NCBI GenBank assembly: GCA_040289515.1
Contig: PSLI01000008.1
Location: 1 to 63,207 of the forward strand
Length of the DNA: 63,207 nt
Direction: 5' to 3'
DNA from: Candidatus Sysuimicrobiota bacterium
Lineage (GTDB): Bacteria > Sysuimicrobiota > Sysuimicrobiia > Sysuimicrobiales > Sysuimicrobiaceae
Positions 1-63,207 of the stretch are shown in pieces. Each line of letters starts with the position of its first letter. The first letter of the stretch is position 1. Position numbers and translations under genes: made by a program. A model generated the notes under the pieces. The model was not told the origin of the DNA, did no database searches, and saw only the letters and a program-made list of their open reading frames with translations.

Positions 1-453
1 CGCCCCCCTGCGCCGCACCGACCGCACCGCGGCCACCATGGTGGAGCCGGTGGCGATCCCGTCGTCCACCAACACCACTGTGCGCCCCGATAGCGTTACG
101 TCCGGCCGGCCCTGGCGGTACGCCTGCAGCCGGCGCTGGATCTCCTGCAGCTGGTAGCTCACCTCCTCCTGCAGGTACTCCGCAGACACGCCCAGGGAGG
201 CGGCCACCCGCTCGTCCACGTACACGCTGCCGTCCTCCGCCACCGCGCCCACCGCCAGCTCGGGGTTGTACGGGGCGCGCAGCTTTCGCGGGACCGCTAG
301 GTCGAGCTGTGCGCCCAGGGCCCGTGCTACCTCCGCGGCCACCACCACCCCGCCCCGGGGGATCCCCAGCACCACCGCCGCACCGTCCCCGCACAGGTGC
401 CGGCGCACCTCTTGCGCCAGCAGCGCGCCCGCGTGACGGCGATCGCGGAACAC
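1..453 (-). CDS. Phosphoribosyltransferase family protein (COG1926-like), 3' end runs off window
   Basis: Manual translation from GTG at 453: MFRDRRHAG...VLGIPRGGVVVA...VVLVDDGIATGST (PRPP-binding motif). Not in the ORF track because there is no stop in the window. Confidence 0.85.
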   Translation of the reverse strand, partial: MFRDRRHAGALLAQEVRRHLCGDGAAVVLGIPRGGVVVAAEVARALGAQLDLAVPRKLRAPYNPELAVGAVAEDGSVYVDERVAASLGVSAEYLQEEVSYQLQEIQRRLQAYRQGRPDVTLSGRTVVLVDDGIATGSTMVAAVRSVRRRGA

Positions 454-456
454 CCT

Positions 457-885
457 CTACGCCTCCATGGCCTGCGCCACCGCCTGCTGCTCCTCCTCGG
501 AAAGGGGCTGACTGGCCTTCCCGTCCCGCAGGGCCTTGGCGTACGCGTATGAGTTCTCCCGGCCGTGCAGCACGCTCAGCACCACCCCATCGCCTTTCGC
601 GTCCAGCAGCGCCAGGCTGAAGGACAGCCGGCCCCCGGCGTCCCGGAAGGCGTCGTACCGGACCATGCCCACCCGCTGCACGCACCGCGCCAGTTGCTGC
701 GCCAAGCGCGCTTGCTCGTCGCGCACCGCCCGCAGCTCCGCGGCGACGTGCGGGGATCCTTCCCGGTCCGGACTCGGTAGCGCCGCCCAAATCCGCGAAA
801 CCCGCCGGCTCAACACCCCCAGCCCCGCCCCCAGGACACCCGTCAGCCCCAACAGGACCCAGTCCAGGATCCGAAGCCCCTCCAC
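457..885 (-). CDS. DUF4446-like membrane-anchored protein
   Basis: N-terminal TM helix, then VGMVRYDAFRDAGGRLSFSLALLD...YAKAL...LSEEE, typical of the family. Confidence 0.75.
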   Translation of the reverse strand: MEGLRILDWVLLGLTGVLGAGLGVLSRRVSRIWAALPSPDREGSPHVAAELRAVRDEQARLAQQLARCVQRVGMVRYDAFRDAGGRLSFSLALLDAKGDGVVLSVLHGRENSYAYAKALRDGKASQPLSEEEQQAVAQAMEA

Positions 886-898
886 GGTTCGACCTCGC

Positions 899-2350
899 TT
901 ACCCGTCGGCCTGCCAGGCCGCCCGCAGCCGCTCCGCGTGCTCTGCCAGCAGCTCCCAGCACCGCCGCACGTGGCGCAGCTCCGTGCGCAGGTTGCCCAC
1001 CGCCAGCCGCAGAACGTAGCGGCCGCGCAGCACCGTGTGCGACAGGTACGCCTCCCCAGTGGCGTTCACCGCCTCCAGCAGCCGCTCGTTGAACCGGTTC
1101 GCCTCCTCCTCCGATAGACCCGCGGCCCGGTGGCGGAAGCACACGGTGGAGAAGGGCACCGGTGCCACCCGCTCAAACTCCTCCGAGGCATCCACCCACC
1201 CCGCGAACTCCCGCGCCAGCTGCAGATGGCCTCGCAGGGCCTCCTGCAGCCCCCGCACCCCGAACATGCGGATCACCATCCACAGCTTCAGGGCGCGGAA
1301 CCGGCGGCCCAACTGTACGCCGTAGTCCATGTAGTTCACCACGTCCCCCGCGGGGGTCTGCAGGTACTCCGGTACCAGGCTGAAGGCCGCCCGCAGCACC
1401 TCCGGCCGCCGGGTGTAGAAGGCCGTACAGTCGATGGGCGTGAACAACCACTTGTGCGGGTTCACCAGGAAGGAGTCCGCCCGCTCGCAGCCCCGAAGGA
1501 CCCACCGCATCTCGGGCACGATGGCAGCCGCGCCCCCGTAGGCGGCGTCCACGTGCAGCCATACCCCGTAGCGCTCGCACACCTGGGCAACCTCGGCCAC
1601 GGGGTCCACGCTGGTGGTGGAGGTAGTCCCCACCGTGGCCACCACGCATACGGGGACCCAACCCGCCCGCACGTCCTCCCGAAGGGCGTCCTCCAGGGCG
1701 TCAGGTCTCATGCGGTACGCGTCGTCGGTAGGGATCTTGCGCACTCCCTCCTGCCCGAGCCCCAGGATGATGGCCGCCTTCTCCACGCTGGAGTGGGCCT
1801 GCTCCGAGGTGTACAGCCGCAGGCGGGGCAGGTCCGGCCGGCCCGCCATCCCGCGGGTCCGAATGCCCAGGCCTAGCCCCTCCCGCGCCGCGGCCACCGC
1901 GCACAGGGTGGCCACCGAGGCGGTGTCCATGATAACCCCGAACTGCTCGGGCAGGCCCAGCATCTGGCGCAGCCAGTCCAGCACCACCTGCTCCAGCTCC
2001 GTGGCCGCCGGGCACGTCCTCCACAGCATCCCGTTCACGTTCAAAGCCGCGGACAGCATCTCCCCCAGCACGCCCGGCGCGGACCCCGTGATGGCGAAGT
2101 ACGCGAAGAAGGCCGGGTGATTCCAGTGGGTCACGCCCGGGAGCACCACCCGGTGGAAGTCGTCCCACACGGCCTCGAAGGGCTCGGGCTCCACCGGGGG
2201 CGAGGCGGGCAGAGTTGCGCGGAGCTGCCCCGGCTGCACCCGCGACAGCACCGGGTAGCGCTCGGCGCCCTCCAGGTAATCCTGGATCCACCGCACCACC
2301 GCCTCCGCGGAGGGGGCGAATTCCCGTTCCACATCCCTGGGTGTCCGCAT
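899..2350 (-). CDS. PLP-dependent aromatic-L-amino-acid decarboxylase (group II)
   Basis: THWNHPAFFAYF, SEQAHSSVEKA, WLHVDAAYGG, NPHKW (PLP lysine). ATG at 2350 preceded by GGAGG. Confidence 0.9.
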   Translation of the reverse strand: MRTPRDVEREFAPSAEAVVRWIQDYLEGAERYPVLSRVQPGQLRATLPASPPVEPEPFEAVWDDFHRVVLPGVTHWNHPAFFAYFAITGSAPGVLGEMLSAALNVNGMLWRTCPAATELEQVVLDWLRQMLGLPEQFGVIMDTASVATLCAVAAAREGLGLGIRTRGMAGRPDLPRLRLYTSEQAHSSVEKAAIILGLGQEGVRKIPTDDAYRMRPDALEDALREDVRAGWVPVCVVATVGTTSTTSVDPVAEVAQVCERYGVWLHVDAAYGGAAAIVPEMRWVLRGCERADSFLVNPHKWLFTPIDCTAFYTRRPEVLRAAFSLVPEYLQTPAGDVVNYMDYGVQLGRRFRALKLWMVIRMFGVRGLQEALRGHLQLAREFAGWVDASEEFERVAPVPFSTVCFRHRAAGLSEEEANRFNERLLEAVNATGEAYLSHTVLRGRYVLRLAVGNLRTELRHVRRCWELLAEHAERLRAAWQADG

Positions 2351-2390
2351 GCTGGCTCCTCCGTTGCTCCCTTTACGGGCAGAGGTTACC

Positions 2391-3611
2391 GTGGCCACGA
2401 TCGTGGTCCCTCGGTCCGAGCGTGCGCGCCTAGCCGCGTATCGAGTGTACACCCTCGCGTGGGCGGGGGCGGGGGCGCTGCTGGCGGCCCTGTCCGCGCC
2501 GTCTGTGGGGCGTTTGCCGCTTGAGTACGCCCTGCTGGCTGTCCTGTCGGTGGTCGGCCACCTGTTCTTCGTCCTGGAGGTCCCCGGCGGCCTGCGGCTG
2601 AGCCTGCAGCCCATCCTGGCAGCCGTGTGGCTGTACGGCTGGCGTGCGGGCCCGCCTTTGTTTGCGCTCACGTTCCCCCTGGTCCTGCTGCAGACGCGCA
2701 AGGAGCCGCTGCGGGCGGCGTTGTACTTCGGCAACGGGTGCGCCTGGGCCAGCGCGGCAGGCCTGGTGTACTCCGCGCTGCGCGGCCAGCCCTCCCCGGA
2801 GCCCACGTGGGGGGAGCTGGCCTCCGCCCTGGCCTCGGGCGCGGTGTATGTGCTGGGCGGCTTTGTGGTGGAGGCCTACGGCCGCGCGCTGGCCACGGGA
2901 GAGCTGCGGATGCTGCGATCGGCGCACGTGAGGGAGGCGCTGTTTTTGCTGTTCGCCAGCAACGCGGCGGTGGCGTACCTGCTCCTTTTGGCCATGCACG
3001 GCGGGCCTGCGGCTTCCCTGCTGGCTGCGGCGGTGTGGGCGGTGGCCGCGGTGGCCATCCAGGCGCTAGTGGAAGCCCGCCGCGCCAACGAGCGGCTCCG
3101 CGAGACCCTGCAGGAGCTAGAGCGCCTGTCGCTGACCGACCCCCTCACGGGCCTGTGGAACCGCCGCCAGTTCGTCCAGGTGCTGCCCGCGGAGCTCAAG
3201 CGTCATGCCGGCACCGGCAGGCCCCTGAGCCTGTTGGTGGTGGACCTGCGCAGCCTCAAGCAGGTCAACGACCTGTACGGCCACGAGGCCGGCGACCGGC
3301 TGCTGCAGCACGCCGCCGAGGTGTTCCGCCAGCGGCTGCGCGACTCCGACAGCAGCTTTCGCATCGGAGGCGACGAGTTCGCCCTGCTGCTGCCCGAAAC
3401 AGACACGCCCGGCGCGATCACCGTGGCCCGCCACATCCTGGAACAGCTGGCCTCGCCTCCCCCGCAGGTTTCCCACCTGCCGGTGGACGCCACCGTGGGG
3501 GTGGGCACCTTTCCCCACCACGCGCACGAGGCCGCTGCCCTGGTGGCCGCCGCGGACGCGGCCCTGTACCGGGCCCGGGAGCGCGGCCAGTCGGTAGGCA
3601 CTCCGGACTGA
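2391..3611 (+). CDS. Membrane-bound diguanylate cyclase
   Basis: Multi-TM N-terminus, coiled coil, TDPLTGLWNRR, KQVNDLYGHEAGD, RIGGDEF. Start uncertain (2349 or 2391). Confidence 0.9.
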   Translation: MATIVVPRSERARLAAYRVYTLAWAGAGALLAALSAPSVGRLPLEYALLAVLSVVGHLFFVLEVPGGLRLSLQPILAAVWLYGWRAGPPLFALTFPLVLLQTRKEPLRAALYFGNGCAWASAAGLVYSALRGQPSPEPTWGELASALASGAVYVLGGFVVEAYGRALATGELRMLRSAHVREALFLLFASNAAVAYLLLLAMHGGPAASLLAAAVWAVAAVAIQALVEARRANERLRETLQELERLSLTDPLTGLWNRRQFVQVLPAELKRHAGTGRPLSLLVVDLRSLKQVNDLYGHEAGDRLLQHAAEVFRQRLRDSDSSFRIGGDEFALLLPETDTPGAITVARHILEQLASPPPQVSHLPVDATVGVGTFPHHAHEAAALVAAADAALYRARERGQSVGTPD

Positions 3612-3612
3612 C

Positions 3613-4170
3613 CTACGCCAGGCCCAGCTCGTCCGCCACACTCTGCATGGCCTGCAGCACCGTGGCCACGTGCTCGTCGAAATTCAACCCCAGCTCCTGC
3701 GCGCCCCGTACTAGGTCCTCCCGGCTTACGGCCCTCGCGAAGGCCTTGTCCTTCATTTTGCGCCGCACGGAGTCCACGTCCACGTGGCGCAGGGACCGCC
3801 CTTTCACCAGGGCCACGGCCACCACAAACCCGGTGATCTCGTCGCACGCGAACAACGCCTTCTCCAGGGGTGTGCGGCGGGCTACCCCGCTGTAGTCCGC
3901 GTGGGACAGGATGGCCCGGCACCAGTGCTCGGGAACGCCCCGCCGGCGCAGCTCCCCCACACCCACGAAGGGGTGCCCCTCCGGGCCCAGGTGGGGGTAG
4001 CGCTCGTAGTCCAGGTCGTGCAGCAACCCCACGATCCCCCACTCCTCCTCGTCGCCCCCGAACCTACGGGCGTACGCCCGCATGCAGGCCTCCACCGCCA
4101 GCAGGTGCTTGCGCAAGTTCGGGTTCTGGATCCACTCGCACACCAGTACCCATGCCTCGTCCCGCCTCAC
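3613..4170 (-). CDS. HD/HDIG-domain metal-dependent hydrolase
   Basis: LRKHLLAVEACM, GLLHDLDYE, LFACDEITG, KMKDKAFA. GTG at 4170 after GGAGG. Confidence 0.85.
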   Translation of the reverse strand: MRRDEAWVLVCEWIQNPNLRKHLLAVEACMRAYARRFGGDEEEWGIVGLLHDLDYERYPHLGPEGHPFVGVGELRRRGVPEHWCRAILSHADYSGVARRTPLEKALFACDEITGFVVAVALVKGRSLRHVDVDSVRRKMKDKAFARAVSREDLVRGAQELGLNFDEHVATVLQAMQSVADELGLA

Positions 4171-4232
4171 GGGATCCCTCCCGGTGTATCTTCGCACCGA
4201 AGTTGCAGCTGGTGGTCCCGGAGGACCGTCCG

Positions 4233-5113
4233 ATGGAAGGCGCGCCTGCGAACCCCACCGGGCCCCGCTGGGCCCACCCGGCCTACACCCTCAGTTGGCT
4301 GGCCATGGGCGTCCTCCTGCTGGGCGCCTCCGCCTCCCAACTTCTCGCTCACCCGCAGCCCCAGCCGCTGCTGGGTTTCGGCCTGCTGGCAGTGGTGGGA
4401 ACCGCGGTGGCGGTGCGCTTCCCTCCAGGGTCATCCTCGGGATGCGAGGACGTCCACCGCCATGTTCCTTGCGCGCACGCTCCTGTGGCACTACTGGGGT
4501 GGCCCCCTTCCCGCTGAAGTACAGCTGCGCGACCTCCTGGCCCTCCTGCTGGCGGGGCTGCTCCACGGGGCCATCAATACGCCCTCCGCAGCCGTCGCCA
4601 GGCTGTTCGGGGGCAAAATTCCGGACTGCTACAGCCGAAGGCCCCTCTGGGCATGCTGGGTGTGAGCGTAGCCGTTTATGGCCCCATCTCCGCCGTGCTG
4701 GCACTGGCCCACCGCATAGGCGTACCCGTGTTCGCACTAACCTCGTCCATATGGCTGCTTGTGGGCCTCACCCTGCAGGCGTACTTCCGAGCCAGGGAGC
4801 TGCAACTGGAGCTGGAGAAGGCAACCCGCGAGCTGGATCACCTGGCCACTACGGACTCCCTCACCGAGCTGGGTAACCGCCGCAGCTTCCTGGAGGTAGC
4901 CCAGCTCGAGCTTGCGCGCCACCGGCGGTACGGGGGCCCCGTGAGCCTCGTACTGCTGGACCTGCGGCACTTCAAGCGGGTCAACGACACCCTGGGCCAC
5001 CAGGCCGGGGACCAGGTCCTGAGGTGGGTGGCGCACGTGCCCTGTACCAGGCTCGCCACGAGGGCACCTGGATGGGGATCCCCCCACCTCACAGCACGAG
5101 CTCCACGGGGTAG
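4233..5113 (+). pseudogene. Decayed membrane diguanylate cyclase (paralog of 2391-3611)
   Basis: TM segments are split over several frames. TDSLTELGNRR...FKRVNDTLGHQAGD is present but jumps at about 5040 to the C-terminal LYQARHEG in another frame; the GGDEF core is missing. Confidence 0.8.
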
Positions 5114-6300
5114 CCTCCCAGGTTCACCGCGCCGTCCTCTGTGATGGCCCACACGTCCTCCAAGCGCACCCCGATGCCCGAGTCCGGGTAGTACAGCCCC
5201 GGTTCGACCGTCACCACGCACCCCGGCCGCAATACCGCATCGTTTCCCGGGTAGTCGGACAAGCGTGGCTCCTCGTGCACGTCCAGCCCCAGGCCGTGAC
5301 CCAAGCTGTGCACGTAGCCCACCTGGGTGGTGGGCTGCGTGCACACCGTGGGGTGGCCGCGGGACTCAAAGAACTCGCAGGCCATCCGCTGTAGCTCGGC
5401 GCAGGGTGTGCCGGGCCTCAGGGCTTCGGTCACGCTCACGTAGCACTCATACACGTCCCGGTACACCCGCAGCAGCTCCTCGCTGGGGCGTCCGATGCAC
5501 CACGTCCGGGTCATGTCGAAGTGGTATCCCCCGCCCGCGCGTCTTGGGAACACGTCGAACACAATGGGGCTGCCCGCGGCCAGAGGGTGCGCGTCCTCAC
5601 CCCTGGAGTGGGGAAACCCAGCATCCCGGCCCTGAGCGAAGATGATATCCGGCCCCTCGAGCCCTTCCTCCGCAAGCCAGGCACGGATCCTGGCTTTCAC
5701 GTCCCCTACCGTGAGCGGGCTGCCGTCCTGTTTGCGCAGCACTCCCCCTCCCACTGGGCAGCCCCGCAGGAACTCCGCGGTCCTGTGCACAACCCGCTGG
5801 GCGGCTGCCCCAGCCTTGCGGATCTCGTCCACCTCGTGGGGGTCCTTGGTCTCCCGGGCTACGGCCAGCACGGAGCGCCCGTACTCGCCCACCACCTCCA
5901 CGTCCTCCAGGTCGCAGGCCAGCCTGCCGAGGAACCGGTAAGCGGCCCCCTGGTCCATCTCGCCGTAGAAGGCCACGCGGCCGCGCACCCCCTCGTCCTC
6001 GAACAGCCTGCGGAACAACAGCACCCTTGCCTCCAGAGGGTCACCGCGGGCCTGCTGCAGTAGATCCTTCCAGTCGTACAGCCCCAGGTTGCGGGTGCGC
6101 AGCCCGGTCTTGCTGGCCTCGCCCCGCTCCATCGTCCCGTGGCAGACAACCCCCGGGTCCCCCCGCTTCTTGATGTACACCGCCCCCTGGATGGCCACCC
6201 CGCCCAGCACGTACAGCATGTTGGCCTCGTCCGCCCGCCCTGCCACCACGAGAGCGTCAAGCCCACGCTCCTCCATCAACCTATCCAGGTCCGCCTTCAC
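5089..6300 (-). CDS. Xaa-Pro aminopeptidase family (M24)
   Basis: FDVFP, DMTRT, HSLGHGLGLDVHEEP, TVEPGLY, GVRLED metal ligands. Confidence 0.9.
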   Translation of the reverse strand: MKADLDRLMEERGLDALVVAGRADEANMLYVLGGVAIQGAVYIKKRGDPGVVCHGTMERGEASKTGLRTRNLGLYDWKDLLQQARGDPLEARVLLFRRLFEDEGVRGRVAFYGEMDQGAAYRFLGRLACDLEDVEVVGEYGRSVLAVARETKDPHEVDEIRKAGAAAQRVVHRTAEFLRGCPVGGGVLRKQDGSPLTVGDVKARIRAWLAEEGLEGPDIIFAQGRDAGFPHSRGEDAHPLAAGSPIVFDVFPRRAGGGYHFDMTRTWCIGRPSEELLRVYRDVYECYVSVTEALRPGTPCAELQRMACEFFESRGHPTVCTQPTTQVGYVHSLGHGLGLDVHEEPRLSDYPGNDAVLRPGCVVTVEPGLYYPDSGIGVRLEDVWAITEDGAVNLGGYPVELVL

Positions 6301-6322
6301 GGCGCCACCCCGCGGTGGTGCT

Positions 6323-6338
6323 TATTTCTTGAGAAATA
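6323..6338. promoter_or_regulatory. Candidate non-canonical parS site TATTTCTTGAGAAATA
   Basis: Perfect 8-bp inverted repeat TTATTTCT-TG-AGAAATAA (6322-6339) immediately after the parB stop; 16-bp parS/NBS-like geometry. Confidence 0.65.
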
Positions 6339-6345
6339 ACGCAGC

Positions 6346-7203
6346 CTACGCTACGGGACCGGCCAGGATCAGTTCGGCGATCCGGCCCAGGTCCTCTTCG
6401 GAGTAGAACTCGATCTCCACTAGCCCGCGCTTGCGGCCCGCCCGCACCCGTACCCGCGTTCCCAGACGCTGGCTCAGAGCCTCTTCCAAAGCAACGTGGT
6501 CGGGGTCGCGGCGCAGCCGTCCGCGCCTTGTTCTGCGGGACGGGAAAGCTCGCACCAGCCGCGTGAGCTCCCGTACGGGCAACTGTCGGAGGACCGCCTG
6601 AGAAGCCAGCTCCACCTGACGTGCGGGTTCCTGTACCTCCAGCAGCACACGTGCGTGAGCCTCGGACAGCTGCCCTTCCGCCACGTAGTGCAGGACCTCC
6701 TCCGGAAGCGCCAGCAGCCGCAGGGTGTTGGCCACCGCGGGCTGGCTGCGGCCTAAAAGCTCCGCGACCTCCCTCTGGCTGAGCCCAAACTCCTCCACAA
6801 GCCTGCGGTAGGCCCGGGCGCGCTCCAGGGGGTTCAGGTCCTGGCGCTGCAGGTTCTCCACCAGGGCCAGGGCCAGGCTCTCCAGCTCTCCCACCTGCCT
6901 CACCACCGCGGGCATGGTAGCCAGGCCTGCCAGCACCGCAGCCCGCCACCTGCGCTCGCCCGCCACGATCTCGTAACCGTCCTGCACGGGCCTTACCACG
7001 ATGGGCTGCAGGACCCCGTGGGCCCGCACGGACGCAGCAAGCTCCTGCAGCTCCTCCTGGGGGATGGATGCCCTTGGCTGGTTCCTCCCGGGTCTAATGC
7101 GGTCCGTGGGAAGGTGCTCGATGCGTTCGCCCTCCCTGAGGGCGTCCGCTCCCGGGATCAGGGCCGAAAGGCCCCGGCCAAGCCCTCTACCACGTCCGCT
7201 CAC
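6346..7203 (-). CDS. parB: Chromosome partition protein ParB/Spo0J
   Basis: N-terminal GLGRGLSALI ParA-contact motif, GVLQPI, GERRWRAA CTPase box, ENLQRQDL, HTH. Confidence 0.97.
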   Translation of the reverse strand: MSGRGRGLGRGLSALIPGADALREGERIEHLPTDRIRPGRNQPRASIPQEELQELAASVRAHGVLQPIVVRPVQDGYEIVAGERRWRAAVLAGLATMPAVVRQVGELESLALALVENLQRQDLNPLERARAYRRLVEEFGLSQREVAELLGRSQPAVANTLRLLALPEEVLHYVAEGQLSEAHARVLLEVQEPARQVELASQAVLRQLPVRELTRLVRAFPSRRTRRGRLRRDPDHVALEEALSQRLGTRVRVRAGRKRGLVEIEFYSEEDLGRIAELILAGPVA

Positions 7204-7988
7204 GGAGCCAACCCCCCCACGCCCGCCCGCGGGCGCAGGGCTGCCACCACATCCTGAGCCAGCGCCTCGTACGCCAGCGCTCCCTTGGACTGCGGGTCGT
7301 ACAGCAGGATGGGCTTGCCGTGGCTGGGTGCCTCCGCCAGCCGCACGCTGCGGGGGATGACGGTCTTCGCCACCCGCCCCGGGAAGTGGGCCCGCACCTC
7401 CTGTGCCACCTGCTCGCTGAGGTTGGTCCTAGGGTCGTACATGGTCAGCACCACCAGGGCCACGTGGAGACGGGGGTTCAGGGTGTTTCGCACCAGCTCC
7501 ACGGTGCGCAGCATCCAGGCCAGCCCCTCCAGGGCATAGAACTCGCACTGGATGGGCACAAGCAACCCGTCCGCGGCGGCGAGGGCGTTGACCGTGAGCA
7601 GGCCCAGGCTGGGCGGGCAGTCCACCAGGATCCAGTCGTAGCGGTCCTGCACAGGCTGCAACACCTCCCGGAGCCGGGTCTCCCTGGGCTGGGCGTGCAC
7701 CAGCTCCACCTCCGCGCCGGCTAGGTCGAGGCTGCTTGGTAACAGGTCCAGTCCTTCCAGCTCGGTGGGTAGCGCGGCCTGCTTGAGCGAGGCACCCCGC
7801 AGCAGGCAGTCGTAGGTGGACAGCCTCACGTACGCACGGTGAACTCCCAGCCCGCTGGTGGCGTTGCCCTGCGGGTCCAGATCGACCACCAGGACCCTCC
7901 AGCGGCCCCGAGCCAGGTACGCACCCAGGTTCACCGCGGTGGTGGTTTTGCCCACCCCGCCTTTCTGGTTTGCCACCGCGAGGATCAC
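7200..7988 (-). CDS. parA: Chromosome partition ATPase ParA/Soj
   Basis: NQKGGVGKTT deviant Walker A, DLDPQGN, DCPPSLG, IPRSVRLAEAPSHG. Confidence 0.97.
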   Translation of the reverse strand: MILAVANQKGGVGKTTTAVNLGAYLARGRWRVLVVDLDPQGNATSGLGVHRAYVRLSTYDCLLRGASLKQAALPTELEGLDLLPSSLDLAGAEVELVHAQPRETRLREVLQPVQDRYDWILVDCPPSLGLLTVNALAAADGLLVPIQCEFYALEGLAWMLRTVELVRNTLNPRLHVALVVLTMYDPRTNLSEQVAQEVRAHFPGRVAKTVIPRSVRLAEAPSHGKPILLYDPQSKGALAYEALAQDVVAALRPRAGVGGLAP

Positions 7989-8046
7989 AACTGGGTTTTT
8001 CGTACCGATCCCCCGCGGATCCTCTAATGCAGGTTCGAGTGTCGCG

Positions 8047-8062
8047 TATTTCTCGGCAAATA
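8047..8062. promoter_or_regulatory. Candidate non-canonical parS site TATTTCTCGGCAAATA
   Basis: Imperfect 16-bp palindrome upstream of parA, 13/16 identical to the 6323-6338 site. Confidence 0.55.
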
Positions 8063-8080
8063 TTCCAGTCAGCCCATTTG

Positions 8081-8689
8081 CTAGACCAGGAGGACCGCCA
8101 CCCGCCGGACCTTACCCCGCTCCCATGGGACTGGCCTTTGCAGTTCCTGAAACGGAGGCCGGACGGGTCGCTGTGGGCCGACGGGCACCACAACCCTGCC
8201 GGCTGGCCTCACAAGCCCCCGCGCTAAGCGTGCCACTTGCTCGGGCGTCCCAAGCGCCCTACACACGGCCATCTGGAATTGCCGTGCGTAGCGCGCCTGT
8301 TTTGCTGCCTGTTCTGCCCGTAGGGGCTCCGCCTGCGCGTTGCGCAGCCCCAGCTCCAACACCACCCGCTCCACGAAAGCCGCCCGCTTGCGCCTCGGCT
8401 CCAGCATGACCACCCACAGGTCCGGTCTGGCCACGGCCCATACCACACCGGGCAGGCCCGCGCCGCTCCCCACGTCCACTACCCACGCGGCGGGAGCGGG
8501 GTCCGCCATCACCAGCAGGAGCAGACTGTCGAGAATGTGGGCGCGCAACACCTCTTCAGGACCCGCAGGGGCCACAAGGTCCACCTTCCGGCTCCACTCC
8601 GCCAGCAGGTCCCGGTAGCGCAGAAGGCGGCTTTTCTGATCCTCCGATACCTCCAGACCCAGAGCCCGGCAGGCTGCCTCAAGGTCCAC
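8081..8689 (-). CDS. rsmG: 16S rRNA m7G527 methyltransferase
   Basis: HILDSL, VDVGSGAGLPG, LEPRRKRAAF, VCRAL; canonical position next to parA. Confidence 0.92.
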   Translation of the reverse strand: MDLEAACRALGLEVSEDQKSRLLRYRDLLAEWSRKVDLVAPAGPEEVLRAHILDSLLLLVMADPAPAAWVVDVGSGAGLPGVVWAVARPDLWVVMLEPRRKRAAFVERVVLELGLRNAQAEPLRAEQAAKQARYARQFQMAVCRALGTPEQVARLARGLVRPAGRVVVPVGPQRPVRPPFQELQRPVPWERGKVRRVAVLLV

Positions 8690-9389
8690 GGCCCGGTGCA
8701 GGCGTGCGCCGGACCGGCCTGCGCCCTGCTCCCCGGGCACGGTGGGCCTGGGCAGGTTCCACCACCACATGGCGGTTCTCCCCGGTACCTTCGCTGCGTG
8801 TGATCACCTTGGGATCGCCAGCGAGAGCTGAGTGCACCACCCGCCGCTCTCTGGCGTCCATGGGGGGCAGGTGCACCGGCTTGCCCTGCGCCACCGCCCT
8901 CCGCGCGGCTCGCCGCGCCAGCTCCGCCACGTGCTGGCGCCGCCGGGCCCGGTAGCCCCCAATGTCCACCTCCACCTCCGCCCGGGAACCCGTGGCCTGG
9001 TGCACCATGGCGCTTAACACCGTCTGGATTGCTTCGATTCCCTGCCCTCGGCGGCCAATCAAAAGCCCCAGGTCCTCACCCCGCACATCCACGAACATCC
9101 CGCGCTCGGTGGCATGCGCCAACACCTGAGCGGAGAACCCCATTTTGCTAACCAGGGTCCTGGCCAGCTCCGTGGCCGCGGCGAGCGTACGGGCGTCCGC
9201 AGGCTCGTCCCGGACCTGCGCCCGCGGCACCACCCGCACCCTGGCCTCCCGCGCCCCCAATCCGAAGACCCCTCGAGACCCCTCGTCCAGCACGTGGATC
9301 TCCGCCTCTTCCTTGGTCAGTCCGGCCCTCTCCAGGGCCGCGGCGATGGCCTCCTCCACCGTTCTTCCAGACGCCACGACCTCCCTCAC
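8679..9389 (-). CDS. jag: RNA-binding protein Jag/EloR/KhpB (Jag_N, KH, R3H)
   Basis: SGRTVEEAI, LIGRRGQ (KH), ERRVVH (R3H). GTG overlaps the yidC stop. Confidence 0.93.
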   Translation of the reverse strand: MREVVASGRTVEEAIAAALERAGLTKEEAEIHVLDEGSRGVFGLGAREARVRVVPRAQVRDEPADARTLAAATELARTLVSKMGFSAQVLAHATERGMFVDVRGEDLGLLIGRRGQGIEAIQTVLSAMVHQATGSRAEVEVDIGGYRARRRQHVAELARRAARRAVAQGKPVHLPPMDARERRVVHSALAGDPKVITRSEGTGENRHVVVEPAQAHRARGAGRRPVRRTPAPGRGP

Positions 9390-10129
9390 GCCCGCTCCAC
9401 CTCCGCCGGCTTCGCCCGCGCCCGGCGCCTGGCTTTGCCCGCCTCCTCGGGCTGCCTGCGCGGCAGCCCCACCACGCTGAGGTACTCCGCGATGTACGCC
9501 AGGGTGGACGCGAACCAGTACACCGAAAGGCCCACCGCGAAGTTCAGGCTGAACCAGCCGACCAGGAAGGGCATGAACACAAACATCCGCGCCTGCTGGG
9601 GGTCGGTCACCGACACCTTCTGCTGCAGGTACGTGGACACCCCGATGAGGACCGGTACCGCGGCGTACGCCACCGCCGCACCCCACCCGTACCGGCCTGG
9701 GTCGCTAAGCACGGCCATGGGGTGGACCAGTAGATCCCACGGTCCGAAGGGTACGCTCTTCAGGACCTCCCCCGTGCGGGACACGAAGTGGGTGGGGTCG
9801 CTCAGGACGCGGTACAGGGCGAACAGCACCGGCATCTGCAGCAGCATGGGCAGGCAGCCCCCGAAGGGGTTCACCCCGTGGGCCCGGTACAGGTCCATGA
9901 TCTCCTTGTTCAGGCGCTGGGGGTCGTCCTTGAACTTGCGCTGCAGGGCCTGCAGGTGCGGCTGCAGCTTCTGCATCTCCTTCATGGACCGCAGCTGCCG
10001 CCGCGTGAGAGGGTGCAAAACCAGTTTCACCAACAAGGTGAGGGCGATGATGGCCCACCCGTAGGAGCCCGTGGCCTCGTACAGCCACCGCAGCAGGGCG
10101 GCGATCTGGCTCACAAGCCATCCGAACAA
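9386..10129 (-). CDS. yidC: Membrane protein insertase YidC
   Basis: YGWAIIALT, SMKEMQKLQP, GVNPFGGCLPMLLQMP, GLSVYW. Confidence 0.95.
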   Translation of the reverse strand: MFGWLVSQIAALLRWLYEATGSYGWAIIALTLLVKLVLHPLTRRQLRSMKEMQKLQPHLQALQRKFKDDPQRLNKEIMDLYRAHGVNPFGGCLPMLLQMPVLFALYRVLSDPTHFVSRTGEVLKSVPFGPWDLLVHPMAVLSDPGRYGWGAAVAYAAVPVLIGVSTYLQQKVSVTDPQQARMFVFMPFLVGWFSLNFAVGLSVYWFASTLAYIAEYLSVVGLPRRQPEEAGKARRRARAKPAEVERA

Positions 10130-10141
10130 GTGATCGACCTC

Positions 10142-10390
10142 CTAAGGAACCGGGTCGTAGCCGCCGGGGAAAAAGGGGTGACACCGCAACATCCTGCGCA
10201 ACGCCAGCCACCCGCCCCGCAGCACCCCGTACCGGGTGATGGCCTGCGCCGCATATTCTGAGCAGGTGGGCCAGTATCGACACACCCTGGGCGTCCACCG
10301 AGAAACCCGCTGGTAGCCCCGGATCACCCTGATGAGCCCCCGGGCGACGCTTCCTGAACGCCCAGCGCCCCCACCTCCTCCAGGAGGCAC
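10142..10390 (-). CDS. yidD: Membrane protein insertion efficiency factor YidD
   Basis: [29 protein letters not shown]. Start uncertain. Confidence 0.9.
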
Positions 10391-10680
10391 CACAGCTCCT
10401 CCCTCAGCTCCCAGAAGGACGCCTCCGCCGCCTGGGGCCGCGCTGACACCACCAGGTCCTGAAAAGGCGCCAGGGGAAGCTGCCTGAGGATCTCCCGCAG
10501 CCGCCTGCGAACCCTGTTCCGCACCACCGCCTTGCCCAGCCGTCGGCTCACCACCACCGCTGCCCGCACTCCCGGACCACCTGCCCGCCGGTGCACCACC
10601 ACCAGGCGGCCCGCCCGGCGCGTTCCCTGCGCGTACACCCGCTGGAAGTCTCGTGCCGAGCGCAGGCGGTCGGGCTTCAA
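10324..10680 (-). CDS. rnpA: Ribonuclease P protein component
   Basis: [22 protein letters not shown] (RNR motif). Confidence 0.93.
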
Positions 10681-10701
10681 CGGGTGCGGGTTCCGCTGTT
10701 C

Positions 10702-10836
10702 TCAAACCGTCAGCCGATTCCGTCCGGCCTGGCGGCGCCTGCGCAGCACCTGCCGACCACCCGGCGTGCGCATTCGAGCCCGGAAACCGTGCGTGCGCTT
10801 CCTGCGGCGCCGCTTGGGCTGGTAGGTTCTCTTCAC
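10702..10836 (-). CDS. rpmH: 50S ribosomal protein L34
   Basis: [27 protein letters not shown] after GAGGAGG. Confidence 0.97.
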
Positions 10837-10860
10837 GGCTCCCTCCTCTGGTCGGCCGCT

Positions 10861-10869
10861 AGTATACCA
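10861..10869 (-). promoter_or_regulatory. Extended -10 promoter of the rpmH operon (TGGTATACT)
   Basis: TGnTATACT 24 nt upstream of the rpmH start. Confidence 0.55.
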
Positions 10870-10899
10870 GCCTCCCCTCCCACCCCGCCACTGCGCGGG

Positions 10900-11121
10900 T
10901 GTGGAAAGCCTGTCGGCAACCCCACCGGATATCCACAACCGGAACCTCCCGCAAGACCCCCGGTCGGGTTTTTCGAACAGCCCCCTCGGAAGCCCACCGT
11001 CATCCACAGGTTTTTCAGTTCCTGTGGATAACTCCGCACCCGCACCGTCTCACGCAAGCGCAAGCCACAGTCAGACTCGCGGCGGTAAGGTTTTCCGCAC
11101 CCGCTTCACGGTTTCCGAACA
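10900..11121. promoter_or_regulatory. oriC upstream DnaA-box cluster
   Basis: Perfect TGTGGATAA 11023-11031; one-mismatch boxes at 10900-10908, 10929-10937, 11000-11008 and 11091-11099. Confidence 0.85.
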
Positions 11122-11212
11122 CTTTCCCGGAAATCGGCGAAAACCACACGCCTCATCGGAGGGGCGCAGGAGTATGCTTGTCCTTGGCCAACACCTCGCG
11201 AGGGGGATGGGC

Positions 11213-11995
11213 ATGTCGCTGCGCGACCTCCTGACCCAGATCCTCGAGGAGCGGGAGGGTCGTCGCGAGCCCGAAGGTCCTCCCGAGGTACGGGTGGCCG
11301 TGTACGACTCGCCCCTCGCGGAACCACGGGTGATCTCGTTGTCCAGCGACGACTTTCACGACCTGGTGGGCAAGCTGGCGGCCACCACCTTCGACCATGC
11401 GCAGCGCCGCGGCGGCCGGATCCCGTACGTGGTGATCCGCGAGATCGTGGAGAACCTCATCCACGCGTACTTCCGCAACGCGGTCATCACCGTCAGCGAC
11501 GACGGAAACACCATCCGCATCTCCGACCACGGTCCGGGCATCCCCGACAAGGAGCGGGCCCTGCAGCCGGGCTTCACCACCGCCACCCCCACCATGCGCC
11601 GGCTTATCCGCGGCGTGGGCTCCGGCCTACCCGTGGCGCGGGACCAGCTCACCTTTTTGGGCGGTGCCATCACCATCGAGGACAACCTCGCGGGCGGCAC
11701 CGTGGTGACCCTGCGTCTGCAACCGGAACGCACGCCGCGGGCGCCCAGCGCCTCCGCACCGCGCCCCGCCCTCACCGAACGGCAGCGGCGCGTGCTCCTG
11801 CTCGTGGCGGAGATGGGCGCCGCAGGGCCGAGTGCGGTGGCGGGCGAGCTCGGCATCAGTCTCACCACCGCGTACCGGGAGCTCGCCGCCCTGGAACGCC
11901 TGGGCCTGCTACACACCCAGGCCCGTGGTCGGCGCAGCCTCTCGGAGCAGGGGCTGCGCTTCGTGGACCAACTCTTCCGTCCACCGAAACCGTGA
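11213..11995 (+). CDS. GHKL (HATPase_c) ATP-binding protein with C-terminal winged HTH
   Basis: N box REIVENLIHA, G1 ISDHGPGI, F box PGFTT, G2 GVGSGL, G3 GGTVV; no H-box. C-terminal LTERQRRVLLLV...VAGELGISLTTAYRELAALERLGLL. ATG 11213 after GAGGGG; TATGCT at 11173-11178. Confidence 0.85.
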   Translation: MSLRDLLTQILEEREGRREPEGPPEVRVAVYDSPLAEPRVISLSSDDFHDLVGKLAATTFDHAQRRGGRIPYVVIREIVENLIHAYFRNAVITVSDDGNTIRISDHGPGIPDKERALQPGFTTATPTMRRLIRGVGSGLPVARDQLTFLGGAITIEDNLAGGTVVTLRLQPERTPRAPSASAPRPALTERQRRVLLLVAEMGAAGPSAVAGELGISLTTAYRELAALERLGLLHTQARGRRSLSEQGLRFVDQLFRPPKP

Positions 11996-12056
11996 TCGCT
12001 TCCCCTTGGCACGGTGGTGGTGTACCGTAGGGACCGTCGCCCCAGGAGGAGTCACC

Positions 12057-13418
<1,362 letters not shown>

Positions 13419-13532
13419 CCTGGGGATGCCCGCCGGGCCGGTACTGCTCCCGCGCCCTGCCCTGCGCCCGTGCACGCGGCGTCCACCGGCATCTCCCCAC
13501 CGTTCTGCCGCGTCGTACAATGAGCGCGGGGA

Positions 13533-13590
13533 TTTTCCCCGCTTTCCACACCCCCGACGGAGGCTACGGCGAGTCTTACAGAACAGCAAG
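13533..13590 (+). promoter_or_regulatory. oriC unwinding element (tandem DnaA boxes, C-run, degenerate trio-like region)
   Basis: TTTTCCCCG CTTTCCACA CCCCC GAC GGA GGC TAC GGC GAG TCT TAC in the dnaA-dnaN gap; G/C strand bias flips here. Confidence 0.6.
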
Positions 13591-13625
13591 CAAACCCGCA
13601 GCTGCCGCGGGCGAGGAGGCTGTGG

Positions 13626-14729
13626 ATGAGGATCCGCTGCGCGCAGGAAGCTCTCGGCCGCGCGATGAGCACGGTGGCTCGGCTCAGCTCGGCCCGAACC
13701 ACCATGCCCGTGCTGGCCAACGTGCTCCTGGAGACCACCGCGGGGGGCGTGCGGGTCAGCGCCACGGACCTGGAGGTGGGAATCCGGATGCAGATCCCCG
13801 CGGAGGTGGAGCGGGCGGGGCGGATGACCCTGCCCGCGCGCCTGCTGGGTGAGATCGTGGCGAACCTGCCGGCTGATGTGGTGCAACTGCAGGTGGCCGA
13901 AGATGCTTCGGTGGCGGAGATCACCTGCCAGCGCACCCGCTTTGAGGTGGTGGGCCTGCCGGCTGCTGACTTCCCGCGCCTCCCGGAGGAGGAGCCTGAG
14001 CCCGTGTGCACGCTCCCTGCGGCCGTGCTGCGCTCTGTGATCCGGTCTACCGTGTTTGCGGCGAGCACGGATGACACGCGGCCGTTCCTGACGGGGGTGT
14101 ACGTAACCGGCGAGGAGGAGGAGGTACGTTTCGTAGCCACGGACGGAGGGAGGTTGGCCCTGCGTCGGGTCCCCGTGCGGGTACAGCGTCCGGTCAGCGC
14201 CATCGTGCCCAGCAAGGCCATGCACGAGCTGGTGCGACTCACGGGTGGCAGGGAGGGGGAGGTGGACATCGGGCTGGTAGGTAACCAGGTGGTGTTCTCC
14301 GCGGGAGAGGTGAGGCTGTGGAGCCGGCTGATTGCCGGGCAGTTCCCGAACTACCAGCAGGTCATCCCGAGGGAGTTCAAGCAGCGGGTGCGGGTGGCCA
14401 CGGAGCGCCTGTACGGTGCGCTGCGCCGGGTGGCCATCACCGCCCGCGACTCCGCCACGGTGGTGCGCCTGGCGGCCGAGGAGGGGGCGTTGCGGCTGAG
14501 CTCCAGCACGCCGGAGGTCGGGCGGGCGCAGGAGGAGCTGGAGGTGGAGGCCTGCGGCGAGCCCATGGAGGTGGCCTTCAACGCCCGCTACCTGCTGGAG
14601 GCCCTGGCGGTGGTGGAGACGGAGGAGGTGAGCCTGGAACTGACCGGACCCCTCTCTCCGGGGCTGCTGCGACCCGCAGGCAGCGAGGATTACCTGTACG
14701 TGGTGGCCCCCGTGCGGGTGTACGGGTGA
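13626..14729 (+). CDS. dnaN: DNA polymerase III beta clamp
   Basis: SATDLEV, ATDGGRLA, FPNYQQVIP, AFNARYL. Confidence 0.97.
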   Translation: MRIRCAQEALGRAMSTVARLSSARTTMPVLANVLLETTAGGVRVSATDLEVGIRMQIPAEVERAGRMTLPARLLGEIVANLPADVVQLQVAEDASVAEITCQRTRFEVVGLPAADFPRLPEEEPEPVCTLPAAVLRSVIRSTVFAASTDDTRPFLTGVYVTGEEEEVRFVATDGGRLALRRVPVRVQRPVSAIVPSKAMHELVRLTGGREGEVDIGLVGNQVVFSAGEVRLWSRLIAGQFPNYQQVIPREFKQRVRVATERLYGALRRVAITARDSATVVRLAAEEGALRLSSSTPEVGRAQEELEVEACGEPMEVAFNARYLLEALAVVETEEVSLELTGPLSPGLLRPAGSEDYLYVVAPVRVYG

Positions 14730-14947
14730 GCGAGGTGCACCAACGCATCCGAGGTGAGTGGATCGAGCTGGGGAGGTTCCTGAAGCTGGTTCGCGCGGTG
14801 CGGTCCGGGGGTGAGGCCAAGCACGTGGTGCACTCGGGGCGCGTGCGGGTCAACGGACGGGTGGAAAGACGGCGCGGAGCCAAGCTTCGAGCGGGGGACG
14901 TGGTGGAGCTGGACGGGCGGCGGTGGGTGGTGCAGGGTGGAGGTTAG
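14726..14947 (+). CDS. yaaA: S4-domain RNA-binding protein YaaA
   Basis: IELGRFLK...SGGEAK...VNGRVERRRGAKL; GTGA overlap with dnaN. Confidence 0.88.
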   Translation: MSEVHQRIRGEWIELGRFLKLVRAVRSGGEAKHVVHSGRVRVNGRVERRRGAKLRAGDVVELDGRRWVVQGGG

Positions 14948-15986
14948 GTGGCTGCTGCTGGTGCGGTTTCGCAACCACGCCCGCCGGGAGGTGCATTTCG
15001 GCGGGGGGCTCAACGTGGTGGTGGGGCCCAACGGGGCCGGCAAGACGAACCTTCTGGAGGCGGTGGACTTGGCCATCACAGGGCGCAGCCACCGGGTTCG
15101 CCGGGAGGCGGAGGTGGTGCAGTTTGGAGCGGACTGGGCCGTGGTTCGGGCCGCCTTCCTGCGGGGCGGGCGGGAGCACCGGTCAGAGGTGCGGGTGGAG
15201 CGGACGGGGCTGAAGCACCTGCGGGCAGACGGGGTCCCCACCTCGAGGGCAGGATTCCTGGGCCGCGGGGTGGTGGTCTGGAGCGGTCCGGAGGATACGC
15301 AGGTGGTCTGCGGGCCCGCGGCACACCGCAGGCAGGTGCTGGACGGGCTGCTGTGCCAGCTGAGCCCTGCCTACTATGACACCCTGCTGCGCTATCATCG
15401 GGTGGTGCGGCATCGCAACCGGCTGCTGCGAGCCCAGGCGCCAGCCACGGCCGTGGAAGTGTGGGACGAACAGCTGGCTGGGCTGGGTGCGCGCCTGGTG
15501 GAGCGCAGGGCGCAGCTGGTGCAGCGGCTTGCCGGGCCCGCGGCGGTGTGGGCGGAGCGGCTGGGCTGCGGGGCGCTACACCTGCGGTACGTGGCTGGCT
15601 GTGCGTCCGAGCCGGAGGCGGTGCGGCAGGACCTGGTGAGGCTGCGGCGGGAGGAGTACCGGCGGGGCCAGAGCCTCGTGGGGCCCCACCGGGACAACCT
15701 GGAGATGGTATTGAACGGCGTGGACGCGCGCACGTTCGCCTCCCGAGGCCAGCAGAGGGCGGTGGTACTGGCCCTCCGCCTGGCAGAACGAGAGGTGGTG
15801 CGGGAGGAGCTGGGTGAGGATCCGGTCCTGTTGCTGGACGACGTAGTGGCCGACCTGGACCGGCAGCGCACCGGCAGCCTTCTGAGGGCGCTGGAAGGGG
15901 GGCCCCAGGTGGTAGCCACGGCCACGGATCGGGCCATGCTGCCGTGCGACCAGGTGGTGCCCCTGGGGGAGGGGGCGTGCGCTTGA
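14937..15986 (+). CDS. recF: DNA replication/repair protein RecF
   Basis: FRN, GPNGAGKTN, GPHRD, SRGQQR, LLLDDV. Confidence 0.96.
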   Translation: MEVRWLLLVRFRNHARREVHFGGGLNVVVGPNGAGKTNLLEAVDLAITGRSHRVRREAEVVQFGADWAVVRAAFLRGGREHRSEVRVERTGLKHLRADGVPTSRAGFLGRGVVVWSGPEDTQVVCGPAAHRRQVLDGLLCQLSPAYYDTLLRYHRVVRHRNRLLRAQAPATAVEVWDEQLAGLGARLVERRAQLVQRLAGPAAVWAERLGCGALHLRYVAGCASEPEAVRQDLVRLRREEYRRGQSLVGPHRDNLEMVLNGVDARTFASRGQQRAVVLALRLAEREVVREELGEDPVLLLDDVVADLDRQRTGSLLRALEGGPQVVATATDRAMLPCDQVVPLGEGACA

Positions 15987-16246
15987 AGTCCCTCCGCGAA
16001 TTGCTGGAACAGGCGGCGCCCGCGCGCGTGGTGGAGGCGGCACGGGTGCTGCAAGCTTGGCAGAGGTTGGCGTGTGCGGAGGGATTCGGGGCGGAGGCGG
16101 ACTACCGCGGGGGGCGCCTTATCCTACGAGCACGTAGCCACGCGGAGGCTCAGGAGCTGAGCCTCCGCGCGCACTGGGTGCGCTCGCGCGTGAATGAGCT
16201 GGCCGGGGCGGCGTTGGTTCGTGAGGTTCGCGTGCTGGTCACCTGA
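15977..16246 (+). CDS. DciA/DUF721 family protein
   Basis: Size, position after recF, W...L.LRARSHAEAQELSL...RVNELAG pattern. Confidence 0.65.
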   Translation: MRLKSLRELLEQAAPARVVEAARVLQAWQRLACAEGFGAEADYRGGRLILRARSHAEAQELSLRAHWVRSRVNELAGAALVREVRVLVT

Positions 16247-16255
16247 GGGAAAGAC

Positions 16256-16519
16256 GTGTACGTGCACATCGGCGAGGACGTGGTGGTGCGGACCGGGGAG
16301 GTGGTGGCGATCCTGGACGCCCGCTTGCTGCGGGCGTCCGAGGTGAACCAGCAGTTCTTCGAACGTGCGGCGGCGGCGGGGAGGGTGCTGGGGCACAAAC
16401 TAGCCTCCGCCCGGTCCGTGGTGGTAACGACCCACGGCCTGTATCCCTCGTCCATTTCCACCACGACCCTGGCCCGGCGGGTGCGCCTGGGGCTGAAGGC
16501 GGTCTCCAGGTCCAGCTGA
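16256..16519 (+). CDS. remB: RemB/DUF370 family protein
   Basis: MYVHIGEDVVV...VAILD...RSVVVT...YPSSISTTTLARR. Confidence 0.8.
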   Translation: MYVHIGEDVVVRTGEVVAILDARLLRASEVNQQFFERAAAAGRVLGHKLASARSVVVTTHGLYPSSISTTTLARRVRLGLKAVSRSS

Positions 16520-16548
16520 AACCCGCTTGCTGAGCGCATCGTGTCGCG

Positions 16549-16577
16549 TTGACCCCCGAGTCTCCTGTTGCTATGCT
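16549..16577 (+). promoter_or_regulatory. sigma70-type promoter of gyrBA
   Basis: TTGACC-N17-TATGCT with an extended TG. Confidence 0.75.
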
Positions 16578-16590
16578 TCATCTGTTATAA

Positions 16591-18507
<1,917 letters not shown>

Positions 18508-18530
18508 AGCGAGGTCGCGGGAGGAACCCC

Positions 18531-20951
18531 ATGGAGGAGCGCATCGTCCCCAAGCCCGTGGAACGCGAGATGCAGGAGGCGTACCTGGACTACGCCATGT
18601 CCGTCATCGTGGCCCGGGCGCTGCCGGACGTGCGGGACGGGCTGAAGCCGGTTCAGCGGCGGGTCCTGGTGGCCATGCACGACCTGGGCCTGGCTCCCAA
18701 CCGGCCCTACCGGAAGTGCGCCAAGATCTGCGGGGACACCTCGGGCAACTACCACCCCCACGGGGAGGCGGTCATCTACCCCACCCTGGTGCGGATGGCG
18801 CAGCCGTGGGTGATGCGGCACCCCCTGGTGGACGGGCAGGGGAACTTCGGCAGCGTGGACGACGACCCCCCGGCGGCCATGCGGTACACCGAAGCCCGCC
18901 TGACCCCCGTGGCCATGGAGATGCTGGCGGACCTGGACAAGGATACCGTGGACTTCGTCCCCAATTTTGACCAGACGCGCCGCGAGCCGGTGGTGTTGCC
19001 CGCCCGCTTCCCCAACCTGCTGGCAAACGGAGCCTCCGGCATCGCGGTGGGCATGGCCACCAACATTCCGCCCCACAACCTGGGCGAGGTGACGGATGCC
19101 TTGGTGGCCCTGCTGGACAACCCGGACCTGGCCACAGAGGACCTGCTGCGCATCGTGAAGGGACCGGACTTCCCCACGGGCGGGATCATCCTGGGGCGCG
19201 AGGGGATCCGGGAGGCGTACACCACGGGGCGGGGATCCATCCTCATGCGGGCCAAGGCCACCGTGGAGGAACTGCGCGGGGGTCGGACCGCCATCGTGGT
19301 CACGGAGCTCCCCTACATGGTCAACAAGGCGGCCCTCATCGCCCGCATCGCGGACCTGGTGCGGGAGAAGCGGATCCAGGGGATCAGCGACCTGCGGGAT
19401 GAGAGCGACCGGGAGGGGATGCGGGTAGTGATCGAGCTGCGACGGGAGGCGAACCCCCAGGTGGTTCTCAACCAGTTGTACAAGCACACGCAGATGCAGG
19501 TCAGCTTCGGAGCCATCCTGCTGGCCCTCGTGGGCGGGGTGCCGCGGCAGCTCACCCTGCGGGATCTTCTGGTCCACTACCTGGACCACCGGCGGGAGAT
19601 CGTGACCCGCCGGACCCGGTTCGAGCTGGCCCGGGCGGAGGAGCGGGCGCACGTGCTGGAGGGACTGAAGGTGGCCCTGGACCACCTGGACGCCGTGATC
19701 CAGCTGATTCGCTCCTCCAAGGACGTGGCTTCCGCGCGGGAGGGGCTGGTGCAGCGCTTCGGGCTGTCGGAGCGTCAGGCGGACGCCATCCTGGAGATGC
19801 GCCTGGCCCGGCTCACGGCCCTGGAACGCAGCAAGGTGGAGGAGGAGTACCGGGAGCTTTTGAAGGCCATCGCGTACTACCAGGATGTGCTCCGTGACCC
19901 CCGGAAAGTGGCGGGCATCGTGCGGCAGGAGCTGCTGGAGGTTAAGGCCAAGTACGCGGACCCGCGCCGCACCCGGATCACCTCGGGCCAGGAGGCCGTG
20001 CTGGAGGAGGAGGATCTGGTCCCCGACACGGAGGTGGTCATCACCCTCACCCACCAGGGCTACGTGAAACGAGTTCCCCTGGAGAGCTACCGGGCCCAGC
20101 GACGTGGTGGCAGGGGGGTGGTGGGGGCCACGGCGCGGGAGGAGGACTTTGTGGAGCACGTGGTCGTCACCTCGAACCATGCGTACCTACTGTTCTTCAC
20201 CAACCGCGGCAAGGTGTACCGGCTGCGCGCCTTTGAGGTTCCGGAGTCAGGTCGCGCGGCCCGGGGCACGGGCCTGGTGAACCTGGTCGGGATGCCCCTG
20301 AACGAGCTTGTGACCGCCATCATCCCCATTCGGTCCTTCGAGGACGCGGGCTACCTGTTTATGGCCACCCGGCGGGGCATGGTGAAGCGAACGGGCCTGC
20401 TGGAGTTCGTGAATGCGCGTCGGGCGGGGATCGTGGCCCTGCACCTGCAGGAGGGGGACGAGCTGGTGGGTGTCCGGCTGACGCACGGCAAGGAGGAGGT
20501 CATCCTGGCCACGCGGGAGGGGCAGGCCATCCGTTTCCGGGAGTCGGGGGTGCGGCCCACGGGCCGGGCCGCCGCCGGGGTCCTGGGGATCCGGCTGAGG
20601 CCCGGAGACGAGGTGGTGGGGCTGGCGGTGGCCAGCGAGAAGCCCGAGCTGCTCACCATCACGGACCTGGGGTATGGCAAACGGACCCCCACCTCCCAGT
20701 ACCGGCTACAGGCGCGCGGGGGCTACGGCGTCCGGAACATCCGGCTGTCCAGCAAGAACGGCAAGGTGGTGGCTGTGCGGGCCGTGGCGGAAGACGACGA
20801 AATCCTGCTGGCCACGGAGTCCGGCCAGATCCTGAGGACCCTGGTGCGGGAGATCAGCACTGTTGGCCGCTCGGCCCAGGGGGTGCGGGTGATGCGGGTG
20901 GAGCCGCCGGACCGGGTATCCGCGGTGGCCGTGGTGGAGGCGGAGCGGTAG
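18531..20951 (+). CDS. gyrA: DNA gyrase subunit A
   Basis: [17 protein letters not shown] (catalytic Tyr), GyrA box QRRGGRG, pinwheel repeats. Confidence 0.98.
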
Positions 20952-21049
20952 GCCTGGCGCCGGTTTCCGGCTGCACGGAAGAGGAGTCCGCGGGCTTATC
21001 GTAGAATGCCAAGCGCCGGATCACACGCCGTACGGGAGGGGAGGAGCCT

Positions 21050-21322
21050 ATGAACAAGGAGCAGCTCATCGAGCGGGTGGCCAGCAAGACGGGCCTCAGC
21101 AAGAAGGACGCCAACGCGGCCCTGGATGCGATCCTGGACGGGATCACCAGCGCCCTCAAGAAGGGCGAGAAGGTGACCCTGGTGGGGTTCGGGACATTCG
21201 CGGTGCGGCGCCGCAAGGCGCGCGAGGGGCGGAACCCCCAGACCGGGGAGAAGATCCGCATCCCCGCCCGGAAGGTCCCGGGGTTCACAGCGGGTAAGGA
21301 ACTGAAGGCCCAGGTAAAATAA
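21050..21322 (+). CDS. hup: DNA-binding protein HU
   Basis: MNKEQLI...GFGTF...GRNPQTGE...F.AGKELK; TAGAAT -10 at 21002-21007. Confidence 0.96.
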   Translation: MNKEQLIERVASKTGLSKKDANAALDAILDGITSALKKGEKVTLVGFGTFAVRRRKAREGRNPQTGEKIRIPARKVPGFTAGKELKAQVK

Positions 21323-21343
21323 AGCGGGACAACTGAGGGGGTG

Positions 21344-21383
21344 CGGGCGCCCGGGGTGGGCGGCCCCGGGTGCCCGGTTTTTT
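21344..21383 (+). terminator. Rho-independent terminator after hup
   Basis: 13-bp GC stem CGGGCGCCCGGGG/CCCCGGGTGCCCG followed by TTTTTT. Confidence 0.8.
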
Positions 21384-21385
21384 GC

Positions 21386-22113
21386 TTGGAGGTCCGGGAG
21401 CCGACTCCGGAAGAGCTGGCCCAGCTGGGAACCGCGGCGGGTACCCTTCCCCCCGAGTGGCTGGCATGGGCGGACGAGGCGCACCGCGTCCTGGTAGGGG
21501 CAGAAAGCGGGCGCGTGGTGGCGGCGGTGCATCTGGCCGTGGTGGGCCGCGGGGAAGGGTGGATCGAAGGGGTAAGGGCCGTGGGAGGAGAGGACGCAGA
21601 TGCTCAGGACCGGCTTGTGGACGGGGCCCTGCGGATGTTGGATGGATACGGGGTCGTCGTGGTGCGGACCGCGTGGCCGTCCGGAGGTCGGCCGGAGTGG
21701 CTGGACCGGGCGGGCTTTGGCGAGCGCGCGCACTACGTGGTTCACCTGGCGCCGGAGGACCTGCGGCCGGGGAGAGTACAGCCGGTGGCACCCCGGCAGG
21801 CCGGCTCGGCGTGGAGCCGCCTGACCACGGTCTTGCGACGCCACGCGGGAGAGCTGCTGCCCCTGGGGTGGCGGTGGAGGGCCTTCACACCGGAGATGGC
21901 ACTCGGCGCGGCCCGGACCGGCTGGTGGCTGCCCTCAGCTCAGAAGTCCCTGCGGCCCTGGTGGGCGCGGTACGGGAGGTGGGCCCGGGCGGGCGGGTGG
22001 TGTGCTTTTTGCCCGCGCAGGCAGAGGAGACAGCGGCCCTCAGGGGCTGGGCCGTGCACCCCTGGTGTCCCAGGGGTGTGGTGGTGTACGAGTTGACGCG
22101 GAGGTCCGGATGA
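21386..22113 (+). pseudogene. GNAT-like acetyltransferase, frame-disrupted at about 21915
   Basis: EGWIEGVR and GWRWRAFT lie in one frame; the coherent C-terminus DRLVAALS...GVVVYELT is in another. Confidence 0.6.
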
Positions 22114-22124
22114 GGGAGGAGCAA

Positions 22125-22583
22125 ATGCAGCAGGCGGCGAGAGTGGCGCGACACCTGGATGACGTGAGGCGTGCGGTGGCCGAGGTTGTGCAGACTGTGG
22201 ACGACGTCCAGCTGAACCGGCGTCCGGAGGGGGTCTCCAACACCCCCGGGATCCTGGTGCGCCACGCGGTGGGATCGGAGCGGTACTGGATCCACCAGGT
22301 GGTGGGCGGGCACGACGTGCGGCGCGACCGGCAGGCAGAGTTCGACCCTTCCGTCCCGGTCCGCCGGGACGACCTGCTCCGACAGCTGGAGGAGGTGGCC
22401 CGCACGACCCACGAGGTGCTGGACGGCCTGCTGGACGAGCGCCTGGCGGATCCCGTGGAGGGGCAGGCGGGCGGGCGGACCCTGCAGATGGAGAAGGGGG
22501 ACGCCGTGCTGCGTGCGCTGGCGCACTGGGCCTACCACCACGGCCAGCTTCAGCTGATGCGCAGGCTGCTTGGGATCCCATGA
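22125..22583 (+). CDS. DinB family metalloprotein
   Basis: LVRHAVGSE and HWAYHHGQL His triad. Confidence 0.85.
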   Translation: MQQAARVARHLDDVRRAVAEVVQTVDDVQLNRRPEGVSNTPGILVRHAVGSERYWIHQVVGGHDVRRDRQAEFDPSVPVRRDDLLRQLEEVARTTHEVLDGLLDERLADPVEGQAGGRTLQMEKGDAVLRALAHWAYHHGQLQLMRRLLGIP

Positions 22584-22840
22584 GGGCCGCGGTGGCCTTC
22601 TTCTGGGTGGTGGCAGCGGCTGTGGAGGTGTACCGCCGCCTGGGAGGGCCGGTGCCGGGCCTGCTGGCGTTGCTTGGTCCGTACCTTACCCTGGCGGTGA
22701 CCGTGCTTCCGGCGGTGGAGGCCGTCCGGGAGTTCCGCGCCGGGGAACTGGTGGAGGGCCTCAAGTCCGTGCTGTGGGCGATCCCAGGAGCCATCACCCT
22801 CCTGGCCGGGCCTCCATGGCTGCGGTTTCTGAACCCCTAA
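22580..22840 (+). CDS. Small membrane protein, hypothetical
   Basis: Hydrophobic 86 aa; ATGA overlap with the upstream stop. Confidence 0.65.
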   Translation: MRAAVAFFWVVAAAVEVYRRLGGPVPGLLALLGPYLTLAVTVLPAVEAVREFRAGELVEGLKSVLWAIPGAITLLAGPPWLRFLNP

Positions 22841-22857
22841 CCGTGCGGGACACGGGC

Positions 22858-23256
22858 ATGCGGTGGGAGCCGGCTCCTGACCTGCACGCGCGGATGGCAC
22901 GGATCGTACAGGTGCTGGGGTTCTCCCACGTGAACCCGGCGCGTGTGCACTGCCTGCGGGTGTACGGGGCGCGGCCCAACGCCTGGGCGCGCATCTGGGG
23001 CCTGCCGCGGGTGTTTCAAGAGGCCCTGGGCATCCCCCCGGCGTACGTGGTGGAGTTTGTATGCCCGGCGTTCGACCGCTTGCCGCAGGGGGAGCAGGAC
23101 CGCGTGATGATCCACGAGCTGCTGCACATCCCCACCACCTTCAGCGGCGCGGTGCGGCCGGAACGGTCCCGGGGGATGCGCATCGACCGGAAGACGGTGG
23201 AGCGGTACTACCGCCGCTACCGGCAGGTGGCGGCTTCCAGCCCGGGCGGCCCGTAA
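22858..23256 (+). CDS. Putative metallopeptidase (HExxH)
   Basis: ARIWGLPRVFQEALG...IHELLHIP..FSG. Confidence 0.8.
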   Translation: MRWEPAPDLHARMARIVQVLGFSHVNPARVHCLRVYGARPNAWARIWGLPRVFQEALGIPPAYVVEFVCPAFDRLPQGEQDRVMIHELLHIPTTFSGAVRPERSRGMRIDRKTVERYYRRYRQVAASSPGGP

Positions 23257-23272
23257 TGCGGAAGCCCACGCC

Positions 23273-24208
23273 ATGACTCCGGACGCGCCCGTCCTGGAGG
23301 GTGTGGTGACGCGCGCGGTGGGAGCGTTCGCTTTCGTGTACCGGTCCGGCCAGACGTACCGCTGCGTGACCCGCGGGAAGCTGCGGAAGGTGGCAGGGAT
23401 CCGGGTGGTGCCGGGGGACCGGGTGCTGTTCACGCCCACGGGGCCGGAAGAAGGCCTCGTGCAGGACGTGCTGCCGCGGCGCTCACAGCTCACCAAGCCC
23501 GCCGCGCGCGATCCGGACCGCCTCCAGGTGCTGGCGGCCAATGTGGACCAGGCGTGTGTGGTGTTCGCTGCCGCGCAACCCGACCCGGATCCTATGGCGA
23601 TTGACCGGTTCCTGGCATTGGCGGAGGCATCCGGCCTGGAGCCTCTCCTGTGCTTCAACAAGCTGGACCTGGCGGACCCTGCAGAGCTGCGGTCTTTGTA
23701 CGAAGGGGTGGGCTACCGCGTCCTGGGCACAAGCGCCCGCACGGGGGCCGGGCTGCAGGAGCTGCGGGCGGCGCTGTCCGGGCACCTCACGGCGTTGGTG
23801 GGCCCCTCGGGGGTCGGCAAGAGCAGCCTCATCAACGCCCTGAACCCGCAGGCAGCTCGCAAGGTGGGCGAGCTGGGGCGGTGGGGCCGGGGCCGCCATA
23901 CCACCACGGACGCACAGCTCATCCCCGTGGGCACCGAGGGGTTCGTGGTGGACACACCGGGCCTGCAGGTTCTGGACTTCGTGCACCTGGATCCCGAGGC
24001 GGTACGCGCGGCGTTCCCGGACATCCTCCGGGCAGGGGCAGGGTGTCAGTTCCCAGACTGCTCCCACCGGCAGGAGCCGGGCTGCGCGGTCCGGGAGGCG
24101 GTGGCCCGGGGGGAGGTGGCGGCCTTACGCCTGCGGAGCTACTGGGCCCTGCTGGAGGAGGCGCTGGAGGCGTGGCGCATGCGCTACCGGTCGCGGCGGG
24201 AAGGATGA
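23273..24208 (+). CDS. rsgA: Ribosome small subunit-dependent GTPase A
   Basis: ANVDQ, NKLDL, GPSGVGKSS, GRHTT, DTPG, CQFPDCSHRQEPGC. Confidence 0.96.
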   Translation: MTPDAPVLEGVVTRAVGAFAFVYRSGQTYRCVTRGKLRKVAGIRVVPGDRVLFTPTGPEEGLVQDVLPRRSQLTKPAARDPDRLQVLAANVDQACVVFAAAQPDPDPMAIDRFLALAEASGLEPLLCFNKLDLADPAELRSLYEGVGYRVLGTSARTGAGLQELRAALSGHLTALVGPSGVGKSSLINALNPQAARKVGELGRWGRGRHTTTDAQLIPVGTEGFVVDTPGLQVLDFVHLDPEAVRAAFPDILRAGAGCQFPDCSHRQEPGCAVREAVARGEVAALRLRSYWALLEEALEAWRMRYRSRREG

Positions 24209-24849
24209 CGCGGGTGTACCTAGTGCGGCACGGCCAGACCACGTGGAACGCGGAGCGGCGCTACCAGGGGCGGCTGGACGCGCCCCTCACGGAGCTGGGG
24301 CGCAGCCAGATGCGGCGGCTTGCTGCGGCGCTGGCCTCGGAACCCGTGCGGGCGGTGTACACCAGCCCCCTGGGCCGTTGCCGGTGGGGTGCGGAGCGCA
24401 TCGCGGCGCAGCATGGATTGGAGCCGATCGTGGAGCCCGACCTGGTGGAGCTGGATCACGGGATCCTGGACGGGCTGCGGGTGGACGAGATGGAGGAGCA
24501 CGTGGGCCAGCTGGTGCGGCGGTGGTGGCAAAACCCGGCCGCGGTGCACCTGCCGGGCGGGGAGACCTTGGAGCAGGCACGGGCGCGCGCATACGGAGCC
24601 TTTTGTCGCATCGTAGAGCGGCATCCCGGGCAGACGGTGGTGGTGGTCGCTCACGGAGGGGTGAACAAGCTGATCCTCCTCACCCTGCTGGGTGCTCCCC
24701 TGGACAGCTACTTCCGGATCCAGCAGCACAACGGCGCGGTGAACCTGGTGGAGGTGCCGGCCGAGGGTGCCGCCCGCGTCGTGGCCATCAACGACACGTG
24801 TTATTTGCGCCTGCCCTCTCAGGACCCGGGGATGTTGGGTCAGGAGTAG
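24205..24849 (+). CDS. Histidine phosphatase family protein
   Basis: LVRHGQT, SPLGR, VAHGG. Confidence 0.9.
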   Translation: MTRVYLVRHGQTTWNAERRYQGRLDAPLTELGRSQMRRLAAALASEPVRAVYTSPLGRCRWGAERIAAQHGLEPIVEPDLVELDHGILDGLRVDEMEEHVGQLVRRWWQNPAAVHLPGGETLEQARARAYGAFCRIVERHPGQTVVVVAHGGVNKLILLTLLGAPLDSYFRIQQHNGAVNLVEVPAEGAARVVAINDTCYLRLPSQDPGMLGQE

Positions 24850-25240
24850 CGCAGCCGACGGAAAGCCCACAGGCCCGCAACCACCAGCGTGGCCAGCTGG
24901 GCCAGGACCGGGCTCGGCAGGGCGTAAAGGGCCGCGAGGGGAGCCCGCTGAGGGCCGCCAGGGCGCAGCCCATGGCGTGCGCGCTTGTGGGAAGCCTGCC
25001 CAGCAGGGACACCAGGGGCAGGGCAGCGGCGGCCGCCCAAGGGCAAGCCTCCAGGGCGCGCCGGGGACCCTTCCGCTGTCCCCACCGGGCTACCGGAGGC
25101 AGGAAAGCCGCCAGGCTCAGCCCCACGTGTTCGGGCAACACCTGGGCCTGCCCCGTGTAGAAAGGGAACAGCCGCAGGGTGACGGTCTGCACCAGCACGG
25201 AGGCGCCAAGGGCGCCCAGGGCGTACAGCGGCCCGACCAC
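24840..25240 (-). pseudogene. Hypothetical membrane protein with a -1 frameshift at about 24940
   Basis: Adding one C to the C4 run (plus GGGG 24938-24941) joins ...ALSGLP to LAALYALPSPVLAQLATLVVAGLWAF. Confidence 0.5.
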
Positions 25241-25242
25241 GC

Positions 25243-25821
25243 TCAGCGGATGAACACGGGCAGCGTGGCCAGGTGGATCAGGTCCGGGTCGTGGTACTGG
25301 TCGCCCTGTAGGATGACCGCGGCCTTGGCGGTGATGCGGGCGTCCAGCCGTTCCATGAGCAAGGTGGCGGCCCGCAGGGTGCCCCCGGTGCTCACCACGT
25401 CGTCCACCACCGCCACCCGCCGCCCGCGGATGCGCTCGGCATCCTCCCCGTTGAGGACCAGGGGGCGTAGGGAGCTCTCGGTGATGGACTGTACATCCAC
25501 CACCACGGGGTCCCGCATGTACTTCTTGACCGCCCGGCGGCAGGCCACGTACGGGAAGAACTGGCCGTGGCGGGGTTCCGACAGGTATGTGGCGATCATG
25601 TGCACGAGGGGAACGGACTTGGCCGTCAGCGACACCAGGGCGTCGAACTCCCGCAGCCGGAGCTCACTGGCCAGCGCCCGGGCGCAGGCGTTGGTCAGCT
25701 CCACATCTCCCCACAGGCGGAAGAAGGGGATCCACACGCCCTCCTGCACCTGCTCGATGGGCAGGCTCCGGCGGACGCCGGCCACCCGGATCTCGTAGCG
25801 GATCTGGCCCTGGTAGCGCAT
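25243..25821 (-). CDS. Adenine/purine phosphoribosyltransferase-like protein
   Basis: AKSVPL, VAVVDDVVSTGGT, LATLPVF. Confidence 0.85.
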   Translation of the reverse strand: MRYQGQIRYEIRVAGVRRSLPIEQVQEGVWIPFFRLWGDVELTNACARALASELRLREFDALVSLTAKSVPLVHMIATYLSEPRHGQFFPYVACRRAVKKYMRDPVVVDVQSITESSLRPLVLNGEDAERIRGRRVAVVDDVVSTGGTLRAATLLMERLDARITAKAAVILQGDQYHDPDLIHLATLPVFIR

Positions 25822-25911
25822 GTTTTTCCCTGCGGAACTCTGTTTACCGCGTACTGTAGCACAGCGCCAGGGACCTGCGAAGGCGGTAGAATGGCAAAAA
25901 TGGAGGTGTAG

Positions 25912-26781
25912 GTGGAGATCCCCCCGAACATGCGGCTGGTGGCGCTGCTGGGCGACCCGGTCCAGCACAGCCTGTCACCCCGTATGCACGCAGCGGCCTT
26001 CCAGGCGTGCGGGCTGCGGTGGGCGTACGTGGCGTTCCGGGTCCGACCGGAGGACCTGCCGGAGGCGGTGGCCGGGCTGCGGGCTTTGGGGTTCGCAGGT
26101 GCCAACGTCACCATCCCCCACAAGGTGGCCGTGCTGGAATTGTTGGACGAGCTGGACGCCTCCGCCAGACGGTGCGGGGCTGCCAACACCCTAGTGTTCC
26201 GGACCGACGGCCGGTCGGCAGGCTACAACACGGACGTGGCCGGCATGCGGCGGGCGCTCGCGGAAGCGGGGGTAGAGGTGCGCGGGCTGCACGCGGTGGT
26301 CCTGGGCGCGGGCGGGGCGGCCCGTGCTGCGTGCGCGGCGCTGGGGGAGGGGAAAGCCCGCCGCGTGGTGGTGCTGGGCCGCAGGCGGGACACAGCGCAG
26401 GCGGTGTGTGCGCGCATGCGCCAGGAGTTCCCCACCACGGATTTCGCAGCCCTGGGATTCGACCCCGCGTGCGTGCGCGCGGCCTTACAGGGGGCGGACT
26501 TGGTGGTCAACGCCACCCCAGTGGGCATGCACCCCCGGGGGGAAGACAGCCCGGTGGCGGAGGCGGCGTGGCTGCGGCCCGGCCAGGTGGTGTTCGACAT
26601 GGTGTACAACCCGCTGCGCACGCGGCTGCTGCAGCTGGCACGACAGGCAGGAGCCAGGACGGTGGGAGGCCTTTCCATGCTGGTGCACCAGGGTGCTGAA
26701 GCCTTCGAGCTGTGGACCGGGCTTTCGGCACCCATCGACGCGATGAAGCGGGCAGTGGGCCTGGTACACGCGGAGGTGTGA
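25912..26781 (+). CDS. aroE: Shikimate dehydrogenase
   Basis: HSLSP, NVTIPHK, GYNTD, GAGGAA, NATPVGM, DMVYNP. Confidence 0.95.
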
Positions 26782-26782
26782 G

Positions 26783-27934
26783 GTGGCGGTACGACTTCTC
26801 ACCGCCGGGGAGTCGCACGGCCGCGGCTTGGTAGCGGTGGTGGAGGGGCTGCCCGCGGGGCTGCGAGTGGACGAGGAGTACATCGACCGGCAGCTGCTGC
26901 GCCGGCAACTGGGTTACGGCCGGGGCGGCCGCATGCAGATCGAGCGCGACCGCGCGGAGATCCTGGCCGGGGTGATGGACGGAGCCACCATCGGCGCGCC
27001 CGTGGGGGTGCTGGTGTGGAACCGGGACTGGCGTACCGGGGAAGCTCCCATCACCCGGCCAAGGCCTGGGCACGCGGACCTGGTGGGGGTGCAGAAGTAC
27101 GGGTTCGAGGACGTGCGCTACGCCCTGGAGCGGGCCAGCGCCCGCGAGACCGCGGCACGGGTGGCGGGGGGTAGTCTGGCGCGCCGCCTGCTGGAAGAGT
27201 TCGGGGTGGTGGTGTTCAGCCACGTGGTGGAGCTAGGCGGGGTGCGCGTGGAGCAGCTGCCCGAGCGGTGGGAGGAGATCCGTGACCGGGCGGAGGCTTC
27301 GGACCTACGCTGCGCGGATCCGCAGGCCGCGCAGCGCATGCGGGAGGCCATCGACGCGGCACGGGAGCGGGGGGATACCCTCGGCGGGGTGGTGGAGGTG
27401 GTGGTCCTGGGCGTCCCGCCGGGGCTTGGCTCGTACGTGCAGTGGGACCGGAAGCTGGACGGCCGGATCGCCCAGGCGGTGATGAGCGTACACGCCATCA
27501 AGGGCGTGGCGGTGGGCGACGCCTTCGCCGTGGCCGCCAGCCCTGGCCACCGGGCGCACGACGAGATCTTCTACGAGCCCGGCCGGGGATTCTACCGGGT
27601 CACCAACCGCGCGGGGGGGCTGGAGGGCGGGGTCACCAACGGCATGCCGCTGGTGGTGCGGGCGGCCATGAAACCCCTATCCACCCTGCGGAAGCCCCTG
27701 CACTCCGTGGACATCCGAACCGGAGAAGCTGCGCCGGGCGCGGTGGTACGCTCCGACGTCACGGCGGTGCCCGCGGCGGGGGTGGTGTGCGAGGCCATGG
27801 TGGCTTTGGTGCTGGCGGACGCCTTCTGTGAGAAGTTCGGCCAGGACACGGTGGAGGACATGCGACGAGCCTACCGCCGCTACGTGGAGCGGGCCCGGTG
27901 GCGACCCCCCGTTGCCCTTCGCAGCGCCCTGTGA
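26783..27934 (+). CDS. aroC: Chorismate synthase
   Basis: [28 protein letters not shown]. Confidence 0.97.
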
Positions 27935-29544
27935 GGAACGTCGTCCTGTACGGGTTCATGGGCGCGGGCAAGACCGCCGTCGGGCAGGAGGTGGCCCGCC
28001 GCCTGGGGTGGCCCTTCGTGGACACGGATCGGTTGGTGGAACGCAGGGCCGGCAAGAGGGTCACCCGTGTGTTCGACGAGGACGGGGAGGCCGCCTTCCG
28101 CGCCCTGGAACGGGAGGCGGTGGCGGAGGCGGCGCGCCTGCGCCCCGCGGTGGTAGCGTGCGGGGGGGGTGCGGTGCTGGACCCGGCCAACGCGCAGCTG
28201 CTCAAGTCTGCGGGCCACATGGTGTGGCTGCGGGCGCGAGTGGAATCGGTCCTGGGCAGGGCCTCCGGTGGGGACCGGCCGCTGCTACGGGGCGACAGCC
28301 GCGCGCAGGCGGCGAGCTTGCTGGCGGAGCGCACCCCGCGCTACGAGGCCCTGGCGGAGGTGGTGGTGGACACGGACGGGCTGGGTGTGGGCGAGGTGGC
28401 GTCCCGGGTGCTGGAAGCCGTGTTGCCGCGCGAGTGCCGCACTGTTTTGGTGCCGGTCTCGGCGGGTGGGTACCCCGTGCACGTGGGGGACGGGATCCTG
28501 CCCCTCGTGGGGGTCGAACTGAGCCGCTGCGGGGTGCGCAAAGCGGCCCTGGTGACCCACCCGCGTCTGTGGCGCCTGTACGGCGCGAGCCTGGCGCAGA
28601 CCCTGCAGGCCTGGGGTGTGGAGATTCTGCCCGTACTAGTTCCCCCGGGGGAGCGCAGCAAATCCCTGGGCACGGCTAGCCGGGTGTACGCTCGGATGGC
28701 CGCTGCGCAGCTGGATCGAACGGGCGCGGTGTTGGGCCTGGGTGGTGGCGTGGTGGGAGACCTGAGCGGGTTCGTGGCTGGTACATACATGCGCGGGGTC
28801 CGGTTGTTACTGCTCCCTACCACCCTCCTGGCCCAGGTGGACGCCAGTGTGGGGGGGAAGGCCGCGGTGAATGCGTCCACGGGAGCCCGCCGGGCGGCGG
28901 TGCGGAACCTCGTGGGGGTGTTCTGGCAGCCGCAGGCCGTGCTGAGCGATGTGGCCACGCTGCGCACCCTACCCGCGCGGGAGCTGCGCTCGGGGCTGGC
29001 GGAGTGCATCAAACACGGGGCCGTCCGGGACGCGGACCTGCTGGGGTGGATCGACCGGGAACTTCCCGCCCTGCTGGGGCGGCACCCGGACCGGCTGGTG
29101 GAGCTGGTGGCGCGCAGTGTGGCGGTGAAGGCACAGGTGGTGCAGCAGGACGAGCGGGAGACCTCGGGTGAGCGGGAGGTGCTCAACTTTGGCCACACCG
29201 TGGCGCACGCCCTGGAGGCTGCCACGGGCTACCGCGCTTACCTGCACGGGGAGGCGGTGGCGGCGGGGATGGCCGTGGAGGCCGAGATGGGCGTGCGAAT
29301 GGGACTCACGGACCCGCAGGCGGCGCGGGTCCTGCAGGAGGTGCTGCAGAGGGCAGGGCTGCCCACGCAACTTCCACAGGTCCCGGTGGAGACCCTGGTG
29401 TTTTTCATGGGTCTGGACAAGAAGGGCCGCGGAGGCCGGATGCGCTTCTGCCTGCTGGAGAGGCTTGGGTGCGCCCGGGTGGGTGTGGAGGTTCCGGAGG
29501 AGGTGGTGAGGTCAGTGCTGCGGGATCTGGGGGCGAGCGGATGA
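27931..29544 (+). CDS. aroB: Bifunctional shikimate kinase / 3-dehydroquinate synthase (AroK-AroB fusion)
   Basis: GFMGAGKT and GEAAFR, followed in frame by [33 protein letters not shown]. Confidence 0.93.
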
Positions 29545-29984
29545 GGGTCCTGGTGCTATCCGGTCCGAACCTGAACCTGCTGGGCGAGCGGGAGCCGGAG
29601 GTGTACGGGCACCACACCCTGGCGGAGGTGGAGGCCATGGTACGGCAGCGGGCCTCGGAGCTGGGGGTGCTGGTACGGTTCGTGCAGTCCAACCACGAGG
29701 GGGTGCTGATCGACGAGCTGCACCAGGCGCGGGTCGACTGCGACGCGGTGGTGCTGAACCCCGGGGCCTTCACCCACACCTCTGTGGCCTTGCGGGATGC
29801 CATCGCGGCGCTGCGGATCCCGGTGGTGGAGGTTCACCTGTCCAACGTGCACGCCCGGGAGCCATTCCGGCGGAGGATGGTGCTGGCACCCGTAGTGCGG
29901 GGGCAGGTACTGGGCTTCGGGCCGTACAGCTACGTGCTGGGGCTGGAGGCGGTGGTGCACCTGGCGCGGGGAGGGCGCCGATGA
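29541..29984 (+). CDS. aroQ: Type II 3-dehydroquinate dehydratase
   Basis: GPNLNLLG.REP..YG, QSNHEG, NPGAFTH, EVHLSN. Confidence 0.96.
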   Translation: MRVLVLSGPNLNLLGEREPEVYGHHTLAEVEAMVRQRASELGVLVRFVQSNHEGVLIDELHQARVDCDAVVLNPGAFTHTSVALRDAIAALRIPVVEVHLSNVHAREPFRRRMVLAPVVRGQVLGFGPYSYVLGLEAVVHLARGGRR

Positions 29985-30349
29985 AGGTTCGGGGGATCCG
30001 CGGGGCGGTGCGGGTGGAGGCCAACACCCGGCAGGCCATCCGGGACGCCGCCCGGCGCCTCCTCACGGAGATGGTGCGGGCCAACGGGGTGGAACCCGAC
30101 GACGTGGCCGCGGTGATCTTCACGTGCACCCAGGACCTGGACGCCGCCTTCCCCGCGGAGGCTGCCCGGTCTTTGGGGTGGGACCGCGTGCCCCTGCTGT
30201 GCGCACAGGAGATGGAGGTCCCCGACTCCCTGCCTCAGGTGCTGCGGGTGCTGATGCTGGTGAACACCACCCTTACCCAGGAGGAGGTGGTGCACGTGTA
30301 CCTGGGAGAAGCCGAGCGGCTGCGGCCGGACCTGCACAGCGCGCAGTAG
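29981..30349 (+). CDS. aroH: Chorismate mutase, AroH class
   Basis: RGIRGA, FPAEAAR, HVYLGEAERLRPDL. Confidence 0.94.
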   Translation: MKVRGIRGAVRVEANTRQAIRDAARRLLTEMVRANGVEPDDVAAVIFTCTQDLDAAFPAEAARSLGWDRVPLLCAQEMEVPDSLPQVLRVLMLVNTTLTQEEVVHVYLGEAERLRPDLHSAQ

Positions 30350-30350
30350 C

Positions 30351-31640
30351 ATGGAGGTCCTGGACGTTCGGCCCGCTCGCATCTGGGGACGCTTCCGGCC
30401 GCCGGGGGACAAGTCCTGCAGCCATCGGGCCGTGCTGGTGGGGGCCCTCGGGCGGGGCACCACCGTGGCGCGGAACTTCCTGCAGGCCGAAGACACGCTA
30501 CGCAGCCTGGCGTGTGTGCGGGCCGTGGGGGTCCCTGTGGAGCTGGAGGGCAGCGTTCTGCGGGTGCACGGGCGGCAGCGGTGGTCCAGCCCGCACGAGG
30601 TGTTGGACGCGGGCAACTCCGGCACCACCCTGCGGCTTCTGTGCGGGCTGCTGAGCGGCCAGCCCGTGGAGGCGGTGCTGGACGGAGACGCCTCCCTGCG
30701 GAGGCGGCCCATGGATCGGGTGGTGGAGCCGCTCCGGCGCATGGGGGCGCAGGTAGACGCCCGGGAGGGTCGGTTTGCACCCGTGCGGGTAAGGGGGGGG
30801 AGGCTGGTGGCGGCACGGCACGCACTGTCGGTGGCCAGCGCCCAGGTGAAAGGTGCCGTGCTGCTGGCCGGGCTGTACGCGGAAGGGACCACCGCGGTGG
30901 TGGAACCCTCGCAGAGCCGCGATCATACGGAGCGCCTGCTGCGCGCCATGGGGGTCCCGGTGCGGACGCGGACGCTGGAAGAGGGGATGGTGGAGGTGAG
31001 CGTGGTGGGGCCCGCGGTCCCGGAGGCCGTCCAGGTGCAGGTGCCGGGAGATTTCTCTTCCGCCGCGTTTTTTGTGGCCGCGGCGGCCGCGCAGCCAGGT
31101 TCGGAGCTGGTGGTGGAGGGCGTGGGCCTCAACCCCACCCGCACGGGTCTGCTGGAGGTCCTGCAGGAAATGGGCTCGCGGGTGGGGGTGGAGGAGCTAC
31201 AGGAGCTGGCAGGCGAGCCGGTGGGGACCCTGCGGGTGCGGGGTGGACCCCTGCGAGGGGTCCGGGTGCGCGGGAGCCTGATCCCCCGCCTTATCGACGA
31301 GATCCCCGCCCTGGCGGTGGCAGCGGCCGCGGCGGAAGGCGAGACCGTGATTCAGGACGCGGGCGAGCTGCGCGTGAAGGAGTCCGACCGGATCCGCACG
31401 GTGGTGGCCGGGTTGAGAGCCGTGGGCGTGCAGGCGGAGGAGCTGCCCGACGGGCTGGTGGTGCGCGGGGGCGCGATCCGGGGCGGGTGCGTGGACGCCG
31501 AGGGAGACCACCGCATCGCCATGGCCTTCGCGGTAGCGGGGCTCCTGTCCCGGCAAGGCGTGCGGGTGCTTGGTGCGCACTCCGTGGCGGTGTCCTTCCC
31601 CGACTTCGGGCGCTGGCTGCGCCTGCTAGCGAGCCCGTGA
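30351..31640 (+). CDS. aroA: EPSP synthase
   Basis: PGDKSCSHR, GNSGTT, SAQVK, RDHTE, RVKESDR, DHRIAM. Confidence 0.97.
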   Translation: MEVLDVRPARIWGRFRPPGDKSCSHRAVLVGALGRGTTVARNFLQAEDTLRSLACVRAVGVPVELEGSVLRVHGRQRWSSPHEVLDAGNSGTTLRLLCGLLSGQPVEAVLDGDASLRRRPMDRVVEPLRRMGAQVDAREGRFAPVRVRGGRLVAARHALSVASAQVKGAVLLAGLYAEGTTAVVEPSQSRDHTERLLRAMGVPVRTRTLEEGMVEVSVVGPAVPEAVQVQVPGDFSSAAFFVAAAAAQPGSELVVEGVGLNPTRTGLLEVLQEMGSRVGVEELQELAGEPVGTLRVRGGPLRGVRVRGSLIPRLIDEIPALAVAAAAAEGETVIQDAGELRVKESDRIRTVVAGLRAVGVQAEELPDGLVVRGGAIRGGCVDAEGDHRIAMAFAVAGLLSRQGVRVLGAHSVAVSFPDFGRWLRLLASP

Positions 31641-32434
31641 CCGAGCCGGGCCAGCCTCCGGTGGTGCTGCTGCACGGGGCCGGCGCGGACTGCGCCCGGC
31701 TCAGCTGGAAGCACGTGCTGCCTCGGCTGGCCACCTCGGGCTTCCCCGTCCTGGCTCCTAACTTGCCAGGTCACGGCGGCACCCCGGAGCCCGAGCAACC
31801 CACCACGGCCGCCTACCGCGCGTGGCTGGCGCGGTGGCTCGACCGGACGGGAGCCGACCGGGTGTGCCTGGTGGGCCTGTCCCTGGGAGGCGCTCTGGCG
31901 CTGGGCTACACACTCCACCACCCGGAGCGTGTGCTCCGGGTGGTGCTGGTGGCCAGCTACGGGCTTTCGTACCGCGTGCCGTTCCACGGGCTGTTGCGGT
32001 GGTTGGTCCGTTCCCGCCTGCAGGGGCTGCTGGCAGCACCACCCCTGCAGGGCGAGTGGGGCCTGCGGCTGGGGCTTCGGCTGCTGGTGGGCGACTTCCA
32101 AGGGGTGGACACAGAGCTGGTAGAAGACGTGCGGCGCGCCCGCGCAGCGGCGAGTCCGGGCCTGTTCTGGCGATGGCTGGGTACCGAACTGGAGCTTCAG
32201 CGGGTTCGCACCTGTTACCGCGAGCGGCTGGGAGAGCTGCGCTGCCCGGTGCTCCTGGTCCACGGAGACCGCGACCGGTTGGTTCCCCTGCAGGACGCGC
32301 AAGCCGCATCGCAGGCCATTCCCCGGGGGCGACTGGTGGTCCTGCGCGGCTGCGGCCACTGGCCTCCCCGGGAGCGCCCGGCGGAGTTCTGGGCCCACCT
32401 GGGGACGTTCCTGGCTTCCGCGGAGCGGCGCTGA
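31637..32434 (+). CDS. Alpha/beta hydrolase
   Basis: LLHG, PGHG, GLSLGG nucleophile elbow, GDRD, CGHW. Confidence 0.88.
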   Translation: MTEPGQPPVVLLHGAGADCARLSWKHVLPRLATSGFPVLAPNLPGHGGTPEPEQPTTAAYRAWLARWLDRTGADRVCLVGLSLGGALALGYTLHHPERVLRVVLVASYGLSYRVPFHGLLRWLVRSRLQGLLAAPPLQGEWGLRLGLRLLVGDFQGVDTELVEDVRRARAAASPGLFWRWLGTELELQRVRTCYRERLGELRCPVLLVHGDRDRLVPLQDAQAASQAIPRGRLVVLRGCGHWPPRERPAEFWAHLGTFLASAERR

Positions 32435-32473
32435 TTTTCAAAGTTTTGGTCTATGTCTGAAGGTTTTTTTCGT
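32434..32473 (+). promoter_or_regulatory. AT-rich promoter/operator region upstream of the RpiR operon
   Basis: AT-rich island; imperfect palindrome TGAA-N7-TTCG at 32458-32472. Confidence 0.35.
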
Positions 32474-32494
32474 CCTGGGGAGAAGCACGTCCCC

Positions 32495-33349
32495 ATGGCG
32501 GTTCGGGTGGCCGGCTGCTGGCTGAGGCTGCGGGAGCTCGCCCCATCCCTGGCGGAGGCGGAGCGGCGGGTGGCCACGTTCGTGGTGCGTTACGCGCAGC
32601 AGGTGCCGGAGATGTCCATCACGGAGCTCGCGGAACGCTGCAGAACCAGCGAGGCCACGGTGGTGCGCGTGTGCAAGCGCCTGGGCCTGCGGGGCTACCA
32701 GGAACTGCGGATTCGCCTGAGTGCGGAGCTGGCTACCGAGCAGCCACAGATCGCAGGAGAGGTCCGGAGGGGGGACGGGCTTGAGCAAGCGTGCGAGAAG
32801 GTGTTCGCAGCCACGGGGGCTGCCCTTCAGGAAACACTGCGGGTGCTGAACCGTTCTGCACTGGCGCGGGTCGTGGAGCGGGTGGCGCGGGCTCGCCGTG
32901 TGGACCTGTACGGGGTAGGGGCATCGGGTGTGGTGGCGGTGGACGCTGCGCTGAAACTGTTGCGGATCGGCGTGCAGGCCCAGGCGTTTACGGACCCCCA
33001 CCTGCAGGCAACGTCTGCCGCCCTGCTGGGCCATAGGGACGTGGCGGTGGGCATTTCCCACTCGGGGAGCACCAAGGACACGGTGGAGGCGCTGAGAGTA
33101 GCCCGGGGGTCAGGGGCGTTCACCGTCGCGGTCACCCAAGTGGGCGCCTCGCCCATTACGCGCGTGGCGGACGTGGTCCTGAACACCGTGGCGCGGGAGC
33201 CCTTGCGGCGGGAGGCGGCTTTGGGCTCACGAATGGCAGCCATGGCGGTGCTGGACAGCGTGTTTGCGGGCGTGCTGCTCCGCCGCTACGCGAGCGCCCG
33301 CCGGGCGCTGGGGCGTACGTGGGAGGCCCTGGTGGGACGGAAGTACTGA
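32495..33349 (+). CDS. RpiR/MurR family transcriptional regulator
   Basis: SITELAE...SEATVVRVCKRLG HTH; SIS domain GVGAS, ISHSG. Confidence 0.92.
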   Translation: MAVRVAGCWLRLRELAPSLAEAERRVATFVVRYAQQVPEMSITELAERCRTSEATVVRVCKRLGLRGYQELRIRLSAELATEQPQIAGEVRRGDGLEQACEKVFAATGAALQETLRVLNRSALARVVERVARARRVDLYGVGASGVVAVDAALKLLRIGVQAQAFTDPHLQATSAALLGHRDVAVGISHSGSTKDTVEALRVARGSGAFTVAVTQVGASPITRVADVVLNTVAREPLRREAALGSRMAAMAVLDSVFAGVLLRRYASARRALGRTWEALVGRKY

Positions 33350-33357
33350 GGCAGGCT

Positions 33358-33885
33358 GTGGCAGAGCGGACATCAGTTCGGGTGCGGCCAGCAGGCGTGG
33401 AGGATTTGTCCGGCTGCGCCGGCATCATAGCCCAGGAAGACCTCTGGCGGCAGTACGGGGTTTCCCGGAGCACGGCCCTTACCTTGCTGCGAAAGGCGCT
33501 GGGTGCGGGGGAGCCCGTGCTGGTGGCCGTGCGCGGTGGGGCCGTGGTGGGTTTCGTATGGTTTCAGCTCCACGGGTGCTTCGGCCGCTCTGGCTACGTG
33601 CGTTGGATCGCCACCCATCCGTCGGTACGGAACGAGGGGATCGGGACGGCGCTGCTGCGTGCGGCTGAGGCGCGCATCCTCCGGCACGGTCCCAACGTTT
33701 TCCTGCTAGTTTCCCATGTCAATCGCCGTGCCCAGCGTTTCTACCGGGGCCGCGGGTACGAGCGGGTGGGGGTTCTGCGCGACTACGTGCGGCGTGGCGT
33801 GCACGAGTGGATCTACCGGAAGACTCTCGGGCCCCTCGCCCCCTGGAGGGGCGAGGGGGGCGGGAAAAAAGCAAGGAGGAGGTGA
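33358..33885 (+). CDS. GNAT family N-acetyltransferase
   Basis: RNEGIGTALL motif A, N..AQRFY...GY. Confidence 0.88.
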   Translation: MAERTSVRVRPAGVEDLSGCAGIIAQEDLWRQYGVSRSTALTLLRKALGAGEPVLVAVRGGAVVGFVWFQLHGCFGRSGYVRWIATHPSVRNEGIGTALLRAAEARILRHGPNVFLLVSHVNRRAQRFYRGRGYERVGVLRDYVRRGVHEWIYRKTLGPLAPWRGEGGGKKARRR

Positions 33886-33889
33886 GGGG

Positions 33890-35398
33890 ATGCGTGCGTG
33901 GTTCGTAGGGGTGGCCGCCGTGGCGGCCCTGGGAGGTCTCCTGTCCGCACAGGCTGCTCCGGTGCGGGCGGTTATTCGCCTGGGCGTGAGTCAGGAGGTG
34001 GTAGGACTGGACCCGCACATCGTGACCGCGTTCTCATCGTTCCGGAGGCTGGATCTTTTGTACAACCGGTTGGTCCGGTACAACGACCAACTGCAGATCG
34101 AGCCCGACCTCGCCGAGTCGTGGGAGACTCCGGACTCGAGGACGTACGTGTTCCGGCTGCGGCATGGGGTTCGATTCCACAGCGGCGCGGAGCTGACCAG
34201 CGAGGATGTGAAGTTTAGCCTGGAGCGCGTGTTGGATCCCGCCACCCGTTCACCGGGACGTTCCTTCATTGACGCCGTCGAGTCTGTGGAAACGCCGGAC
34301 CGATACACGGTACGGGTCCGGTTGCGGCATCCGCTGGCCTCGCTGCTGTCGGGGCTTGCCTCGGGGAACCTGGCCATCGTAGAGAAGGCCGCCGTCCAGC
34401 AGCACGGAAATCTGCAGCGGGTGGTGGCGGGGACGGGTCCCTTCATGCTGGGGGAATGGGTGCCGGACAACTACATGCGGGTGGTGCGGAACCCTCGCTA
34501 CTTCCGGCGAGGCCTGCCACGGGTGGACGAGGTGGTGTTCCGGGTAATCCCGGAGCAGGCGTCTTTGCTGGCCGGGGTGCGCAGCGGAGCCTTGGATATG
34601 GCCACCATCAACGAGGGCAGCGTGGTGGTGCAGGCGAAGCGGGAGGCGGGGGTGGTGGTGTTGCAGAAGCCGGGGATCAACCTGCGGATCTTCTCCTTCA
34701 ACACAACGCGCCCGCCTTTCCAGAACCCGACGGTGCGGTATGCCCTGAGCTTCGCCATCGACCGGGAAGCGGCCGTGCAGGCCGTGGAGCTTGGTTTCGC
34801 GGAGGTCTCCGGGCCGGTGCCGGCCTCCGTGCGGACGTACGCGCTTCCGGTGAGCCGGCTACCGTCCTACCGCCGGGACGTGGCGCGCGCCCGGCGGATG
34901 CTGGCGGAGGCAGGTTACCCGAACGGGTTTGCCACCCGCATCGTCACCTCGCCCACGTACGAGGGTGGGATCGCGGTGGCGCAGGTGATCCAGGCACAGC
35001 TGCGCGAGGTGGGCGTGGTGGCGAGTTTGGAGCAGGTGGAGTGGGGTGTGTACGTCGATCGATGGGTGAAGCGCGACTTCGACACCATGGTGGAGCTGCG
35101 GGGGGGAGACCCGGACCCGGATCGGTTCCTCTACCGCACGTTCCACAGCCAGGGCGCGGTGAACAACTTCCTGTTCAAGGACGAGGCCGTGGATCGTCTG
35201 TTGGAGCGGGGACGGGTGAACCTGGATCCGGCACGGCGCAGGCCGATCTACGAGGAGCTGCAGCTGCTGCTGGTGGAGCGGGCGCCGGCGCTGTTTCTGT
35301 ACACGCCGTTCGAGACGCAGGTGCTGCGTCCCGACCTCCAGGGTTTCCGGGTGGTCGGGAACGGGGCCATCTACTACCTGGAGGAGACGCGAAAGTAG
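33890..35398 (+). CDS. ABC transporter substrate-binding protein (family 5, peptide-type)
   Basis: Signal peptide, LDPH, PDLAESW, F.LR.GV.FH, GTGPF. Confidence 0.92.
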   Translation: MRAWFVGVAAVAALGGLLSAQAAPVRAVIRLGVSQEVVGLDPHIVTAFSSFRRLDLLYNRLVRYNDQLQIEPDLAESWETPDSRTYVFRLRHGVRFHSGAELTSEDVKFSLERVLDPATRSPGRSFIDAVESVETPDRYTVRVRLRHPLASLLSGLASGNLAIVEKAAVQQHGNLQRVVAGTGPFMLGEWVPDNYMRVVRNPRYFRRGLPRVDEVVFRVIPEQASLLAGVRSGALDMATINEGSVVVQAKREAGVVVLQKPGINLRIFSFNTTRPPFQNPTVRYALSFAIDREAAVQAVELGFAEVSGPVPASVRTYALPVSRLPSYRRDVARARRMLAEAGYPNGFATRIVTSPTYEGGIAVAQVIQAQLREVGVVASLEQVEWGVYVDRWVKRDFDTMVELRGGDPDPDRFLYRTFHSQGAVNNFLFKDEAVDRLLERGRVNLDPARRRPIYEELQLLLVERAPALFLYTPFETQVLRPDLQGFRVVGNGAIYYLEETRK

Positions 35399-35401
35399 GG
35401 A

Positions 35402-36349
35402 ATGCACAGGTACCTGCTGCGGCGGGTGGCGGGGGCCGTCCCCGTGGTTTGGGGCGCTGTGACGGTGGTGTTCCTGATCATCCGGCTGGTGCCCGGGGAC
35501 GCTCTTCAGCTGTTCTTGGGGACGCAGGTGGAGATGACGCCGGAGCAGATGAAGGAGCTCCGGCGAGTGTTCGGGCTGGACCGGCCGGTGTGGGAGCAGT
35601 ACGTGGAGTACCTGGTGCGGGTGGCGCAGGGGGATCTTGGGGTGTCCCTTCGGACGGCGCGAAGCGTGCGGGAAGAGATCGTAAGCCGGTTGCCGGTGAC
35701 GGCGGAGCTGGCGGTGCTGGCGGTGTTGTTGGGCGTCGGGCTGGGGGTTCCTGCCGGAGTGGTCGCGGCGACCAGCGGGAAAGGTTGGGCAGCGATGATG
35801 TGGAGCGTAATGTCCCTGGTGGGGCTGTCCGTGCCGAGCTTCTGGTTGGGGACGATGCTGATTCTGGGCTCGTCCCGGCTGGGAGTACGGGCGCTCGGTA
35901 CCTACGTCCCCCCATGGGAGGACCCCGGTCGCAACCTGGCCGCGATGCTGCTGCCTGCCGTTGCACTCGCGGTGGGGCTTGCGGCGTCTCTCATGCGGTA
36001 CGTGCGGGCCTCGGTTGTGGAGGTGCTGGGACGCGAGTACGTCCGCACAGCCCGCGCGAAGGGGCTGGGAGCCGGTGCCGTGCTCGGGCGTCACGTGCTG
36101 CGCAACGCCCTGATCCCCGTGGTGACGGTGGTGGGGTTCCAGATGGGGTACCTGCTTGGAGGGGCGGTCGTGATAGAGGAGGTGTTTGGGCTGCCCGGAA
36201 TGGGGCGGCTCGTGCTGAGTGCGGTCCTGCAGCGGGATTATCCGATGTTGCAGGGCGTGGTGCTCGTGACCGCGATCTTGTTTGTCGTGGTAAACCTCCT
36301 GACCGACGTTCTGTATGGCTGGATCGATCCGCGGATCCGCTATGACTGA
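35402..36349 (+). CDS. ABC transporter permease (DppB-like)
   Basis: GDLGVSL, YVRTARAKGL, HVLRNA, DPRIR. Confidence 0.93.
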   Translation: MHRYLLRRVAGAVPVVWGAVTVVFLIIRLVPGDALQLFLGTQVEMTPEQMKELRRVFGLDRPVWEQYVEYLVRVAQGDLGVSLRTARSVREEIVSRLPVTAELAVLAVLLGVGLGVPAGVVAATSGKGWAAMMWSVMSLVGLSVPSFWLGTMLILGSSRLGVRALGTYVPPWEDPGRNLAAMLLPAVALAVGLAASLMRYVRASVVEVLGREYVRTARAKGLGAGAVLGRHVLRNALIPVVTVVGFQMGYLLGGAVVIEEVFGLPGMGRLVLSAVLQRDYPMLQGVVLVTAILFVVVNLLTDVLYGWIDPRIRYD

Positions 36350-37256
36350 GGCGCGTGGAACAGGGGCGGCGTCGGCGTGGGCAACCGGAGGGGGACGAGG
36401 GGAGAGCGGGTGGCGTGTGCAATGGCGACGGATGCCCCGGGTGCGGCGGTGGCTGACCGGGGCGGGTGCGGGGGTGGTGGCTGCGTGTCTGCTGATCGCG
36501 GTCCTGGCTCCTGTTCTTTTTTGGGAGCGGGCGCTGGCGATGCGGACGGAGGCCCTCCTGCGGGGCCCTTCGTGGGATCACCCGCTGGGCACAGACCAGT
36601 TTGGCCGAGACCTGCTGAGCCGGGTCCTCGTGGGAGCCCGCCCCTCGATGTTGGTGGCCTTCGGTGCCGTGGGGCTGGCGACGCTGTTGGGCGCTACCGT
36701 GGGGGTGGCTGTAGGGTATGCGGGCGGGGTCGCAGACCACTTGGTGCTGCGCGTGGCGGACGTGTTGTTCGCATTCCCGGGTCTGCTGCTGGCCATGGCC
36801 GTCATGGCGGTGATGGGGCCGTCCTTGGGGAACCTCACGGCGGTTCTCGGGCTCGTGTACACGCCTCAGTTCGTGCGGGTGGCGCGGGCAGCCGCCCTCA
36901 CCGTGCGCAGCGAGCAGTACGTAGAGGCCGCGCGGGCGCTGGGGGCCAGCGAGTTGCGCATCCTGGCCCGGCACGTGGCGCCGAACGCCATGCCGCCCAT
37001 CCTCGTCCAGGTGTCGCTGAGCTTGTCGCTGGCGGTCCTCTCGGAGTCGGCGGTGAGCTTTCTGGGGCTGGGCGTTCAGCCGCCCGTGCCCTCCTGGGGC
37101 AACATGCTGAGCGAGGGGCGCCGGTTCATGGAGGTCGCGCCGTGGAACGCGGTCGCACCCGGCGTGGCGATGGCGGTGGTGGTGCTGGGCTTCAACCTGC
37201 TCGGGGACGGGCTGCAGGAGCTGTTCGACCCCAGGGGGCGGCGGGAGGTCGTGTGA
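36342..37256 (+). CDS. ABC transporter permease (DppC-like)
   Basis: HPLGTDQFGRD, YVEAARALGA (EAA motif), LGDGL. Confidence 0.93.
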   Translation: MTEARGTGAASAWATGGGRGESGWRVQWRRMPRVRRWLTGAGAGVVAACLLIAVLAPVLFWERALAMRTEALLRGPSWDHPLGTDQFGRDLLSRVLVGARPSMLVAFGAVGLATLLGATVGVAVGYAGGVADHLVLRVADVLFAFPGLLLAMAVMAVMGPSLGNLTAVLGLVYTPQFVRVARAAALTVRSEQYVEAARALGASELRILARHVAPNAMPPILVQVSLSLSLAVLSESAVSFLGLGVQPPVPSWGNMLSEGRRFMEVAPWNAVAPGVAMAVVVLGFNLLGDGLQELFDPRGRREVV

Positions 37257-38333
37257 AGTCACTCCGGAGACTGCTGGAGCGCGGCGCGGAGGCGGGTGTC
37301 TTTGCGGGGGCGGTGGGGCTGGTGCGCGTGCGCGGACGGACCGTGTTCCGGGCAGCGGTGGGGTGGGCCGAGACGGAACCAGGGCGGCGATCGATGAGCC
37401 TGGATACGGTGTTCGATCTTGCGTCCCTGACCAAGGTGCTGTGCACGGTGCCGGTGGTGCTGAGGCTGTGCGCGCAGGGCGTGATGGAGTTGGAGGCTCC
37501 TCTGGGCCGGTGGTTGCCTGCTGCGACGCATGCCCCCGTGCGGGCGCGTGACGGTGCGCGAGACACTCGCGCACACGGGCGGGCTCGCTGCCTGGAAGGC
37601 TCTGTACCTGGGGGCGCGGGGGCGGGAGGCGGTGGTAGAGGCCGTGGCACGACTGCCCCTGGAAGGACGACCGGGTGAGCGTGTGGGGTACTCGGACCCA
37701 GGGGTGATGCTGGTCGGGGCGGCGGTGGAAGGCGCCACGGGGAAGCGGCTGGACGTACTGTTCGAGGAGCACGTGGCCAGGCCACTGCGGCTGCAGCGGA
37801 CCCGGTTCTGTCCGCCGGCGCACTGGCGCAAACGCTGCGCGGCCACGGAGCGGGGAAACGGGTACGAGCGGGATCTGGCGGGTAGGGCCGGAGCAGACTT
37901 CCCGTGGCGCGAGGGGGGGATCGTGGGGGAGGTACACGACGGGAACGCCCACTACGCCTTGGAAGGGGTGGCAGCACACGCGGGCTTGTTCTCGAGTGCG
38001 GAAGAGGTGGCACGGGGGATGGAAGCTTGGCTGGGGTACAGGAGGTGGATCCCGGAGGCTTACCGGACCGAAGCGTTGAGCGACCAGCGTGGGGGAGCGG
38101 AAGGCGCGCCGCGGGGGCTGGGATGGATGCTGTACCACCCCGCGGCGTTCTTCGCGTTCCTGGGACCTCGCTCCTTCGGCCACACGGGGTTCACGGGCAC
38201 TTCGGTGGCCGCAGACCCGGACCGTGGGCTGGTCGTCGTGCTGTTGACGAACCGCGTGCACCCGCAGGTGCGGGAGGGGATCGTGGAGTTCCGGAAAGCG
38301 TTCCACGAGATGGTCCTGCCGTCGATCGAGTGA
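37253..38333 (+). pseudogene. Beta-lactamase-fold serine hydrolase (AmiE-like) with a +1 frameshift in the C5 run 37533-37537
   Basis: FDLASLTK (SxxK) in frame 1; LAHTGGL, YSD, HAGLFS, GHTGFTG, LTNRVHP in frame 2. May be a sequencing error. Confidence 0.85.
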
Positions 38334-38340
38334 GGGAAGC

Positions 38341-39243
38341 ATGGAGGAGGCGCTGGAAGAGCTGGAGACGGAGCAAGCGAATCCCCGGAGTGTCGATCTG
38401 GACCGGCTGAGCACCGAGGAGGTGGTGCGGCTAATCAACGAGGAGGACGCGACGGTCGCGGGAGCGGTGCGGGACGCGCTTCCAGCCGTGGCCCGGGCTG
38501 CCGAGCTGATGGCAGAGCGGCTTTCCCACGGTGGCCGCGTGTTTTACGTGGGGGCGGGGACGAGCGGGCGGTTAGGGTGGCTGGACGCGGTGGAGTGGGT
38601 CCCGACCTTCGGGGTGGAGCCCGGTTGTGTGCGCGTGGTGGTGGCAGGTGGGATCGGCGCCGCGGTGGAGGCGAGCTCCGAGGTGGAGGACGACGCAGGC
38701 CTGGGCGCCAGTGACCTACTGGCCCAACAGCCCTGCGCGCGCGACGTGGTGGTGGCGATCGCGGCCAGCGGGCGAACGCCCTACGTGCTCGGTGCCTTGC
38801 GGGCGGGGCGCGAGGCGGGTTGTGCGCTGATCGCGGTGTGCAACAACCCGGCTTCGCCCATGGAGGCGCTGGCGGACGTGGCGGTGGTGGTGCGCACGGG
38901 ACCGGAGGTGGTGGCGGGATCGACCCGCATGAAGGCGGGAACGGCGCAGAAGATGGTCCTGAACCTGATGAGTACCGCAACCATGGTGCGCCTGGGGAAG
39001 GTGTATCGGAACCTGATGGTGGACGTGCGGCCGCTCAACCGGAAGCTGGCTGCACGGGCGGCGCGCATCGTGGTGCAGGCCGCGGGGGTTCCCCTGGAGG
39101 CGGCGGAGCGTCTGCTCGGCCAGGCGGGCGGAAACGTGAAGGTAGCCATCGTGATGGCGCGCGCGGACTGCGACGCCCTGGAGGCGACGGAACGCCTGAA
39201 GCAGGCGGGCGGCCGGCTGCGGGTAGCGTTGGGGGAGGAGTGA
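38341..39243 (+). CDS. murQ: N-acetylmuramic acid 6-phosphate etherase
   Basis: TEQAN, GAGTSGRLG.LDA.E..PTFG, GSTRMKAGTAQK, GKVY.NLMVD. Confidence 0.96.
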   Translation: MEEALEELETEQANPRSVDLDRLSTEEVVRLINEEDATVAGAVRDALPAVARAAELMAERLSHGGRVFYVGAGTSGRLGWLDAVEWVPTFGVEPGCVRVVVAGGIGAAVEASSEVEDDAGLGASDLLAQQPCARDVVVAIAASGRTPYVLGALRAGREAGCALIAVCNNPASPMEALADVAVVVRTGPEVVAGSTRMKAGTAQKMVLNLMSTATMVRLGKVYRNLMVDVRPLNRKLAARAARIVVQAAGVPLEAAERLLGQAGGNVKVAIVMARADCDALEATERLKQAGGRLRVALGEE

Positions 39244-40382
39244 AGAACTTTCAGTGGCCCCAGGAGAAGCGTGTTTTGCGGGTGGTAGGGCTTCTGTCCG
39301 GCACCTCCTGTGACGGTGTGGACGCCGCAGTGGTGGAGGTGGAGCGGACGGAGCGGGTGCGGGTGCGAACGCTGGCCACGTGGAGCCGGCCGTATCGCGA
39401 AGGCGAGCGGGAAGCCCTGCTGCGGGTGGCGAGTCCTCAGGCCGGCGTGGAGGACGTCTGCCGGCTGAACTTCGAGCTGGGAGAAAAGTTGGCCGAGGCG
39501 GTTCTGGAGGTTCTGGCCCGCGCGGGCTTGGGGCCGGACGGGGTAGACCTGGTCGCATCCCACGGCCACACCGCGTGGCACGTGGCGGGTCACAGCACCC
39601 TACAACTGGGGGAGGCCGCGGTGATCGCGGAGCGAACGGGGCTTCCGTTGGTGAGCAACTTCCGCGCGCGGGAGGTCGCCGCGGGCGGGCAGGGAGCGCC
39701 GTTGGTGGCGTATGTGGACTGGCTGCTGTTTTCGCACCCGAAGCGCAACCGCGTGCTGCTGAACCTGGGTGGGATCGGCAACGTGACCTGGGTCCCTGCG
39801 GGCGGAGGGCCGGAGGAGGTGGTGGCGTTCGACACCGGGCCAGGCAACATGGTGATCGACGCGGTGGTGGGGTTGCTAAGCGGGAGGCCGTACGACGAAG
39901 GGGGAAAGATGGCGGCGGCCGGCACACCGCACCGGGGGCTGCTGCGGGAGCTTTTGGAGCACCCGTACTTCGCCCAGCGGCCGCCGAAAAGCACGGGCCG
40001 GGAGGCTTTCGGGCGCCGTTACGCGGAGGCCTTGATAGCACGCGGGCGGGAGCTGGGCGTCTGTGACGCGGACCTCGTGGCGACCGCGACGTACCTCACC
40101 GCGCGAAGCGTCGCGGAAGCATTTCGCTTCCTGGGGCCTGTGGAGGAAGTGCTGGCGAGCGGGGGCGGGGTGCACAACGGCACCCTGATGGGGTGGATTC
40201 GGGGTCACCTGGCTGGGGTACCTGTTGGGACCACCGGGGAGGAGGGGGTGGACCCGGACTTCAAGGAGGCGATCGCCTTCGCGGTGCTGGGTGCCCTCAC
40301 GGCGTGGGGGCTGCCCGGTAACCTGCCGTCCGCCACGGGAGCTCGCAGGTCTGTGATTTTGGGGGACATCACGCCACCGTGA
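39240..40382 (+). CDS. anmK: Anhydro-N-acetylmuramic acid kinase
   Basis: SGTSCDGVD, SHGHT, GGQGAPL, NLGGIGN, FDTGPGN, PPKSTGRE, KEAIAFA. Confidence 0.95.
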   Translation: MKNFQWPQEKRVLRVVGLLSGTSCDGVDAAVVEVERTERVRVRTLATWSRPYREGEREALLRVASPQAGVEDVCRLNFELGEKLAEAVLEVLARAGLGPDGVDLVASHGHTAWHVAGHSTLQLGEAAVIAERTGLPLVSNFRAREVAAGGQGAPLVAYVDWLLFSHPKRNRVLLNLGGIGNVTWVPAGGGPEEVVAFDTGPGNMVIDAVVGLLSGRPYDEGGKMAAAGTPHRGLLRELLEHPYFAQRPPKSTGREAFGRRYAEALIARGRELGVCDADLVATATYLTARSVAEAFRFLGPVEEVLASGGGVHNGTLMGWIRGHLAGVPVGTTGEEGVDPDFKEAIAFAVLGALTAWGLPGNLPSATGARRSVILGDITPP

Positions 40383-41428
40383 AGGCCCCCGGCGGCTGGA
40401 TGTACCGGGAGATCCACGAAGCCCCTGCGGTCTTCGAGCGGCTCTGGGAGCGGGCCGGCCCAACTCTGCTACTCCTGGCAACGCGCTGGCGACGCAACCC
40501 CCCAGACCTTGTGATCTTCGTGGGGCGTGGGTCCTCGGGCAACGCGGCCCTGTACGGCCGCTACCTGTGCGAGGTGCATCTGGAGGTGCCGGCATCCCTC
40601 GCAGCGCCATCTGTGGTGACTGTCTACGCCGCCCGGCCGAGGTTTCGGGGTGCCTGGGTGGTGGCTTTGTCTCAGTCGGGACGGTCGCCGGACGTCGTGA
40701 GGTTCGTGGCGGCTGCACGGGCGCGCGGAGCCTTCACCTTGGCGGTAACGAACCATGAGGACTCTCCCCTGGGCCGCGCGGCACATGAGGTCCTGGGGCT
40801 CTGTGCGAGGCCGGAGCGGAGTGTGGCCGCGACGAAGACGTACCTCGCCCAGCTCTCCGCCCTGAGTCTGTTCGTAGCGGAAGCTGCGGGGGACCTGGCT
40901 CTCATGCGGGCGCACGCCAGCCTTCCGGATCGGCTGCGGGCGGCGCTGGAAACGGAGGAGGCCGCTGCCGGCCTGGCAGGGCGGTGGGCGCAGGCCGAAA
41001 CGTGCATCGTAGCGGGCCGCGGTTACAACTACGCAACTGCGCGAGAGGCGGCCCTCAAACTGAAGGAGGCGGCGTACGTGGCGGCCGAAGCGCTTTCGTC
41101 GGCGGACTTGCTGCACGGACCGGTTGCCCTCCTCGGACGGGGGTTCCCGGTCCTCGTGGTCGCGGCTCCGGATCGGCCAAGCCGACATCTGTCGGGCATG
41201 ATCCGCAAGCTGCGCCGACAGGGCGTGGAGCTTGCCGTGCTGTCCTCGGATCCGCGGGTTCTGCGGACGGCAGCGCACCCGCTCCCAGCCCCTGCAGGGG
41301 TGCCGGAGGAGCTCACCCCGCACGTGTACGTGGTGTCGGTGCAGCTGCTCGCCTACCACATGGGGCTGCTGCGTGGTGTGGATCCCGACAGACCCCGGGG
41401 CCTGCGCAAGGTCACGCGGGCCCTGTGA
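40379..41428 (+). CDS. Double-SIS protein, probable glucosamine-6-phosphate deaminase (NagB-II type)
   Basis: GRGSS, SQSG, VAATKT, EAALKLKE, PRGLRKVT; no glutaminase domain. Confidence 0.8.
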   Translation: MKAPGGWMYREIHEAPAVFERLWERAGPTLLLLATRWRRNPPDLVIFVGRGSSGNAALYGRYLCEVHLEVPASLAAPSVVTVYAARPRFRGAWVVALSQSGRSPDVVRFVAAARARGAFTLAVTNHEDSPLGRAAHEVLGLCARPERSVAATKTYLAQLSALSLFVAEAAGDLALMRAHASLPDRLRAALETEEAAAGLAGRWAQAETCIVAGRGYNYATAREAALKLKEAAYVAAEALSSADLLHGPVALLGRGFPVLVVAAPDRPSRHLSGMIRKLRRQGVELAVLSSDPRVLRTAAHPLPAPAGVPEELTPHVYVVSVQLLAYHMGLLRGVDPDRPRGLRKVTRAL

Positions 41429-41463
41429 GCCTAGGAATGGTGTTGGGCGCCTGCTGCCCCTGC

Positions 41464-42168
41464 TTATGGAAGGAGCTTGAGCAGATCCGTCAGGCTCGCC
41501 ACCGTGTGGTGGGGTTGGGGGACCGGGAGCGCGGGTAGGGGGGCTGTGCGACACACCCACACCGCCACCATCCCCGCGGCGAGAGCCCCCGCCACGTCCG
41601 CGTGCAGGAGGTCTCCCACCATCCAGCAGTCCTCGGGCCCGACCCCCGCCCGGCGCGCGGCTTCCCGGAACAGCTCCGGGTCGGGCTTGCTGCGGCCTGC
41701 TTCCTGCGCGGTCACCACGGGGTGCAGAAGACCGGCTAGGCCGGTGCGTTCCAGCTTCCAGCGCTGCAGCCGTGACTCCCCGTTGGTGACCAGACCGGTT
41801 CGGTAGCCCCGGCGCCGGAGCTCCTCGAGAACCGGGCGGGCGTCGGGGAAGAGCCGCACCTGGCCGTCCCGCAGGGCCGCGTAGCGCTGCAAGAACGGCT
41901 CCACGGGGCCTGCAAGGCCCAGCTGCCGTAGCGTCTTCTCCCAGGTCCACCGCCGCATCAAGGGGATGGTGACCCCGAGCTGCGCGGGTGTGATGCGCCT
42001 CCACAGGTCCACGGACGCTTCCAGGTACGTGCGGACCACGCACTCCGGGTCCAGGGCCGGGTAGAGCTGCCGCATCTGCTGCGCCACCTGTCGCACGCAG
42101 TCGGACATCAGCCCCGTCTCGTCCACCAGGGTGTCGTCCAGGTCGAAGAAGACGGCCCGTGGTCGCAC
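41464..42168 (-). CDS. HAD-superfamily hydrolase (YjjG-like)
   Basis: FFDLDDTL, VTNG, KPDP, VGD...D. GTG 5 nt after the tRNA CCA end. Confidence 0.9.
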   Translation of the reverse strand: MRPRAVFFDLDDTLVDETGLMSDCVRQVAQQMRQLYPALDPECVVRTYLEASVDLWRRITPAQLGVTIPLMRRWTWEKTLRQLGLAGPVEPFLQRYAALRDGQVRLFPDARPVLEELRRRGYRTGLVTNGESRLQRWKLERTGLAGLLHPVVTAQEAGRSKPDPELFREAARRAGVGPEDCWMVGDLLHADVAGALAAGMVAVWVCRTAPLPALPVPQPHHTVASLTDLLKLLP

Positions 42169-42173
42169 GTGAG

Positions 42174-42269
42174 TGGCGGAGGGGGTGGGATTTGAACCCA
42201 CGAGGCAGGTTTTAACCCGCCTACGCGCTCTCCAGGCGCGCCGGATCAGCCGGACTCCCGCACCCCTCC
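42174..42269 (-). tRNA. tRNA-Ser(GGA)
   Basis: GGAGGGG acceptor stem, CGCGC-CTGGAGA-GCGCG anticodon arm, long variable arm, GGTTCAAATCC, encoded CCA. TGGTATCCT extended -10 at 42282-42290. Confidence 0.96.
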
Positions 42270-42339
42270 GGCTGCAGTTCCAGGATACCAGAGGCCGACA
42301 GGGTTGCAGGAGCTTCCGGCGCGCGGGTATCGTGGGCAC

Positions 42340-43245
42340 GTGCGGGTGGCCATCGCGGGTGGCAGGGGTCTACTGGGCCGTGCCCTTCGGGAGCACCTGG
42401 AACAAGGCGGCTGGACCGTGGTGTGCCTGAGCCGCACGCCCGGACCCGGCGACGTACCCTGGGACCCCGCCAGAGGGCGGCTGGACCCGGAGGTGCTCCG
42501 CGGGTGCGAGGCCGTGGTGAACTTGGCAGGCGCCCGTATCGCGCCCGCCCGCTGGACGCCAGCCTACAAGCGGGAGATCCGGGAAAGCCGGGTGCGCAGC
42601 ACGCACCTGCTGGCCTCCGTCCTCCCGCGCCTGGACCCACCTGCCCGGGTGTTCCTGTCGGCGTCCGCTACGGGGTACTACGGACCACGGCCGTGGGAGG
42701 AGGTGTTGGAAGAAGCGAGCCCTCCGGGACGCGGCTTTCTGGCATCCGTCTGCATGGAGTGGGAAGAAGCCACCGAGCCGGCGCGAAAGGCGGGCGTGCG
42801 AACCGTGCTGCTGCGGACGGGTCCGGTGTTGAGCCCCCGCGGGGGCTTCCTTGCACCCATGCTGCCCATCTTCCGCCTCGGGCTGGGTGGGCCCGTGGGG
42901 ACGGGAAGTCAGGGCGTGAGCTGGATCGCCCTGGAGGACTGGGTGCAGGCGGTGGAGTTCCTCCTTGTGGACGCCTCCCTGCACGGCCCCGTCAACCTCA
43001 CCGCTCCGAACCCGGTCCGGTTCGCGGAGTTCGCCCGGACCCTGGGCCGGGTGCTGCGGAGGCCCGCGGTCCTGCGGGTGCCCGCTTTCGTCGTGCGGCT
43101 GCTGTTCGGGCGGGAGATGGCGGAGGAGACCCTGCTTTCGGGCCAGCGGGCGGTGCCCCGGCGCCTGCGGGAGGCAGGGTTCGTTTTTCGGCACCCGGAC
43201 CTCGAAGCCGCACTGCGGGCCCTGCTAGCCCCGTTCGCACGGTAA
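42340..43245 (+). CDS. TIGR01777 family NAD-dependent epimerase-like protein
   Basis: IAGGRGLLG, VNLAG, SASATGYYG, WE, GPVNLTAP. Confidence 0.92.
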   Translation: MRVAIAGGRGLLGRALREHLEQGGWTVVCLSRTPGPGDVPWDPARGRLDPEVLRGCEAVVNLAGARIAPARWTPAYKREIRESRVRSTHLLASVLPRLDPPARVFLSASATGYYGPRPWEEVLEEASPPGRGFLASVCMEWEEATEPARKAGVRTVLLRTGPVLSPRGGFLAPMLPIFRLGLGGPVGTGSQGVSWIALEDWVQAVEFLLVDASLHGPVNLTAPNPVRFAEFARTLGRVLRRPAVLRVPAFVVRLLFGREMAEETLLSGQRAVPRRLREAGFVFRHPDLEAALRALLAPFAR

Positions 43246-43276
43246 ACGGGGGAGCGTCGGGGAATCAGCTGGCTAG

Positions 43277-44536
43277 CTAGGTGCGCACGTGGCCGTCCCC
43301 CAAGGCCACGAACTTGGTGGTGGTGAGCTCCCGTACGCCCATGGGACCGTACGCGTGCAGCTTGCTGGTGCTGATCCCGATCTCGGCCCCCAGGCCCAGC
43401 TGGAAGCCGTCGTTGAAGCGGGTGCTGGCGTTCACTAGCACCAAGGAGGCGTCCACCTCCCGCAGGAACCGCAGGGCCCGCTGGTGGTCACGGGTAACGA
43501 TGGCCTCCGTGTGGTTGGACCCGTAGCGGGCGATGTGGTCCAGGGCCTCCTGCATGGAGTCCACCACCTTCACGGCCAGGATCAGGTCCAGGTACTCCGC
43601 GTGCCAGTCCTCCTCCGTGGCGGGCCGCACCTCCGGCAGATGCTCCCGGGTGCGGGGGCAGCCGCGGAGTTCGACGCCCGCCTCCCGCATGGCCCGCTGC
43701 AGGGGGGGCAGGAAGGCCGCTGCGACCGCCTGGTGCACCAGGACCTTCTCCAGGGCGTTGCAGGTGGCGGGCCGCTGGGCTTTGGCGTTCACCGCCACCT
43801 GTACCGCCATGTCCAGGTCCGCGCTCTCGTCCACGTAAAGGTGGTTGACGCCCCTGGCGTGGGCCAGCACCGGCATGCGGGCGTGCTCCTGCACGAACCG
43901 GATCAGCTCCTCCCCTCCCCTGGGGATCAACACGTCCAGGTAGCCCGCAAGGCGGCACATCTCCACCACCGCCTGCCGGTCGGTGTGGGGCACCAGCTGG
44001 ACCGCGTCCTCCGGCAGGTCCGCCTCCCGCAGGGCCTCGCGGAACAGACCTACTAGGGCCAGGTTGCTCCGCAGCGCCTCCTTGCCGCCCCGCAGCAGGA
44101 TGGCGTTGCCGGATTTCACCGCGAGGCCGGCGGCCTCCACGGTGGCCCCCGGGCGAGCCTCGTACACCATGCCGATCACGCCCAGGGGCACCCGCATGCG
44201 GCCAACTCGCAGCCCGTTAGGCAGCACCGACAGCGCCTCGATCTCCCCTACGGGGTCCGGCATGGCGGCCACCTGACGCAAGCCCTCCACCAGATCGTCC
44301 CGGGTACGTGAATCCAGGCGAAGGCGATCCAGCTTTGCCTTGGGCAGCCCCGCAGCGGAAGCCTCCTGGAGGTCCTCTTGGTTCGCCGCCTCCACCTGCG
44401 GCCAGGACGCCTGCAGCCGGCGGGCCAAGCCCAGCAGCGCGTTCCGTTTGGCCGCGGGCGCAGCCGAGGCCATGGCCCGCGCCGCCTGGCGGGCGTGCCG
44501 GGCCATCTCGCGGATCTCGCTGGCCACGTCGGTCAT
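43277..44536 (-). CDS. proA: Gamma-glutamyl phosphate reductase
   Basis: VPLGVIG..YEARP, LRGGKEA, IPRGG, CNALE, NASTRF.DG..LGLGAEIGIST. Confidence 0.97.
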   Translation of the reverse strand: MTDVASEIREMARHARQAARAMASAAPAAKRNALLGLARRLQASWPQVEAANQEDLQEASAAGLPKAKLDRLRLDSRTRDDLVEGLRQVAAMPDPVGEIEALSVLPNGLRVGRMRVPLGVIGMVYEARPGATVEAAGLAVKSGNAILLRGGKEALRSNLALVGLFREALREADLPEDAVQLVPHTDRQAVVEMCRLAGYLDVLIPRGGEELIRFVQEHARMPVLAHARGVNHLYVDESADLDMAVQVAVNAKAQRPATCNALEKVLVHQAVAAAFLPPLQRAMREAGVELRGCPRTREHLPEVRPATEEDWHAEYLDLILAVKVVDSMQEALDHIARYGSNHTEAIVTRDHQRALRFLREVDASLVLVNASTRFNDGFQLGLGAEIGISTSKLHAYGPMGVRELTTTKFVALGDGHVRT

Positions 44537-45717
44537 CCCGACCCCCGTAGCGCGTAGTCTTCCGCGTCCAGCTCGCTGGCCAAGGCGAGGTGGTCGCGGT
44601 GGATCACCTCGTCGGAGTGCTTGTAGCCGAGCCGCGATTCGATCTCGCGGGTGTGAAGCCCCTTGATGAGGTCGATCTCCGCGGCGCTGTAGTTCACCAG
44701 CCCGACCCCCACCAGGCGGCCCTCGGGGTCCAGGCACCGCACGGGGTCCCCGACCCCGAAGTGTCCCCGCACGCCCCGGATCCCCGCGGGCAGCAGGGAC
44801 GCGCCGGCCTGCCGCAACGCCCGCGCGGCGCCCGCGTCCAGCAGGAGCTCACCGGCGGGCTTGGGCAGCTGGTACAACCACAGCTTGCGGCCCGCGTACC
44901 GACGCCCCCCGCTCCAGAACAGGGTGCCGACGGGCTTTCCCGCCAACGCGTCGGAGATGGCCCGGCGCCGCCGGCCGGGCAGCAGCAACAGGGGCATCCC
45001 GGCCGCCAGGGCTTTCTCCGCGGCCAGGAGCTTGCTGCGCATCCCGCCGCTGCCGACTTCGTTGGGGGACTGCCCCGCGGACTCCAGGAGCGCCCGGTCC
45101 ACGCGTTCCACCCACGGGATGGGACGGGCCTCCGGATGGATTCGCGGGTCCCGGTCGAACAGGGCGTCCACGTCCGACAGCAGCACCAGCAGGTCCGCGC
45201 CCACCAGCGTGGCGATGAGGACCGACAGCCGATCGTTGTCCCCGAACTGGACCTCCTCCACCACCACGGTGTCGTTCTCGTTCACCACGGGTACCACGCC
45301 CCACCGGAGGAGCGTGTGGAGGGTGTGGCGGGCGTGCAAAAATCGCGAGCGGTCCGCGAGGTCGGGCCCGGTGAGGAGCACCTGGGCCACCGACACGCCG
45401 TGCCTGCGGAAGGCGTGCTCCCACGCCCTCACCAGCAAGGGTTGTCCGACCGCGGCCGCGGCCTGCTTGGCAGGGATGGTGGTGGGCCGCTCGGGAAGGC
45501 GCAGGTGCGCCACGCCCGCGGCCACGGCCCCCGAGGACACCACCACTACCTCGCGCCCCTGTCCGCGCAACTCGGCCAGCTCGTCTGCGAGCCGGTTCAG
45601 GACCTCCTGCTCCAGTCCCCCGGGGCCCGCCACCACCGCGCTGCCCACTTTGACCACCAGGCGGCGGTACACCTGCGGGTCCGTGAAGCAAGGCCGGGCG
45701 CGCGATGCGTGCGTCAT
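44533..45717 (-). CDS. proB: Glutamate 5-kinase
   Basis: VVKVGS, SSGAV, KQAAAAVGQ, NENDTV, FGDND, GGMRSK, PUA domain. Confidence 0.97.
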   Translation of the reverse strand: MTHASRARPCFTDPQVYRRLVVKVGSAVVAGPGGLEQEVLNRLADELAELRGQGREVVVVSSGAVAAGVAHLRLPERPTTIPAKQAAAAVGQPLLVRAWEHAFRRHGVSVAQVLLTGPDLADRSRFLHARHTLHTLLRWGVVPVVNENDTVVVEEVQFGDNDRLSVLIATLVGADLLVLLSDVDALFDRDPRIHPEARPIPWVERVDRALLESAGQSPNEVGSGGMRSKLLAAEKALAAGMPLLLLPGRRRRAISDALAGKPVGTLFWSGGRRYAGRKLWLYQLPKPAGELLLDAGAARALRQAGASLLPAGIRGVRGHFGVGDPVRCLDPEGRLVGVGLVNYSAAEIDLIKGLHTREIESRLGYKHSDEVIHRDHLALASELDAEDYALRGSG

Positions 45718-45813
45718 ACTTAGCATGATACGGCATACGGCGGCGTCTGCCGGACGCCCAGGAGGGCCCCGGGCAGCCGTCGAACCCCACCGTGGAAACG
45801 CGAGGAGGCGGCG

Positions 45814-46014
45814 ATGGCGAGGGAACCCGTGTTCGCAGACCTTGAGGAGGAGCGCAGGTACCTGGAACAGGTCCAGCGGGAGTTGGACGCGGCTCGCACC
45901 AAGGAGGAGGTGGTGGAGGTGTGGCGGCGTCACTACCTGAAGATCGGCCACCGCAAGCTGGGACGGCTCCTCCTGGGCCGGCCGGTGGCGGAGCTGGTGC
46001 GGTCCCGGGAGTAG
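45814..46014 (+). CDS. Small hypothetical protein (66 aa)
   Basis: SD GAGGAGG; helical sequence ending HYLKIGHRKLGRLLLG; 9 nt before the ligase. Confidence 0.75.
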   Translation: MAREPVFADLEEERRYLEQVQRELDAARTKEEVVEVWRRHYLKIGHRKLGRLLLGRPVAELVRSRE

Positions 46015-46023
46015 CGCGGGGCT

Positions 46024-47823
46024 ATGCAGTACGCCTCCCTGGCGCGCGCGTACCAGGAGCTGGAGCAGACCTCCGCCCGCCTGAAGCTCATCGCGGTGCT
46101 CGCGGATCTCTTCCGGAAGACCCCCAGGCCGCTTTTGCGCCACGTGGTGTACCTCTGCCAGGGGAAGATCGCACCGGACTTCGCGGGTGTGGAGATCGGG
46201 CTGGCGGAGAAGCTGGCCGCGCGGTCAGTGGCGGAAGCGGCGGGGGTCTCCGACGACAGGGTGCAGGGCCTCCTGCGGCGGAAGGGCGACCTGGGCAGCG
46301 CCGCGGAGGAGCTGCTCAGCGACCGCGGGGCGCGGCGGCCCCAGCTGACCGTGCAGGAGGTGTTTGACCACCTGGAATCCATCGCCCGCGCCTCCGGCAA
46401 GGGCGCGCAGACCCAGAAGATCGCCGCGCTGGCGGACCTGTTGCGCCGCGCCACGCCCCTGGAGGCTCGGTACCTGGTCCGCACGGTGACCGGCAAGCTA
46501 CGGCTGGGGGTGGGTGACGCGTCCATCCTGGACGCGCTGGCGGAGGTGTACGCGGGCGGGCGCGCTCAGCGGGGGCCCCTGGAGCGGGCGTACAACATCT
46601 GCTCGGACCTGGGCCTGGTGGCGGAGACCCTGGTGCGGGGCGGGCTCGCGGCGGTGGAGCGCATGGAGGTGCGGCCCGGCAACCCCGTGCGTCCCATGCT
46701 GGCCCAGCGGCTGGCCACCGCCGAGGAGATCCTGGCGAAGCTCGGGGGCGTGTGCGCCGCGGAGTACAAGTACGACGGGGAGCGGGTGCAGGCCCACCGG
46801 CTGGACGGGCGCATCGTACTGTTCAGCCGGCGTCTGGAGGACGTCACGGAGCAGTTCCCGGACGCGGTAGAGCTGCTGCGGGAAGGGCTGCGGCCCAAGC
46901 GGGCCATCCTGGAGGCGGAGATCGTGGCCGTGGACCCAGACACCGGCGAGCTGCGGCCCTTCCAGGAGCTCATGCAGCGGCGCCGCAAGTACGGCATCGA
47001 GGAGGCCGCCCAGCGCATCCCCGTCGGGCTGTTCTGCTTCGACCTGCTGTACGGGCAGGAGGGCGACCTCACCCGCCGTTCTTACATGGAACGGCGGCGG
47101 GCCCTGGAGCAGGCGGTGCGGGTTGGAGAGCGCCTGCAGCTGGCCACCTGGACTTTGGTCCGCAGCGTGGCGGAGCTGGATGCCTTTTTCGAGCAGGCGA
47201 TCGCGGACGGCTGCGAGGGCCTGCTGTGCAAGTCAGTGGCAGCGGACGCGATCTACCAGGCGGGTGCCCGCGGCTGGCTTTGGATCAAGCACAAACGGGA
47301 GTACCGCACGGAGCTGCAGGACACCCTGGACCTGGTGGTGGTGGGGGCCTTCTACGGGCGGGGCCGCCGCAGCGGCACCTACGGGGCGCTGCTGGTGGCA
47401 GCCTACGACCCCTCGGAGGACACCTTCCGCACCTTCTGCAAGGTGGGCAGCGGCTTCTCCGATGAAGACCTGGAGCAGCTCCCCAGGCGGCTGCGACCCT
47501 ACCAGGTGGATCGCAGACCCGCCCGGGTGGACTCCCGGTTGGAACCGGACGTCTGGTTCCACCCTGCGCTGGTGCTGGAGGTGGTGGGCGCGGAGATCAC
47601 CCTGTCCCCGACCCACACGGTGGCGTGGGGCCGCGTGAAGGAGGGCGCGGGGCTGGCCCTGCGATTCCCTCGCTTCACGGGGCGCTACCGGGACGACAAG
47701 CGTCCCGAGGACGCCACCACGGTGGAGGAGATCTGGGAGATGTACCAGCGGGCCCGCAGACGTGCGGTGCGGGTGGAGGAGGGCGAGGGCGAACCGGACG
47801 CGTCTACCGCACCACCACGATGA
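46024..47823 (+). CDS. lig: ATP-dependent DNA ligase, archaeal/LigB type (DBD-NTase-OB)
   Basis: EYKYDGER (motif I), EGLLCK, WIKHK, DLVVVG, RFPRF...RDDK. Confidence 0.95.
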   Translation: MQYASLARAYQELEQTSARLKLIAVLADLFRKTPRPLLRHVVYLCQGKIAPDFAGVEIGLAEKLAARSVAEAAGVSDDRVQGLLRRKGDLGSAAEELLSDRGARRPQLTVQEVFDHLESIARASGKGAQTQKIAALADLLRRATPLEARYLVRTVTGKLRLGVGDASILDALAEVYAGGRAQRGPLERAYNICSDLGLVAETLVRGGLAAVERMEVRPGNPVRPMLAQRLATAEEILAKLGGVCAAEYKYDGERVQAHRLDGRIVLFSRRLEDVTEQFPDAVELLREGLRPKRAILEAEIVAVDPDTGELRPFQELMQRRRKYGIEEAAQRIPVGLFCFDLLYGQEGDLTRRSYMERRRALEQAVRVGERLQLATWTLVRSVAELDAFFEQAIADGCEGLLCKSVAADAIYQAGARGWLWIKHKREYRTELQDTLDLVVVGAFYGRGRRSGTYGALLVAAYDPSEDTFRTFCKVGSGFSDEDLEQLPRRLRPYQVDRRPARVDSRLEPDVWFHPALVLEVVGAEITLSPTHTVAWGRVKEGAGLALRFPRFTGRYRDDKRPEDATTVEEIWEMYQRARRRAVRVEEGEGEPDASTAPPR

Positions 47824-48196
47824 CCCGTCGCTCCCGCGGCCCGTCGAACTCGGCCAGCATCACCGCCTGCCACCGCCCCAGGGCTAGGCGGCCTTCGTGG
47901 ACCGGGATCACCTGGCCCGGGCCCGTGAGGGCGGCCTTCAGGTGGGCGCTGGCGTTGTTGTCCACCCGGTCGTGGCGCCACACGCCGTCCGGGAACAACT
48001 TGGCCAGCGCGTCCAGCAGGTCCTCGCACACATGCGGGTCCGCGTTCTCGTTCACCACCACACCCGCGGTGGCGTGGGGAACGTACACGCAGCAGAGTCC
48101 CTCCCGGGTACCCGAGGCGCGCACGGCCTGCTCCACGCGGTGGGTGATGTCCACCAGCTCCCGCTTCCGGTGGGTGCGCACGGTAAACTCGGTCAT
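47804..48196 (-). CDS. yjbQ: YjbQ family protein
   Basis: PHATAG..NEN.DP, H...DNNA.AHLK, LGRWQ...EFDGPR.R. Confidence 0.9.
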   Translation of the reverse strand: MTEFTVRTHRKRELVDITHRVEQAVRASGTREGLCCVYVPHATAGVVVNENADPHVCEDLLDALAKLFPDGVWRHDRVDNNASAHLKAALTGPGQVIPVHEGRLALGRWQAVMLAEFDGPRERRVIVVVR

Positions 48197-48239
48197 GCCG
48201 GTCGACCTCCCCACCCTAGGTTAGCTCGAGGGCGCGGAC

Positions 48240-48944
48240 GTGCCAGGGGATTTCCGGCGGCGGGCGCTGGCGGTCATGCTCTACGCGGTGGCCATGGGGT
48301 ACCTGGAAGCCGCGGTGGTGGCCTACCTGCGGGCTCTGTACGGCATCGAGGATCTGCTGCGGGATGTGCCTGCCCGGCCCGACCCTCTGGCGTGGGTGGA
48401 GGTGGGCCGCGAGGCGGCCACCCTGCTCATGCTGTGGGCGGTGGGGCAGGCTGCGGGCCAGAACCGGCCGGCCCGGTGGGGGATGTTCCTGTTCGCCTGG
48501 GGCGTGTGGGACCTGGCCTACTACCTCTGGCTGCGGCTGCTGGTGGGCTTCCCACGAACCTTGGGGGACTGGGACCTGCTGTTCTTGATCCCGCTGCCGT
48601 GGTGGGCGCCCGTGTGGGCTCCCATGCTGGCCGCCATCCTGCTCGCGGCGTTCGGTGGAAGCGTGGCGGCGCGGGCGGAAGGGGGGCTGCCGGTGCGGGT
48701 GGACCCGGCCAGTGCGGCGGTGGCTTGTGCGGGCTCGGTGATGGCTTTGGGCGCGGTGATGGCACCCGCCCTCACCCACCTGGCCCAGGGCTGGCAGGCC
48801 GCGGTGGCCGTGCGGCCTGCGGAATGGCCGTGGGGGCTTTACCTGGCGGGGTGGGCGGCGGTGGCGTGGGCTTCGTGGCGGGTGGCCACGGGGCGGAACC
48901 AAAAGGGTGGGTTGCGGACCGGTGCGGGGAGCGCGAGCCTATAA
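48240..48944 (+). CDS. Conserved-looking integral membrane protein, hypothetical
   Basis: MGYLEAAVVAYLR, EVGREAAT, WDLAYY.WL, WDLLFLIPLPW. Confidence 0.8.
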   Translation: MPGDFRRRALAVMLYAVAMGYLEAAVVAYLRALYGIEDLLRDVPARPDPLAWVEVGREAATLLMLWAVGQAAGQNRPARWGMFLFAWGVWDLAYYLWLRLLVGFPRTLGDWDLLFLIPLPWWAPVWAPMLAAILLAAFGGSVAARAEGGLPVRVDPASAAVACAGSVMALGAVMAPALTHLAQGWQAAVAVRPAEWPWGLYLAGWAAVAWASWRVATGRNQKGGLRTGAGSASL

Positions 48945-48968
48945 GAAAAGCACGCACGGGAGGGTGGC

Positions 48969-49526
48969 ATGGTGCGGTTCGGCTGGGTGGCATGGATTTT
49001 GGCGCTCCTTCTGGCAGCGCCTCTAGCGGCGCAGACGGGCCTGGGGGACATCGTCCCGGGGGAGGCCATCGGCGGTGCGCGCATCGGCATGGGCATGGAC
49101 GAGGCGGCACAGGTAGCCCAGGCTTTCGGGCAGACCCGCGACCAGGCGCGGGACGCGGGCCGCGAGGTGTGCAACGTGGAGGATGGGGTGGGCATCTGCG
49201 CCTACGACTACTACTTCTACGAGGACGAGCGGGAGCCCACCAAGACCCCGGGCCTGGTGCTGGCGGTGGTGACCGACGACCCCCGCTTCCGGCTGAAGGG
49301 AGGCGTGGGTGTGGGCAGCACCCTGCTGGAGTTCCTAGGAGCGTACGCTGCGAACCCCGAGTGGTTGGGAGGCGGCTACCTGGAGTGGACCAGCAAGGGC
49401 CTGCTGGTGGGCCTGCGCAGGGGGGCGCGGGGCGCGGAGGTGGCGCTGGTGGGTGTGTTCAAGCCCCGGCCGTCGGGCCTTCGGGCGCGGGGCGGAACTC
49501 GACGCATGGTGGTGACGTACCTATAA
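48969..49526 (+). CDS. Secreted hypothetical protein
   Basis: Signal peptide ending LAAQ; SD GGGAGG. Confidence 0.75.
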   Translation: MVRFGWVAWILALLLAAPLAAQTGLGDIVPGEAIGGARIGMGMDEAAQVAQAFGQTRDQARDAGREVCNVEDGVGICAYDYYFYEDEREPTKTPGLVLAVVTDDPRFRLKGGVGVGSTLLEFLGAYAANPEWLGGGYLEWTSKGLLVGLRRGARGAEVALVGVFKPRPSGLRARGGTRRMVVTYL

Positions 49527-49543
49527 AAAACAGGAGGGGGCTC

Positions 49544-49987
49544 ATGCGCTGGATGCGAGTGGCGGCCGTAGTGGCGGCTGTGGTGGTATCGGCGGCGGGC
49601 GTGGCCCACGGGCAGGACATTCTGCAGCTGGTGAAGGTGTTCGGGATCGGCTACGCTGTGCGGACCTTCGGGCCGCAGATCAACGACTTCATCAACTCGC
49701 TGCTGCTGTCGAAGGACGCGGCCACGCGGCAGACCACGAAGGTGGTCCCCATCCTGAGCGTGTCCATCGGCGTGAGCGCGCCGGGGCGTGCTACCATCGG
49801 GGCTGCGCAGGTGGCGGGGCCCCAGGCGGCGGTGCAGCGGGTCCAGGCGGTGGCGGCCCTGGACGCCAACTACCAGGGCGTGTTCCAAATCCGCGTCCTC
49901 ATCCCCGTGGATAGCCTGGAACCGTGGCGCAGCCTGCGGCGGGTGGTGGGGGTGGGGGTGTCTGCCATCATCGACCTGAAGATCTGA
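49544..49987 (+). CDS. Secreted hypothetical protein
   Basis: SD AGGAGG, signal peptide, TKVVPILS...GAAQVAGP...VSAIIDLKI. Confidence 0.8.
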   Translation: MRWMRVAAVVAAVVVSAAGVAHGQDILQLVKVFGIGYAVRTFGPQINDFINSLLLSKDAATRQTTKVVPILSVSIGVSAPGRATIGAAQVAGPQAAVQRVQAVAALDANYQGVFQIRVLIPVDSLEPWRSLRRVVGVGVSAIIDLKI

Positions 49988-50013
49988 CGCGCTCCCCGCA
50001 CCCCCGTCCGGTT

Positions 50014-50415
50014 TCAGCGGCGGGATGCCACCAGCAGAGTGCCCGTGTAGTGAACGCTCATGGGGTGCAGGTGGCAGTAGACGGTGTAGGCACCCGCCCG
50101 CACGGTGCGGATCCGCACCGTCTTGGTCTCCTTGGGCTGCAGGACCTCCTTCACGCCGAAGGCGTCGATGGCGAATCCCTCCGCGATGGGGCTGTCGTTG
50201 CGAATCACGAACTCTACCGTTTCACCCTCGTAGGCGAAGAAATCCGAGGGCAGGTTGGTGACCGCAAGCGTGGCCACGCCGGCCACCGTGGCTTTCCAGA
50301 ACTTCATGGTGACCCGGTACCGGCGCACGGTGCTGTGGCTGGAGGCCGCGGTGGCGGCGGTGAGGACGGTAGCGGCCACCATCACGGCCAGGGCGGAAAG
50401 GAGTCGGACGCGCAC
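50014..50415 (-). CDS. Secreted cupredoxin-domain protein
   Basis: Signal peptide; GETVEFVIRN, AGAYTVYCHLHPM...GTLLV. Confidence 0.78.
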   Translation of the reverse strand: MRVRLLSALAVMVAATVLTAATAASSHSTVRRYRVTMKFWKATVAGVATLAVTNLPSDFFAYEGETVEFVIRNDSPIAEGFAIDAFGVKEVLQPKETKTVRIRTVRAGAYTVYCHLHPMSVHYTGTLLVASRR

Positions 50416-50478
50416 GGCATCACCTCCTGTGTTTTGGACTGCGAATTAAGTACCATAGGCGGAGCGGGAGGTCAAGGC

Positions 50479-51156
50479 ATGGGCACGCGGCAGCCGGCAC
50501 GGAGCACCGGTCCGTTCGGCGGGGAGGAGGGCACCGCCGAGCGGGTGGCGCAGGCTTTGGGCCGCATCGGTACCGCCCTACGTAGCTACGGGTGGGAGGA
50601 GGCCCTGGCGCGAGGCTTGACGCCCACCCAGGTGCAGATCCTGGGATACCTGCGCTTCCGGGGCGAGGGGGGCGCTCGGGTGTCGGAGGTGGCAGATGCC
50701 CTGGCGGTGAGCGCAGCCACAGCCAGCGAGTCCACGGACGCCCTGGTGCGCAAGGGGCTGGCGCGCAAGGTCCGGTCTGCAGAGGACGGCCGTGCTCGGA
50801 TGGTGATCCTCACCCCTGCGGGGCGGCGGGAGGCGGACCGCCTGGCGGGCTGGCCCGAGCTGCTGCTGCGGGCGGTGCGGCGCCTGTCGGAGGCTGAGCA
50901 GGCAACCCTGCTGCGGGTGCTCCTGAAGACCATCCGCGAGCTGCAGGAGGCAGGGCGGATTCCGGCGACCCGCATGTGCGTGACGTGCCGCTACTTCCAG
51001 CCCTACGTGCACCCCGACCCCTCAGCCCCCCACCACTGCGCATTCGTGGACGCACCCTTCGGGGACGAACTCCTGCGGGTCGACTGCAGGGATCACGAGC
51101 CCGCAGAGGCCGAGCAGGCCCGCCACACGTGGGAGCGCTTCTCACAACCGGGGTAG
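50479..51156 (+). CDS. MarR family regulator with a Cys/His-rich C-terminal domain
   Basis: LTPTQVQIL, ATASES..ALVRKGL, DGR; C-terminal CVTC...HHC...DCRDH. Confidence 0.88.
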   Translation: MGTRQPARSTGPFGGEEGTAERVAQALGRIGTALRSYGWEEALARGLTPTQVQILGYLRFRGEGGARVSEVADALAVSAATASESTDALVRKGLARKVRSAEDGRARMVILTPAGRREADRLAGWPELLLRAVRRLSEAEQATLLRVLLKTIRELQEAGRIPATRMCVTCRYFQPYVHPDPSAPHHCAFVDAPFGDELLRVDCRDHEPAEAEQARHTWERFSQPG

Positions 51157-51177
51157 GCCCCTACCCGCGCAGGCTCC

Positions 51178-51912
51178 TCAGCGGGGGCCGCGGAGGACGG
51201 CCACCAGGGCGATCACACCACGCTCCCATGCCAGGCGCTCCGCGGAAGGGTGGATGGCGAATCCGAACACGGTGGGCACGGGGCGTGCGGTCAGCAGGGG
51301 AGCTACGAGCTGGACCTTCTGCAGGACGTCCTCCACGTCCCGTCCGTAGACGGTACTGCGGACTTCCCCCACCACCACGGCCTCGCCGTCTTGGGTCCCT
51401 TCTCCGTACAGGTCCACCTCCACCTCCCGCTGCTGCACGGTGAAGTAGCGGCGCTCCAAGTACGGGACCCGGATCCCGTGGTACTTCTCCAGGTACGCGG
51501 GGGCGAACTCCCGGGCGAGCTCCTCGAGGCTGAACCCTACCGCCTCCGACAGTCGGGCCACCTGTCGGGCCAGCTCCCGCACCTCGCGTTCGGTGCGCTC
51601 TTGAGCCTCGGTGAGGCGTGCGAGGGCGTCTTCGAGGCGTGCCACGCGCTGGTCGGTGCGCTCCTGGGCTTCTTCGAGCCGCGCCAGGCGCCGCTCGCTG
51701 GCGCGCTGGGCCTCCGCGAGCTGCTGGACGTGAGTGGCCAGGACGCGCAACTCCTGCTGTACGGCCTCCACAGCCTCTGCCAGCCGACGCACCAGGTGCG
51801 GCAACTGCAGCAGCTCCTGCCCCAGCAGGACGGCACGCAGCGCATCGCGCCACTCGGGGTGCTGCTCCAGAAGGCGCAGGAGATCGGCCAGGTCCGCCAC
51901 GGTGAACGGCAT
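51178..51912 (-). CDS. Coiled-coil protein with a C-terminal PD-(D/E)XK-like domain (DUF3782-like)
   Basis: Heptad repeats (EAQERT), then EVEVDLYG...VVGEVRS. Confidence 0.75.
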   Translation of the reverse strand: MPFTVADLADLLRLLEQHPEWRDALRAVLLGQELLQLPHLVRRLAEAVEAVQQELRVLATHVQQLAEAQRASERRLARLEEAQERTDQRVARLEDALARLTEAQERTEREVRELARQVARLSEAVGFSLEELAREFAPAYLEKYHGIRVPYLERRYFTVQQREVEVDLYGEGTQDGEAVVVGEVRSTVYGRDVEDVLQKVQLVAPLLTARPVPTVFGFAIHPSAERLAWERGVIALVAVLRGPR

Positions 51913-51959
51913 GTCGGGACCATTCTACCCCGTTTAGTATCGTGAAGGGTACGAGCCGA

Positions 51960-52049
51960 TGGCGGAGGGGGTGGGACTCGAACCCACACGGCCCGTGAAG
52001 GCCACCGGTTTTCGAGACCGGCCCCTTAGCCAGTTCGGTGCACCCCTCC
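51960..52049 (-). tRNA. tRNA-Ser(CGA)
   Basis: GGAGGGG acceptor, CCGGT-CTCGAAA-ACCGG anticodon arm, variable arm, GGTTCGAGTCC, CCA. TACAAT -10 at 52060-52065. Confidence 0.96.
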
Positions 52050-52099
52050 GGCCGCCACCATTGTAGCGCGCCGGGCTACACTGACGGCGGAGGCACACG

Positions 52100-52390
52100 G
52101 TGGACCGGAAGGAGCTGCTGCGACAGAACCGGAGGAGGGTGGTGCCTTTGCGGGCAGCCCGGCCGCGGGGAGCGCGAAGACGGCCCCGCCGGCAGGACGA
52201 GCGCCTGGCACTGCGGTGGGTGGGGTATCGGCAGGCGCAGAGGGCATTCTCCACCTGGATTCGCGCAGCTACCGACTCCTGTCCGGGGCAGCTCTTGAGC
52301 GCCGGGCGTCTGGAGGAGGCCCGGTGCCGGCTGGAGGCGCTCGCAGAAGCAAAGGCCCTCCGTCGCCAAGCCGGACTGCTGGCCCTTTAA
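52100..52390 (+). CDS. Basic hypothetical protein
   Basis: TACACT -10 at 52077-52082, SD GGAGG, GTG start. Confidence 0.6.
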   Translation: MDRKELLRQNRRRVVPLRAARPRGARRRPRRQDERLALRWVGYRQAQRAFSTWIRAATDSCPGQLLSAGRLEEARCRLEALAEAKALRRQAGLLAL

Positions 52391-52851
52391 CAGCCGGCCT
52401 GGGCGTCCCGCCGCTCGCGGAAGAAGCGTACGAGCAGGGCCTGCGCCTCTTTCTCCAGAACGCCCTCCACCACCTCGAGTCGGTGGTTCAGGCGCGGGTC
52501 GTCCGCAATCCGGTACAGGGTCCGCACCGCTCCGCTCTTGGCGCTCCTGGCCCCGTACACGAGGCGACGAACCCGCGACAGCACCAGGGCGCCCGCGCAC
52601 ATGGGGCAAGGCTCCACGGTCACGTAGACCGTGCAGCCTTCCAGCCGCCAGCTGCCCAAGACCCGCGCGGCTTCCCGCAGGGCCAGGATCTCCGCATGCG
52701 CGGTGGGGTCCTGGAGGGATTCCCGCCGGTCGTGTGCGCGTGCCACCAGGCGGTCGTGGTACACGACCACGCAGCCCACAGGGACCTCTCGGTAGCCGGC
52801 ACCGCGCTCGGCCTCCCGCAGGGCCTCCCGCATCCAGGTTTCGTGGTTCAC
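52387..52851 (-). CDS. tadA: tRNA adenosine(34) deaminase
   Basis: EVPVG, DPTAHAE, TVEPCPMC, FF...R. Confidence 0.95.
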   Translation of the reverse strand: MNHETWMREALREAERGAGYREVPVGCVVVYHDRLVARAHDRRESLQDPTAHAEILALREAARVLGSWRLEGCTVYVTVEPCPMCAGALVLSRVRRLVYGARSAKSGAVRTLYRIADDPRLNHRLEVVEGVLEKEAQALLVRFFRERRDAQAGC

Positions 52852-53594
52852 CCTGCAGCCTCGGCCAGCTGTCTGGCAGTCCACAATACAGCTTCCAGCA
52901 TCCGGGCGGTGAGCTTGCCGGTCTGCGTGTTCTGCCGGCTGGGGTGGTAGGTACACAGCACCGCCGGGGCGGGACGTGGCCCCACCTGCCCGTGGAAGCG
53001 GTACACGAACCCGTGGGCGAACCGGGGTCGAGGCCGCGTAAGCGGCACGCCCAGATGGGCAAGTAGCCGCAGCACGGAAGCGAACGCCACCGCGCCCAGG
53101 GCCACCACCACGCGCACGCGGGGAAGTGCCTCGAACTCCCGTACGAGGAAGGGGAAGCAACACTGCAGCTCCTCAGCTGTAGGCCTGTTCTCGGGCGGCG
53201 CGCACCGCACCGCGGCGGTCACGTATGCGTCCACGAGGCGCAGCCCGTCGTGGCGGTGAATGCTGGTGGGTTGGTTGGCGAGGCCGACGCGGTGCAGCGC
53301 GCGCACGAGCCACGCGGAGGCCCCGTCCGGCAGGTCCCCGGTGAACATACGGCCGGTGCGGTTGGCACCGTGCGCGGCGGGTGCGAGGCCCACCAGGAGC
53401 ACCCGTGCCTGTGGGTCCCCGAATCCGGGTACGGGCCTGCCCCAGTACTCCCAGTCCTTGAACTGCGGCTTCTTCTCCCCCGCCACCCGCTCCCGGTAGG
53501 CCACCAGGCGCGGGCAGCGACGGCAGGCCACCACCTCGGCCTCCAGCCGCGCCAGCGCTTCGCGCGCGGACTGCCCGCAGGGGAGCGGCTCCAC
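52848..53594 (-). CDS. udgB: Uracil-DNA glycosylase family 5 (Fe-S)
   Basis: CRRCPRL, GLAPAAHGANRTGRMFTGD, RCAPP.N.P, YHPSRQNT. Confidence 0.9.
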   Translation of the reverse strand: MEPLPCGQSAREALARLEAEVVACRRCPRLVAYRERVAGEKKPQFKDWEYWGRPVPGFGDPQARVLLVGLAPAAHGANRTGRMFTGDLPDGASAWLVRALHRVGLANQPTSIHRHDGLRLVDAYVTAAVRCAPPENRPTAEELQCCFPFLVREFEALPRVRVVVALGAVAFASVLRLLAHLGVPLTRPRPRFAHGFVYRFHGQVGPRPAPAVLCTYHPSRQNTQTGKLTARMLEAVLWTARQLAEAAG

Positions 53595-53687
53595 GCGGCG
53601 AGCATACCGCGCCGCGGGGCCGACCCGTCAAGGCGGAGGAGGCAAGGCCGCAGGCGCCAAACTACTGGGTGGGGGTGTGAAGGAAGG

Positions 53688-55639
<1,952 letters not shown>

Positions 55640-55643
<4 letters not shown>

Positions 55644-56110
55644 CGAGGCTCGGCATCCGTGGCCAGGACGCGGGTGGCCTCCGCTAGGGCATCGACTCCG
55701 CTCTCCAGAGCCGCGTAAGCGATGCGAAGGCGAAGCTGCAGGCCGGGGTATCACGGCGGGCGGTACCCGTCAGCGTCCGCGTGCAGCCGATCCATGATGG
55801 ACTGCACACGGTAGCGATCTCCGTCGTCCTGCAAGGCGGCCAGGGCACCCCGCCCCAAGTGCGCCAGCGCGTCGGTGCTTCGTACAGCGCGGCGCAGGGT
55901 CCCCGCCGCGTGCTGCACCATGCCCTCCGCGGCCTCCGGCCCATACGCCGCGCGTACCCGCGGCAGCTCCAGCACCCGGACTGCCAGTACCGTGCACCGT
56001 GCGCCCAACCGGCGGCTGCGGGCCCGGCGCTCCTCGTACAATCTGCGGAACTCGGCAGGCCCCAGCAGTCCCGTGAGGGGATCCACGTCCGTCTCCGATA
56101 GGTTGCGCAT
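55640..56110 (-). pseudogene. Degenerate GGDEF-domain protein with an in-frame TGA at 55753-55751
   Basis: DPLTGLL, YG.EAAE, RSTDALAHLG (no GGDEF motif). The frame continues 36 codons past the TGA; the upstream region is fragmented. Confidence 0.6.
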
Positions 56111-56437
56111 CCCCCGGTGAAGCACGGGGTAGTACCCTGCCCTCGTCGGGCCGTGCCCGGACGGGCTGGAGCTGTGGGCTCTGTCCGTCCGCTGGCTGCG
56201 GTTCTGGGGCGGATCGGGTTGTTGGGCCTGGCGGAGGCCCACAGGCCCTCCGCGAGCACCATCGCCGCGGCGCCCCACAGCACGGCACCGTGGTGGACAC
56301 GTTACGAAGAGGGTCCACCACGCACCAACATCTTCGGCACTCCGAAGGTCGGCCGTGGCCCCTCGCACCGTTGCTTCGTTCCTGTGTGTGTTCCCGCAAA
56401 CCGCTACAATAGACTGCGAACGCTTGTTGAGGCCGCG

Positions 56438-58795
56438 ATGAATCAGGGCGCTTTGTGGACGGGACGGAGGCTGCGCCGTGTGGAAGACCCCAGACTCCTG
56501 CGCGGACGCGGCGTTTTCTTGGACGACCTGACGGCAGAGGGCACCCTGCATGTGGCCGTGGTCCGCAGCCCACACGCGCACGCCCGGATCACGGCGGTGG
56601 ATGCGAGTCGCGCGGTGCAGGCCCCCGGGGTGGTAGCGGTGCTAACCGGGGAAGATGTGGACCTGCCCGGGGTACCCGCGGAGGGCCTGCGGGGTGCCCG
56701 GCTGGCGCTGCACCCTGTGCTGGCGCGCGGCGTGGTGCGTTATGTGGGGGAACCCGTGGCAGCGGTGGTGGCCAGTGACCGCGGGCGGGCGGAGGACGCG
56801 GCGGCCCTGGTGCGGGTGAGCTACGAGCTGCAGGAAGCCGTCACCAACCCCTTGCAGGCGTTGGGGGACCGGCTGCTCGTGCACGAGGCGCTGGGGACGA
56901 ACGTGGCATACCGTCGGCAGGTGCGCGCGGGGGACCCCGAGGCTGCCTTCGCCCGGGCGCACCGCGTGATCCGGGCCACCATCCGCCAGCAGCGCGTGGC
57001 TGCGGTCCCCATGGAACCGCGTGGGGTCCTGGCTTCGTGGGACGCAACGGGGGGGACCCTTACCGTGTGGTCCTCCACCCAGGCGCCCCACGACCTCCGG
57101 GACGCCCTGGCGGAGGTGCTCGGCCTTCCCGTTAGCAGAATCCGGGTGGTGGCGCTGGATGTGGGCGGCGGGTTCGGCGCAAAGCTGAACACGTATCCCG
57201 AGGACGTGCTGGTGGCGTACTTGAGCCGGCGGCTGGGCCGGCCCGTGAAGTGGGTGGAGGGCCGACGGGAGAGCCTGCTGGCCACCGCGCAGGGACGGTC
57301 CCAGGTGGGAGAGTTCGAGGTAGCGTGCGACGCCCGGGGGATCGTCCTGGGGCTGCGGGCGCGCCTAGTGGCGGACATCGGGGCGTACACCCTCTCCACC
57401 ACGGTGGACATACCGGTCCTCACCGTGCGGGTTCTAACGGGGCCGTACGCCATCGAGCACGTGCAGGCGGAGGTGGTGGAGGTCTACACCCACAGGACAC
57501 CCACGGGCGCGTACCGTGGGGCGGGCCGGCCCGAGGCCACGTTTTCCCTGGAACGCCTCATGGACCTGGTGGCCGCGGAACTGGGTCTGGACCCGGTGGC
57601 CGTCCGGCGCCGCAACCTGCTCCGCAAGAGTGCATTCCCGTACCGGACGCCCACGGGCGCCCGCTACGACTCCGGGGACTACCACAGGGCCTTGCGGGTT
57701 CTGTTGGAGCGAGCGGACTACGCAGGGCTGCGCCGGGAGCAGCGGCGAGAGCGCGCGCGGGGCCGGCTGTTGGGGATCGGCCTGTCGTGCTACGTGGAGG
57801 TGTGTACCTTTGGATGGGAGACGGCGCGGGTGCGGGTGGCACCGGACGGCAGCGCGGTGGTGTTCACGGGGACCTCGCCCCACGGGCAGGGAGGTGCCAC
57901 AGGTCTCGCGCAGATCGTGGCGGACCGCCTGGGGATCCCGCTCGAACACGTGCAGGTGGTGCACGGCGACACCCTGCTGGTCCCATCGGGAATGGGGACC
58001 TCGGGCAGCCGCACCCTGGTGGTGGGTGGCTCCGCGGCGCTGCGGGCCGCCGACAAGGTGCGGCGCAAGATGCTCCGGATCGCCTCTTACCTGTTGGAAG
58101 CCTCCCCGCGGGATCTGGAGCTAAGGGAAGGCCAGTTCAAGGTGCGCGGGGCCACCGACCGCGCGGTGACGGTAGCGGAGGTGGCGCAGGCAGCCTACCA
58201 GCCCCACCGCCTCCCGAAGGGGCTCAGCCCGGGGCTGGAGGAGGAGGGCAGCTTCGTGGTCGAGCAGGCCACGGCACCCTTCGGCGCTCACCTGTGCGTG
58301 GTGGAGGTAGACCCGGAGACCGGTCACGTGCGCGTGCTGCGGTACGTGAGCGTGGACGACTGCGGGGTGGTGATAAACCCGCTGCTGGTGGAGGGCCAGA
58401 TCCAGGGCGGGGTGGTGCAGGCCCTGGGTCAGGCGCTGTTGGAGGAGATGGTCTACGACAGCGGTGGACAGCCGCTGGCCAGCACGCTGGCGGAATACGC
58501 GGTGCCGCGGGCGGTGCACGCCCCCGCGGTGGAGATGCACCGCACCGTGACACCCTCTCCCACAAACCCGCTGGGGGCGAAGGGGGTGGGGGAAGCGGGG
58601 ACCATCGGTGCAACCCCCGCCTTCGTCAACGCTGTGGTGGATGCCCTGCGCCCCCTGGGGGTCCGGCACCTAGACACGCCCCTGTGGCCCGAGCGCGTGT
58701 GGCGTGCCGTGCAGCAGGCAAAGGGGGGCGGGCCGCTAACGCATGTTGCCCGTGTGACCCAAGGACAGCCGTCCGGGCTGGGGCCAGACCGTTAG
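56438..58795 (+). CDS. Xanthine dehydrogenase family Mo-binding subunit (form II CoxL-like)
   Basis: RRVEDPRLL, MEPRG, DVGGGFGAK, AYRGAGRPE, PHGQG, GQIQGG, GAKGVGE. TACAAT at 56405-56410. Confidence 0.92.
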   Translation: MNQGALWTGRRLRRVEDPRLLRGRGVFLDDLTAEGTLHVAVVRSPHAHARITAVDASRAVQAPGVVAVLTGEDVDLPGVPAEGLRGARLALHPVLARGVVRYVGEPVAAVVASDRGRAEDAAALVRVSYELQEAVTNPLQALGDRLLVHEALGTNVAYRRQVRAGDPEAAFARAHRVIRATIRQQRVAAVPMEPRGVLASWDATGGTLTVWSSTQAPHDLRDALAEVLGLPVSRIRVVALDVGGGFGAKLNTYPEDVLVAYLSRRLGRPVKWVEGRRESLLATAQGRSQVGEFEVACDARGIVLGLRARLVADIGAYTLSTTVDIPVLTVRVLTGPYAIEHVQAEVVEVYTHRTPTGAYRGAGRPEATFSLERLMDLVAAELGLDPVAVRRRNLLRKSAFPYRTPTGARYDSGDYHRALRVLLERADYAGLRREQRRERARGRLLGIGLSCYVEVCTFGWETARVRVAPDGSAVVFTGTSPHGQGGATGLAQIVADRLGIPLEHVQVVHGDTLLVPSGMGTSGSRTLVVGGSAALRAADKVRRKMLRIASYLLEASPRDLELREGQFKVRGATDRAVTVAEVAQAAYQPHRLPKGLSPGLEEEGSFVVEQATAPFGAHLCVVEVDPETGHVRVLRYVSVDDCGVVINPLLVEGQIQGGVVQALGQALLEEMVYDSGGQPLASTLAEYAVPRAVHAPAVEMHRTVTPSPTNPLGAKGVGEAGTIGATPAFVNAVVDALRPLGVRHLDTPLWPERVWRAVQQAKGGGPLTHVARVTQGQPSGLGPDR

Positions 58796-59863
58796 GCCGT
58801 GGGGACCGCGGCCGACGGGGATGCGGGCCGCGAGGGCTCCGGTGGAGACGTTAAAGGCGTACACTTCGTCGTCGTACCGTCCGCCCAGCCACAACTCCCC
58901 GCCGTCCGGGGTGAAGTTGCCCATGTCCGGACTGCCCCCGCCCGGGACCGCCCAGCGCGCCCGCACCTTCAACGTGGCGCCGTCCAGGACGGTGACGCTG
59001 CCAGGGCCGCGGCGGCCCCCTGCGACCGTGTGCCAGCCGCGGTTTACCACGTACACGGCGGAGCCGTCGGGGGCCGGGTAGACCCCGTGGGCGCCGGTAC
59101 CGGTGACCACGAAGGCTGTCCGGCGCAGGGCCTCGCCGTCCACCACGTGCACGCCGTCGCGCAACATGTCCGCAACCAGGAAGTGCCGGCCGTTCGGCGC
59201 TAGCCGGACGTCCTGCGGCATGGCACCCAGCTGCAACACGCCCACCACGCGACGGGACGCGGTGTCCACCTTCAGGAGGCGGCCGTCGAACTCGCAGCTG
59301 ACGAGGAAGTACGTGCCGTCCGCGGAGAAGTCCAGGTGGTTGGGGCCCCGACAGGGCACCGGGAGGCTATCTACCTTTCGCCACGTGCGGGGGTCCCGGA
59401 AGTCCAGGCGCCGCAACCGCTCAGCCACCACTAGGCCGAACCGCCCGTCGGGCGTGAAGTACAGGTTGTACGGGTCCTCCACGGGCACGGGGCGACCGGG
59501 CCGTCCGGTGTTGGGATCGATGGGGGTGAGGCTGTCCCCCGCGTTGTTGTTGACCCACAAAGTCCTGAGATCGTGGGAGGGTACCACGTGCTGCGGCGTG
59601 CGCCCCACAGGGAAGGTAACGAGTACCCGGCGGGTGCGCACGTCGATCACCGTCACCGTGTCCGATAGGCTGTTGGGGACGTAGGCCCTCCACGGCAGGC
59701 GGGACAGGTGGGGTTGCAAGGCGGGCGCGCGCCTTTCGGGGCCCTGTGGGAGAGAGGAGGGTGTTTGCGGCGTTGCCACAGGCTGCGGGGAGGGCGGTGA
59801 GCAGGAAGACAACCACAGCGCCACGGTAGCCAACCACGCGGGCCAGCGCGTGCCGGCCGTCAC
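58736..59863 (-). CDS. YVTN/YncE-type beta-propeller lipoprotein
   Basis: Lipobox-like LSSC, Pro-rich linker, repeated YVPN...VTVID / PVGR.P blades. Confidence 0.85.
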   Translation of the reverse strand: MTAGTRWPAWLATVALWLSSCSPPSPQPVATPQTPSSLPQGPERRAPALQPHLSRLPWRAYVPNSLSDTVTVIDVRTRRVLVTFPVGRTPQHVVPSHDLRTLWVNNNAGDSLTPIDPNTGRPGRPVPVEDPYNLYFTPDGRFGLVVAERLRRLDFRDPRTWRKVDSLPVPCRGPNHLDFSADGTYFLVSCEFDGRLLKVDTASRRVVGVLQLGAMPQDVRLAPNGRHFLVADMLRDGVHVVDGEALRRTAFVVTGTGAHGVYPAPDGSAVYVVNRGWHTVAGGRRGPGSVTVLDGATLKVRARWAVPGGGSPDMGNFTPDGGELWLGGRYDDEVYAFNVSTGALAARIPVGRGPHGLTVWPQPGRLSLGHTGNMR

Positions 59864-60897
59864 AGGTCGCTCAGGCGCAGGCTGTGGCCCAGCCATCGGA
59901 GCAGGGCCTCCAGCACCGTGGGCGCAGGCTGCACGCCGGTCCGGTCTGCAACCTCCAACAGCGCCTCCGGGCCGAGCTCTCCGATCAGGGTAAAGGACCA
60001 GCCTGCGTACGTCCAGTACAGCACCTGGCGCAGGCCCGCGGACTGGACCCACACGGGTCCACCGGTACGGTGAACCGGACGGCTGCCGGCGGGGGGCTGC
60101 GGGGACACTGCCGGGCGTATGGACACCAGCAGGGTCGCCAGACCGTCGGAATACGCACGCCGGACCACCGAACCCTCCAGGAGGTACGGGGTCATGGGGT
60201 AGAAACCCGCAGGCAGCCACACCTCAGGGGGCTGGCGACCCCATCGCGCGGCCACCTCGTCCAGCGTCACGCTGCGCACGGGCGGTTCGCGCTGCAGCTG
60301 TAGGTCTGCGGGTGGGCGCGAAGGGCGCATCCAGCCCACGGGACGCACCGCGAAGCGGACGAAGGTCGCCAGCTCCCGGCTCCGTCCGTCCGGGGAGATC
60401 CGCTCCGAGCGCAGGACCACCCCGGTTTCGGTGTCCACGCGCAGGTCGGCCCGGGGCCGTCCCGGATGCCTGGGCGTGAGGTGCAGGCGGAGGGCAGGTC
60501 TCCCCAGGAGCTGGGTGGGAGAAGCGGTGAGAAAGTAGTTGCGCTGTAGCCAGGTGACCTGGGTTCGCCTCGACACCCGGCCGTGGGAGAAGCGGTACAC
60601 GCGGCCTTGGCGGGTACGGGCGTCGTACTGGAGGACGTGGTGGGGAGTGTGCCACACCACCTGGCGGTGCGCGCCCGCCGCGGATCGGATCACCAGCCGG
60701 GTTCCGACTGCAGGGTCATGCTGGACGTGCACCCAAAAAGCTTGAGGGAGTTTCTCCTCCCACGTGGTCACCAGCTGCTCTCCGGAATACGCCACCTGCT
60801 GGTCGGCGAAGGACACACGGTCCAGCACCTCGGGCGCAGCCGCGGGAGCGTTGCCCCCCAGGGCCAGCGACAGCGCCCACACGGCAAGCGGCGTCAC
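59860..60897 (-). CDS. MucB/RseB-like extracytoplasmic regulator
   Basis: Signal peptide, YSGEQ, LLGRPA..L.L.P, VDTETGVVLRSE, LPAGF, YSDGL, LIGEL. Confidence 0.75.
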   Translation of the reverse strand: MTPLAVWALSLALGGNAPAAAPEVLDRVSFADQQVAYSGEQLVTTWEEKLPQAFWVHVQHDPAVGTRLVIRSAAGAHRQVVWHTPHHVLQYDARTRQGRVYRFSHGRVSRRTQVTWLQRNYFLTASPTQLLGRPALRLHLTPRHPGRPRADLRVDTETGVVLRSERISPDGRSRELATFVRFAVRPVGWMRPSRPPADLQLQREPPVRSVTLDEVAARWGRQPPEVWLPAGFYPMTPYLLEGSVVRRAYSDGLATLLVSIRPAVSPQPPAGSRPVHRTGGPVWVQSAGLRQVLYWTYAGWSFTLIGELGPEALLEVADRTGVQPAPTVLEALLRWLGHSLRLSDL

Positions 60898-61328
60898 CGT
60901 CCCGCCTCCTCCTCTTCTACCTGGGCGGTGGAAACAAAGGACGCGGTCCCAAGCTCCACCAGGGGTACGCGGGCGGCCAGGCGGCCGTAAGCCCGGAGCT
61001 CGTCCAGCGGCGGAGCCGCGGCGGGCACGAAGGGCACCCGGGCCAGCAGCACCGCGGCCAAGGTGAAGCCCGCGGCGATGAGCGTCCACGGAACCGGCCC
61101 CGGAGGCCGCGGGGTGGCAGTACCGACGGACCGCAGAAGGCGCGGCAGCAGCTCGGGGGGCGGATCTGGGACGGTTGCGGCTCGCACGAGCTGGCGGACC
61201 GCGCGCAGGTCGGTGACCGTCTCCCGGCACGCGGCGCACTCGGCCAGGTGCGCCGCCACTTCCGCGGCCTCGCCCTTGGACAGGGTTCCGTCCACATAGG
61301 CCGACAGCCTGTCGGAAGGATGCGTCAT
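60894..61328 (-). CDS. Zinc-binding anti-sigma factor (ZAS)
   Basis: LSAYVDG...HLAECAAC (Hx3Cx2C), one TM helix. Confidence 0.9.
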   Translation of the reverse strand: MTHPSDRLSAYVDGTLSKGEAAEVAAHLAECAACRETVTDLRAVRQLVRAATVPDPPPELLPRLLRSVGTATPRPPGPVPWTLIAAGFTLAAVLLARVPFVPAAAPPLDELRAYGRLAARVPLVELGTASFVSTAQVEEEEAGR

Positions 61329-61906
61329 CTCAGCTCCCCCCGCTTCACCGCGTCCACGTAGTCCCGCAGCCACTCGCGGAGCGCCATCCGGGCCCGATGC
61401 AACCGGGACCGGACGGTCCCCACGGGGCACCGGAGAAGCTGCGCCGCTTCCTGGTAGGAGAATCCTTCCAAATCCACCAGCACCACCGCGGCACGGTACT
61501 CAGCGGGCAGCGCATCCAGGGCCCTCTGGACGGGGCCGTCCAGCCTTTGCCCCACGGCCACCTCGGGGTCCGAATCGGCCCCCGCCAGCAGGGACGGGGC
61601 CAAGTCCTCCAGGGCGAAGTAGGACCGCCTGCGGTCCTGGCGGATGCGGTCCACGAAGGAGTTGTACAGGATCCGCAGCCACCAGCGGTCGAACCGGCTG
61701 CCCCGCCGGAAGCGGTAAAACGCCCGGAACGCCTCTTCTGCGGACTGCTGCACCAGGTCCGCAGCGTCCTCCGGGTTGCCGGTCAGCCGGTAGGCGAAGC
61801 GGTAGGCGGACCGCCAGTGGGCCTCCACCAACCGTGCGAACTCCGACCGCGGGTCGTCGGCAGCCCCGCAGGCAGCGGAACCCAGGGCGTCCGCCTCCAG
61901 CTCCAC
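61325..61906 (-). CDS. ECF sigma factor
   Basis: DAADLVQ, F..W..RI..N, L..LP..YR..VVLVDLEGFSYQE, GTVRSRLHRAR. Confidence 0.95.
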   Translation of the reverse strand: MELEADALGSAACGAADDPRSEFARLVEAHWRSAYRFAYRLTGNPEDAADLVQQSAEEAFRAFYRFRRGSRFDRWWLRILYNSFVDRIRQDRRRSYFALEDLAPSLLAGADSDPEVAVGQRLDGPVQRALDALPAEYRAAVVLVDLEGFSYQEAAQLLRCPVGTVRSRLHRARMALREWLRDYVDAVKRGELR

Positions 61907-61916
61907 CCTGCTCCTG

Positions 61917-62282
61917 CTACTTCTGCAGCAATGTGACCGTGGTGGCAGTGTAGCGCGCCTGCCGCCCAGAGCCTGTGGACGTGCCCACGACCCGCACGAG
62001 GGCTCCCTTCTTCAGGTCCGAAGCGGAAGCCCGCTTGCCGGCCTGCAGGAAGCGGGTGGATGCGGACTCCTGGATGCGGAGCTTGGCCCCCTTGGCGAGC
62101 CGGCCCCGGTAGACCCTCTGAACGGACAGTTCGAACCAGCCATGGGCTACCTGCTCCACCGTACCCTGCACGTCGAAAGACGGCGCGGCGCTGGACCGCG
62201 GTTTGGCCGGCGTAGAGGCCACGGCCGGAACGGTGGCGGCGAGAAATAAGGGGACCAGCCCTAGGGCGAACCAGCTGCGCAT
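61917..62282 (-). CDS. Secreted basic OB-fold-like protein (DUF5666-like)
   Basis: Signal peptide; TRF...DLKKG..VRVVG...YTATTV; SD GGAGGAGG. Confidence 0.7.
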   Translation of the reverse strand: MRSWFALGLVPLFLAATVPAVASTPAKPRSSAAPSFDVQGTVEQVAHGWFELSVQRVYRGRLAKGAKLRIQESASTRFLQAGKRASASDLKKGALVRVVGTSTGSGRQARYTATTVTLLQK

Positions 62283-62323
62283 TCAGACCACCTCCTCCAT
62301 CATCAAGCGTTCATCATGCATGC

Positions 62324-62347
62324 GATGGAAAGCCGCGCCGGAGTTCC
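62324..62347 (-). promoter_or_regulatory. Candidate ECF-dependent promoter GGAAC-N15-CATC
   Basis: AAC-containing -35 with typical spacing, upstream of the ECF operon. Confidence 0.4.
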
Positions 62348-62360
62348 CACGAGGGACGTT

Positions 62361-63188
62361 CTACTGGGTTTTTCGCTCGAGCAACCCGCTCACCGTGGTC
62401 ACCTGGTAGCCCAGGCGGTGCAGGGTTCGGTCCAGCTCCGGCAACAGGCGCAGGGTGCCGGGCGTGCCTTGGTGCAGCAGGAGGATCCCGCCCGCGTACA
62501 GTCTGGACAGCAGGCGCGGAAGGAGCTTCTGAGGGTCCAGGGGCCCGTAGTCGCCGGGGGCGTCGGTCCACAGCACGGTCACCAGGCCCCGCTGAGCCGC
62601 CGCGCGCAGGACCGCTGGGCTGTAGCGTCCGCCGGGAGGGCGGAACAGAGCTGGGCGCATCCCTGCGTGCAGCTGCAAAACACGCTGGGCCTGATCAAGC
62701 TCCCCGGCCAGCTGCGACGGCGAAAGGCGGGCCAGAGGCACGTGGCTGTACCCGTGGCTGGCCAGTTCGTGGCCCCGGTCGCGGATGGCGCGGGCGAAGT
62801 ACGGGTACTGTTCGACGCGGTGGCCAACCAGGAAAAAGGTCGCGTGCAGGCCCAGACGGTCCAGGGTGTCGAGCAAAAGGGGTGTGTACAGCGGCTCCGG
62901 CCCGTCGTCGAAGGTCAATGCAACCGCCCGTCGTCCGGGCCGGCCACGGTAAACGACCCCGTCCACCACCCCACCCCGCGTCATGCCCGCGAGCCGGCGT
63001 GGGAGCTCCGAGACCCCCTCGACCAGGCGGGTGGCGATCCCCGCAAGACGGTGCGCCAGGTCCGCTCGCGGATCGCTCCCCAGAACCAGGAGGGGCGGGC
63101 GGCCGCGGGGAAAGTCGGGGGCGACCCACACCCGTGCCAGCCGGCGCACGAGGTCCGCGGAAGGCGCACCGGGGGCGGCCCCTTCCAC
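62361..63188 (-). CDS. Polysaccharide deacetylase (NodB/CE4); may extend beyond the window
   Basis: LTFDDGP, ATFF, HGYSH, FRPPGG, ILLLH. Frame stays open to the window edge. Confidence 0.92.
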   Translation of the reverse strand: MEGAAPGAPSADLVRRLARVWVAPDFPRGRPPLLVLGSDPRADLAHRLAGIATRLVEGVSELPRRLAGMTRGGVVDGVVYRGRPGRRAVALTFDDGPEPLYTPLLLDTLDRLGLHATFFLVGHRVEQYPYFARAIRDRGHELASHGYSHVPLARLSPSQLAGELDQAQRVLQLHAGMRPALFRPPGGRYSPAVLRAAAQRGLVTVLWTDAPGDYGPLDPQKLLPRLLSRLYAGGILLLHQGTPGTLRLLPELDRTLHRLGYQVTTVSGLLERKTQ

Positions 63189-63207
63189 TTCCCGGCGGGA
63201 GGCGGCC

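Follow-up and report, generated by a model that had tools for sequence, protein, structure and literature searches.

A probably recoded ParB–parS pair in the chromosomal ParABS system of Candidatus Sysuimicrobiota

Primary chromosomes are described as sharing one parS, with variant palindromes found on secondary replicons (PMC5450999), and Arg173 and Gly201 (Caulobacter numbering) have been called absolutely conserved in ParB orthologues (PMC7383237). The parAB locus discussed here encodes glutamine and alanine at these positions and is bracketed by two AT-rich palindromes. What DNA site does such a ParB read, and does it still serve the primary chromosome? The best answer, at a probability of roughly 0.88, is that this is the primary chromosome's ParABS with a recoded ParB–parS pair, the palindromes being its predicted parS. 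Judged from sequence, the system is a chromosomal ParABS and its new part would be the ParB–parS pair.

A parAB operon near the probable origin and its flanking palindromes

The window (the whole stretch analysed, 63,207 nucleotides of contig PSLI01000008.1) comes from an assembly of 1.99 Mb with 70% GC, 76 contigs and 96.7% completeness. Within it, parB (6346..7203, minus strand) encodes a 285-aa protein with a ParB_N domain carrying the GERRWRA CTPase motif, an HTH_ParB and a ParB_C domain, and an N-terminal GLGRGL ParA-activating peptide. The protein scores above the cut-off for all three Pfam models (PF02195, PF17762 and PF23552) and is the only ParB_N profile match in the genome. Its start is overlapped by parA (7200..7988, minus strand), which encodes a 262-aa Soj-type Walker A ATPase with an AAA_31 match. 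Next comes rsmG/gidB (8081..8770, minus strand; GidB match), a member of the usual origin gene order, followed by what we take, from their sequences, to be jag, yidC, yidD, rnpA and rpmH. Three DnaA-box-like 9-mers upstream of dnaA (10929..11031) mark a probable oriC, some 3 kb away from the upstream palindrome; they account for three of the four matches to the DnaA box in the window at one mismatch or fewer. The dnaA ORF ends at 13418, and the box cluster and dnaA lie some 3-5 kb from the upstream palindrome. Between the cluster and dnaA is an ORF (10901-11995, plus strand) encoding a GHKL-type ATPase domain with a helix-turn-helix at its C-terminus. Elsewhere in the genome, a motif match identifies a candidate smc ORF.

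The downstream palindrome, TATTTCTTGAGAAATA (6323..6338), begins 8 nt past the parB stop and differs at one position from the proposed palindrome TATTTCTCGAGAAATA. The upstream one, TATTTCTCGGCAAATA (8047..8062), lies between rsmG and parA and has two mismatches. When TATTTCTCGAGAAATA was searched for with up to three mismatches, these two were the sole matches in both the window and the whole 1.99-Mb assembly, and none of 100 dinucleotide shuffles of the window reached two matches. The sequence and location of the bracketing pair, noted earlier from the letters alone, are confirmed, and its uniqueness is established. Canonical parS, TGTTTCACGTGAAACA, has no match at three or fewer mismatches in the window, where the preliminary description had reported no full canonical parS, and none at two or fewer in the genome; two matches appear genome-wide at three mismatches. 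A TTCC variant of parS gives one near-match (C32:6432), inside an ORF on a different contig. An M24 peptidase gene (5089-6300, minus strand) lies directly 3' of parB with the downstream palindrome in between, an arrangement shared by many relatives with the same ParB residues.

The residues themselves were placed by alignment to Caulobacter ParB (6T1F) and the residue list of PMC7383237. The codon at 6742-6744 (minus strand) is CAG and gives Gln154, equivalent to Caulobacter R173, and that at 6658-6660 (minus strand) is GCT and gives Ala182, equivalent to G201. T160 and A165 correspond to positions 179 and 184, completing the specificity set Q-T-A-A that had been read from the letters. The parS and NBS consensus sequences given at that stage, together with the rules pairing Q173 with adenine 1 and R201 with cytosine 6, are as printed in PMC7383237. 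Residue states are given below as the pair at 173/201, so that the window ParB is Q/A.

Could the protein instead be orthologous to Noc, or be a plasmid-type ParB gained by horizontal transfer? Q173 and NBS-like sites are both characteristic of Noc, and among NCBIfam models it is one for Noc that scores highest. That score, however, is 216.6 bits, under the 315-bit cut-off of TIGR04285, and the residue set is not the Q173-K179-K184-R201 of Noc. The protein is no paralogue beside a ParB but the sole ParB of its genome, encoded right after parA at the origin, and its sites are limited to parAB, not spread chromosome-wide. Its GLGRGL N-terminus resembles that of Thermus Spo0J and aligns with the Spo0J LGRGL peptide. 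Trees of ParB and of RpoB/C both recover the Q/A proteins as one clade, as vertical descent predicts. This explanation is already largely refuted and retains very little probability, in agreement with the earlier assignment as a true ParB. Most hallmarks of chromosomal ParB (Spo0J) are present, namely ParB_N, HTH_ParB, the C-terminal dimerisation domain, GERRxRA, the N-terminal LGRGL peptide and the position after parA at the origin, while R173/G201 with canonical parS near oriC is not found. Q173/A201 without canonical parS defines a variant, and the window ParB stays among ParB orthologues. A single-sequence AlphaFold model was set aside (mean pLDDT 52; below 50 for residues 1-111, where an N-terminal membrane-binding amphipathic helix as in Noc would be sought).

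A second alternative concerns the DNA, whose AT-rich stretch might be the T-tract of an intrinsic terminator with an incidental palindrome. Terminator-like hairpins do adjoin the downstream palindrome of the window genome on both strands, and a dual role as parS candidate and terminator is possible at 6323-6338. The upstream site has no such hairpin, however, and 14 of 22 Q/A sites lack an adjacent hairpin on either strand, and termination is rejected as the main role. Nor would a T-tract keep a 16-bp palindrome conserved. As an account of the palindromes, the terminator is scarcely tenable, and a recoded parS remains the preferred reading.

Residues and sites change together across the phylum

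Ca. Sysuimicrobiota is a phylum with one order (PMC11604079), which fits the 94 genomes of one order retrieved here. A ParB match was found in 83 of these, and 81 loci were analysed after exclusion of two unpublished genomes. Flanks of 1.5-3 kb were scanned with a pattern that fixed neither the outer purine nor the inner base of a half-site. The counts exclude a second, foreign R/G ParB in G001 and a distant ParB-like match in G003. In G001, the foreign parAB continues from the native rsmG and upstream site, and the native parAB is preceded by foreign DNA (L082 and L087; contigs C21 and C38); the junction at the 5' end of parA looks like chimeric assembly or recombination.

ParB proteins of the R173/G201 type, in 23 genomes from 8 genera, are accompanied by canonical parS, with an outer G in 61 of 62 half-sites and an inner A in 60 of 62, and the site lies inside parB in all 23. 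Q173/G201 proteins are the most numerous (44 genomes, 18 genera) and are found with TATTTCACGTGAAATA, in which the outer base is A in 102/102 half-sites and the inner base A in 96/102. In 43 of these 44 genomes the site is again inside parB. It occupies the linker position seen in the R/G class, and its change alters the encoded peptide from VSRET to ISREI. This shared position makes the Q/G site the positional homologue of canonical parS, with both arms changed.

The Q173/A201 state of the window occurs in 13 genomes from 4 genera, where TATTTC[T/C]CG[A/G]GAAATA flanks parAB and the in-gene site is missing in every case. The same site adjoins ParBs 58% and 76% identical to the window ParB in Ca. 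Sysuimicrobium and Ca. Tepidifontimicrobium. The outer base is A in all 44 half-sites, bringing the total beside Q-ParBs to 146/146, while the inner base is T in 32, C in 10, G in 2 and A in none. A downstream-type site follows or overlaps the parB stop at 12 of the 13 loci, and in the thirteenth genome it lies on the contig that carries the parB 3' end; an upstream-type site lies 794-941 nt 5' of parB at 10 of 13. Searches of all 13 genomes in full found 21 matches to TRTTTCNCGNGAAAYA with at most one mismatch, every one of them at parAB. Perfect TATTTCTCGAGAAATA occurs in 10 of the 13, and the upstream site is a perfect NBS consensus in three. Both sites of the window genome are imperfect, as are both in G009, which has 2-mismatch sites only. 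The palindromes thus have what is expected of parS: 16 bp, few copies, proximity to the origin and a conserved position.

The remaining genome has P173/G201 (L039 / L224; G050:C1:58213-59615). It lacks an in-gene site and carries three CACGTG-core palindromes upstream of parA, with T as the outer base.

Covariation of residues with site, proposed from the window alone, is upheld across the 81 genomes. Taken with positional homology, the exclusive location at parAB and the single ParB, it indicates that protein and site were very probably recoded together, and the palindromes are very probably the parS of the window ParB. A regulator unrelated to ParB, acting on the parAB operon or on the peptidase gene downstream, might instead bind the palindromes. 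They do sit at operon ends, and the same 16-mer is scattered in Atribacterota with R/G ParB, where another protein may read it. Such a regulator would not explain why the site bases track ParB residues 173 and 201, or why the Q/G site sits inside parB at the canonical parS position. The 13 Q/A genomes also hold no further copies at one mismatch or fewer, unlike a regulon. This alternative is very unlikely.

A more serious rival is one of degree. The Q/A ParB may simply have relaxed inner-base specificity, taking T, C, G and perhaps A, with T as the historical choice of the lineage. The palindrome would then still be parS, in agreement with the preferred reading, yet it would form no discrete class apart from NBS or the Q/G site. 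The mixed inner bases of the upstream Q/A sites (T 11, C 8, G 1) are consistent with this, as are the three genomes whose upstream site is a perfect NBS and whose downstream site has T, and the R/A sites of Omnitrophota with G, A, C and T (see below). Against it stand the lack of inner A in 44/44 Q/A half-sites, although A is the state of all other classes, the loss of the in-gene site in 13/13, and an inner T in 21 of 24 downstream halves. Relaxed specificity is thus a reading to be taken seriously, although we hold it to be rather less than probable. The preliminary pairing of Ala201 with an inner T holds for 32 of the 44 Q/A half-sites and has to be widened to T or C. The Q/A class thereby overlaps the Noc site, so that orthogonality to NBS is improbable.

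Related genomes are not independent observations: the residue states are family-level and amount to about four changes within the phylum. Quick RpoB/C trees place the Q/A genomes in one clade, grouped with R/G family f4 and set apart from the Q/G families and R/G family f7 (99% SH-aLRT). They imply that residue 173 changed three times and residue 201 once (to Ala, a single event within the phylum), and every change goes with a corresponding one in the site. A single Q clade is unrejected, however (p-AU 0.085). A ParA+ParB tree with one long outgroup puts the root inside the Q/A group, and a ParB tree with 45 outside ParBs nests the phylum R/G proteins among Q/G with weak support. With one Q clade still unrejected and the root placed differently by the ParB trees, we assign no sequence to these changes. 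Two gains of Q, or one gain and reversions, are both compatible with the trees, and R-to-Q may have occurred twice in the phylum.

Comparable states outside the phylum

Among the 150 nearest ParB representatives at 50% identity, 139 are R/G, 5 R/A, 2 R/S and one each H/G, P/G, T/K and Q/G, with no Q/A; the Q/G protein groups within Ca. Sysuimicrobiota. An exact-site scan of GTDB found at least 121 loci, plus 6 viral loci, and 41 loci had short flanks. Par-region genes occur at 7 of the 127 listed loci, five with a Q/A helix and two with the parB 3' end alone. The six matches in viral contigs have no par genes nearby.

Atribacterota are over-represented among the exact matches (6 of the 127 listed loci). 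Their ParB is canonical R/G in four of five genomes searched (the fifth had no match) and the matches lie away from parAB, so a second Q/A lineage is not represented by them. In these genomes (G094-G098; L125, L136, L169, L180, L207 and L215), TATTTCTCGAGAAATA and near-matches are distributed over several contigs, with 2-6 per genome. A gut ParB with Ala201 (P0077) says nothing about the A201 rule, because no related protein shares its alanine: at 80 related loci, each distinct HTH carries G201 and is found with canonical parS.

Omnitrophota provided an independent test of the rule. The sample comprised 83 parB loci, the best-scoring from 151, 61 and 31 genomes and two more. R173/A201 occurs at 30 loci, mostly from one family, with exact-core sites at 16 and none within 1.5 kb at 14. 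None of the 18 sites has inner A in both halves, and the 36 inner bases are G 16, A 15, C 3 and T 2. At the 19 R/G loci, inner A is found on both sides at 15 of 20 sites. Ala201 thus accompanies loss of the symmetric core and a shift to G, not T, and the proposal that Ala201 selects T as a general rule fails. Most sites in the family of G213 (L259, L344-L349, L373-L400) are asymmetric, with A in one half and G in the other. Asymmetric sites also occur in two of its three G201 members (L379 and L400; L377 has none), which speaks against a strict rule, and single members with K173 (L347) or H173 (L398) have T as the outer base.

A further Omnitrophota family (G104; L260, L401-L424) combines K173 with T or S at 201. 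Sites were found at 25 of the 27 loci with K, as one to six GTTT[T/C]CACGTG[A/G]AAAC palindromes upstream of parA, the outer base being T in 145 of 146 half-sites. In five of these genomes, searched whole, there is no R- or Q-type site at one mismatch or fewer. To judge by these patterns, the K173 family is a further recoded chromosomal ParB–parS class. The window had been described as a "third specificity class"; a recoded state stands, while the ordinal does not, as the phylum alone has R/G, Q/G, Q/A and one P/G, to which Omnitrophota add K173 and R/A.

Proposed reading of the site and known counterparts

Binding, base contacts and function are inferred as follows. A ParB dimer would bind at the two 16-bp palindromes that flank its operon, some 3-5 kb away from the probable oriC, then close on CTP, slide, and act with ParA and SMC in origin segregation. 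These later steps are those of the family, the motifs being intact, and would proceed as in other systems (PMC7333895). Gln154, in place of Arg173, would read the outer adenine as in Noc; this contact between Q173 and adenine 1 is established for Noc and for engineered ParB (PMC7383237). Ala182, in place of Gly201, would disfavour the canonical inner A:T pair and so give the palindrome of the Q/A class. Gly201 puts no side chain beside thymine -6 (PMC7383237), so the methyl group of alanine could disfavour that thymine, perhaps by a clash with its own methyl.

An objection to this reading concerns affinity. In Caulobacter ParB, the Q-T-A-G combination failed to bind any of 16 sites, and Q173 required a lysine at 179 or 184 (PMC7383237). 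None of the 57 natural Q-ParBs in the phylum has K or R at either position, and in nine of the genomes the protein is Q-T-A-G and the hybrid site adjoins its gene, so binding by these proteins would need some other compensation. K or R is found at 171 in 53 of the 57 Q-ParBs versus none of the 23 phylum R/G proteins, of which 21 have D or E at 184; this suggests that charge is balanced around residue 173. However, Caulobacter ParB also has K171, so the compensation for lysine must lie elsewhere, and His175 is a candidate position, at which all 57 Q-ParBs carry S, A, T or G.

Several known systems resemble the locus in part. Chromosomal ParABS of Caulobacter (PDB 6S6H/6T1F), B. subtilis, Thermus (Spo0J) and Myxococcus shares its origin gene order, a three-domain ParB with GERRxRA and GLGRGL, and a 16-bp palindrome near oriC in a TTTC-CG-GAAA frame. 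Noc–NBS of Bacillota (PDB 6Y93) shares Q173, the outer adenine and, in three Q/A genomes, the exact site. In contrast to Noc, the window ParB lacks K179, K184 and R201, has the ParA-activating N-terminus and no paralogue, and its class keeps one or two sites at parAB, whereas those of Noc are many and distributed round the chromosome. The engineered ParB-to-Noc intermediates QKAG, QTKG and QKKG bound hybrids of adenine 1 with the canonical position 6 (PMC7383237), which is the natural Q/G site type. The Bsr families of centromeres in Burkholderiales are likewise 16-bp palindromes centred on CG, and every family has its cognate ParB, but they belong to secondary chromosomes and plasmids (PMC5450999), whereas here the sole ParB of a primary chromosome would be recoded.

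No publication containing TATTTCACGTGAAATA, or ParB and parS together with TATTTCTCGAGAAATA, was found in a literature search that reached a minority of subscription papers. K173-type sites were likewise absent from the publications among the matches listed, and no title or abstract opening indicated a recoded primary-chromosome parS. QTAA was not found in a searched supplement of PMC7383237, and parS is not discussed in the passages retrieved from two papers on the phylum.

A wider reading, for which we see the odds as even, is that primary-chromosome centromeres have been repeatedly recoded under a simple code. Residue 173 would pair Arg with G, Gln with A, and Lys, Pro or His with T, while Ala201 would break the symmetric CACGTG core, all without gene duplication and without the permissive lysines of laboratory evolution. 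The Q/A ParB would then represent, in a living lineage, a counterpart of the ParB-to-Noc transition, with a literal Noc site as centromere, reached via Gln173 without lysine, the path ranked last by the published model. The graded natural series (R/G, Q/G, Q/A and P/G, with K173 and R/A in Omnitrophota), each state beside a matching site, makes the published model of ParB/Noc specificity evolution testable on real proteins. Among these are the natural Q-T-A-G proteins, although the combination is dead in Caulobacter ParB (PMC7383237). Natural examples of a protein and its DNA site switching specificity in step are very probably present in an uncultured lineage. Genomes scored as lacking parS may hold recoded sites. 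The pairs are also candidate orthogonal ParB/parS tools for locus labelling, here probably thermostable, as the window genome appears to belong to a hot-spring family for which an optimum near 70 C is predicted (PMC11962464).

One further palindrome type was seen. Genome G012 carries clustered TTTCGCGCGAAA-type repeats on four contigs (C14, C17, C29 and C60), spaced by about 33 nt and unrelated to parAB.
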